The notes below the pieces were generated by a model. The model saw only the letters and a list, made by a program, of their open reading frames with translations. It made no database searches and was not told the DNA's origin. Shown here one piece after another: positions 1-41,448 of a stretch of 41,448 bases of DNA. A program made the translations under genes and the position numbers. Source of the stretch: Candidatus Eiseniibacteriota bacterium (GTDB lineage Bacteria > Eisenbacteria > RBG-16-71-46 > JABDJR01 > JAWXBZ01); NCBI GenBank assembly GCA_034440375.1, contig JAWXBZ010000085.1, positions 1-41,448 of the forward strand, written 5' to 3'. Position 1 is the stretch's first letter; each line of letters opens with the position of its first letter.

Positions 1-69
1 CCGCTGGGGGCCTCCTATCGGGCGTCGATCCGGATCCCCTTCGGATCCGCGTCGGAAGGCGGGCGATGA
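1..69 (+). CDS. 3' end of an upstream gene (partial), possibly a PorV/PorQ-like beta-barrel protein
   Basis: Frame 1 reads PLGASYRASIRIPFGSASEGGR-stop and its TGA overlaps the next ATG. Resemblance to the PorV-family last strand (LG-x-S/T-H/Y-R-x-S-x4-F) rests on 22 residues only. Confidence 0.35.
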   Translation, partial: PLGASYRASIRIPFGSASEGGR

Positions 70-1694
70 TGATGCCTGCGGCACATCGTCGCTCACTCGT
101 CCGGGGCGGACGGCCGCTTCTGCTGGGGCTGGCTCTGGCACTGATGCTGCCCCCGGCCCTGGCCATCAGCCCCGCCTCCGCCGTCACGAAGCTCGAAGGC
201 GAGTACAACCTGCAGCTGGACATCCGCAAGCAGGACCGGAGTTTCGACTGGGACTTCGACTCGAACAACAACGATACGTATTCGCAGGCCCAGTTCCGCC
301 TGTTCACCCAGCCCAAGACGGGTGTCGAGGCGTTTCTTCGCTACGAGGCGGAGTGGAACACATCGGACAACAACAACGACCGGCCCATCTTCCTCTTCCG
401 CGAAGCGCATGGCCGCTACCGCTGGGAATTGAACGGGGCCAAGAAGGGTTTCGACACCTACCTCTTCGCCCGGCAGGACCGCTTCTGGGTGGACAACTAC
501 CTGATCCCGGTCGTCCGCAATGACGAAGGTCGCGACGGCGGTAATGCCCAGGGGATCCGCGTCGACTCCTGGGGCTTCCTCGGCGGCCTCAACGCCACGG
601 CCATCGTGTCGGACTTCAGCGGGCAGTACAATCCGAACGACGTGACCTGTCTCGATTGCACACCCGAGAAGCTGGAAGCCCGTCGCGAGGAGCGCCGGCG
701 GCAGACCGACGATGGATACGTGCTCCGGCTGCGCCGCACGTTCGATCAGAACCGGCTTCGGACGGGTTTCACCTACAACCGGCGCGTCGAGAATCAATCC
801 GGTGTCGAACAGGATTCGACGCGCTTCGCGGAAGTTCTGGCGGGTGATGTCCGGTACACATTCAAGGACATCGACTTTTCGATGGAGTACGCGCAAAGCC
901 GGACGCGCGGGCCCGAGCCGGGTGTCCAGTTCCGGGATGGTCTCGACCAGGAACTCCTCGGGGTGCGGATTCCCGATTCGGCCGTCATCCTCGGCGAGAT
1001 CCGAAGCCTGCGCCTTGGTAACGCGCGGCTCGGGTACCTGAACGTGGCTCCAACCGGCTGGTTTCGCGGCCCCACCTTCGACAATCGCATGGGCGAGTCC
1101 AACCGCGATGAACGGGGCTACGTCATCAACACCTGGTACCTCGTGCCGGCCCGCGCCATCACGCTGACCAACAACTGGCTCGAGTACCGCAAGAAGGCCA
1201 CGCTACGCCGCCACGTCACCGAGTTCTATTCCGAGGCCTACATCGAGTTCCTGCGTGGCTTTACCGGCAAGACCTACTACCGGCAGAAGCGAACCATCGA
1301 CGACGTCAGCGCCGTCCGCCAGCGCATCGAGAAGAACGACGATTTCGTCTTCTGGATCTCGGTCGAAAGCCAGCTGGCATGGTTCCGCCTGAGCGGCAAG
1401 ATAAAAAACATGGGCACGCCCTTTCAAAAGGAACTGGGCTCGATCGAGACGTCCATCAATCTCGGAGCAAAGACGAAGCTCTACACGCGGCTGGTAACCG
1501 GGGACGACCCGACCAGCCTTCGCCGTTCGCTCTTTACCCAGATCCAGTACCGCCCTTCCGGCAACATGGAACTCTTCCTGGAATACGGCCCCGGGTTCAT
1601 CGGAGATTCCCAGATTCCGGTGGACGACGGCGACCTTGAAGGTTCCGGCCGCCAGAAGGACATTATCAAGGTATTCCTGAGGGGGACGTTTTGA
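66..1694 (+). CDS. Putative outer-membrane beta-barrel protein
   Basis: Signal peptide, many alternating aromatic/hydrophobic strands, C-terminal KVFLRGTF ending in Phe (beta-signal-like); translationally coupled to neighbours. Confidence 0.65.
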   Translation: MMMPAAHRRSLVRGGRPLLLGLALALMLPPALAISPASAVTKLEGEYNLQLDIRKQDRSFDWDFDSNNNDTYSQAQFRLFTQPKTGVEAFLRYEAEWNTSDNNNDRPIFLFREAHGRYRWELNGAKKGFDTYLFARQDRFWVDNYLIPVVRNDEGRDGGNAQGIRVDSWGFLGGLNATAIVSDFSGQYNPNDVTCLDCTPEKLEARREERRRQTDDGYVLRLRRTFDQNRLRTGFTYNRRVENQSGVEQDSTRFAEVLAGDVRYTFKDIDFSMEYAQSRTRGPEPGVQFRDGLDQELLGVRIPDSAVILGEIRSLRLGNARLGYLNVAPTGWFRGPTFDNRMGESNRDERGYVINTWYLVPARAITLTNNWLEYRKKATLRRHVTEFYSEAYIEFLRGFTGKTYYRQKRTIDDVSAVRQRIEKNDDFVFWISVESQLAWFRLSGKIKNMGTPFQKELGSIETSINLGAKTKLYTRLVTGDDPTSLRRSLFTQIQYRPSGNMELFLEYGPGFIGDSQIPVDDGDLEGSGRQKDIIKVFLRGTF

Positions 1695-3802
1695 TGCCGT
1701 TGCGATTGCTGACCAGCCTCGTCCTTCTCCTTTTGGTCGTCTCCTCGGCCGGGCGCGCCCGGGCCGAAATTACGGGCGTCGAGGGCGGTGTTCAATTCAC
1801 GTACGACAACAGTGCGGCCTCGCAGGTGCACTGGGCCGGGGATTTCAATGGCTGGAGCACCACCGCCAATCCATTCACGAAGGACGGAGAGCTGTGGGTC
1901 ATTGTCCTCCCGCTGCCTCCCGGCGAGCACATGTACAAGCTCGTCGTCGATGGACAATGGGTGGCGGATCCGAACAATCCGGATACCAAGGGAGAGTTCG
2001 GCAACTCGCTGATCCGGGTCGGGGCGGACGGCAAGCCGCAGGCCGGATCGGCGGGGGCCTCCGGGATAACCTCCCTGAGCCCGAAGATCAAGCTGAACGG
2101 GCGCCTCATCTCGCGCTTCGAATCGATCGATGACCCAAACCAGGGCGGGCGATTCGAGCTGCGCCGTCCGGACTTCGACCTGGACCTCGATTTCAATATC
2201 CGCATGAGCGATGTCCTCGATGCCCGCGTGCTCACGAATATTCGGGCCGAGAACGAGGATGTTCCGTTCTGGCAATCCCGACTCAATTTCGATCGCGGTC
2301 ATCTCCATCTGCATTCGGACCGTATCGATCTCCTGGCGTTCGACAATGACCGCATCGACCCGTGGCCGGACCCGCTCCGGCTGGTCGGCAACGTCGGCAT
2401 CTACGACCATGATTTCGGCTACGACGAACAGGGCATGCTCGCCCGTAAGAAGCTCGCGGGATTCGACATGCAACTCCTGTACGCCGATAACTTCCGCACG
2501 GGGGGGACCGACCGTCCCGGGTCCGTTGCCGCGTCGGCGCCCATCTACGAGGGACAGCTCGCCCGGGCGCAGCCCCTGATCGCCGAGTACGACTTCAACG
2601 ACACGGACAACAACAAGGATGTGCTGGCGTACAGCGCCGGCCGAAAGCTGGGTCGACGGCTCGATATCGGAGTCGTCGCGCGCCTGGACCGTGGTTTCAA
2701 CCCCGGTTTTGCCCGGGTTCGTGAAGGGGGATACGACACGACCGGTTTCCGCCCGGCCCGCGTGGTCGAAGGCCCGACCCTGGAACGCTGGAGCGGCGCC
2801 GGCGGCCACGGAACCTGGTCAACGGGACCGTGGAAGCTGGGCGGCGAATACCTGTGGGGGCGCAATCACCTGGACTTCCAGAATGGTTCCACCCTGAATG
2901 AATTCCGCTACGTCGAATCCGACACGACCCGGAGGACGCTCGGCGGTTCGGGGGCCCGGGAATCCTTCACCATCGCCACCGACCAACGTGCCAACCTGTC
3001 AGCAGCCGGCCCGGCGGTGGGGCTGGACCTGAAATTCGGCTGGGAGCTGCACACGACGCGAGTGACACCCATCGGCAACGACAGTGCGCGGTATCTCGAT
3101 AACCGAATGACGGTCTGGTCGGGTCATGCCGGTCGAACGTTTCCCCTGTCGGGGGAACGAGCCGTCAAGGCCCGTCTGGGTCTCGAATTCGTCGACTTCG
3201 ACTACGACGCCGGAACGCCCTGGCGCAGCCAGTTCTGGTTCGACAGCCGTAACTTCTGGCTGGAGGCCGGTGAACACGAGGTCAAGGTTGATCGATTCAC
3301 CCTGCTGGGGGGCGACGACGTGGTCTCCTGGCAACCATCGGTGTCGATCGATATCCTGGCCGATCCGCCCCTGAATGTCCGGTACGCCGGCACCATCAAC
3401 TCAACGGGATTCGATCTCAAGCCGAAGTTCATCGAGACCCTGTTCCAGGCGACGCTTCAACTCTCATCCCGGACGCGCCTCTACTCGGATACGCGGTGGG
3501 CACGGTATGACGATCCGGTGCTTCAGATCGACGGGGGTTATCTTTCGACATTCCTGGAGCTTCAGTATCAATTTACCCCCGGTATCCAGTTTGCCCTGTC
3601 GTGGGGTGTCGATCCGTACGTCATCGACGAGCCGGTCAACGAATACGCCTACATCGGCCGGGACACCTACCTGTTCGATCGATTCGCGACGGGTGCCGCG
3701 GCCGCCAACAACTACTACAGTCTTTATACGTTCCTGCCCCTGGCCGAGCAGGAACTCGAGGACGAGCGCCGGATCCAGCTGGAGGCGATCGTCCGCTTCT
3801 AG
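1694..3802 (+). CDS. CBM48/AMPK-type glycogen-binding domain fused to a putative outer-membrane beta-barrel
   Basis: Signal peptide, then VHWAGDFNGW...LPPGEHMYKLVVDGQWVADPNNP (CBM48 signature); rest is beta-strand-like and ends LEAIVRF. ATG overlaps the upstream TGA. Confidence 0.75.
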   Translation: MPLRLLTSLVLLLLVVSSAGRARAEITGVEGGVQFTYDNSAASQVHWAGDFNGWSTTANPFTKDGELWVIVLPLPPGEHMYKLVVDGQWVADPNNPDTKGEFGNSLIRVGADGKPQAGSAGASGITSLSPKIKLNGRLISRFESIDDPNQGGRFELRRPDFDLDLDFNIRMSDVLDARVLTNIRAENEDVPFWQSRLNFDRGHLHLHSDRIDLLAFDNDRIDPWPDPLRLVGNVGIYDHDFGYDEQGMLARKKLAGFDMQLLYADNFRTGGTDRPGSVAASAPIYEGQLARAQPLIAEYDFNDTDNNKDVLAYSAGRKLGRRLDIGVVARLDRGFNPGFARVREGGYDTTGFRPARVVEGPTLERWSGAGGHGTWSTGPWKLGGEYLWGRNHLDFQNGSTLNEFRYVESDTTRRTLGGSGARESFTIATDQRANLSAAGPAVGLDLKFGWELHTTRVTPIGNDSARYLDNRMTVWSGHAGRTFPLSGERAVKARLGLEFVDFDYDAGTPWRSQFWFDSRNFWLEAGEHEVKVDRFTLLGGDDVVSWQPSVSIDILADPPLNVRYAGTINSTGFDLKPKFIETLFQATLQLSSRTRLYSDTRWARYDDPVLQIDGGYLSTFLELQYQFTPGIQFALSWGVDPYVIDEPVNEYAYIGRDTYLFDRFATGAAAANNYYSLYTFLPLAEQELEDERRIQLEAIVRF

Positions 3803-3851
3803 TTGCCGGAGAGGGCCGCCAAAATGACGGTCGACCGATGAGGTGACAACG

Positions 3852-4271
3852 ATGACAAGGAACAACGAAGTCGGCAGGTGGGTGCGAGGCATCGCGGTCG
3901 TCCTGCTGGTGACGGGGGCCAGCGGCTGTTCGGCACTGTCTTTCATCAACCCGCGGCTTCCGCCCCCGCAGAACAGCGAGAAGGGTGTGCTTTTCCGGTA
4001 CCACGCGGCGTCGGCACGTGTCGTGCAGGTGGCCGGAAACTGGCCCGAGAACAACTGGCTGGCCGGCCAGGCCCAAACGGGATCGTTTCGCATCGGCGAG
4101 ATGACGGACGATGACAAGGACGGCGTCTGGGAGCGGTACGAAAAACTGCCGCCCGGTCGCTATCAGTACAAGTTTCGGATCGACGATGTGAACTGGAAGG
4201 ACGATCCGAGCAATCCGCAGCGGGCCGACGACGGCTTCGGCGGATTCAATTCCCTGCTGATCGTGAAGTGA
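3852..4271 (+). CDS. Lipoprotein with one CBM48/AMPK-type glycogen-binding domain
   Basis: Lipobox ASGC; VQVAGNW...LPPGRYQYKFRIDDVNWKDDPSNP...GGFNSLL. ATG 3852 preferred over GTG 3843 on RBS spacing (GAGGTG). Confidence 0.8.
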   Translation: MTRNNEVGRWVRGIAVVLLVTGASGCSALSFINPRLPPPQNSEKGVLFRYHAASARVVQVAGNWPENNWLAGQAQTGSFRIGEMTDDDKDGVWERYEKLPPGRYQYKFRIDDVNWKDDPSNPQRADDGFGGFNSLLIVK

Positions 4272-4305
4272 GCCGGATCATCCGGCGTTGAGGAGGCAGT
4301 CAACC

Positions 4306-7300
4306 GTGCTCAAAGGACTCGCGCGTCGCATCGTTCCGGCCCTGTTCACCCTGATGCTGATCGGACTCGGCTGCGACAAGGGGCCGGTTGAACCGGAACT
4401 GACGCCCACGGGGGACAAGCCCTGCCTGGAAACCGGCAGCCTCACGGGGTCGGTTACCGTGACCGGGATCTCGGGCAGCCTTCCTTATACGCGTGTGTAT
4501 GCCATCCTCGACGAAGACACGCTCTGCACCTCGGCCTTCACGGCCATCCAGGTCGTCGGCAATCACACCAGTCCAGCCTTCTCGGTGACGGCCTCGCGGG
4601 TCATGGACCGCCTCGGCGGGTGCGTCTGGGCTGATTCTCTCAACCTTGTGCCGTCGCAGTTCGACGCCACGCCTGGCCGGCTGCAGTGGAAATTCATCAC
4701 GAACCGCACCTTCGACAACCCCCCGGACTATGGCTCCCCCGGCAGCGGCCTGGGTTCCCTGGTCGGCATCTCCCGGCTCGGGGCACCCGGCCCGGACGGC
4801 AACATCGAAGCTCGGGTGATAACGGGCGGCCCCTACCTGGCCATGCTTGATGAGTCGTCGAAGCGATATGCGATTCTTCCCTGGAGCCAGGCACCCGTGC
4901 GGGGCATCGACCAGTCGTCGGGTCAATTCGAATTCAACGACCTGTGCGTGGGCAACTATACGCTCGTCTTCCGCGGCGCCGGGGTCGAGCCGATGTCGGC
5001 ACGCGGCCTGGTCGTGGCTGCCGACGATACAACGACGGCCGGAAATACCATCCTCCGGCCCGCCGCCGGCGTCTGCCAGTCGCAGTACACGAATATCCAG
5101 GTGGCGGGCGATCTGAATCCTGAGGCCTACGGCAACTTTGACCTGGTCCGGGCGCCCCAGATGACGATGGTCGAGGGGTGCATCTGGGAGGCCACGGTCA
5201 ACGTGGCCACGGCGGGTAACCACTTCTTCAAGTTCATCACCGACCTCAATTTCGACGAAACTCCCGACTACGGCGGCAGCGAAGTGTGCACGGCCGATCT
5301 CGAGGGCAGCGTCTCGCTGGTCACCGGCACCGGGACCGCACTCTGTATCGAATTTCCCTCGGCGGGCGATTTTCTCTTCCGCCTGGACGAAACCACCCTT
5401 ACCTACGAGATCACCAGAGGGAGTGGCAGCGGGCCGACCGGGCGTCTGAAGGGGCGCATCCGACTGTCGGACAACCCGGATCCGATGCCCGAGACGCTGG
5501 TGCAGGTCTTCCGCGCCGGCACCAACATCCAGGTCGATAGTCTGAGCGTCCTGGAGGCGTTCTCGTTCGGCGGCCTGCCGGTGGGGTCGTACGATGTCCA
5601 GGCCACCGCGTCCGGCTACATCGACGAAGTCCGCACGGTCATCGTGATCGAAAACCAGACCACCGACCTCGGCACCATCACCCTCGACCCGGGCTGCCAG
5701 AGCGTCTTCACGCGCATCCAGGTGGTCGGCAATCTCAATACCGATCTCTACGGCAACTTCGAGCCGGCGCGGTCGCCGGACCTGGTCAACCTGGGTAATT
5801 GCGTCTGGCAGGGGACGGTAAACAGCGTGCAGGCCGGAAACCGGCTCTTCAAGTTCGTGACCGGGGGGGCCTTTGGGGCGGACGACTACGGCTCCGACGA
5901 GATCTGCCGGGCCGAATTGACCGGGCCGGTGGCGTTCGTGGACGGGCCCGGCACGGCCATCTGCATTACGTTTGCCGAGTCGGGCAACTACCGCTTCACC
6001 CTGGACGAAAAAACGCTGAGCTACGCGATCGAACGGATCCAGGTGGCGCAACCGGCCACGATTCGCGGCAGCATCACCTTCAACGGGGCGCCGGGCACCG
6101 GCCAGAAGGCCTTTGTGCAGCTCGTCGATGTCGCGGGTCCGATCCCGATCACGATCGACTCGGACAGCACCACGGCGGCATTCGAGTTCACCGGTTTCGG
6201 CGCCGGGATCTACGAACTCCGGCTGTCGGCCACGGGCTTTGTCAACACGACCCGGTCCGCCGCGGTCCTCGCCGGGCAGGTGCTCGACGTCGGGGCCATC
6301 AACCTGGTACCCGGTTTCACCTCCCGTTTCAAGCAGATCGCGCTGATCGGCAACTTTCCGGGCATCAACTGGGAGCCGGCCAATCAACGCGCCATGGTCC
6401 AGAGCCCGGCCGGCACCTGGAAGACGACCCTGACTGCTCTCCCCGGCGGCAACTACTTCTTCAAGTTTCGAACGAACGACAACTGGGAATCCCCCGACCC
6501 GGACTATGGTTCGAACAACGACGAAACGTGCCGCCCGGTCCTGTCGGGCCCGGTGACCCTGATCTCAGGTGGCGGGCCCAATGCGCTGTGCGTCACCTTT
6601 CCCGCCGGCACGGCCGATTACGAATTCACGCTCGACGAGGTCCTGCGCACCTATGCGATCGTGCGGCAGGGTGAGCAGGGCACCGGAAGGCTGGTCGGCT
6701 CGATCACCTTTGCCGGGATCGCCGGGGCGCCCATTCCGTCGGCTCGAATCCGGTTACAGACCCAGGCAGGCACCGCGGATCTGGGCCAGGCCGCCAGCGA
6801 TCCGTTGACCGGCGCCTGGACGCTCGACCAGCTCGATGCCGGTACGTACAAGATCATCGTCGAAGCCGGCTGCTTCCAGAGCGTCACGATCGAAAATCTG
6901 GTGGTCGGTACGGCCACAACGGCCGTCCCGCCGGTCAATCTGGCCGTTGGCACCAGCATGTTCCAGCGTATCCAGCTCCTCGGCAGCTTCAACGGCTTCG
7001 ACCTTGGTTCGACGCCCGATATGTCAAAGCTCTCGGCGTGCGTCTGGGTGGATACGTTGGTTATCACCGATGTCACCGCACCCATCGAGTTCAAGTTCGT
7101 CACGGACGGCGATTTCGATACCTCGCCGGACTATGGCGTTCCCGGCGATCAGCTCGATCCGGCCTCCGGGCCCTGCGTTCTCGGGGCCGGCGGTTCGTCG
7201 GGTAACATCAAGATTCAACTGGCCGAACCGGGCACCTATTTCTTCGAGATCGACGAACGGTTTCCGCGCTACATCGTATCCCGCATTGGGCCAGCGGAAC

Positions 7301-7323
7301 CGGGCACAGGAGGCTCACGATGA
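4306..7323 (+). CDS. Large lipoprotein with five SusE/SusF-like carbohydrate-binding repeats alternating with carboxypeptidase-regulatory-like beta-sandwich spacers
   Basis: AGGAGG at 4291 before GTG 4306; lipobox LIGLGC; five repeats I-x-[VL]-x-G...W...[FW]KF-x-T...DYG; spacers with G-x-Y-x-[LV] motifs. Confidence 0.7.
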   Translation: MLKGLARRIVPALFTLMLIGLGCDKGPVEPELTPTGDKPCLETGSLTGSVTVTGISGSLPYTRVYAILDEDTLCTSAFTAIQVVGNHTSPAFSVTASRVMDRLGGCVWADSLNLVPSQFDATPGRLQWKFITNRTFDNPPDYGSPGSGLGSLVGISRLGAPGPDGNIEARVITGGPYLAMLDESSKRYAILPWSQAPVRGIDQSSGQFEFNDLCVGNYTLVFRGAGVEPMSARGLVVAADDTTTAGNTILRPAAGVCQSQYTNIQVAGDLNPEAYGNFDLVRAPQMTMVEGCIWEATVNVATAGNHFFKFITDLNFDETPDYGGSEVCTADLEGSVSLVTGTGTALCIEFPSAGDFLFRLDETTLTYEITRGSGSGPTGRLKGRIRLSDNPDPMPETLVQVFRAGTNIQVDSLSVLEAFSFGGLPVGSYDVQATASGYIDEVRTVIVIENQTTDLGTITLDPGCQSVFTRIQVVGNLNTDLYGNFEPARSPDLVNLGNCVWQGTVNSVQAGNRLFKFVTGGAFGADDYGSDEICRAELTGPVAFVDGPGTAICITFAESGNYRFTLDEKTLSYAIERIQVAQPATIRGSITFNGAPGTGQKAFVQLVDVAGPIPITIDSDSTTAAFEFTGFGAGIYELRLSATGFVNTTRSAAVLAGQVLDVGAINLVPGFTSRFKQIALIGNFPGINWEPANQRAMVQSPAGTWKTTLTALPGGNYFFKFRTNDNWESPDPDYGSNNDETCRPVLSGPVTLISGGGPNALCVTFPAGTADYEFTLDEVLRTYAIVRQGEQGTGRLVGSITFAGIAGAPIPSARIRLQTQAGTADLGQAASDPLTGAWTLDQLDAGTYKIIVEAGCFQSVTIENLVVGTATTAVPPVNLAVGTSMFQRIQLLGSFNGFDLGSTPDMSKLSACVWVDTLVITDVTAPIEFKFVTDGDFDTSPDYGVPGDQLDPASGPCVLGAGGSSGNIKIQLAEPGTYFFEIDERFPRYIVSRIGPAEPGTGGSR

Positions 7324-8594
7324 GCGGGCGCTGCGTTCACGAATTGCGGATGATCGTCGTGGCGGCGCTCATCATCGGAGTGGGCGCTTGCGGTGGCGGG
7401 GGAGGCTCGACGTCGAAGGACGGTCGCCGCGGCGCAAGCGCGACGAAGATTGTGATATGGGAACAGATGGACCCAAAGGAGGTCACCCGGTTCGACCGGC
7501 ACCTGAACGCCTACATGGCCGCCCACCCCGAGGTGCGAGTCGAACATTCACACTTCAACACGGAGGACCTGCGGAGCCAGTTCCAGAATGCGGCCAATGC
7601 CGGAGGCGGTCCGGACCTTGTTTACGGGCCGTCGGACCAGGTCGGGCCGTTCTCGGTCCTCAAGATCATCCTGCCACTCGACACGCTGATTCCGGCGTCG
7701 ACGCTCGCCAACTTCCATCCGGCGGCGTTCGACACGTTGGACGGCCATATCTGGGCCATTCCGGACCAGATCGGCAACCATCTCGTCCTGGTCTATAACA
7801 AGGACCTCGTACCGACGGCGCCGGCGGACTTCAACGCCCTGATTGACGCGGCCAGGAAACTGACCGTGGACGATGACGGCGACGGAACACCGGATCGGTA
7901 CGGCCTGGCTTTCGAAACAAACGAGCCGTTCTGGCTCATTCCGTTCCTTACCGCCAGCGGCGGCTGGGTCATGGATGCCACGGGACAGCCCACGCTCGGC
8001 ACACCCGCCATGGTGGATGCGCTTCGCTTCCTGGCCGATCTCAAGAACAAGGTCGGCATCGTTCCAAAGGAGTGCAACTACCAGCTCATGGACACGCTCT
8101 TCAAGGAAAAGAAGACGCCGTTCATCATCAACGGGCCCTGGTCCTGGCAGGACTACATCGACAGCGGCATCAACCTGGGCCTGGCGCCGATTCCGCCGCT
8201 GGAACCGGGCGGCCGCCGGCCGGCGCCGATGGCCGCCGCCAAGGGGTATTCGATCAACGCCAACGTGCCGGCCGAACGGAAGGCGGCCGTCCTGGCCCTC
8301 CTCGAGTACCTGACCTCGCCGGAGGTGGTGGCCGACTTTCCGGACCTCCTGATCCTGCCCAGTCGCCGGGAAATCCTTGACAGCCCGAAGGTAACGGGCA
8401 ATCCGCTGCTGGTGGCCTCGCGGCAGGCGTACGAAGCCGGCCGCCGGATGCCGGTGACGCCACAGATGCGGGCCATCTGGGATGCGATGCGCCCGGTACA
8501 GCAGTCGGTCATGAACGGCAGCCTCCGCCCGGAGGCCGCCGCGGCCCAGATGCAGAAGGACGCCGTCAGCAAGATCGCGGCGATGATGAACTAG
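7320..8594 (+). CDS. malE: Sugar ABC transporter substrate-binding lipoprotein, maltose/maltodextrin-binding (MalE-like)
   Basis: Lipobox VGAC; GGGPDL, LVYNKDLV, IINGPW and MPVTPQMRAIW motifs typical of MalE/CycB-type binding proteins. Confidence 0.85.
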   Translation: MSGRCVHELRMIVVAALIIGVGACGGGGGSTSKDGRRGASATKIVIWEQMDPKEVTRFDRHLNAYMAAHPEVRVEHSHFNTEDLRSQFQNAANAGGGPDLVYGPSDQVGPFSVLKIILPLDTLIPASTLANFHPAAFDTLDGHIWAIPDQIGNHLVLVYNKDLVPTAPADFNALIDAARKLTVDDDGDGTPDRYGLAFETNEPFWLIPFLTASGGWVMDATGQPTLGTPAMVDALRFLADLKNKVGIVPKECNYQLMDTLFKEKKTPFIINGPWSWQDYIDSGINLGLAPIPPLEPGGRRPAPMAAAKGYSINANVPAERKAAVLALLEYLTSPEVVADFPDLLILPSRREILDSPKVTGNPLLVASRQAYEAGRRMPVTPQMRAIWDAMRPVQQSVMNGSLRPEAAAAQMQKDAVSKIAAMMN

Positions 8595-8600
8595 GAGCCG

Positions 8601-9488
8601 ATGGCCGCTGATTCGAGTCGCAGCCGGCTCTTCCCCTGGCTCCTTGTGGGTCCGGCCATGCTGGTCATGGCACTGGTCGTCTTCTATCCGTTTGTCTACA
8701 ACGTCGGCATTGCCTTCAGCGACATGAGCCTCCGGACGTTTCGCAATCCGGGCTTCGCCGGCTTCCGGCACTTCATCGAAATCTTCACGACCTCGCCCCT
8801 CTACACGATCCTGGGCAAGACCGTGATCTGGACGGTCGTCAACGTGACCTTTCATGTGGCGATCGGGCTGTCGCTGGCGCTCCTGCTCAACGGCCCCGTC
8901 AAGGGGCGCAACATCTATCGGGCCCTGCTCATCCTCCCGTGGGCCATGCCGCAGTACATCGTGGCCCTCACCTGGAAGGGGATGTTCAATTACCAGTACG
9001 GGGCCGTAAACCTGATTCTCGGCCGCCTGGGCGTGCCCCCGGTGTCGTGGCTGTCCGATGCCACCGCGGCCTTCGCCTCGGCCATCATCGCCAACATCTG
9101 GCTCGGCTTCCCGTTCATGATGGTCATCTGCCTCGGCGGCCTCCAATCGATCCCGAAGGAGATGTACGAGGCGGCCGACATCGATGGCGCTCCGGCCTGG
9201 ACGAAATTCCGGAGGATCACGCTGCCGCTACTGAAACCGGTCCTGGTGCCGGCTATCGTGCTTGGCATCGTCTGGACCTTCAACAGCCTCAATGTCCTCT
9301 GGCTGATCACCGAGGGGGGACGGCCGGCCAACCAGAGTCATATCCTGGTTACCTGGATCTACAACGAGGCGTTCACGCTGTACCGGTACGGCTACGCCGC
9401 CGCCTTTTCGATCATCATCTTTCTCATTCTCCTGGGTTTTTCGATCCTGTTTGTCCGGCAGACCCGGGGTACGGAGGCGGTCTACTGA
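8601..9488 (+). CDS. malF: Sugar ABC transporter permease (MalF-like)
   Basis: RALLILPWAMP, WLGFPFMM and EAA loop YEAADIDGA...ITLPLLKP. Confidence 0.88.
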   Translation: MAADSSRSRLFPWLLVGPAMLVMALVVFYPFVYNVGIAFSDMSLRTFRNPGFAGFRHFIEIFTTSPLYTILGKTVIWTVVNVTFHVAIGLSLALLLNGPVKGRNIYRALLILPWAMPQYIVALTWKGMFNYQYGAVNLILGRLGVPPVSWLSDATAAFASAIIANIWLGFPFMMVICLGGLQSIPKEMYEAADIDGAPAWTKFRRITLPLLKPVLVPAIVLGIVWTFNSLNVLWLITEGGRPANQSHILVTWIYNEAFTLYRYGYAAAFSIIIFLILLGFSILFVRQTRGTEAVY

Positions 9489-10318
9489 TGACTTCGGCAC
9501 GTTGGAAATCGATACTGAGGCACCTGGTCCTCATCGTGATCACGCTGGCAACGATCTACCCGGTGCTGCAGGTGATCGGTATTTCGCTGCGACCGGACGA
9601 CCGTCTCTATTCAACGTCGCTGGCCCTGATCCCGAAGGGAGCTACGCTCCAGGCCTGGCACAACGTCCTGTTCGAAAAGCCGTTCGGCACATGGCTGCGT
9701 AACAGCCTGTTCATCTCCGTGGTGGTCACGCTCCTGTCGATCACCCTGGCTTCCACCGCGGCGTACGCCTTCGCCCGAATTCGCTTCCGGGGCCGTCAGG
9801 CCGGCCTGATGGGGTTTCTGGTCACCCAGATGTTCCCGGCCACCATGCTCCTTCTGCCAACCTACGTCCTGATGGCCCGCCTCAAGCTGATCGATACGCC
9901 GGCCGGGTTGATCATCGCGTACGTGGCCACGGCGTTACCGTTCTGCGTCTGGACCATGAAGGGATTTTACGAATCGATCCCGCGGGAGTTGGAGGAGGCG
10001 GCGCTTATCGACGGACTGACGCCGTTCCAGGCGTTCCTCCGGATCGTCCTCCCGCTGTCGACACCAGCCCTGGCCATTACCGCGCTCTTCTCGTTCATGG
10101 CGGGGTGGTCGGAGTATATCGTGGCCCGCGTGGTCATCAGCTCGAAGGGGCTCTACACCCTGCCACTCGGTCTCGCGGACATGGCAGGAACCTTCCAGAC
10201 GGAGTGGGCCAACTACGCCGCCGGAAGCTTGCTCGTATGCCTGCCCGTGGTGACGCTGTTCATCCTCCTGAACCGGTTCCTGGTCAGCGGGTTAACATTA
10301 GGCGGCGTAAAGGGTTAG
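9488..10318 (+). CDS. malG: Sugar ABC transporter permease (MalG-like)
   Basis: Start at ATG 9488 overlapping the malF TGA (the track's 8939 start is overextended); AAYAFAR, TQMFP, IPRELEEAALIDG, GLTLGGVKG. Confidence 0.88.
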   Translation: MTSARWKSILRHLVLIVITLATIYPVLQVIGISLRPDDRLYSTSLALIPKGATLQAWHNVLFEKPFGTWLRNSLFISVVVTLLSITLASTAAYAFARIRFRGRQAGLMGFLVTQMFPATMLLLPTYVLMARLKLIDTPAGLIIAYVATALPFCVWTMKGFYESIPRELEEAALIDGLTPFQAFLRIVLPLSTPALAITALFSFMAGWSEYIVARVVISSKGLYTLPLGLADMAGTFQTEWANYAAGSLLVCLPVVTLFILLNRFLVSGLTLGGVKG

Positions 10319-10342
10319 ACGCTACTAAAAATCTAGTTGTCC

Positions 10343-10408
10343 TTGCCGGGCCGCGCGCCGTGATACTATTTTGGCGTCTCCGGCGGAGTTGTTGAACCGG
10401 TCCAACAA
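10343..10408 (+). promoter_or_regulatory. Putative extended -10 promoter plus palindromic operator
   Basis: TGATACTAT (TGnTAnnnT) at 10361-10369; 20-bp palindrome TTGTTGAACCGGTCCAACAA at 10389-10408 with one mismatched pair. Confidence 0.45.
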
Positions 10409-10537
10409 TCGGTCCCGCCGCCGGATCGTCCCCGTTCGTCAGCTCCAGATCATCCGTGTTCCAAGGGGTCGCCTCGATATGCCGCCAGGCCGCGGCGAGG
10501 ACGGGTGGCCACAAGACATCCTCGGAGGAAGGCAACC

Positions 10538-11320
10538 ATGAAACGTCTGGCTACGACACTGACCCTGCTCGCCGCGACCCTCGTCGCAACCGCCGCATCC
10601 GCCGGCACCATTGTCTTTACCGGCAACGAATCCGACTTTCCGGTGACCGACCTCAAGGTGGATGACGGTATCGACACCCAGGCCTTCGATTGCGGCTCCG
10701 GGCCGGTCCATCCCTTGGACATCGGCAAGCTGTACGTCACCAATGACGCCACCAAAATCTATATCGGCTTTCAGTATCGTCGATTCTGCTTTTGCGAGAT
10801 GCAGCTCGGCGTGGCCATCAACACGAAGCCCGGCGGCACCACGGTCGACGCGTTCGCCCACCAGATCGACTGGTCGCTGGCCGCGGATGCGCCCGATTTC
10901 TACATCTATGATGTCATTCCCACCAACTGCAACGGATTCAACTACGAGGTCCTGTACCGGGCCAACGGCTCCAACGGTTGGAACACCGTTCAGGACGGCT
11001 CGAACGGGCTCGGCATCTTCGATACCGACGGCGGCAACTTCGTCGAGATTGCCATCGAGATGGCGGCCCTCGAGCTCACCGGCTGCAGCCAGACGATCGG
11101 CCTCGAGGTCTGGACGACCCAGGAAGGCAACAGCAAGCCCGCCTTCGATTTCGTCGTCAATGACAACGAGCAGCGCTCCACCCCGACCGGCACCTGCTTC
11201 GATGTCGGAAATCCCTGTGGCCCCAGCCAGCCGCGCGAGTACTGCCCGTATACGATCGAGTGCCCGCCGGTCGGCGTCGAAGACGCCACATGGTCCAAAG
11301 TGAAGGCGCTCCTCCAGTAG
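10538..11320 (+). CDS. Secreted protein, DOMON/CBM9-like domain, short TW-xx-VK C-terminal tail
   Basis: GGAGG RBS; signal peptide MKRLATT...ASA; DIGKLYVTNDATKIYIG motif; paralogous to the N-terminus of the next gene; ends VGVEDATWSKVKALLQ. Confidence 0.7.
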   Translation: MKRLATTLTLLAATLVATAASAGTIVFTGNESDFPVTDLKVDDGIDTQAFDCGSGPVHPLDIGKLYVTNDATKIYIGFQYRRFCFCEMQLGVAINTKPGGTTVDAFAHQIDWSLAADAPDFYIYDVIPTNCNGFNYEVLYRANGSNGWNTVQDGSNGLGIFDTDGGNFVEIAIEMAALELTGCSQTIGLEVWTTQEGNSKPAFDFVVNDNEQRSTPTGTCFDVGNPCGPSQPREYCPYTIECPPVGVEDATWSKVKALLQ

Positions 11321-11326
11321 ATCTTC

Positions 11327-11364
11327 GGGGGTCGGCATCGCAAGGTGCCGGCCCCCTCTTGTTT
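11327..11364 (+). terminator. Intrinsic terminator-like hairpin
   Basis: GGGGGTCGGCATC-GCAA-GGTGCCGGCCCCC (13-bp stem with G.U pairs, GNRA loop), then TCTTGTTT. Confidence 0.65.
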
Positions 11365-11430
11365 CCGCACGACCCGCCACCTGGCCCCACGGCGCTGGCG
11401 CCGGGCAGGGCCTTTCGAGGGACCCCCGAA

Positions 11431-13959
11431 ATGAACGTCCGCCGTCTCGTCCCGGCCGCGCTGCTCCTCCTGGCCATCGCCACCCCTTCCGCCCATGCAT
11501 TCGTCCCACAGACCATCACGGTCGACGGCATCAACGACTTCGACCCGTCCAATCGCATCGATATGGACGCAGGTGACACCGAAATCAAGAACTGGTGCAC
11601 GGGCGATCCCGAGAACGACGCCCCCATGGACCTGGGGAGCATCTACATCACCAACGACAACTCCTTCCTCTACGTCGGCTACTTCTACGAACGCGACTGT
11701 TTCACCAGTCCGCAGCCCAACCTGGGAATGGCTCTCGACGTCAACGATGCGGCCGGCAACGTCGCAGACCGCTTCGGCCGGAAGATCGCCTGGAACACGG
11801 TGCCCTTCAAGCCCGACTACTACATGTACGACGTCCTGGACGGCTTCAACTACGAGGAGCTCCAGGAGACCAACGGCGCCGGCGGGTGGGTCAACATCTC
11901 CACCCAGGTCAATCCCTCGTGGGGAAGCGGGTCAAACGGCCTGGGCATCATTGAAGGCGGGCCGTCACCGGTCTTCGTCGAGTACAAGCTGCCGCTGTCA
12001 GTGTTCGACAAGCTGACGGTGGGGGGCCTGGTGGCCGGTAACACCATCCATGTCGAATGGTGGATGACCCAGGACGGCACCTCGAAGCCGCCGCTGGACG
12101 CCTCCTTCTCGGACGGCGTTCAGACATCCACACCGACCGGAACCGTCTTTGATGTCGTTACGGCCGTGGAAATGACCGGCATGCACACCTACGTCATCCA
12201 GGCCCTGACCGACGTGACGCCTCCCACGGTCACCGCGGCCTGCGCCACCAACTTTGCCGTCCAGCCGAACAAGCAGTTCGCGCTGACCACCACCAAGGTC
12301 GATGTCAGCTTCAGCGAGCCGGTCGACCTGGCCACCGCGCAGAACACGGCCAACTACGCCATCACCAACATCGGCGGGGCCACGGTTACCGGCGCCGTGC
12401 GTGACGGCACGGTGTCGAGCCTGGTTCACCTGACGTTGTCGGGTTCCATCGGGGCAGCCAACCTGTTCCGGCAGGTCACCGTCACCGGGGTCAAGGATCA
12501 GGCCAACAACACGATCGTGAACAATGGCACGACCAATCGAAAGACCTTCTTCATCCAGAACCTGGTCTTCGAGGGGGATTTCACGGTCGGCCTGTGCAAG
12601 GGGGTCTTTGCGCCCGCCGACACGTTTGCCGTGGAGGGCAACCTCGCGCCACTTTCCTTTGCCCTGTGCGACAACGCCGTCATGACCGACACCAACGTCG
12701 ACTCGACCTACACGGTCACGGTGCCGTTCTGCATGCAGCAGGGAGGCAACGGCAAGGCCGAGGCCGACCTCGAATGGAAGTTCAGCCGCGCCTGTTCGCA
12801 GTTCGAGCCGATCGGCGGCAACCGGGCGTACCACCTGACCAGCGACAACGGCGCCTCGGCCACGCTGACCGGCTTCTGGAACAACGACGACCCGGTCAAT
12901 TTCACCAGCAAGGCCATCGACGTCATCTTCAACGTCAATACGTCGCTGTTTGGTGCCGGGACGGTCACGCTGCTCGGCAGCCAGAGTCCGCTCTCGTTCA
13001 CCCAGCCGGGCGCGGCCATGGCGCCGGTCGGCGGCAACGTCTACCGGGCCACGGTGCGCTTCCCGAAGTGCACGGCCAAGAATGTCCAGTGGAAGGTCGA
13101 TTACAACGGCGTCATCGAATGCACCGGCCAGGGCGATCGAAACGTCTTTCTGAACGACGCCCTCTTCGGCATCGTCGGAAGCGCCGAAGGCCCGATCACC
13201 CTGCCGGCGCGCGGCATCAACCGCTGCACGGTCACCGACAAGGCCGTCCGGGTGGTCTTCAAGGTCGATTCGCGGATCATTCGCCCCGACGCCATTCCGC
13301 CGGGGGATACCATTGTCGTGGCGGCCACCCAGCCGCCCTTGAGCTTCGTCACCCTTCCGGATCCGGACGGCGTCATGTTCGATAACGGCGTGTCGCCCGA
13401 CGCCACCGCCGGTGACCGGGTGTTCACCCGCCAGGTCACGTTCCCGGATTCGACGCCGTTCAACGTGGAGTACAAGTTCTGGCTCAATCGGGAAGACGGC
13501 CTTTCGCCGATTACCGGTGGCCCGGAATTCGAATGCGCCGGCGTCGGAAACCGCACCTTCCAGATCGATGACGTGGCCTATTCCGTGGCGGTGCCCCAGG
13601 TCCGTCCGCTGAACTACTGGAGCTACTGCAGCGATGTCACCGGCGTCGGTGATATCGACGGTGCGCCGCGTCCCGGCCGCATCTGGGCCGAGCTTCAGCA
13701 GAATTATCCGAACCCGTTCAACCCGGTCACGACGATCCGTTTCGAGTTGCAACAAGCCGGTCCGACCCACCTCACGGTGTACGATGTGGCCGGTCGTCAG
13801 ATTGTCGATCTGCTTGATGGCACGCTCGATGCCGGCCAGTTCGAGGTGATCTGGGACGGTCGGGACACCAGAGGCCAGGTGGCCCCGAGCGGCGTCTACT
13901 ATTACGAACTCACACAGGGGACCTACCGACTGGCACGCCGGATGACGGTCGTGCAGTAG
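11431..13959 (+). CDS. Secreted multidomain protein: DOMON/CBM9-like, Ig-like and CBM20-like modules, FlgD-Ig/T9SS-type C-terminal domain
   Basis: Signal peptide from ATG 11431; DVTPPTV...VSFSEPVD (Ig-like); three modules with EWKF/QWKV/EYKF...NR; MFDNGVSPDATAGDRVFT; C-terminal QNYPNPFNPVTTIRF...VYDVAGR...WDGRD...SGVYYY. Confidence 0.8.
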   Translation: MNVRRLVPAALLLLAIATPSAHAFVPQTITVDGINDFDPSNRIDMDAGDTEIKNWCTGDPENDAPMDLGSIYITNDNSFLYVGYFYERDCFTSPQPNLGMALDVNDAAGNVADRFGRKIAWNTVPFKPDYYMYDVLDGFNYEELQETNGAGGWVNISTQVNPSWGSGSNGLGIIEGGPSPVFVEYKLPLSVFDKLTVGGLVAGNTIHVEWWMTQDGTSKPPLDASFSDGVQTSTPTGTVFDVVTAVEMTGMHTYVIQALTDVTPPTVTAACATNFAVQPNKQFALTTTKVDVSFSEPVDLATAQNTANYAITNIGGATVTGAVRDGTVSSLVHLTLSGSIGAANLFRQVTVTGVKDQANNTIVNNGTTNRKTFFIQNLVFEGDFTVGLCKGVFAPADTFAVEGNLAPLSFALCDNAVMTDTNVDSTYTVTVPFCMQQGGNGKAEADLEWKFSRACSQFEPIGGNRAYHLTSDNGASATLTGFWNNDDPVNFTSKAIDVIFNVNTSLFGAGTVTLLGSQSPLSFTQPGAAMAPVGGNVYRATVRFPKCTAKNVQWKVDYNGVIECTGQGDRNVFLNDALFGIVGSAEGPITLPARGINRCTVTDKAVRVVFKVDSRIIRPDAIPPGDTIVVAATQPPLSFVTLPDPDGVMFDNGVSPDATAGDRVFTRQVTFPDSTPFNVEYKFWLNREDGLSPITGGPEFECAGVGNRTFQIDDVAYSVAVPQVRPLNYWSYCSDVTGVGDIDGAPRPGRIWAELQQNYPNPFNPVTTIRFELQQAGPTHLTVYDVAGRQIVDLLDGTLDAGQFEVIWDGRDTRGQVAPSGVYYYELTQGTYRLARRMTVVQ

Positions 13960-13982
13960 AGTCCTGCCGGATCGATTATGCT

Positions 13983-14018
13983 GACGGCGCCGACCTCCTG
14001 GTCGGCGCCGTCTTTTTT
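13983..14018 (+). terminator. Intrinsic terminator
   Basis: Perfect 13-bp stem GACGGCGCCGACC-TCCT-GGTCGGCGCCGTC followed by T6. Confidence 0.9.
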
Positions 14019-14033
14019 ATTGGAGGAGTCCGT

Positions 14034-14684
14034 TTGCCCGCTCGCCCCCGTGCCGCCGTCTTCGACCTGGATGGCACCATCATCGACAGCCTGGGCCTCA
14101 CCTTTGAGGCCATGCGTGAGGCCGTCCGACCCTTCCTCGATCATGATCTGACCGACGAGGAGATCTACGCCCGTTTCGGCCCCTCCGACCACGAGATCGT
14201 GGCCGGTTTCGTCGCGCCCGGTGATGCGGATCGGGCCGTGCGGCGCCTCATGGCGGCCTATGAGCGCGGTGTGGAACGCATGCCACTCTTCCCCGGCATC
14301 GAGGCCCTCCTGGACACCCTTGCCGATCAGGACGTCGTCCTGGCTCTCTGCACGGGTCGCGGCCGGCCCAGCACCGACCTGGTCATCCGATCTCTCCGGC
14401 TCGACCGCTGGTTCGAAGTGTCCGTTACCGGAGAGGAGGGGGGACGCCCGAAGCCGGCACCCGACGGCATCCTGGAAACGCTGCGTCGCCTCGAACTGGA
14501 TCCGGCCGAGGTCCTCTACACCGGCGATTCGGTCAAGGACGTGGACGCTGGCCTGGCCGCTGGCACGCCCACCGTCGCCGCCCGCTGGGGCGGGGTGGAA
14601 GGCGACGAGCCCGGTTTCGCCCGCGCCACCCTGCGGGCGCACCACCCCCGGGACATCCTGACCTGGTGGGAATCGCTCGGCTGA
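14034..14684 (+). CDS. HAD-superfamily hydrolase (phosphoglycolate phosphatase/PpaX-like)
   Basis: FDLDGT motif I, KPAPDG motif III, GDSVKD motif IV; TTG start after GGAGGAG. Confidence 0.85.
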
Positions 14685-14751
14685 AAGTGGTAGTTTTTCC
14701 GGGCCAGCAGCCCTGAACGACCACCTGCCGATCCCCTCAGGAAAGACCAAG

Positions 14752-15789
14752 ATGGACGAAACCCGCGGCATCACCGATCCGGAACTCCGGGATGACGAAT
14801 CCCAGCTGGATTCGAACCTCCGTCCCCAGCGGATGGAGGATTTCATCGGCCAGCGGAGCCTGCGCGAGAACCTGGGAATTGGCCTCACGGCCGCGCTGCG
14901 CCGCGGCGAAGCCCTCGAACACGTCCTCTTTTACGGCCCGCCGGGTCTCGGAAAGACCACGCTCTCCACGCTGCTGGCCCGCGAGCTCGGGGTTGAAATC
15001 CTCTTTACCTCCGGCCCCGTCCTCGAGCGCCCCGGCGATCTGGCCGGCGTCCTCACCAACATCCCCGAACGGGGGATCCTCTTCATCGACGAGATCCATC
15101 GCCTGAATCACACGGTCGAGGAGTATCTCTACCCGGCGATGGAGGACTTCACGCTCGACATCATGATCGACAAGGGCCCCAGCGCCCGTTCGGTACGATT
15201 GACGCTGCCAAAGTTCACGCTGGTCGGCGCCACGACGCGTGCCGGCCTCCTCACGGCGCCGCTGCGCAGTCGCTTCGGCATGACCTATCGGCTCAACTAT
15301 TACGACGCCGATGATCTGACAGTCATCGTCAAGCGTTCCGCCCGAATCCTCGACGTTCCGATCGAGGACGAAGGCGCCACCGAAATCGCCGGCCGCGCCC
15401 GTGGCACGCCTCGAATCGCCAACCGACTGCTTCGCCGGGTCCGGGACTACGCGCAGGTGAAGGCCGACGGCCGGATCACCGCCCAAGTCGCCCGGGCCTC
15501 GCTCGATCTCCTCGAAGTCGACACCCGCGGCCTGGATGTCATGGACCGCCGCATGCTCGAAGCCCTCATCCAGAAATTCGGCGGCGGCCCCGTCGGCCTC
15601 AATACCCTGGCCATGGCCGTCGGCGAGGAAGCCGACACCATGGAAGACGTCTACGAACCCTTCCTCGTCCAGGAAGGATTCCTTGAACGAACACCCCGCG
15701 GCCGAATGGCCACGGAGCTGGCCTACCGGCACCTGGGGCTGGATCCGGTCGGACGGCGCGGCGGCCCGGGGCAGGAAGAGCTTTTTTAG
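14752..15789 (+). CDS. ruvB: Holliday junction branch migration helicase RuvB
   Basis: [57 protein letters not shown]. Confidence 0.98.
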
Positions 15790-15982
15790 GGCATCCGGTA
15801 CCTGATCGACTTTCTGCGCCGGGGACTGGACAGCTCGAAAGGCATCCATTTAGCGTCTTTGTGTCCGCCCTGAGAAACCTCATCCTCACCTTTCCGTCCG
15901 GAAGGGATCCGACATGCCGGGAAGTTATCGCCGATCCGAATTTCGAAGCTCAAATTCAGGTAGTCTGGTGGGGGAGGAGCCG

Positions 15983-16543
15983 ATGAAATTCCCTTTCAAT
16001 GAGCGGAAAACCGCCCAGGCTGCCGCGTACCTGATCAATCTGGCTGGCGGCAGCATGAATTACATGGTCCTCATCAAGCTCCTGTACCTGGCGGACCGCC
16101 GAGCGCTCCTTGAGACGGGCGTGCCTATCACCGGCGATCGCATGGTCTCGATGCCGCACGGACCGGTGCTCAGCACAGTCCTCGATCTGATCAACATGGG
16201 AAAACATGGCGAAGCTCACCCTTCGCCATGGTTCGAGTACCTGCTGGAACCGGAAAATTTCCAAATCGCAGTGGCGCAAGATTCTCCCGCGAGTGACGAA
16301 CTCTCAAAATATGAACTGGACGTGCTGGAAGCCATCTTCAAGTCATTTGGTTCCCTGGACAAGTGGAAGATTGTGGAACTGCTCCACACGTTACCGGAAT
16401 GGCAGGATCCGGACGGTTCCTCGGTTGCTATTGACCCACGAGAGATTCTTCGCGCCGAAGGCAAATCGAACGACGAGATCGAGGAAATTGCCAGAAACGC
16501 CCAGGAGCAGCTGTTTCTTGCAAAAATCAAGAACGCTGGCTAG
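15983..16543 (+). CDS. Panacea/SocA (DUF4065) family antitoxin
   Basis: LIKLLYLADR...G-x-PITGD...MPHGPV...H-x-LPEW; GGAGGAG before ATG 15983; less GC-rich than flanks. Confidence 0.85.
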   Translation: MKFPFNERKTAQAAAYLINLAGGSMNYMVLIKLLYLADRRALLETGVPITGDRMVSMPHGPVLSTVLDLINMGKHGEAHPSPWFEYLLEPENFQIAVAQDSPASDELSKYELDVLEAIFKSFGSLDKWKIVELLHTLPEWQDPDGSSVAIDPREILRAEGKSNDEIEEIARNAQEQLFLAKIKNAG

Positions 16544-16923
16544 ATGGACCCGAAAGCAGGGGACTCGTTTCTCAACCTCAATCCGTCAAGTCCCCGCCAC
16601 CTGTGGGTGATTTCCTCAACGCTGGTGACGATGGTGGGTTTGTCATATTCAACTTCTCGTCCTTGCGAGAAGGCTGTGACGAAAGTTGTATCGTCGAGCC
16701 GGGTGAGCACCCGTTGGTCAATGTGAAGACGTACGTAGTTTACCGGCGTGGACACGTTATGACCCGGGTGCACATCAAGGCTCTCGAGAGCCTTGGATGT
16801 TACTCCGAGCAGACCCCGGTTACGGTCGACTTGCTCAGGCGCATCCAGGAAGGGGCGCTCGCTTCTCCCTACTGCGTCCAAGGGCTGCAATCGAGAATCC
16901 GAAACTCATTGGAGAAAACCTGA
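16544..16923 (+). pseudogene. Frameshifted putative toxin partner of the Panacea antitoxin
   Basis: MDPKAGDSFL...RHLWVI in one frame continues as FLNAGDDGGFVIFNFSS...CDESCIVEPGEHP in the -1 frame; one extra T at 16611-16613 gives a single 126-aa ORF starting right after the antitoxin stop. Confidence 0.6.
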
Positions 16924-16938
16924 AACGGACGTCCCCCC

Positions 16939-17985
16939 ATGCACATCTCCGACTTCGACTACGAACTCCCTCCGAATCAGATTGCGCAGCATCCGCTGGT
17001 CAATCGCGATGAGTCGCGGCTCCTCGTCGTCCCGCGTGGCGATGCCCCGTTCGAGCACAAGAAGTTCGGAGACCTGTCGGATCTACTTGATCCGAAGGAT
17101 CTCCTCATCGTCAACAACACCCGGGTTCGCCATGCACGGCTGGACGCCAAACGCGAGGGGTTCGACGGCCACATCGAAATCCTCCTCCTGAAACCGCGCG
17201 GCGCCCCGCACGTCTGGGAAGCACTGACGCGTCCGGCACGCAAGCTCGACATCGGCACCGTCGTCACGTTTGCCGAGGACACGATCCGGGCCCGCGTCAC
17301 GTCCACCGGCGAGGACGGCCTGCGGGTTCTCGAGTTCGATCCGGTCGTGGATGTGCCGCTCCTCATGCGGGAGCATGGCCATGTGCCGCTGCCCCCCTAC
17401 ATCAGCCGGGCGGATCAACCCGAGGACACGGAGCGCTACCAGACGGTATTCGCGGCGCGGGAGGGAGCCGTGGCGGCCCCCACGGCGGGGCTGCACTTCT
17501 CCGAGGCTCTGCTGGCCAAACTGGCCGATCGCGGCATCCAGCGGGCTGCCGTCACGCTCCACGTCGGCATCGGCACGTTCCGCCCCGTCATGGCCGAGGA
17601 CCCGCGCCAGCACAAGATGGAGTCGGAGTGGTACGACGTGCCGGAGGCCACCGCCCTGGCCTGGCGGCAGTGTCGGGAGCGGGGGGGACGGGTGGTGGCG
17701 GTTGGCACCACGGTCGTCCGAACCCTGGAATCGGCCACGATCACGGACCAATGCGGCCAGGCCCGGCTGGAAAGTGGCGCCGGCTGGGCCGACCTGTTCA
17801 TCTACGAGCCGTTCAACTTCCGGGCGGTCGATGCCCTCGTCACCAACTTTCACCTGCCGCGCTCGACGCTCCTCATGCTCGTATCGGCCTTCGCGGGCCT
17901 CGAGCGGACGCGCCGGGCCTATCGCGCGGCCATCCGTCAGGGTTATCGTTTCTACTCCTACGGAGATTCGTCGCTCTACTACTGA
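16939..17985 (+). CDS. queA: SAM:tRNA ribosyltransferase-isomerase QueA
   Basis: FDYELP, PLPPYI, RYQTVFA, AAPTAGLHF, VGTTVVRTLE, TNFHLPRSTL, YRFYSYGD. Confidence 0.97.
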   Translation: MHISDFDYELPPNQIAQHPLVNRDESRLLVVPRGDAPFEHKKFGDLSDLLDPKDLLIVNNTRVRHARLDAKREGFDGHIEILLLKPRGAPHVWEALTRPARKLDIGTVVTFAEDTIRARVTSTGEDGLRVLEFDPVVDVPLLMREHGHVPLPPYISRADQPEDTERYQTVFAAREGAVAAPTAGLHFSEALLAKLADRGIQRAAVTLHVGIGTFRPVMAEDPRQHKMESEWYDVPEATALAWRQCRERGGRVVAVGTTVVRTLESATITDQCGQARLESGAGWADLFIYEPFNFRAVDALVTNFHLPRSTLLMLVSAFAGLERTRRAYRAAIRQGYRFYSYGDSSLYY

Positions 17986-18024
17986 CCCGGCCCCCGGCCG
18001 GGTCTGAACAACAGGAGCCGGCCC

Positions 18025-18552
18025 ATGACCGATGACCTCAGATATCCAACCGGCCGCGTGCAGTTCAAGCCAGGCCTCACGCCAACCGACCGCGGCAGCC
18101 TCATCCAGGCCATCGCCGCCGTCCCGGCCAACCTTCGAAAGGCCGTATCCGGTCTGAACGACGCTCAGCTCGATACGCCCTACCGGCCGGACGGGTGGAC
18201 GGTGCGGCAGGTCGTTCACCACGTGCCGGACAGCCATCTCAATGCGTTCGTTCGAATGAAGCTGGCGCTGACCGAGGATCACCCCACGATCAAGCCGTAT
18301 GATGAAGCGCTCTGGGCGGGCCTGCCGGATGCCGCACTCCCCATTGATGTGTCGCTGCGTCTCCTGGACGCCCTCCACGAGCGATGGGTGGCTCTGATGA
18401 ATGCGCTGGACGATGCCGCCTGGGCCCGCACCTGGCATCATCCGGAAAACGGCCGGACCTTCACTCTCGAAAACCTGCTGCAGATCTACGCCTGGCACGG
18501 CCCCCATCATGTGGCCCACATTACCCACCTGCGCGAGCGGAGCGGGTGGTGA
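18025..18552 (+). CDS. bstA: YfiT/BstA-family (DinB fold) bacillithiol S-transferase-like protein
   Basis: DLRYP, LDTPYRPDGWTVRQVVHHVPDSH, KLALTED-x-PTIKPYDE, YAWHG-x-HHVAHI. Confidence 0.85.
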   Translation: MTDDLRYPTGRVQFKPGLTPTDRGSLIQAIAAVPANLRKAVSGLNDAQLDTPYRPDGWTVRQVVHHVPDSHLNAFVRMKLALTEDHPTIKPYDEALWAGLPDAALPIDVSLRLLDALHERWVALMNALDDAAWARTWHHPENGRTFTLENLLQIYAWHGPHHVAHITHLRERSGW

Positions 18553-18580
18553 CGACCACCAACGAAAGAGGATCCCGCCG

Positions 18581-18862
18581 ATGATCACCGCCGTCATTCT
18601 CCTGAATTGTGAACGGGGCAAGGTGAACGCCGTGGCCCAGAACCTGGCCGAGATTCCGGGCATCACCGAGGTGTACTCCGTGGCCGGCCGCTGGGATCTG
18701 GTGGCCATGATCCGCGTCCGGCAGGACGAGGAGCTGGCCGATCTCGTCACGACAAGGATGCTCCAGGTGGAGGGCATCCGTGAAACGGAAACACTGATCG
18801 CCTTCCAGGCCTTTTCGAAGCACGATCTCGAGGCCGCGTTCAGCCTCGGCGGAGAGAGTTAG
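18581..18862 (+). CDS. Lrp/AsnC ligand-binding domain protein
   Basis: MITAVILL...EVYSVAGRWDLVA...GIRETETLIAF; no HTH; start at ATG 18581. Confidence 0.85.
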   Translation: MITAVILLNCERGKVNAVAQNLAEIPGITEVYSVAGRWDLVAMIRVRQDEELADLVTTRMLQVEGIRETETLIAFQAFSKHDLEAAFSLGGES

Positions 18863-18884
18863 AGCCGGCCCCGCCGGCACGCTC

Positions 18885-20033
18885 ATGTTCCGTTTTCAGG
18901 TCGAGGCGGTCGATACGCACAGCCGCGCCCGCCTTGGCGCGTTCCAGAATGCCCGCGGCCGGGTCGAAACGCCGGTCTTCATGCCGGTCGGCACACAGGC
19001 CAGCGTCAAGACACTGTCGGCCGAGGACCTCGAAACCAGCGGCGCCGACATCATCCTGGCCAACACCTACCACCTCTACCTGCGCCCGGGTCACTCACTC
19101 ATTCGTGGGATGGGGGGGCTCCACGGCTTCACCTCGTGGAATCGCCTCTTCCTGACCGACTCCGGCGGATTCCAGGTGTACAGCCTGGCCGAGCTCAACA
19201 AGATCACCGACGATGGCGTCCGCTTTCGAAGCCACCTCGATGGCTCCTCGCACGAATTCACGCCCGAACTGTCGATGGCCATCCAGACCGATCTGGGCAG
19301 CGATGTCGTCATGGTCTTTGATCAGTGCACCACCTGGCCCTGCACGCCCGAGGAATCCCGGGTGGCCCTCGATCGCACCACCCGCTGGGCAGAGAGGTCC
19401 CGCCGGGCCTTCGACGAACGGGATGCGATCACCGGCAGCGATCAGGCCCTCTTCGGCATCGTGCAGGGAAGCGTCTTTCCCGACCAGCGCCGGCAATCGC
19501 TCGAGGAACTGATGGCCATCGGTTTCGACGGCTACGCCATCGGTGGCCTGGCCGTCGGCGAACCGAAGTCGGCCATGTGGGAAACGATCGAGGCACTCGA
19601 ACCGCATCTGCCGGCGGATCGGCCGCGCTACCTGATGGGGGTCGGCACGCCCGAGGACCTGATCGAGGGGGTCCGGCGCGGTATCGACATGTTCGATTGC
19701 GTCCTGCCTACACGAAATGCCCGAAAGGGCACCGTCTTCACGCGCGATGGTCGGCTGGTGGTCAAGAATGCCGCCTACGCGCGGGATGAGAGACCGCTCG
19801 ATTCCGATTGCAACTGCCCCACCTGCCTCAGGTACAGCCGGGGCTACCTCCGGCATCTCTTCGCCACGGGGGAACTGCTGGGCCCTCGGCTCGCCAGCCT
19901 CCATAGCGTATACTTCTACCTGGCCCTCATGACCGAACTGCGTGCCTCACTCCGCGAGGGTCGATTCGATTCGTGGAGCCGCAATTTCCTGGCCCGCTAT
20001 CGAAATATTGAACCGTCCCCGTCAACTCCATAA
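18885..20033 (+). CDS. tgt: tRNA-guanine(34) transglycosylase Tgt
   Basis: TPVFMPVGT, NTYHL, TDSGGFQV, GIVQG, IGGLAVGE, RYLMGVG, DCVLPTR, C-x-C-x2-C...H zinc site. Confidence 0.97.
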   Translation: MFRFQVEAVDTHSRARLGAFQNARGRVETPVFMPVGTQASVKTLSAEDLETSGADIILANTYHLYLRPGHSLIRGMGGLHGFTSWNRLFLTDSGGFQVYSLAELNKITDDGVRFRSHLDGSSHEFTPELSMAIQTDLGSDVVMVFDQCTTWPCTPEESRVALDRTTRWAERSRRAFDERDAITGSDQALFGIVQGSVFPDQRRQSLEELMAIGFDGYAIGGLAVGEPKSAMWETIEALEPHLPADRPRYLMGVGTPEDLIEGVRRGIDMFDCVLPTRNARKGTVFTRDGRLVVKNAAYARDERPLDSDCNCPTCLRYSRGYLRHLFATGELLGPRLASLHSVYFYLALMTELRASLREGRFDSWSRNFLARYRNIEPSPSTP

Positions 20034-20056
20034 CCCCTTTCGGAGGTCCGAACGCG

Positions 20057-20413
20057 ATGTTGCTGCCGGCCACGCTTGCCGCACTGCCCCCCATGACTCT
20101 GCCGCCCCTCATGGCGCCGTCCACCGGTGCGGAGGGCGGCAATCCGCTCCTGTCATTGCTGCCGATGCTTCTTATCTTTGTCATTTTCTATTTCCTGCTG
20201 ATCCGCCCCCAGCAAAAGCAGGCGAAGAAGCATTCGGAGATGTTGAAGAATGTAAAAAAGGGGGATCGGGTGATCACCTCCGGCGGCGTTTACGGCCGCG
20301 TCGTGGGCGTTGGTGACAACGACCTGACGCTTCAAATCGCAAAGGACGTCGAAGTGCAGCTCCAGAAGGGGGCCATCACCTCGGTGGTCACGACCGAGGA
20401 CAGCAAGTCCTGA
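20057..20413 (+). CDS. yajC: Preprotein translocase subunit YajC
   Basis: FYFLLIRPQQK...KKGDRVITSGG; follows tgt. Confidence 0.95.
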   Translation: MLLPATLAALPPMTLPPLMAPSTGAEGGNPLLSLLPMLLIFVIFYFLLIRPQQKQAKKHSEMLKNVKKGDRVITSGGVYGRVVGVGDNDLTLQIAKDVEVQLQKGAITSVVTTEDSKS

Positions 20414-20415
20414 CG

Positions 20416-20934
20416 ATGCCGTCCGAGGAACTTGCGCTTCGCTTTTATGGTGATCCAGTCCTGCGCCGCAAAGCCAGCGACGTCGACACCTTTGATGCGT
20501 CGCTCGCGAAGCGGGCCGAAACGATGTTCGAGATCATGTACGAGCACGACGGTATCGGCCTGGCCGGAAATCAGGTGGGTCTGCTGTCGCGGTTGATCGT
20601 TCTGGATGTCAGCCTCGACGACGACCATCGCGTTCGAATGGCGTTGTGCAATCCGCGCATCCTGGCCAGGAAAGGGGAGGATGTGGCCGAGGAAGGTTGC
20701 CTGTCGATTCCGGACGTCCGGTCCGACGTCAGCCGGGCGGACATTCTCACCGTCGAGGCCGAAGGGCTGGACGGCAAGACGATCCGGTTCGAGGCGGAGG
20801 GTCTTCTGGCCCGCGCCATTCAGCACGAAATCGATCATCTCGACGGCGTTCTGTTCATTGACCGTCTTTCGGCCACGCGTCGAAAGTTGCTCGAAGGGCG
20901 TCTCCGGGAGATCGCCCGGGAGCACTCGATCTGA
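20416..20934 (+). CDS. def: Peptide deformylase
   Basis: GIGLA-x-NQVG, EGCLS, QHEIDHLDG. Confidence 0.97.
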   Translation: MPSEELALRFYGDPVLRRKASDVDTFDASLAKRAETMFEIMYEHDGIGLAGNQVGLLSRLIVLDVSLDDDHRVRMALCNPRILARKGEDVAEEGCLSIPDVRSDVSRADILTVEAEGLDGKTIRFEAEGLLARAIQHEIDHLDGVLFIDRLSATRRKLLEGRLREIAREHSI

Positions 20935-20976
20935 CGGGCCCGGTGCCCGTTCGAATCGAGTCGGAAAGACGGACGC

Positions 20977-21966
20977 ATGCGCGTGGTATTCATGGGGACG
21001 CCCGATTTTTCGGTCCCCTGCCTGATCGCCCTGGTCAACGCCGGGCACGAGGTGTCGCTGGTCGTCACCCAGCCCGACCGGCCAAAGGGGCGCGGACGGC
21101 AGCTCGCCCCGACGCCCGTCAAGTCGGCGGCGATCGAACGACAACTGAACGTTTTTCAACCGGAGCGTCCCAACCGGCCGGAGGCGGTCGCCGAGATTGC
21201 GGCGGCACGGCCGGATGTTCTGGTCGTGGTGGCGTATGGAGCCATACTCAGGGGGACACTCCTCTGCCTGGCACCGATGGGAGCCATTAACGTGCATGCC
21301 AGCATTCTTCCGCGTTACCGCGGCATGAGCCCGATTCACCGGGCCATCCTCGACGGTGATGAGATGACGGGCGTCACGACAATGCACATGGATGAAGGAG
21401 TGGACACGGGCGACATGATTCTGAACCTGACAACGGCCATCGGCCCGGATGAAACGACCGGTGCGCTGCACGACCGGCTGTCGGAAATGGGCGCGCGCCT
21501 CCTCATCCAGACGCTGGCTGCGATCGAAAACGGCACCGCACCGCGCACGCCCCAGCCCGCCCTCGGGGCCACCTACGCCGGTCGCATCGACAAGGCTCAG
21601 GGGGCCATCGACTGGACCCGCCCGGCGCACGAAATTCACAACCGCATCCGCGCGATGACGCCCGCTCCCGGCGCCACCGGCATCCTGAACGACCAGCCGA
21701 TCCACCTGTCGGCAAGCCGGCTGGTGGGGGATGACATCGCCGCGGCCGGCACTTCCGGCACCATCTTCGCCATCACGCGCGAGGCCATCCGCGTGGCCAC
21801 CGGCAAAGGCGCCATTGATATCCACGAAATCCGGCCCGCCGGCGGCAAGACCATGTCCGGCGCCGATTACACCCGCGGCCGCGGCATCGCGCCCGGCAGC
21901 TGCTTCCAGGCCACGCCACCCGCGGTCCCCCGCAACTCCGATGCACCCGGCAAGGACCCGTCATGA
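20977..21966 (+). CDS. fmt: Methionyl-tRNA formyltransferase
   Basis: FMGTPDF, TQPDRPKGRG, NVHASILPRYRG, DEGVDTGD. Confidence 0.97.
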   Translation: MRVVFMGTPDFSVPCLIALVNAGHEVSLVVTQPDRPKGRGRQLAPTPVKSAAIERQLNVFQPERPNRPEAVAEIAAARPDVLVVVAYGAILRGTLLCLAPMGAINVHASILPRYRGMSPIHRAILDGDEMTGVTTMHMDEGVDTGDMILNLTTAIGPDETTGALHDRLSEMGARLLIQTLAAIENGTAPRTPQPALGATYAGRIDKAQGAIDWTRPAHEIHNRIRAMTPAPGATGILNDQPIHLSASRLVGDDIAAAGTSGTIFAITREAIRVATGKGAIDIHEIRPAGGKTMSGADYTRGRGIAPGSCFQATPPAVPRNSDAPGKDPS

Positions 21967-23339
21967 ACAATCCCCGCCCCCGCCCCTCGCGCAAGCGCCG
22001 CGAGCCGATCCCGAAATCCCCGCGCGAAGTGGCGCTCGAGGCGCTGTACGCGGTGGATCGCCGGCACGCCTTCAGCGATCGCCTGCTGCACAAACTCCTG
22101 CGCGATCACCCGATGGACCCGCGCGATGCGGCCATGGTCACCAACATCGTCCGCGGCACGCTCCGCTGGCAGGGGCGGATCGACGGCCTCCTGAACCACT
22201 TCATCAAGATCGGCCTGGATGCGCTGCCGCCGATGATCCAGAACATCCTGCGCATGGGCGTTTTCCAGATGCTCTACATGGATCGTATCCCGCCCAGCGC
22301 GGCGGTGGATGAAAGCGTCAAGCTGGCCAAGAAGTTCGGCCACCCCGGAACCGCGGGGCTCGTCAACGCCGTCCTGCGCAAGATGGTGGTGGAAAAGGAC
22401 AATCTTCCCGAGCCGCGACTTGGCGACAATCCGGCACCGGCGCTGGCCACCATCTATTCCCACCCGGAGTGGATGGTCTCCCGCTGGCTCCGGCGTTTTG
22501 GCCTGGACGAAACGCGGGAGCTGCTCGATGCCAACAACACGCCGCCACCGGTCACGATAAGGGTCAACCCGAATCGCACCACGCGGGATGAGTTCCTGAA
22601 GCGCCTGCACGACATGGATCTCACCGCCGAAATCGGCGAGCATCACGCCAACACGATCCGGGTCAACGGTGATTTCGCCCCGGCCTCCGTGTCCAGCTTT
22701 CACGAAGGGCTGTTCACGGTGCAGGACGAAAGCGAGAGCATGGTCGTCGACCTGCTCGGTCCTAAGCCGGGGGAACTGGTCGTCGATCTCTGCGCGGCTC
22801 CCGGCGGCAAGACCAGCCAGATTTCCGAACTGGTGGGCAAGAAAGGCCTCGTCATCGCCGTGGAAGGGCAGAAGGGGCGACTGAAGCCGCTGTGCGAAAA
22901 CCAGACCCGAATGGCGCTGACCAACGCGGCGCTGGTTCTGGCCGACGGCCGCAACCTGGTCCTGAATAAGCCGGTCGACCGGGTCCTGGTCGATGCCCCC
23001 TGTTCGGGCCTCGGCGTCCTGGCCAAGAGGGCCGATGCCCGCTGGCGGAAGACGGAAGCCAGCGTCCGCTCGATAGCCGTGCTGCAGGCCGAGCTCCTCA
23101 AGGCGGGCGCGGCGCTGGTTCGCCCGGGCGGCGTCCTCGTTTATAGTGTCTGTTCCATGGAGCCGGAAGAGGGTGACCAGCAGATCAAGCGTTTCCTGGC
23201 CGAGCATCCCGATTGGCAGCTTGATGACGCGGCCGCGCATCTCCCGGCCGTCATGGTCACCGATGGCATGATGCTCATCCTGCCGCACCGCCACAAAATG
23301 GACGGTGCCTTCGCCGCACGGCTGCTCCGAAAGGCCTAA
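21963..23339 (+). CDS. rsmB: 16S rRNA m5C967 methyltransferase RsmB
   Basis: NusB-like N-terminus, YSHPEW, VQDE, DLCAAPGGKT, DAPCSGLG, YSVCS, DGAFAA. Confidence 0.95.
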   Translation: MNNPRPRPSRKRREPIPKSPREVALEALYAVDRRHAFSDRLLHKLLRDHPMDPRDAAMVTNIVRGTLRWQGRIDGLLNHFIKIGLDALPPMIQNILRMGVFQMLYMDRIPPSAAVDESVKLAKKFGHPGTAGLVNAVLRKMVVEKDNLPEPRLGDNPAPALATIYSHPEWMVSRWLRRFGLDETRELLDANNTPPPVTIRVNPNRTTRDEFLKRLHDMDLTAEIGEHHANTIRVNGDFAPASVSSFHEGLFTVQDESESMVVDLLGPKPGELVVDLCAAPGGKTSQISELVGKKGLVIAVEGQKGRLKPLCENQTRMALTNAALVLADGRNLVLNKPVDRVLVDAPCSGLGVLAKRADARWRKTEASVRSIAVLQAELLKAGAALVRPGGVLVYSVCSMEPEEGDQQIKRFLAEHPDWQLDDAAAHLPAVMVTDGMMLILPHRHKMDGAFAARLLRKA

Positions 23340-24086
23340 ATGGCAGCGCGGTCGAGCATCCCTCGTGGAGCCAGAGTGATCCAGCTCGGAATGATCCTGC
23401 TGGCGGCGTTCCTCGGGGTGATCCTCCTCTTCAATGTGGTCGTCATGCCGGCCTTCGTCCAGAAGGGAAACGAGCGAACGGTGCCGGACGTCAGCGGCCG
23501 GGATCTGACTACCGCCCGGGCGATGATCGCCAGTGCCGGCCTCCTCGCCGGCGAAACCCGCCAGCGCAACGATGCGCGCTCCGTCGGCACCGTCATCCGC
23601 CAGCAGCCTCCCGCCGGCCACTCCGTGAAGCAGGGGCGCCCCATCATCCTGACCGTGAGCCTGGGCGAGCCCGACCGCCAGGTGCCCACGCTGGCCGCCG
23701 AATCAATCCGAAACGCCGAGCTGGCCCTGGGCGATGTCGATCTGGTACTGGGCAATGTCACCACCGCCCCCGCCGACAACGTGCCGGCGGACCTGGTCGT
23801 GGCCAGTCAGCCAGCCGCCGGCACCAAGCTCAAGATGGGAAGCCCCGTGGATATCCTGGTATCCGGTGGATCCAGCAGCCGCAACACGGGCTACCGGATG
23901 CCGGACCTGCGTGGCCGCGAAACCCGCGATACCCGCGATCGGCTGCTCGACGCCGGCCTCCAGGTCAACGTGGATGAAAAGAGCTTCGGTTTTTTCCGGG
24001 TCGGCGAGACGCACATCACCGAACAGGAGCCACTCCCCGGAAGTCGCGTCATGCCCTGGGATACCATCTATCTAAAAGGGGAGTAG
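23340..24086 (+). CDS. Membrane-anchored PASTA domain protein (three repeats)
   Basis: N-terminal TM; VPDVSG...VIRQQPPAG, VPTL...VASQPAAG, MPDLRG...EQEPLPG. Confidence 0.88.
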   Translation: MAARSSIPRGARVIQLGMILLAAFLGVILLFNVVVMPAFVQKGNERTVPDVSGRDLTTARAMIASAGLLAGETRQRNDARSVGTVIRQQPPAGHSVKQGRPIILTVSLGEPDRQVPTLAAESIRNAELALGDVDLVLGNVTTAPADNVPADLVVASQPAAGTKLKMGSPVDILVSGGSSSRNTGYRMPDLRGRETRDTRDRLLDAGLQVNVDEKSFGFFRVGETHITEQEPLPGSRVMPWDTIYLKGE

Positions 24087-24092
24087 CCCCGG

Positions 24093-24815
24093 ATGACCGA
24101 CAAGATCCAGATAGCCCCCAGCATTCTCTCCGCCGATTTCACCCGCCTGGCAGAGGACATCCGCCTGATGGAAACCGCCGGCGCCGACCTGCTCCATCTG
24201 GATGTGATGGACGGCCACTTCGTCCCCAACATCACATTCGGCCCACTGGTAGTGGAAGCCATCAACCGGATGACCAACCTGTTCCTGGATGTTCACCTCA
24301 TGATCCAGGACCCGGCCCAGTACGCAGAAGCTTTCATCAGGGCCGGTGCCGACCGACTTATGGTCCATATCGAAGTCATGGATGACCCAAAACCCTTGCT
24401 GGACCAGATCCGCGCCCACGGATGCCAGGCCGGCCTGGTATTGAACCCCGAGACACCGTTCGAGGCCGTCGAGCCACACCTGGCCAACATCGATTGCCTG
24501 CTGGTAATGAGCGTCCACCCCGGCTTCGGCGGCCAAAAATTCAAACCCGAAGTACTGGACAAGGCGCGGCGAGCGAAAGCAATGCGAGAAATGAACGGAT
24601 GGGCCTGGCCCATCGAAATCGACGGCGGCATCGACGCCCAAACCGCCAAGCAAGCCGTCCAATCCGGTGTCCAGATCCTGGTAGCCGGCAACGCCATCTT
24701 CAAATCCAAAAATCCAACCGAAGCCCTGAAGCAAATAAGGGAATCCGCGGAACTAGCCGCCACCCAGACCAGTTCAACGCGAGCCGAAATCCGAACCGAC
24801 GAAGGCTTCCTGTAG
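24093..24815 (+). CDS. rpe: Ribulose-phosphate 3-epimerase
   Basis: IAPSILSADF, HLDVMDGHFVPNITFG, DVHLMI, MSVHPGFGGQKF, IEIDGG. Confidence 0.97.
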   Translation: MTDKIQIAPSILSADFTRLAEDIRLMETAGADLLHLDVMDGHFVPNITFGPLVVEAINRMTNLFLDVHLMIQDPAQYAEAFIRAGADRLMVHIEVMDDPKPLLDQIRAHGCQAGLVLNPETPFEAVEPHLANIDCLLVMSVHPGFGGQKFKPEVLDKARRAKAMREMNGWAWPIEIDGGIDAQTAKQAVQSGVQILVAGNAIFKSKNPTEALKQIRESAELAATQTSSTRAEIRTDEGFL

Positions 24816-24843
24816 GTCAGCCGCCACCCAAGGGATACCCGCC

Positions 24844-25452
24844 ATGCCAGCTCCGCCCAAACTCCGAGCCGCAATCCTCACCCTGGCCGCCACCGCCGCC
24901 GTAGCCCTGACCCTCCACTCCACCCCATCCGATTCCCAACAATACATTTACGCCAACGGCGACTCCCTGAACCCCCGCATCCAGTACGAAGACGGCACCA
25001 TCTCCCTCAACGACCGCTGCGCCGTCCGCATGACCAAACTGGCCAAACGCATGCGCCCCGTCTACGTAAACGGCCAACCCATAGGATTTTGTTGAGGCCC
25101 ATGCCCCGCGGCTTTCGGTGAAAGCCCCGAGACGTATCTGAAGGCGCGCGGGATCGCCATTCAGGATTACTTTGATCCAAAGAAACCGGCGGTGTTGGAG
25201 GCCGATCATCGATCGTTTGTGAACTATGAGGTGTACTTCTTTGCTGACGCCGCCGCCAAAGCGCGTTTCGACACAAATCCATTGCCGCATTGCCGCCTGG
25301 TGACGGATCCTATAATCAGGACTCGATTTCAGCCGATCAGTCTTAGCCCGAAGACGACCTATGACGGGCGGACTTATTACTTCCTGACGGCGGGGAATCT
25401 GGCGACATTTGCGGCGACGCCGGATAGTTTCGCGGTGCGGAAGGGGATGTAG
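24844..25452 (+). CDS. Probable secreted triple-YHS/TRASH-domain selenoprotein (202 aa, Sec at codon 84)
   Basis: ORFs 24844-25095 and 25192-25452 are in one frame with a single TGA (25093-25095) between them; read-through gives NGQPIGFC-U-GPCPAAF, matching the YHS F-C-[CS]-x-x-C motif; two more YHS-like repeats follow; SECIS-like hairpin downstream. Confidence 0.8.
25107..25129 (+). promoter_or_regulatory. Bacterial SECIS-like hairpin
   Basis: GGCTTTC-GGT-GAAAGCC (25110-25126), extendable by two more pairs across a C-C mismatch; G-initiated apical loop 21 nt after the UGA. Confidence 0.7.
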
Positions 25453-25504
25453 CAGGCAGCAATCTCCAACGAGCAAGATCAGTCGCAGGGGCCTGTCAGG
25501 CGCC

Positions 25505-25865
25505 TGCTCTGACCCCTATTTCGTGAGACACTCGGTGTCTGCAAGTGTCTGCTGTTCGCGCCGGAACTCGGCCGGGGATTTCATCCCGAGCGAGGAGTGC
25601 GGCGCGAACGTGTTGTAGTCCCTGATCCAACCGTCGATCTGTTCCAGGATCCGCCGTGCCGAGGACAGATCCCCGCCCGCCACGTAGTCCCGCTTGAACG
25701 TGTTGACGAACGCCTCGGCCATGCCATTGGACTCGGGGCTGGCCACCGGGATCGTGATCGGCGTCAGATGGTGCCGCTCAACCTCGATGACCGTCTCCAG
25801 CGACGTGTAGATCGATTCGTTGTCGGTCAACCACTCGACCGGGATCTCCGGCTTCCCGGTTCCGA
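25505..25865 (-). mobile_element. IS3-family (IS2-like) transposase remnant with right end
   Basis: PVEWLTDN...SPESNGMAEAFVNTFKRDY...YN...PHSSLGMKSP; end sequence TGCTCTGACCCCTATTTCGTGAGACA (25505-25530) starts TG and resembles IS2-group ends; 5' part missing. Confidence 0.85.
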
Positions 25866-26123
25866 GAAAAGGTGAAGCGGGCCCGCGCGATCCGCGACAT
25901 GAATGCGTGGCCCTGGCCCATTGAAATCGACGGCGGCATCGACGCCCAAACCGCTGCAGATGCGGTCGAATCCGGCGTACAAATCCTGGTGGCCGGCAAC
26001 GCAATTTTCAATCACAAGAATCCGACTCAAGCCCTGAAAAACCTCCGGGTTTCGGCAGAAATGTCCCGCTTAAAAACCGTCGCAATGCGATCCGAGACTC
26101 GGACTGACGAGGGCTTTTCGTAG
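25866..26123 (+). pseudogene. rpe: Diverged second copy of the rpe 3' end
   Basis: Encodes WPIEIDGGIDAQTA...SGVQILVAGNAIF...KNPT...RTDEGF as in rpe; 32 nt identical (24615-24646 = 25923-25954); both copies end GTAGGTCA. Confidence 0.9.
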
Positions 26124-26390
26124 GTCACGGGGAGCCAACGGATCCGTGCGTGTACTCGGGTTCGATCGTGCGCCCAGCACGATCACGGCGATGGCGTATC
26201 GTGAGAGGGTTTGCTGGAATGAGAGGCTGCGATCGACGGTGACAAAGATGTCAAATTTGTGCTCGGCTCGCCCGAGAAGTTCACCGTTCTTCAAACTAGC
26301 CCAACCTACCTCAGGGACGGTCTTGACGTCGTAGCCGACAATCAGGTCCGCGAGGCGCCGATCGACGCACTCGTCGAGAAGCACCTTCAC
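26070..26390 (-). CDS. DUF5615 PIN-like toxin (C-terminus possibly degenerate)
   Basis: MKVLLDECV...GW-x2-LKNGELL...FDIFVTVDR; coupled to DUF433; tail overlaps the rpe remnant. Confidence 0.8.
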   Translation of the reverse strand: MKVLLDECVDRRLADLIVGYDVKTVPEVGWASLKNGELLGRAEHKFDIFVTVDRSLSFQQTLSRYAIAVIVLGARSNPSTRTDPLAPRDLRKALVSPSLGSHCDGF

Positions 26391-26599
26391 GACGCTTTTG
26401 TGATCATCCGGGCCGTTGCTTCATCGAGGAAGGCTACGACTTGAGCCTTCTCGACGGTCGGGAATCCTGCCAGGAAATCGTCAATGGTCTCGCCGCCCTC
26501 GAGATAGTCGATCAGCGCTTGCACTGGAACACGTGTGCCAGCGAAGACGGGCGTTCCGCTCAGAATGTCTGGTGAGGACGTCACGATCAGGTTTGCCAT
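26387..26599 (-). CDS. DUF433 family antitoxin
   Basis: SPDILSGTPVFAGTRVPV...YLEGGETIDDFLAGFPTV. Confidence 0.9.
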   Translation of the reverse strand: MANLIVTSSPDILSGTPVFAGTRVPVQALIDYLEGGETIDDFLAGFPTVEKAQVVAFLDEATARMITKAS

Positions 26600-26605
26600 C
26601 GTATG

Positions 26606-26635
26606 ATCTTACGCTCCTTCGCATTCGGGGCTCAA
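26606..26635 (-). promoter_or_regulatory. Sigma70-type promoter, probably leaderless, for DUF433
   Basis: Minus strand TTGAGC-18 nt-TAAGAT-6 nt-ATG. Confidence 0.5.
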
Positions 26636-26677
26636 GGTGGCCAACTTTGAAAGATCAAGTTCATGAGAGGTCATATG

Positions 26678-27619
26678 CTACAGCCGCCGCGTCCCCGACT
26701 CCGTCACATGCCGGAACACCGCCTCGAGTGTGTCGTCCGGGGCCTGGAGGCGCCAGACGGCGGCGCCGGCCGCGGCGATGATGCCGGGGAGCTCGGGATA
26801 GAGCGTGTCAGGGCCGCTTGTCAGAAACGACAGCGAGTTGGGACCGGTGATGCGGACCTCGATCGTGTCGGCGCGCGCCACGAGTACCTGGGCCAGCGGT
26901 CTCGGGTCGCCGAGGAGGTCGAGGTGCACCCGATGCGGGTGGCGATCGCGCAATGACTTCAAGAGGTCGGCCAGATGGCCGAATCCCAGCAGGCGGCCAT
27001 GAGCCAGGACGGCGACGCGGTCCGTCAGTGTTTCGATCTCCGATAGCACATGCGATGTCAGCAGCACGGTGCGGCCTTCGGCGGCCAGCCGGCGAATCAA
27101 CTCGGTCAGGTCCCGCCGGCTCGGCGGATCCACGCCCAGGAACGGTTCGTCCAGCAGGACCAACGGGGAATCTCCTGAGAGCGCCCAGCCCAACTTCAAT
27201 CGTTGGCGCATGCCGCGGCTCCACGTACCGTACGCGCGGTGGCCGTCGGCGGTCAGCCCGGCTACCTGGAGGGCTTTGTCGGCGCGTTGGTTGACTTCTG
27301 TTCCGGTGGCACCCTGGGCGGTGGCTACCAGCCGCAGGTTGTCGCGGCCTGAGAGACCATCGTGAAAATTCTCGGTGGCAGGCACGAACGCAATCCGCGA
27401 ACGGATGTCGGCGGTGGTGAAGGGATTGCCGCCCAGGACGGTGGCGGTGCCTTCGCGCGGGCGCACCAGTCCGGTGAGGACGCGCATGAGCGTGGATTTG
27501 CCGCTGCCGTTCGGGCCCACCACTCCGGTGAGTCCGGGTTCGAGTTCCAGGCAGAGGTGCGACAGGCCGACCACCTCGCCGTAGAAGACGCTGACCTGAT
27601 CGAGTTTGGCGGCGGTCAT
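26678..27619 (-). CDS. ABC transporter ATP-binding protein
   Basis: GPNGSGKST, SRGMRQR, LLDEP, SH; start ATG 27619 overlapping the upstream stop. Confidence 0.92.
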   Translation of the reverse strand: MTAAKLDQVSVFYGEVVGLSHLCLELEPGLTGVVGPNGSGKSTLMRVLTGLVRPREGTATVLGGNPFTTADIRSRIAFVPATENFHDGLSGRDNLRLVATAQGATGTEVNQRADKALQVAGLTADGHRAYGTWSRGMRQRLKLGWALSGDSPLVLLDEPFLGVDPPSRRDLTELIRRLAAEGRTVLLTSHVLSEIETLTDRVAVLAHGRLLGFGHLADLLKSLRDRHPHRVHLDLLGDPRPLAQVLVARADTIEVRITGPNSLSFLTSGPDTLYPELPGIIAAAGAAVWRLQAPDDTLEAVFRHVTESGTRRL

Positions 27620-28401
27620 GGGATCATCTCGCGGGCTACGCGCCAGCGGGTCAGCAGGAACCCTGAGATTCCCCAGGCGAACAGGATGGCGAGGTGGCCG
27701 AGGGATGGGAGCCACACCGGGTCCTTGAACATTGTGTCGACCAGGAGCCGGGCGACGTTGATCGGGCCGATGGCCCAGTCGTCACCTTTGCCGAAGACTT
27801 TGAGGACGGTGTCGGGCAGTGTCATCACGGCGAGTGAGAGTAGCAGGGCCCAGCGGCCTCGCTTGGTGGCGGCGCTGGGGCCGACGGTGGCTCCGGCCAG
27901 GGCGGCGGCGGCTCCCAGGGTCAGGAGGGCGGCCTTGCCGAGGTCGGCCAGTGAGTCGAGGGGCGCGGCTTCGGATCCGAGAATGCCCTGGCGCACTGCG
28001 ATGACCATGACAATCGGCATGAAGAGGACGATGAACACCGGCAGGAAGACGGCCAGCATTTTGCCGGCGGCGTAGAGCGTCGGGGAGACGGGTCTTACGG
28101 CGTAGAGGTAGAGCACGTCTTCGGCACGATCGCGGGAGACGGCTGGAGTGCCGAGGCCCAGCGCGGCCAGGAATACTGGGATGGTTTGGAATTGCAGCAG
28201 GAATGGCAGCGGATCCCAGCCGACGTCGGTGCCTTGCATCTGGCGGAGGAGGAGCCGGACGATCAGGACGACGGCAGCGCCGATGGGCGGGAGGAATCCC
28301 ATCACCAGGATGACTCGAAGAAATTTCCTTCGCATGGCGATACGGAACTCGCGCTGCGCGATGGTGCTGATGACGTGGATGCTGGATGGAATGCCGGTCA
28401 C
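27616..28401 (-). CDS. ABC-2 type transporter permease
   Basis: About six TM segments; SRDR...LYLYAVRPVS...YAAGK. Confidence 0.8.
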   Translation of the reverse strand: MTGIPSSIHVISTIAQREFRIAMRRKFLRVILVMGFLPPIGAAVVLIVRLLLRQMQGTDVGWDPLPFLLQFQTIPVFLAALGLGTPAVSRDRAEDVLYLYAVRPVSPTLYAAGKMLAVFLPVFIVLFMPIVMVIAVRQGILGSEAAPLDSLADLGKAALLTLGAAAALAGATVGPSAATKRGRWALLLSLAVMTLPDTVLKVFGKGDDWAIGPINVARLLVDTMFKDPVWLPSLGHLAILFAWGISGFLLTRWRVAREMIP

Positions 28402-29336
28402 CGAGCGCCTCCGTTGACGGGCGGGGCGTCCAGGGTGGCCAGTAGCGCTTCCTCCAGCGTGGGTGCCTCGCGGTCGAGCTTGCGGATGGCAGCGCCGGAT
28501 TCGGCGGTTACCTTCCAGAATCGTTGGAGCGCGGCTTCGTCCACGGCCGCCAGGGTGAGGCGACCCTTGTCATCCAGCGCGGCGGGAACGCCGGCGGCCG
28601 AGAGGCGATCCGCGAGAGCTTGATCGAGGCCATCGCCGCTGGCGATGAATCGTGCCTCGCGGCCTTTCAGCATCGTGGATACGGGGCCGCAGAAGGCCAC
28701 CGTGCCGGCGTCGAGCAACAGCATTTCATCGCACAGGAATTCGGCGTCGGCCAGGATGTGGGTGCTGACGAGGATGCGGCGGCCTTCATCTCGCAGACCG
28801 CGGATCAGGTTCAACAATTGGGTGCGCCCGGGCGGGTCGAGGCCTACCGTGGGCTCATCCAGGATCAGGATCTCGGGATCGTGGACGAGGCTCATGGCCA
28901 TCTTGCAGCGCTGGCGCATTCCGGTGGAGTACTCGGCAGTGGGGCGGTAGCGCTCTTCGCCGACGTCGAGAGCATCCAGGGCGCGGTGGCCCCTTCGGAG
29001 TGCTTCGCGGCGGCTGAGGCCCGAGAGCATTCCGGCGAAGACGACCGCATCGACGCCGGAGCCGCCGGGGAAGATGCCGGCCTGCTCGGCCATGACGCCG
29101 GCTTTGGTGCGGATGGTCAGGGCGGCTTCGGGTTGCTTGAGGCCGAGGACGGTGACCTGTCCTTTCTGGGGGGCCAGGATGCCGAGGATGGCACCGATCA
29201 GCGTTGACTTGCCGGCTCCGTTGGCGCCCACGAGTCCGACCGCGCGCCCGTGGAGCGCGGCATTGATTCCCATGAGGACGGGTCGGCCACCGCGGGCCAG
29301 GTGCAGATCCTCGACCTGGATCCAGGGGGTGCTCAA
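28398..29336 (-). CDS. ABC transporter ATP-binding protein
   Basis: GANGAGKST, YSTGMRQR, ILDEPTVGLDP, STH; likely TTG start at 29336 overlapping the upstream TGA. Confidence 0.92.
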   Translation of the reverse strand: MSTPWIQVEDLHLARGGRPVLMGINAALHGRAVGLVGANGAGKSTLIGAILGILAPQKGQVTVLGLKQPEAALTIRTKAGVMAEQAGIFPGGSGVDAVVFAGMLSGLSRREALRRGHRALDALDVGEERYRPTAEYSTGMRQRCKMAMSLVHDPEILILDEPTVGLDPPGRTQLLNLIRGLRDEGRRILVSTHILADAEFLCDEMLLLDAGTVAFCGPVSTMLKGREARFIASGDGLDQALADRLSAAGVPAALDDKGRLTLAAVDEAALQRFWKVTAESGAAIRKLDREAPTLEEALLATLDAPPVNGGAR

Positions 29337-30076
29337 CAGAGCTCCGTGAGATCGCGGCGGCGGAAGATGAGCATGGTGGCCAGGAGCGCAATCACCGTGA
29401 TGACGACGAGAACGAGGACCGAAACCAGCCGATGCTCGGCCGGAACATTTGCGACGGGGATTTCGAAGAATTCCTGCATCCCCGCCAGCACCCGCACGTG
29501 ATACGACACCGACAGTCGACACAGCTCGAACGGAATCTTGGCGATCGACTCGTCGAAGAGGAAATACCAGAGGAGCCCGGCGGCCAGGCCGCGCGCGAGC
29601 AGCAACTGGATGAACCCGAACACGGCCGTGAAGGCCACGCCGCCGAGAGTGGCGGCCAGGAAGGGTGCCCCCAGGCTGGTGAGCGATTGTCCGCCGATCC
29701 ACCCCACGCCAACGACCATGATGCCGAACGCCAAACCGAACAGGAGGGCCGTGACGGCCGATCGGACCAGGGCCAGCGAATCGCGGGAGGCCGGGCCGAG
29801 CAGCGGGTACAGGATCGTGCGATGGCGGATCCCCTCGCGGAGCGGCAGCTCGGATACCAGCAGCGCGAAAATCGGTACGCCGGGCATCAGGAGTGCCTTG
29901 CCCATCTCGAAGGAGAGTTCCCCCTCGGTCCCGGCCGGGGCCCGACCGATCGTCCTTATGAGAAACGCAATCAGGTAGACGATGGCCACGCCGAGCAGCG
30001 AGAGCCGGAAGGCGGTGGTCCGTGGGAGGGGAAGGAGGTAGGAGCGGAGGGCGATGCCGAGTTCACGGGGAGTCAT
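29333..30076 (-). CDS. ABC-2 type transporter permease
   Basis: About six TM segments; E-x4-RTILYPL motif; C-terminal FRRRDL. Confidence 0.78.
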   Translation of the reverse strand: MTPRELGIALRSYLLPLPRTTAFRLSLLGVAIVYLIAFLIRTIGRAPAGTEGELSFEMGKALLMPGVPIFALLVSELPLREGIRHRTILYPLLGPASRDSLALVRSAVTALLFGLAFGIMVVGVGWIGGQSLTSLGAPFLAATLGGVAFTAVFGFIQLLLARGLAAGLLWYFLFDESIAKIPFELCRLSVSYHVRVLAGMQEFFEIPVANVPAEHRLVSVLVLVVITVIALLATMLIFRRRDLTELC

Positions 30077-30212
30077 GGGGGGAGTGTACGGAACCGGGGT
30101 GGGGGGCGTTGCATGGATTTGGGCTCAGGTGTGGCGGGCTTCGGAAGGGTGGTCTAATTGCTTGCTGCCGGCCCTACGGGCGCGGCAACTTTTTTGAAGC
30201 TGATTGCCGTGC

Positions 30213-30339
30213 CTACTCCGTCGAGTCATGGGTAGCCCAGAAATCGCGCTCCTCGTCCTCGGTCTTAAAGACCGGGATTAGCTCAAACTCTTGCATGGAC
30301 TTCGGCATACTTTCGACGCTCCTTCCGATTCATGTCACG
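30213..30339 (-). pseudogene. Remnant of a BrnT toxin / BrnA-CopG antitoxin pair
   Basis: 30283-30339 encodes RDMNRKERRKYAEVHARV-stop (BrnT-like C-terminus); 30213-30308 encodes MPKSMQEFELIPVFKTEDEERDFWATHDSTE-stop (antitoxin N-terminus, premature TAG). Confidence 0.7.
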
Positions 30340-30673
30340 CCGCGTCAACAGTCACGGTGTATCGAAGTCCCGCCCGATGAAGTTCATCCTGTAGCGCAAG
30401 CCGAACAAATTGGGGCTCCGCGTAACCCAGCAACAGGGACCATCGTGCCGCCCGTTCCGGACTGACGACCTTTCTGCCGTTTTCAATGTGAGATAGATGC
30501 TGCTTCGATATCCCAAGCAATTCAGCGAATTCTGCCTGCGTCTTGGCTTCTCCTTCGCGGATGGAACGAAGGAGTCTGGCAAGTGTGAGCGGGCCGCCGC
30601 GAAGACTTTCCAAAAAAGTCATCGCATCCGATGTTTGGCGTTTACGGCGCATGGTTTTTTTCTCAATAGACAT
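30335..30673 (-). CDS. XRE/HigA-like HTH antitoxin
   Basis: LRSIRE...TQAEFAELLGISKQHLSHIENGRK; directly downstream of a RelE-like toxin. Confidence 0.85.
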   Translation of the reverse strand: MSIEKKTMRRKRQTSDAMTFLESLRGGPLTLARLLRSIREGEAKTQAEFAELLGISKQHLSHIENGRKVVSPERAARWSLLLGYAEPQFVRLALQDELHRAGLRYTVTVDAA

Positions 30674-30944
30674 GGGGGGTAACCTCTTCAATGGACACGA
30701 ACTGAGCTATGCCATCCGTGCGGATCTCATAAATCGCCCGCCACTGGCGGCTGAGTCGAATGGACCGCTGGCCTCGTCGCTTCCCCTTCAGCGGCTCATC
30801 ATGGAAGCTTGGAACACGTCGAGTTGCTTCCAACCCCTCCTCCTCAACGGATTCAATCCACGCCATGAGCTTGTCAACAATGTGACCAGGAACCCGTCTA
30901 AGCTGCCGGCGAGCCTGTTCCGCGATAGTTGCTTGGAAGATCAC
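30663..30944 (-). CDS. RelE/HigB-like mRNA interferase toxin
   Basis: FHDEPLKGKRRGQRSIRLSRQWRAIY...EEVTPH-x-Y; toxin-first order. Confidence 0.85.
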   Translation of the reverse strand: MIFQATIAEQARRQLRRVPGHIVDKLMAWIESVEEEGLEATRRVPSFHDEPLKGKRRGQRSIRLSRQWRAIYEIRTDGIAQFVSIEEVTPHVY

Positions 30945-30950
30945 CTCTCG

Positions 30951-30979
30951 ATGGTAGCCCTTTAAGGGCTACTCCGCAA
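30951..30979 (-). promoter_or_regulatory. TA promoter with palindromic operator in the spacer
   Basis: Minus strand TTGCGG-17 nt-TACCAT-6 nt-GTG; perfect inverted repeat GTAGCCCTT-T-AAGGGCTAC at 30954-30972. Confidence 0.7.
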
Positions 30980-31083
30980 ACCGTTTCTTGTTCAGGCTCA
31001 CGATGATCGAATTTCGAACTAACCAGTTGCAGTTAAATGCATTACATGGGTTTACCCTGTGATCCACCCCCAAAATCCATTCC

Positions 31084-31113
31084 TTGCCCTACCCCCACCA
31101 AACCCCTTATACT
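31084..31113 (+). promoter_or_regulatory. Sigma70-type promoter of the ffh operon
   Basis: TTGCCC-18 nt-TATACT about 40 nt upstream of the ffh ATG. Confidence 0.55.
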
Positions 31114-31154
31114 GCTCACCCTTTGCTTTTGGCCCTCCCCGGTGATTGGATGCC

Positions 31155-32480
31155 ATGTTTGAGGATCTTTCGGGCAAGCTTGATGGGATATTTCGCCGGC
31201 TTCGGGGCATGGGGACGCTTAGTGATGAGAACATAAAGGAGACGCTGCGCGAGGTGCGGCGGGCCCTTCTTGAGGCCGACGTCAACTATAAGGTGGCGAA
31301 GGACTTCGTGGAGGCGGTTCGGGAGAAGGCGGTTGGGCAGGAGGTGCTCAAGTCGCTGACGCCCGGGCAGTTGGTGGTGAAGCTGGTTCATGATCAGATG
31401 GTCGAATTGCTGGGTGGGGCGTCGGCTCCCCTGGCTCGGGCGCCGAAGGCGCCGACCATCATTATGGTTGTGGGGTTGCAGGGGTCGGGCAAGACCACCT
31501 TCTGCGGCAAGTTGGCCACCTGGTTCAAGAAGAAAAATCAACGTGTGTTGATGGCGGCTTGCGATATCTACCGTCCTGCGGCCATTGACCAGTTGGAGCT
31601 GGTGGGGAAGCAGGCGGGCGTGCCGGTTTACTCGGCGCGCGGTTCGAAACCGCTTGAGATCGTGAAGGGCGCGTTGGAGGCAGCCTATAAGGATGTCTCT
31701 GACGTTGTCATTATTGATACGGCGGGTCGTCTGCATATCGATGATTCGTTGATGGCCGAGTTGAGCGAGCTCAAGGCGGCTTACAAGCCCAATGAAATTC
31801 TGCTCGTTGTGGATGGCATGACGGGGCAGGACGCGGTCAACGTGAGCCAGACGTTTCAGGAACGGCTCGGGTTTGACGGCGTGGTGCTGACGAAGATGGA
31901 CGGCGATGCCCGCGGTGGCGCGGCGCTTTCCATTCGGTCCGTGACGGGTGTTCCGATCAAGTTTGTCGGCACGGGGGAAAAACTCGAGGCTCTCGAGGAA
32001 TTTCACCCGGACCGACTGGCCGGCCGCATCCTGGGCATGGGCGATATTGTCAGCCTGGTCGAACGGGCCCAGGAGGTCGTCGATTTTGATGCGGCGGCCA
32101 AGCTGGAGGACAAGCTTCGGCGTGAGGAATTCACGTTCGAGGACTTCCTCGCGCAGATGCAGCAGATGAAAAAGATGGGTCCTCTCGAGGACCTGATGAA
32201 GATGATTCCCGGAGTGGGCAACAAGCTCCAGGGGATGTCGTTCGATGACAGGGCCCTGACGAAGATCGAGGCGATCATTCGTTCGATGACGCGTAACGAG
32301 CGGCATCGGCCCAGGATCATCGACGGCAGCCGTCGTCGGCGGATTGCGCTGGGGAGCGGCAGCTCCGTGCAGGAGGTCAATCGCCTCCTGAAGGAGTTCG
32401 AGGGCATGCAGAAGATGGTCAAGATGTTCGGCAAGATGGGCAAGAGCGGCAAGAAGCTGGCCATGCCCTTTCCCCGATAG
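31155..32480 (+). CDS. ffh: Signal recognition particle protein Ffh
   Basis: ALLEADV, GLQGSGKTT, DIYRPAA, DTAGR, TKMDGDARGG, RILGMGD, Met-rich M domain. Confidence 0.98.
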   Translation: MFEDLSGKLDGIFRRLRGMGTLSDENIKETLREVRRALLEADVNYKVAKDFVEAVREKAVGQEVLKSLTPGQLVVKLVHDQMVELLGGASAPLARAPKAPTIIMVVGLQGSGKTTFCGKLATWFKKKNQRVLMAACDIYRPAAIDQLELVGKQAGVPVYSARGSKPLEIVKGALEAAYKDVSDVVIIDTAGRLHIDDSLMAELSELKAAYKPNEILLVVDGMTGQDAVNVSQTFQERLGFDGVVLTKMDGDARGGAALSIRSVTGVPIKFVGTGEKLEALEEFHPDRLAGRILGMGDIVSLVERAQEVVDFDAAAKLEDKLRREEFTFEDFLAQMQQMKKMGPLEDLMKMIPGVGNKLQGMSFDDRALTKIEAIIRSMTRNERHRPRIIDGSRRRRIALGSGSSVQEVNRLLKEFEGMQKMVKMFGKMGKSGKKLAMPFPR

Positions 32481-32563
32481 ATAAGTAACGGCCAGGCGGC
32501 CTCGCAGGTCTGCCGGGTTGCGGTAATGCCCCGATCGAAACATGGTGAACGAAGGAGGACGAT

Positions 32564-33097
32564 TTGTCGGTCAAGATTCGGATGAAGCGCGGAGGGACGA
32601 CGAACCGGCCCTTCTATCGCGTGGTGGTCATCGATTCGCGCATGCAGCGCGACGGTCGGTTCATCGAGGAACTCGGCTTTTACGATCCGATCGAGAAGCC
32701 CCAGGTTTTCAATGTCGACCGCGACCGCGTGGCCCATTGGATAACCATGGGCGCGCAGCCCTCGGACACGGTTCGCACGCTGCTCAAGAACCCGAACAAC
32801 ACGTTTGCAGTCAAGACCCAGAACCGGGATTTCACGCCCGGACCGACCCGGCCAAAGCCGGTGCGCAGCGAAAGCGATTCGCAGCCATCGGGTGATCGCC
32901 GTGGCGGCGGTCGTGATGGTGGACGGGGTGGTCGTGGTGGTCCGGGCGGCGGTCGCTTTGGTGGTGGCGGTGGTCGCGGTGGCAACATGGGCGGCCGGCA
33001 TGCCCCGGGCGGACGGCCTGGCGGCGATCGCAACCCGGCTCCGGCAGTGGCCACGCCTCCCGCGGCACCCGCGGGCGGAGAGACCCCGGCCGAATAA
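32564..33097 (+). CDS. rpsP: 30S ribosomal protein S16 with long Gly/Arg-rich extension
   Basis: VKIRMKRGG...PFYRVVV-x-DSR-x2-RDG...LGFYDP...[14 protein letters not shown] before TTG start. Confidence 0.95.
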
Positions 33098-33619
33098 GTG
33101 AACGACAGTCGGGTCACGCTCGGGCGGATCATCGGAGTACACGGCCTGGCCGGTGAGCTGGTGGTCAAAACCGAGAGCGATGATCCGTTGAATCTTCGGC
33201 GTTACCGGTCGTTCCAGTGGAACGAGCCGGGCGGCCGGCAGGGACGGACTCGATCGATTGAAATGACCGAGTGCCGCGTCCATCGGGGCGCGGCGCTGGT
33301 CTCGTTCGAAGGGATCGAGGGACGGGAGGCCGCAGAGGAACTGGTCGGCGGCACGCTCTGCATTCCGCGAAGTGAACTGCTGCCACCACCGGACGACGCG
33401 TTCTACGTGGCGGACCTGATGGGCCTGACAGTGGTGACGGTGGCAGGAGAAACTGTGGGACCGTTGACCGCGGTGTATCCGGGCAACGGGCATGACGTAT
33501 ACGGGGTGGACAAGGGGGGGCGCGAGGTCCTGATTCCGGCGGTGGAACCCATCGTCGTGGCCATCGACCTGAACGCCCGCCAGATGACCATTGATCCACC
33601 GGAGGGGCTTCTGGATTGA
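33098..33619 (+). CDS. rimM: Ribosome maturation factor RimM
   Basis: GRIIGVHGLAGE, FYVADLMGL, HDVY, EVLIPAV, PPEGLLD; operon position. Confidence 0.92.
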   Translation: MNDSRVTLGRIIGVHGLAGELVVKTESDDPLNLRRYRSFQWNEPGGRQGRTRSIEMTECRVHRGAALVSFEGIEGREAAEELVGGTLCIPRSELLPPPDDAFYVADLMGLTVVTVAGETVGPLTAVYPGNGHDVYGVDKGGREVLIPAVEPIVVAIDLNARQMTIDPPEGLLD

Positions 33620-34392
33620 ACGTCGCCATTCTGACGGTCTTTCCGCGCTTCTTCGACAGCCCGTTTGGCGAGGGAATGATTCGAATCGCCCGGCGGGACG
33701 AGAAACTGAACGTTCAGGTGATCGACCTTCGTGATCACACGGATGACGCGCATCGCACGACGGATGACACCATGTACGGCGGCGGCGCCGGAATGGTGAT
33801 GACCTGCGATCCGATCGTGCGGGCCTGGGAAGGATTGCCGCCGGAGTTTCGGCGGCGGACGCTCCTGACCTCGGCGCGGGGCCGGCGGTTCGATGAACCG
33901 ATGGCCCGTGAACTGGCGGACGCGGATGGGTTCACCATCATCTGCGGCCGGTACAAGGGTGTCGACGAGCGCGTGATCGCGCTCACCGGCGCCGAAGAGG
34001 TTTCGATAGGGGATTACGTGTTGTCGGGCGGCGAACCCGCCGCCCTGGTCATGGTCGATGCGGCTGTCCGGCACGTGCCGGGGGTCCTCGGCGACTATGA
34101 CAGCGCCGTGGAAGACTCGTTTTACGAGGGTCTCCTCGGGTACCCGGTCTATTCACGACCGGAGGCGTACCGCGGGCTCATCGTGCCCGAGGTGCTGATG
34201 TCCGGCCATCACGCCAGGATCGAGGGGTGGCGGCGGGAACAGATGTTGAAAGCAACGCGCGAGCGGCGGCCCGATCTTCTGGATCGGATCCAACTCAAGC
34301 CGGAGGACAGGAAGGTGCTGGCCCGTCTTCAAGCGGAAGAGGGGCAAGCCAGGATTGGATCGGTTGATCCGGGGAAAGGACCAGAGTCATGA
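33616..34392 (+). CDS. trmD: tRNA (guanine37-N1)-methyltransferase TrmD
   Basis: DD-x2-[40 protein letters not shown]. Confidence 0.97.
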
Positions 34393-34829
34393 ATCGCCAG
34401 CAGATGATCGAAAAGGTTGAGCGGTCGCAGATCCGCGACATCGGAGCCACGCCGCGACCCGGCGACACCGTGAAAGTGCACGTCAAGGTCATCGAGGGCG
34501 ACAAGCGCCGAATCCAGATCTTTCAGGGCATCATCATCAATGTCCGCGGCGAAGGGGCCCGCAAGACCTTCACGGTCCGCAAGGTGTCCATGGGTGTGGC
34601 CATCGAGCGCATCTTCCCGTTCTACAGCCCCTCCGTCGACAAGCTCGAAGTGGTCCGCACCGGCAAGGTGCGTCGGGCGAAGCTGTTCTATCTTCGCGGC
34701 AAGACCGGCAAGGCCGCCAAGGTGGCCGAGGGCGAGGAAATGAAGGCCGCTCCCAAGTCGGCCAAGGTGAAGGTGGCCGTGCCCGAGTCGATCGAGCCGG
34801 AGGCCGTCGCTCTGGAAACGGCCGAGTAA
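34389..34829 (+). CDS. rplS: 50S ribosomal protein L19
   Basis: [38 protein letters not shown]. Confidence 0.97.
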
Positions 34830-34898
34830 GCCCAACCGCATTTTCCCCGTAGACAGCTCGAGCAACCCTCCCTCAGACTGCATGGCCGGAGGGCGGCG

Positions 34899-35546
34899 AT
34901 GGCGACGAACGGGCGGGGCAAGCACGATCGGTACGGCTTTGATCAGGAATTGCGGCAACGATACGCCGTGACCTTTCTGGCCGGTGTGGATGAAGTTGGT
35001 CGCGGGCCGCTGGCCGGGCCGGTCGTGGCGGCGGCGGTCATCCTGCCGGCCGATGTCGATGTGCCCGGGGCCGATGATTCCAAGCGCCTGACTCCGGCCC
35101 AGCGTGTCCTCGTGGCCATCGAGGTGCGTCGCGTGGCACTGGCCATCGGATTTGGCTGCGTGAGTCCGGCCGTCATCGACCGGATCAACATTCTCGAAGC
35201 CACCCGCCTGGCGATGCGACGGGCGCTTGCGGCGCTGTCACCGGCGCCGCATCTGATCGTCGTCGACGGCTGGCCACTGCCGGCTTCCCCGTTCCGGCAG
35301 GAAGCGCTGCCAAGGGCGGACAGCCTGAGCCTGGCTGTGGCCTGCGCCTCCGTCGTGGCCAAAGTCCGCCGCGATCGGCTGATGGCTCGTTACGGACGCG
35401 TATTCCCCCAGTACGATTTCGGCGGCAACAAGGGGTACCCCACGCCCGGGCACAAGCAGGCGCTCGAGCGCCATGGCCCGTGCCTGCTCCACCGGCAATC
35501 GTTCGCGCCGGGGTCGCAGCTTCGGTTACTGCTCGCCGCCACCTAA
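34899..35546 (+). CDS. rnhB: Ribonuclease HII
   Basis: GVDEVGRGPLAGPV, DDSKRL, VDG, ASVVAKVRRD, NKGYPT, HRQSF. Confidence 0.96.
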   Translation: MATNGRGKHDRYGFDQELRQRYAVTFLAGVDEVGRGPLAGPVVAAAVILPADVDVPGADDSKRLTPAQRVLVAIEVRRVALAIGFGCVSPAVIDRINILEATRLAMRRALAALSPAPHLIVVDGWPLPASPFRQEALPRADSLSLAVACASVVAKVRRDRLMARYGRVFPQYDFGGNKGYPTPGHKQALERHGPCLLHRQSFAPGSQLRLLLAAT

Positions 35547-35656
35547 CCGGTACCCATTCTCGAGGTGCCCCGTCCGGGCTCCCGCTCCCGTCATCGAGTT
35601 CGTCCCCGTTGTTCCTTCGTTCCCGTCCCCGGAACCCGTCCGGGAGATGACCCAAC

Positions 35657-36403
35657 ATGCATCGCACACACATGTCGACGACCGGCCTCCTCATGGCCGG
35701 TGGAATTCTCGTGCTCTCGATCACCGCGACGCCGACCATCGCCGGACCGCCCGACGGGGTGGCTCTCGTGCTCGGCGCCACCATTCATCCCGCGGACGAC
35801 AGCTTTACGCTGCCGCATCCGCTGTCCCCAAAGGACCTCGTTCGAACAAGCGTGGCGTCCCCGGGGCTCTATGATATCTGGTTCTACTTGTTTTCGCGTC
35901 GGCCGCTGGTCGGGGCCTGGACGGTTGATTTCGCTCTGGAGTTTGACCGGCGGCCCGGGCATGGCATCGACATCGAGTGGTGGGAATCACTGGCCCACCG
36001 GGCCGCGCCGCACCAAGGATGGCCCGACGCGGGACCCGATCATGGCATCCGCCTGGAGTGGATCCGGCCCGATTGTTTTGATGCGGCGCATCGGGATCTC
36101 CTTGCGGGGCGGGACGGCTGGTTTCGGCAGTCAGCCTTGCGCCTTCGGGTGCGAGTGCATGGTCCGGACGCGCTGTACCTGGCCGACCCCGAGCCGGGGG
36201 TCAGAGCGCAGCTGGTTCAGTGCTTCGACGATGCCTTCCGCCTGGACGGGGAGGACGGCTGGACGCGCTACGACGGACCGGTCTTCACCGCTGTCGAATC
36301 GGCGAACGCGGTGAAGCCTGTTCCGGAATGGCAGACACCGGTACGCACCATCACCTGGGGCGACCTCAAGACACGAATGGACTTCGACGGGAGGCGCCCA
36401 TGA
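35657..36403 (+). CDS. Hypothetical secreted protein with TWG-x-LK C-terminal tail
   Basis: Signal-peptide-like N-terminus; ends PVRTITWGDLKTRM...; stop overlaps the yraN start. Confidence 0.6.
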   Translation: MHRTHMSTTGLLMAGGILVLSITATPTIAGPPDGVALVLGATIHPADDSFTLPHPLSPKDLVRTSVASPGLYDIWFYLFSRRPLVGAWTVDFALEFDRRPGHGIDIEWWESLAHRAAPHQGWPDAGPDHGIRLEWIRPDCFDAAHRDLLAGRDGWFRQSALRLRVRVHGPDALYLADPEPGVRAQLVQCFDDAFRLDGEDGWTRYDGPVFTAVESANAVKPVPEWQTPVRTITWGDLKTRMDFDGRRP

Positions 36404-36810
36404 CAGCTGCCGCCTCCGACCGGCCGTCCACTGGCCTGCGAAAATCGCGCGGTGCTGCCGCCGAATCGATGGCCGTGGCCTATCTCGAATTGCGCGGCTA
36501 CCGAATCCTGGCCCGGAACTGGCGTGACGGGCCCCGGGAGATCGACATCATCGTCGAGGTTGGCCGCCTGGTGGCCTTCATCGAGGTAAAGTTTCGGGCC
36601 AGTGATCGCTTCGGCGGGGCGCGGCTGGCCCTGCGGCCGCAACAACGGCTGGACCTCGAGCGCGCGGCGGTGGCGTTCCTGAAATCGGCAGGCCGAAGCG
36701 ATCGCTCGGTTCGATTCGACCTGGTCGGCATTGAGTTCGACGGTGAAGATGGACTACGACTGGCACATCTCAAGGGGGCCTACGGCGCCAGCCGTCGTTT
36801 CTACCTCTAA
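36400..36810 (+). CDS. yraN: YraN (UPF0102) family endonuclease-like protein
   Basis: G-x2-AE-x2-A-x2-YL-x3-GYRILARNWR...EIDII...FIEVK-x-R...RFDLV; start ATG 36400. Confidence 0.9.
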   Translation: MTAAASDRPSTGLRKSRGAAAESMAVAYLELRGYRILARNWRDGPREIDIIVEVGRLVAFIEVKFRASDRFGGARLALRPQQRLDLERAAVAFLKSAGRSDRSVRFDLVGIEFDGEDGLRLAHLKGAYGASRRFYL

Positions 36811-36851
36811 CTGGCCGGGCCTTCGATGACGGAGGCGGCTATCGAACACGT

Positions 36852-36892
36852 AAACGAAAGGGCCGCCGGTGCTGAAATCACACCGGCGGCCC
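36852..36892 (-). terminator. Intrinsic terminator of the minus-strand gene
   Basis: 12-bp stem GGGCCGCCGGTG/CACCGGCGGCCC; minus-strand tail TTTCGTTT. Confidence 0.7.
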
Positions 36893-36912
36893 AGAATTTC
36901 AAGATATCAAAC

Positions 36913-37497
36913 TCAGGAGCGGAACAGGGCCTTGATCGAGCTCCAGCTTTTTCCCTCAACCGGAACCGGTGCGCAGGCGGGGCCCATCGTGGTGCCACTG
37001 ACGACGATGCGCGCTCCCTTGGCGGCCCAGGCAACGCTGGTTTCGGTGCCGCTGGCCACGAAGCTGAACTCGTCGCACTCGCCGTCCATGTTGATGGCAT
37101 TGCCGCCGACGAAATCCCACTTGAGGCCCGAGATGCCCGTGGTCAGGTCCTTGCCGACTTCTGAGTGGTAGGTCGACATGAGGCCACCGCCAATGTTGGT
37201 GTTGTCGCTGCTCTGCTGTGAGATTTGCGAGAGGCTCTGCGTTGTCTGAGTGCAGAGTGCCAGCGTCCAGTGGCTGAGGCCACGGTTGATGCAGTTCGTG
37301 CCAGTCACCTTATACGACCAGCGGTAGTACTGAACGCCACTCACGTTTTGAACCGGCACGCGGCCAAGGTAGTCGACGCGGATGTCGAAACAGGCCATGT
37401 TGTTTGTGCCATCGGCCCCGGCCAACCTGGGCAGGGCGACCGTCACGATTAAGGCAAGTGTCGCGGCAAGGCAGCGACGTGCAAGCAAGAATGCCAT
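36913..37497 (-). CDS. Hypothetical secreted Cys-containing protein with SWS-x-IK C-terminal tail
   Basis: AGGAGG RBS; signal peptide ending AGA; LSHW motif; ends PVPVEGKSWSSIKALFRS. Confidence 0.75.
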   Translation of the reverse strand: MAFLLARRCLAATLALIVTVALPRLAGADGTNNMACFDIRVDYLGRVPVQNVSGVQYYRWSYKVTGTNCINRGLSHWTLALCTQTTQSLSQISQQSSDNTNIGGGLMSTYHSEVGKDLTTGISGLKWDFVGGNAINMDGECDEFSFVASGTETSVAWAAKGARIVVSGTTMGPACAPVPVEGKSWSSIKALFRS

Positions 37498-37585
37498 CTA
37501 TTCCTCCTAATGAATTTCATATCTCGGTGCGAGGTCCCTGGAACGGGATGGCTCTGGATGAAACCGTTGACAAAGGATATTGATA

Positions 37586-37601
37586 AGCAAGGAACGGGCC
37601 A
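37586..37601 (-). promoter_or_regulatory. Sigma54 (-24/-12) promoter
   Basis: Minus strand TGGCCCGTTCCTTGCT vs consensus TGGCAC-N5-TTGCW; about 90 nt upstream of the 37497 ATG; IHF-like site at 37641-37665. Confidence 0.7.
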
Positions 37602-37777
37602 TAATCGACTTTTTCAGGATCCAAGCGGATAACTTATGCCTAAGTATTATTAAAAAAACGACTTATAGAAGTGTCAAATCTTGGATCCTTCGAATGGTGC
37701 GTTGCCGTTCATGAACGAAAAGTGTGCCATCACACCCAGGAGCACTAAAGTTCTCGGGGTGGGCACCCGATACTTAT

Positions 37778-37933
37778 TGAAACGGCTGGACCATTCCCTG
37801 CCTGGCAGGTGAGCCAAGAGAGCCTGACTCAACAGCAAGATTCCGGGGCCTTCGGGCACCACCTGGACAATCGAGCTTCAGGCCATCAAAAGCCACGGCA
37901 AGCGCGGGGAATAGCTTTCCAGCCGTTTTATTT
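37778..37933 (+). ncRNA. Candidate structured ncRNA (long rod with central bubble, 6S-like architecture)
   Basis: Nested helices AAACGGCTGGA/TCCAGCCGTTT, ATTCCCTGC/GCGGGGAAT, TGGC/GCCA, GCCTGA/TCAGGC, GATT/AATC, capped by C(TTCG)G at 37850-37855; G.U pairs favour the + strand; T-rich 3' end. Confidence 0.5.
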
Positions 37934-38104
37934 ACCCGCCGGCCATGACGGCGGGCCGCCGTGGGTGGTGACGACCGAATGACCAGCTGTGTCGGGTGAG
38001 CGTCAACATAGTGATCAGCTGGGGTTAGGGTGGGGCCTACCACCCGGCATCCTAAATCGTTTATTAACAACGATTAACAGGATAAATACTTGAATAAGTG
38101 AGGC

Positions 38105-38120
38105 TGGTCCGGCAATTGCT
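38105..38120 (+). promoter_or_regulatory. Sigma54 (-24/-12) promoter
   Basis: TGGTCCGGCAATTGCT with correct GG-N10-GC spacing; IHF-like site at 38053-38077. Confidence 0.55.
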
Positions 38121-38251
38121 TCATCTATAAGCTCATATCACGCCGATGGCTATTGTGCCTTCGACGCGGTGAACGGACAAACCGCCTGACGTTACCAGTC
38201 ACTCCATCGTTGCTGATACCGAGCGGTGCCACACACACAGGTCGTCCGAGA

Positions 38252-38305
38252 AAACACGAACGAGCCGCCGGCGCAGGGCAAATCGCCGGCGGCTCGTTTG
38301 TGTTT
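38252..38305. terminator. Bidirectional terminator-like hairpin
   Basis: 22-bp stem AAACACGAACGAGCCGCCGGCG / CGCCGGCGGCTCGTTTGTGTTT with one G.T; T-rich exits on both strands. Confidence 0.75.
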
Positions 38306-38329
38306 GTGCGACTGGGCGCCGTCCAATGG

Positions 38330-39304
38330 TTACTGAGCGCCGGTCACGCTGTCGTATACCAATCCGACGAATTGATCCGGCTTCATGAAGCCATTGCCCC
38401 ATTTGGCGTCCCACTTCGCCGTTGGTTTGGCGGCAATGACTTCGTCCTTCGACTTCTTATCGGCCACGAGTGCCTTGACGGCCTGGCTGACGTCGGCCAG
38501 CACATCGCGAAAGGCCTTGAACTCGGCCTTTGTCGCGATAGCGCCGTGCCCGGGGATGATCCGGGTGTTGTCGTCGATCATGGGGAGGATGGCATCGATC
38601 ACCGTCACGTAGCCGTCGATCGAGCCACCGCTTTCGACATCGACGAATGGATACATACCGTTGAAGAAGAGATCGCCGACATGGATGACGTTGGCCGGAC
38701 GAAAGTGGATGACGGCGTCTCCATCGGTGTGCGCGGGTGGGGTGTGGCGGACATTGATTTCCTGCCCGTTCAGATGAAAGACGACGGACTCGGCAAAGGT
38801 GATGACCGGCAGCGCTGCGTGCGGGGAGGCCGGGGTGGAATCATTGAAGGCCTTCGAAAAGCTGTCCACGCTCATCCGCCGCCGCACATTGTCGTGGGCC
38901 ACGATGACCGCGCCGGCCTCGCCGAATTTTTCATTGCCGCCCGTGTGATCACCATGCCAGTGGGTGTTCACGACGAAGCGGACCGGCTGATCGGTCAACC
39001 TGGCGATGGCGGCCTTGATCTTGTCGTTGAGTGGCGCGAACTGGTCGTCGATGAGAAATGTGCCGTCGGGGCCGATCGACAGACCCAGGTTGCCGCCGGC
39101 GCCGGACAGGAGGTACAGGCCGGAGCCTAAGTCGGTGGCTTCGACCACGACATTGGCAAAGCGATCCGCCTGGGCGACCGACGGGCGTACGCCGAAGAGA
39201 GCGGTTGAAACGATCGCGAGCAGGGCCATACCGGCCATCGAGGTGGCAGGGGAGTGGGGGCGGGTCCGGCGCAAAAGGCTGGCCACGAGATTCTGGTTCA
39301 ACAT
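38330..39304 (-). CDS. Exported MBL-fold metallo-hydrolase
   Basis: NTHWHGDHTGGN, AHTDGD, HVGDL, IPGHG; start placed at ATG 39304 after GGAG (uncertain). Confidence 0.88.
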   Translation of the reverse strand: MLNQNLVASLLRRTRPHSPATSMAGMALLAIVSTALFGVRPSVAQADRFANVVVEATDLGSGLYLLSGAGGNLGLSIGPDGTFLIDDQFAPLNDKIKAAIARLTDQPVRFVVNTHWHGDHTGGNEKFGEAGAVIVAHDNVRRRMSVDSFSKAFNDSTPASPHAALPVITFAESVVFHLNGQEINVRHTPPAHTDGDAVIHFRPANVIHVGDLFFNGMYPFVDVESGGSIDGYVTVIDAILPMIDDNTRIIPGHGAIATKAEFKAFRDVLADVSQAVKALVADKKSKDEVIAAKPTAKWDAKWGNGFMKPDQFVGLVYDSVTGAQ

Positions 39305-39506
39305 GGAGATCTCCGGGGCATTGGGGATGTCGCCACCGGATTCCCGGCGGCGGGCCGTCACTATAAGGCAGCCTCCGCCGGGGGGGTATCTCGAAGGCTG
39401 GGCATCCTTGATCGAGCTGTTAAGTTAATGATATATTTGGAGTTGTGGAGTCGGCCCACCGGCACGAGCCCGGGTCGAAAGCTGTTTCAGCCAGCGGGAC
39501 TCACCG

Positions 39507-40496
39507 GTGATGTATCATCCTCCGGCCTTGAATTCGCCCAGTGCCCTGTCCGATGCCATCATGAGGCGGGATCGCCGGGCTTTGTCGCGTGCCATGTCCT
39601 GGGTGGAGGACGAGCACGCCGGGGTGGACGACCTGTTTCGGCGGCTTCACCAGCGCACCGGGCGGGCCATTCGGGTTGGTATTACCGGGCCTCCGGGGGC
39701 GGGAAAGAGCACGCTGGTGGCGCGGATGGCCACGGTTCTTCGCCGACAATCACGCCAGGTCGGCATCGTGGCCGTCGACCCGACCAGCCCGTTTACCGGA
39801 GGGGCACTCCTCGGTGATCGGATCCGGATGCCGGAGTTGGCCGATGACCCCGGCGTCTTCATGCGCAGCATGGCCACCCGGGGAAGCCTGGGGGGGTTGG
39901 CGGCGGCCACGCACGAGGTGCTCGACCTGCTCGACGTGTTCGGCGTCGATTGGATACTGGTTGAAACGGTCGGCGTCGGGCAATCGGAACTCGACGTGGC
40001 CCGGATGACCGATGTGACGGTGGTGGTGCTGGTACCGGAATCGGGTGATGCCGTTCAGGCCATGAAGGCCGGCCTGATGGAAATTGGCGATCTGTTCGTG
40101 GTCAACAAGGCCGATCGGGATGGCGCCGATCGGGCGGTCACGGAGCTTCGATCGATGCTGGCCCTCCGAGAACGGCATGGCGGACGGCCGCTGGTGGTCC
40201 GTCAGACGGTGGCGGTCAAGGGCACCGGTGTCGCCGAGTTGTTGGAAGCCATTGAACAGTGGGTCGAGGCGGGCCGCCCGGATGGGCAGTTCACCGGGCG
40301 TCGGCGCGAAACCGAACGGTGGCGGCTGCTGCATCTGGCCCAGCGAAAACTGGTCCGAAGCCTGACGATCGGACCGGCGGGAGAATTGGCCCTGGCCCGC
40401 TTGACGACCGAAGTGCTGGAACACCGGCTGGCACCGCACGACGCGGCGGCCGAACTGGTGGAAGTGGCCCTGAGAGATGTGGCGGGCCGGGCATGA
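39507..40496 (+). CDS. meaB: Acyl-CoA mutase-associated GTPase MeaB
   Basis: [52 protein letters not shown]. Confidence 0.95.
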
Positions 40497-40554
40497 TCCG
40501 GGGCCGCCGGGTGGCATGGATGGCGGGCGATTTGGCCCGAACGGGAGAGAGAGA

Positions 40555-41448
40555 ATGGATCTCGACGCTCTGAAGCGCGACCTCGAACTCTGGAAAGACC
40601 GGTCTGTCCACAAGGCCAGGGATCGCGACCAAGTCTTCGCCACCCTCTCGGGCAACACGATCAACACGCTCTACACGCCGCTCGACATCCAGGACCTCGA
40701 CTATCAGCGCGATCTGGGCTTTCCGGGCGAGTACCCGTTCACGCGCGGCATCCACGCCAACATGTACCGCGGCCGCCAGTGGACGATGCGCCAGTTTTCC
40801 GGATTCGGCACAGCCGAGGAGACGAATCAGCGTTATCACTTTCTCCTGGGCAAAGGGCAGACGGGCCTTTCGGTGGCCTTCGATTTTCCGACCCTGATGG
40901 GTTACGACTCGGATCACCCGCGGAGCCTGGGCGAAGTGGGCCGATGCGGCGTGGCCATCGACAGCCTCGAGGACATGGAAACGCTGTTTCGGGGAATTCC
41001 GCTGGACAAGGTTTCGACCTCGATGACCATCAACGGGCCCGCCTGTACGCTGCTGGCCCTGTACGTGGCGGCGGCGGAAAAGCAGGGCGTCGACTCGAAG
41101 TCGCTCCGCGGCACCATTCAGAACGACATGCTGAAGGAATACATGGCCCAGCATGCCTGGTGTTTCCCGATCGAGGCGAGCCTGCGGATCATCACCGACA
41201 TCATGGAGTACGGGCTGACCGAGGTGCCCCAGTGGAACACCATTTCCATCAGCGGCTATCACATTCGCGAAGCCGGCTCGACGGCGGCGCAGGAACTGGC
41301 CTTCACCCTGGCCAACGGCTTTACCTACGTCGAGCGCGGCATCGCCCGCGGACTGCCGGTGGATGAATTCGCCAGCCGCCTGTCATTCTTCTGGGATGTG
41401 CACCTCGATTTCTTCGAGGAGATCGCCAAGTTCCGCGCGGCGCGCCGC
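40555..41448 (+). CDS. B12-dependent acyl-CoA mutase large subunit (partial), isobutyryl-CoA mutase-like
   Basis: Not in the ORF track because it runs off the window. [65 protein letters not shown]. Confidence 0.92.

Follow-up and report, generated by a model that had tools for sequence, protein, structure and literature searches.

In E. coli, the SECIS elements of fdhF and fdnG are hairpins with a lower stem, located in the coding region just 3' of the UGA codon, and in mammalian thioredoxin reductase a vicinal Cys-Sec pair forms the redox centre. The bSECIS model is described by a loop of 3-9 nt, an upper stem of 4-16 bp, a G among the first two loop nucleotides, a distance of 16-37 nt from the UGA codon and a minimum free energy (MFE) of no more than -7.5 (PMC13188914). 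The table of the same review comprises 119 selenoprotein families or subfamilies, with one YHS row whose motif is GxU, and 'CU' dyads appear in several metal-related rows of its Table 1, namely SaoC, SaoL, HgcA, MbdU, and CopZ-like form 2 (PMC13188914). A Sec-containing YHS family, represented by the model NF041384, was reported from Olavius algarvensis symbionts under the name 'YHS domain protein' (Zhang & Gladyshev 2007, PMC1976440). With regard to the fold, YHS/TRASH sites bind metal through the pattern [D/C]-x2-C...C-x3-C; in L24e four Cys bind Cd, and Cu activates the M. phlei adenylyl cyclase by way of its YHS domain (PMC4626032).

The window analysed here is a stretch of 41,448 nucleotides from Candidatus Eiseniibacteriota bacterium (contig JAWXBZ010000085.1), in which a secreted selenoprotein with three YHS domains had been proposed from the DNA letters alone. 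The original prediction described one in-frame TGA at 25093 within a 202-codon frame, a G-F-C-U-G-P-C motif followed by two Cys-less YHS-like stretches, and a gene that gene callers would split in two; it also named as checks the residue at codon 84 in homologues, the Sec machinery of the genome, possible TGC or TGT at the site in other sequence data, conservation of the hairpin among TGA-containing homologues, and novelty. The basic features are borne out by translation. The sole in-frame TGA of 24844-25452 (+ strand) is codon 84, within G-F-C-[TGA]-G-P-C, the read-through translation contains the motif as well as both of the quoted Cys-less stretches, and the frame closes with a TAG stop at 25450. 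Under translation table 11, the same region yields two separate ORFs, 24844..25095 (83 aa) and 25192..25452 (86 aa, with a GTG start). The best explanation overall, and in our view a highly likely one, is that one gene encodes an exported 202-residue selenoprotein with Sec84 and a candidate metal site. The features of the gene are as follows:

24844..25452, + strand: whole predicted selenoprotein gene, 202 codons plus TAG stop, from the read-through translation with TGA as U
25093..25095, + strand: putative Sec UGA codon (codon 84), TGA or a Cys codon in homologous loci
24830..24835, + strand: Shine-Dalgarno-like AAGGGA, 8 nt 5' of the ATG, recognised by sequence

The gene begins 28 nt after the rpe stop, a gap that makes co-transcription with the upstream genes likely, and neither promoter-like nor terminator-like sites were found in 24600-25700. 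Just downstream of the gene are a fragment of a transposase and a repeat of the 3' end of rpe that has diverged.

The pair of ORFs obtained with table 11 (83 and 86 aa) is what would be expected if the TGA were a true stop; the locus would then consist of two small genes, or be a pseudogene of recent origin, and the hairpin would be a by-product of the peptide sequence. The homologues argue against this. Homologous loci were gathered with the single window protein as the query (49 fetched), and 23 loci matching only the C-terminal YHS part (L034-L039 and L078-L094) were left out of the Sec/Cys count. Codon 84 is TGA in 42 of the 49 loci, which belong to several phyla, and it is replaced there only by Cys (TGC or TGT in 7 of 49). 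Cys also occupies this site in the full-length database proteins P0002-P0004, and homologues can be aligned to the window protein along its full length. The check on residue 84 came out as proposed, with one caveat, in that the more distant motif-bearing cluster representatives (n = 24) have Cys in 20 cases, Ser in three, and Arg in one; residue 84 is not indispensable for the fold, because four of these 24 representatives carry Ser or Arg. Within the phylum of the window, 82 full-length matches were obtained, and 56 of them contain exactly one in-frame TGA; it lies at the motif in all nine of the TGA-bearing same-phylum loci fetched (the window's own copy, L105, included). In a quick tree of 40 sequences, the distribution of Sec and Cys needs at least three changes, of which well-supported branches force only one.

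The codons past the TGA point in the same direction. Compared with the locus L042, dN/dS is 0.215/1.17 after the TGA (about 0.18) and 0.231/1.40 before it, so by this sequence comparison the post-TGA codons are under purifying selection, equal on either side of the TGA, and the domains downstream are conserved across 40 sequences. In addition, a Cys-bearing half-domain that ends before the last ligand, C87, would make little sense as a product of its own.

The sequence downstream of the TGA contains a candidate SECIS element:

25110..25126, + strand: bSECIS-type hairpin, stem GGCUUU(C)/(G)AAAGCC, loop C-GGU-G, supported by covariation, RNAalifold, and the MFE fold

Its 5' arm is 25110-25116 (GGCUUUC), its loop 25117-25119 (GGU), and its 3' arm 25120-25126 (GAAAGCC); the stem begins 15 nt past the TGA and the loop 21 nt after the A of the UGA, in agreement with the 7-bp hairpin originally described. 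The stem (6-7 bp), loop (GGU or CGGUG), spacing (20-21 nt), and MFE all fall within the bSECIS model. In the 45 nt from the UGA, this hairpin is the minimum-free-energy fold (-13.9 kcal/mol), with z = -1.03 and 34 of 200 shuffles folding at least as well, whereas a 76-nt stretch favours a different pairing (z = -0.42). The folding energy alone is within chance, a point on the side of a true stop, as is the outcome of a look through the listed public runs, among which no RNA run with this locus turned up. A scan of 24800-25500 against Rfam gave no match to a SECIS family, its sole hit being a sub-threshold sul1 on the minus strand.

The hairpin is nevertheless above chance, because it is conserved and covaries across homologues. 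The 6-bp helix occurs in 32 of 32 distinct TGA sequences with 99.5% of cells paired, as against 31-59% in slid controls, and compensatory changes are found at four of the six pairs (26 cells with both sides changed), a result matched by none of 500 shuffles. RNAalifold independently found the same helix as the consensus, and the proposed check on hairpin conservation among TGA forms was thus passed. The window and L042 have GGCUUU/AAAGCC and most others have GGUCUU/AAGACC, which amounts to two compensatory pair changes; these also altered the peptide, with A-F-G-E-S in place of V-F-V-Q-D. Conservation of the hairpin is partly a consequence of the conserved peptide V-F-V-Q-D. Among the seven Cys-form loci, none has six Watson-Crick pairs at these positions, and in the Cys form L030 the six positions are still paired, two of them as G-U wobbles.

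The Sec machinery sought in the genome was found in full: selA (582.3 bits), selB (331.9 bits, or 362.5 with neighbours in frame), selD (336.6 bits; an N-terminal piece of it lies at the end of another contig), and a tRNA-Sec whose anticodon is TCA (68.6 bits). A formate dehydrogenase with an in-frame TGA was not found in the genome, and a second selenoprotein was not confirmed there. TGA is an ordinary stop in the neighbouring genes, being the terminator of three of ten neighbouring ORFs, and internal TGA is absent from the other nine. Within the phylum of the window, selA is present in 182 of 206 genomes; the TGA form of the gene occurs in 55 genomes, 51 of which have selA, the other four being 56-85% complete. 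The presence of selA cannot separate Sec from Cys forms, because it is near-universal in the phylum. On the sequence evidence, the mid-gene TGA is almost certainly read as selenocysteine, and it is very probably a real Sec codon served by a SECIS element; a true stop, set against TGA at the same codon in several phyla, a covarying hairpin, and equal selection on both sides, is highly improbable.

An artefact at the TGA was also considered, in which a sequencing error or an assembly chimera joined two strains at the conserved motif. The composition of third codon positions flips abruptly exactly at the TGA, from C 65% and G 11% before it to C 25% and G 41% after it; the contigs of run X4 end at 25067 and resume at 25106, with the halves on separate contigs of unequal depth (2.8 and 8.34), and are uninformative on the TGA itself; and the transposase fragment and the diverged rpe repeat lie close by. 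Against such a join, contigs of run X1 (24617-25800), which may be the source sample and hence not independent, and of run X5 (25026-25800) both span the TGA with 0 differences, so that the possible TGC or TGT did not materialise. The nearest relatives, L042 and G055, have the TGA, the hairpin, and a milder form of the third-position switch at the TGA. Moreover, any join would still unite two Sec-type genes. An artefact of this kind is even less probable than a true stop, and the single selenoprotein gene is retained as the preferred reading.

The predicted protein is organised as follows:

24844..24921, + strand: signal-peptide-like N-terminus (residues ~1-26), basic residues and then a hydrophobic stretch
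24973..25137, + strand: N-terminal YHS/TRASH-like unit with Cys and putative Sec (residues 44-98), from hhalign and the AlphaFold2 model
25018-25020, + strand: C59 of the N-terminal unit, invariant
25090-25092, + strand: C83 of the N-terminal unit, invariant
25102-25104, + strand: C87 of the N-terminal unit, invariant
25210..25281, + strand: middle Cys-less YHS-like unit (residues 123-146), from the model and the pattern V-N-Y-E-V-Y-F-F-A-D...F...P
25303..25431, + strand: C-terminal Cys-less YHS domain (residues 154-196), from PF04945 and hhalign

In the AlphaFold2 model (mean pLDDT 88.9, pTM 0.80), the protein consists of three beta-hairpin-plus-helix units, as the proposal of a triple YHS protein had it. 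The N-terminal unit has strands 73-75 and 78-80 and helix 86-93, the middle unit has strands 123-126 and 129-132 and helix 136-144, and the signal-peptide-like part is modelled as a helix (6-21) with low pLDDT. The Pfam YHS model PF04945 matches the window protein with 38.2 bits (cut-off 30.3), its best stretch being residues 170-197, and matches 34 of 40 family members at E <= 0.01. When aligned with a canonical YHS domain by hhalign, the C-terminal unit reaches 93.8%, and F-C-C-G-G-C of the canonical domain is aligned to F-L-T-A-G-N. The N-terminal alignment matches the canonical F-C-C-G-G-C YHS domain with a probability of 87% (E 4e-6), and U84 is placed at the second C of that motif. There is moderate support, from these comparisons, for the Cys/Sec-bearing N-terminal unit being itself YHS-like. 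A profile search of PDB sequences gave weak matches only, to Cys-less YHS-like repeats of ciliary proteins.

None of the 40 aligned sequences departs from C59, C83, C/U84, and C87, and in the window protein this set is confined to the first of the three units. Asn is kept at position 56, three residues ahead of C59, in at least 90% of sequences, and D57 is not invariant. All 38 scorable distinct relatives have basic residues followed by a hydrophobic h-region at the N-terminus, and 19 of the 38 also have a lipobox-like motif according to a crude pattern. These N-termini fit the exported location originally suggested, and the protein is very likely exported.

In the mechanism that we propose, following standard bacterial Sec decoding, the hairpin at 25110-25126 would bind SelB carrying Sec-tRNA(Sec) with the ribosome on the UGA at 25093-25095; selenocysteine would be inserted at residue 84, and translation would continue to the TAG at 25450. 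The signal peptide would then carry the protein out of the cytoplasm, many relatives being probably lipoproteins instead, as their lipobox-like motif suggests. Only the first unit appears to retain the TRASH/YHS ligand set, C59 followed by C83-x3-C87, and Sec84 would adjoin C83 at the position that is Ser or Cys in ordinary YHS domains. The cluster of C59, C83, U84, and C87 may bind a soft metal ion, with Cu(I) as the leading candidate, and in the oxidising periplasm the selenolate could raise the affinity or speed up exchange. Scaffolding or partner binding might be the role of the two Cys-less units.

With respect to function, the C...C-x3-C part of the TRASH pattern is supplied by C59, C83, and C87 in 40 of 40 members of the window family, and the sequence evidence inclines us slightly towards metal binding; copper specifically is a doubtful choice. 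No recurrent metal-transport or metal-resistance neighbour was seen in the 12 loci examined or in the window, and no gene neighbour is common to these 12 loci. On the other hand, C-U-x-x-C could serve redox chemistry instead of metal binding, working through the vicinal Cys-Sec pair or a U-x-x-C selenenylsulfide. On that view the protein would be a thiol/selenol oxidoreductase of the periplasm, or else would carry sulfur or selenium. U-G-P-C fits the U-x-x-C pattern, and thioredoxin-like or DsbA-like genes adjoin the gene in two of the 12 loci (L024 and L032), although redox-type neighbours are not conserved among the 12. According to the review, redox motifs of this kind are found in most of the selenoproteins that are uncharacterised, for which a redox function is probable (PMC13188914). 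The fold, by hhalign and the model, is YHS/TRASH-like and not thioredoxin-like, and C59, distant in sequence, is invariant in the manner of a third ligand; a redox centre is rather unlikely, and the metal site remains our preferred reading.

The family is widespread and is routinely cut in two by gene callers. In a library of public gene calls (1.84 billion proteins), the best 150 cluster representatives were inspected; at least 78 of these 150 are C-terminal pieces that start 2-12 codons past the TGA position, and 62 of these (at least 78) pieces start at a GUG in the hairpin loop. The putative 6-bp SECIS overlaps this GUG, which gene callers wrongly take as a start. Many public records would be repaired by a family model in which the UGA is read through, and the family would add a case of Sec within a TRASH/YHS ligand motif to the catalogue. 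Since selA is present in 182 of 206 genomes and the TGA form in 55, the protein may be part of the reason why Sec machinery is retained in these uncultured bacteria. The exported Sec/Cys3 site also offers a testable model for the contribution of selenium to metal binding. As a separate observation, stand-alone genes for a 120-aa Cys-less YHS protein have HTTM/gamma-carboxylase-like and TerB neighbours in one locus and lack them in a second.

The caution about novelty was well placed, in that a Sec-containing YHS family is already catalogued as NF041384; it is a different family with Sec placed elsewhere. The window family is absent from the selenoprotein catalogues examined, including the PMC13188914 table, and the supplements of BSepDB (PMC13326102) or of the primary discovery papers may list it under another name. 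Like the window protein, NF041384 is a small YHS-type protein with a single Sec, whose prediction rested on a Sec/Cys pair together with a post-UGA hairpin, and it also occurs in the same phylum (14 of 206 genomes above its cut-off). However, the window protein scores 18.7 bits against the NF041384 cut-off of 70, with only the Cys-less C-terminal unit matched, and the best E-value among 40 family members is 4.9e-6. In the NF041384 members L097 and L100, the Sec-equivalent Cys lies past the YHS core, in P-x-Y-G-G-F-C or Y-E-G-W-C and without C-x3-C, whereas the window protein has its Sec within F-C-U-x-x-C and G-x-U does not follow the YHS core. Assignment of the window protein to NF041384 is excluded by this score and by the other position of Sec.

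Like the E. coli fdhF and fdnG elements and the bSECISearch consensus, the window hairpin lies in the coding region just past the UGA, its loop has a G followed by G or U, and its spacing and stem are within the consensus ranges; in contrast to fdhF and fdnG, it is a short helix of 6-7 bp without the conserved lower stem. A scan of 40 members with NCBIfam (E up to 0.1) matched no model of SaoC, SaoL, HgcA, MbdU, or CopZ-like form 2; the window protein resembles these in having a CU dyad at a site presumed to bind a metal or organometal but differs from them in fold. With canonical YHS/TRASH domains (Cu-ATPase N-termini, M. phlei adenylyl cyclase, and L24e), it shares C...C-x3-C after a beta-hairpin and the last Cys at a helix start. 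In the canonical domains, the Sec position is Ser or Cys (F-C-S-A-G-C in L034 and F-C-C-G-G-C in L038), whereas the window protein has the predicted Sec there, as well as Asn at the first-ligand position (-3 from C59) and Asp at -2. Canonical domains are cytosolic modules of larger proteins, while that of the window protein is apparently exported and followed by two Cys-less copies. We tentatively suggest, as a possibility somewhat less likely than not, an uncatalogued family common in soil and sediment bacteria of several phyla, periplasmic or lipoprotein-anchored, in which Sec was recruited into a TRASH/YHS metal site (Cys3 to Cys3Sec) and which may be dedicated to trapping or chaperoning chalcophile metals (Cu, Ag, Hg, Cd) with high affinity or may carry selenium.

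With the TGA read through, window positions 24844-25452 (+) encode 202 residues up to a TAG stop. The sole in-frame TGA is codon 84 (25093-25095), located within the motif G-F-C-U-G-P-C, and translation with table 11 breaks the frame into two ORFs of 83 and 86 amino acids. The original prediction of an otherwise open 202-codon frame interrupted by one TGA and split by gene callers was borne out in both respects, the public calls being mostly the post-TGA halves. This segment is a real selenoprotein gene cut in two by gene callers. Its product is of a well-known kind, the selenoproteins, and involves no new mechanism, but the family appears to be uncatalogued.

A search of 5.8 billion proteins yielded eight relatives. 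Three are full-length, all with Cys at the Sec site (G-F-C-C-x-x-C), and the remaining five (115-138 aa) start just past the motif. At the DNA level, 18 homologous loci were obtained from species-representative genomes and 54 from metagenomes; 49 cover the motif region, and 23 that match the C-terminal YHS part only were left out. The codon at the Sec site is TGA in 42 of these 49 loci and TGC/TGT in seven, which are the two states that the proposed homologue check had looked for. One locus (L041) is identical to window 23344-26949, and several loci are near-duplicates. Grouping by local context leaves 32 distinct TGA forms and 5 distinct Cys forms, with two more TGA forms (L062 and L072) outside that duplicate count. 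Record titles assign the TGA forms to MAGs of Eisenbacteria, Latescibacteria, Planctomycetota, and Acidobacteriota.

Within the window's phylum, the family profile has matches in 131 of 206 genomes. Exactly one in-frame TGA was found in 56 of the 82 full-length matches and none in 26 (56 and 25 of 81 when the unpublished genome G072 is removed). The TGA is at the motif in all nine TGA-bearing loci fetched from this search, including the window's own copy, and three Cys-form loci from it duplicate sequences already counted. Among 1.84 billion cluster representatives, 487 matched at E <= 1e-10. In the best 150 of these, the motif region is present in 24 (Cys in 20, Ser in 3, Arg in 1); 62 start at the GUG of the hairpin loop downstream of the UGA, read as the Val of F-V-Q-D, 16 start no more than 9 residues ahead of that Val, and 48 start elsewhere. 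Public gene calls are therefore mostly truncated halves of Sec forms. The few distant relatives with Ser or Arg at the Sec position are the database proteins P0020, P0027, P0096, and P0022, and P0096 resembles Planctomycetota-type Sec forms apart from that residue.

Some other arrangements were observed in the phylum. Three genomes (G066, G067, and G070) each carry two tandem Cys-form copies about 60 nt apart. Many genomes, mostly those of family f17, have stand-alone ORFs of about 120 aa whose match is limited to the pair of Cys-less YHS units (profile positions 86-195; locus L115, 2684-3046 (-), plus about 65 further rows of the phylum search); the one copy read has no signal peptide. The ORF in L115 adjoins an HTTM/vitamin-K-carboxylase-like gene and terB, which is not so in another locus, L116.

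The hairpin with a GGU loop after the UGA, also part of the original prediction, is real, and its positions were confirmed in the sequence:

25110-25116 / 25120-25126, + strand, hairpin arms; GGU loop starting 21 nt past the UGA

Of the folds open to the 45 nt that begin with the UGA, it has the lowest energy (-13.9 kcal/mol), and it agrees with the published bSECIS constraints as given in PMC13188914: a loop of 3-9 nt, a stem of 4-16 bp, a distance of 16-37 nt from the UGA, an MFE <= -7.5, and, within the first two loop positions, a G that precedes G or U. A 76-nt stretch favours a different pairing, and no Rfam family matches the hairpin. Because the energy over the 45 nt is within chance (z = -1.03, with an equally good fold in 34 of 200 shuffles), the case rests on relatives rather than on folding energy.

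From the UGA onward, the alignment of the 32 distinct TGA sequences is gapless, and conservation of the hairpin among them, with compensatory changes, is evident. Helix columns 18-23 / 29-34 pair in 99.5% of cells, and changes on both sides occur at four of the six pairs in 26 cells (G-C/C-G/U-A, G-C/A-U, U-A/C-G, and C-G/U-A). Neither the pairing nor the covariation score was equalled in any of 500 shuffles, pairing falls to 31-59% when the partner is slid by 1-3 columns, and RNAalifold, given only the alignment, returned the same six pairs. The helix is made up of the V-F-V-Q-D codons, with the codons of columns 19-21 and 31-33 paired to each other (GUC/GAC, ACC/GGU, GCC/GGC, or AUC/GAU). 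In the window and its nearest relative (L042), this codon pair is GCU/AGC; the peptide is altered to A-F-G-E-S and the stem is retained. In G055, a genome of the same family, the stem is GGUUUU/AAAACC. Six Watson-Crick pairs are found in none of the seven Cys-form loci, three of which have one pair and the rest mismatches or G-U pairs. One Cys form (L030) pairs at all six positions, two of them as wobbles, and peptide conservation therefore accounts for part of the hairpin likeness.

The TGA itself is retained in public sequencing runs: contigs of run X1 (24617-25800), which may be the source sample, and of run X5 (25026-25800) bridge it with no differences, and TGC/TGT does not appear in them. 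Contigs of run X4 end at 25067 and restart at 25106, and run X7 holds a 94%-identical relative that reaches only 24977. Third-codon-position composition shifts exactly at the TGA: before it C makes up 65%, G 11%, and T 6%, and after it C makes up 25%, G 41%, and T 25%. Since L042 and G055 shift the same way, though less markedly, we read this as a probable lineage trait and largely set aside a chimera. Between about 24000 and the TGA, the plus strand is strongly enriched in C and A, with GC skew down to -0.41, and it is near even afterwards (to 25452).

The Sec machinery expected for such a gene was found in the window's genome (264 contigs, 93.7% complete), namely selA, selB, selD, and a tRNA-Sec with anticodon TCA. 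In this assembly, selD lies on two contig ends, with the N-terminal 89 model positions at C66:7641-7898 and positions 58-310 at C122:58742-59509. Three of ten neighbouring Pfam-supported ORFs end in TGA, and none of the other nine contains an internal TGA; the code is therefore not TGA-sense. Compared with L042 (67% identical), dN/dS is 0.231/1.40 ahead of the TGA and 0.215/1.17 past it.

The neighbouring genes are as follows:

Upstream, same strand: tgt, def, fmt, rsmB, a PASTA-domain gene, rpe
Downstream: transposase fragment (rve_3, minus strand), DUF5615 gene, ABC transporter genes

In G055, the order is PASTA, rpe, the selenoprotein gene (TGA form), and then ffh, which makes the placement behind rpe an old one in this lineage. 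No neighbour is common to 12 loci of other lineages. A diverged second copy of the last 262 nt of rpe, 72% identical and in direct orientation, occurs 1.3 kb downstream (24558-24819 / 25866-26127). Between this copy and the selenoprotein gene is the truncated rve_3 gene (25516-26004 (-)), and the arrangement looks like a rearrangement or insertion scar just past the selenoprotein gene; in G055, ffh occupies that place. The DUF5615 gene and a small upstream ORF overlapping it (26070-26390 (-) and 26387-26599 (-)) look like a toxin-antitoxin pair. On the L042 contig, the product of the next gene (about 760-2250 (+)) has C-x-x-C-H haem-binding motifs, at least five in number, and so looks like a multihaem cytochrome c.

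Pfam YHS is detected at residues 170-197 (38.2 bits; cut-off 30.3) and in 34 of 40 relatives. An AlphaFold2 model built from the 40-sequence alignment, with Sec entered as Cys (mean pLDDT 88.9, pTM 0.80), consists of three beta-hairpin-plus-helix units:

Unit 1: strands 73-75/78-80, helix 86-93
Unit 2: strands 123-126/129-132, helix 136-144
Unit 3: strands 170-173/176-179, helix 183-191

In hhalign, canonical YHS (F-C-C-G-G-C, locus L038) falls on the C-terminal unit (probability 93.8%), which has L, T, and N in place of its Cys residues. When only the N-terminal part is offered, the domain aligns to that part and its second Cys coincides with U84 (probability 87%, E 4e-6), and the predicted triple YHS architecture is thus supported. 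Another canonical domain (L034) carries Ser at the position matching U84. All 38 scorable distinct relatives begin with basic residues and then a hydrophobic stretch, and a crude pattern finds a lipobox-like motif in 19 of the 38.

In YHS/TRASH sites, the metal ligands are described as [D/C]-x2-C...C-x3-C; L24e binds Cd via four Cys, and a YHS domain confers copper activation on an adenylyl cyclase of M. phlei (PMC4626032). The corresponding segments of the window protein are N56-D57-R58-C59 and C83-U84-G-P-C87, of which C59, C83, C/U84, and C87 are invariant in all 40 aligned sequences. From this we infer, as the best-supported reading of its function, a soft-metal site of three Cys and Sec in an exported YHS/TRASH domain; the main rival, which draws on the U84-G-P-C87 part of the same motif, is a redox U-x-x-C centre.

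With regard to catalogued selenoproteins, a Sec-containing "YHS domain protein" was discovered in the Olavius symbiont metagenome (PMC1976440), and reviews of 2022 and 2026 list it as NF041384 with the motif GxU (PMC9312934, PMC13188914). In almost the whole of Table 1 of the latter (119 families and subfamilies), there is no further YHS, PF04945, or TRASH row. The C-U-x-x-C motif is undescribed in the literature found on YHS selenoproteins, no literature joining selenocysteine with the TRASH domain was found, and neither "YHS" nor "TRASH" occurs in the main text of BSepDB; supplementary lists might name the family otherwise. The 40 family members match NF041384 with an E-value of 4.9e-6 at best, and other NCBIfam models at E <= 0.1 gave nothing beyond stray weak hits. 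In two same-phylum members of NF041384, the relevant Cys is located past the YHS core (G-G-F-C and E-G-W-C), without C-x3-C. The caution that Sec-containing YHS proteins may already be catalogued was apt, as NF041384 exists, yet the score of the window protein is 18.7 bits, where the model's cut-off is 70, and the match is confined to the Cys-less C-terminal unit.
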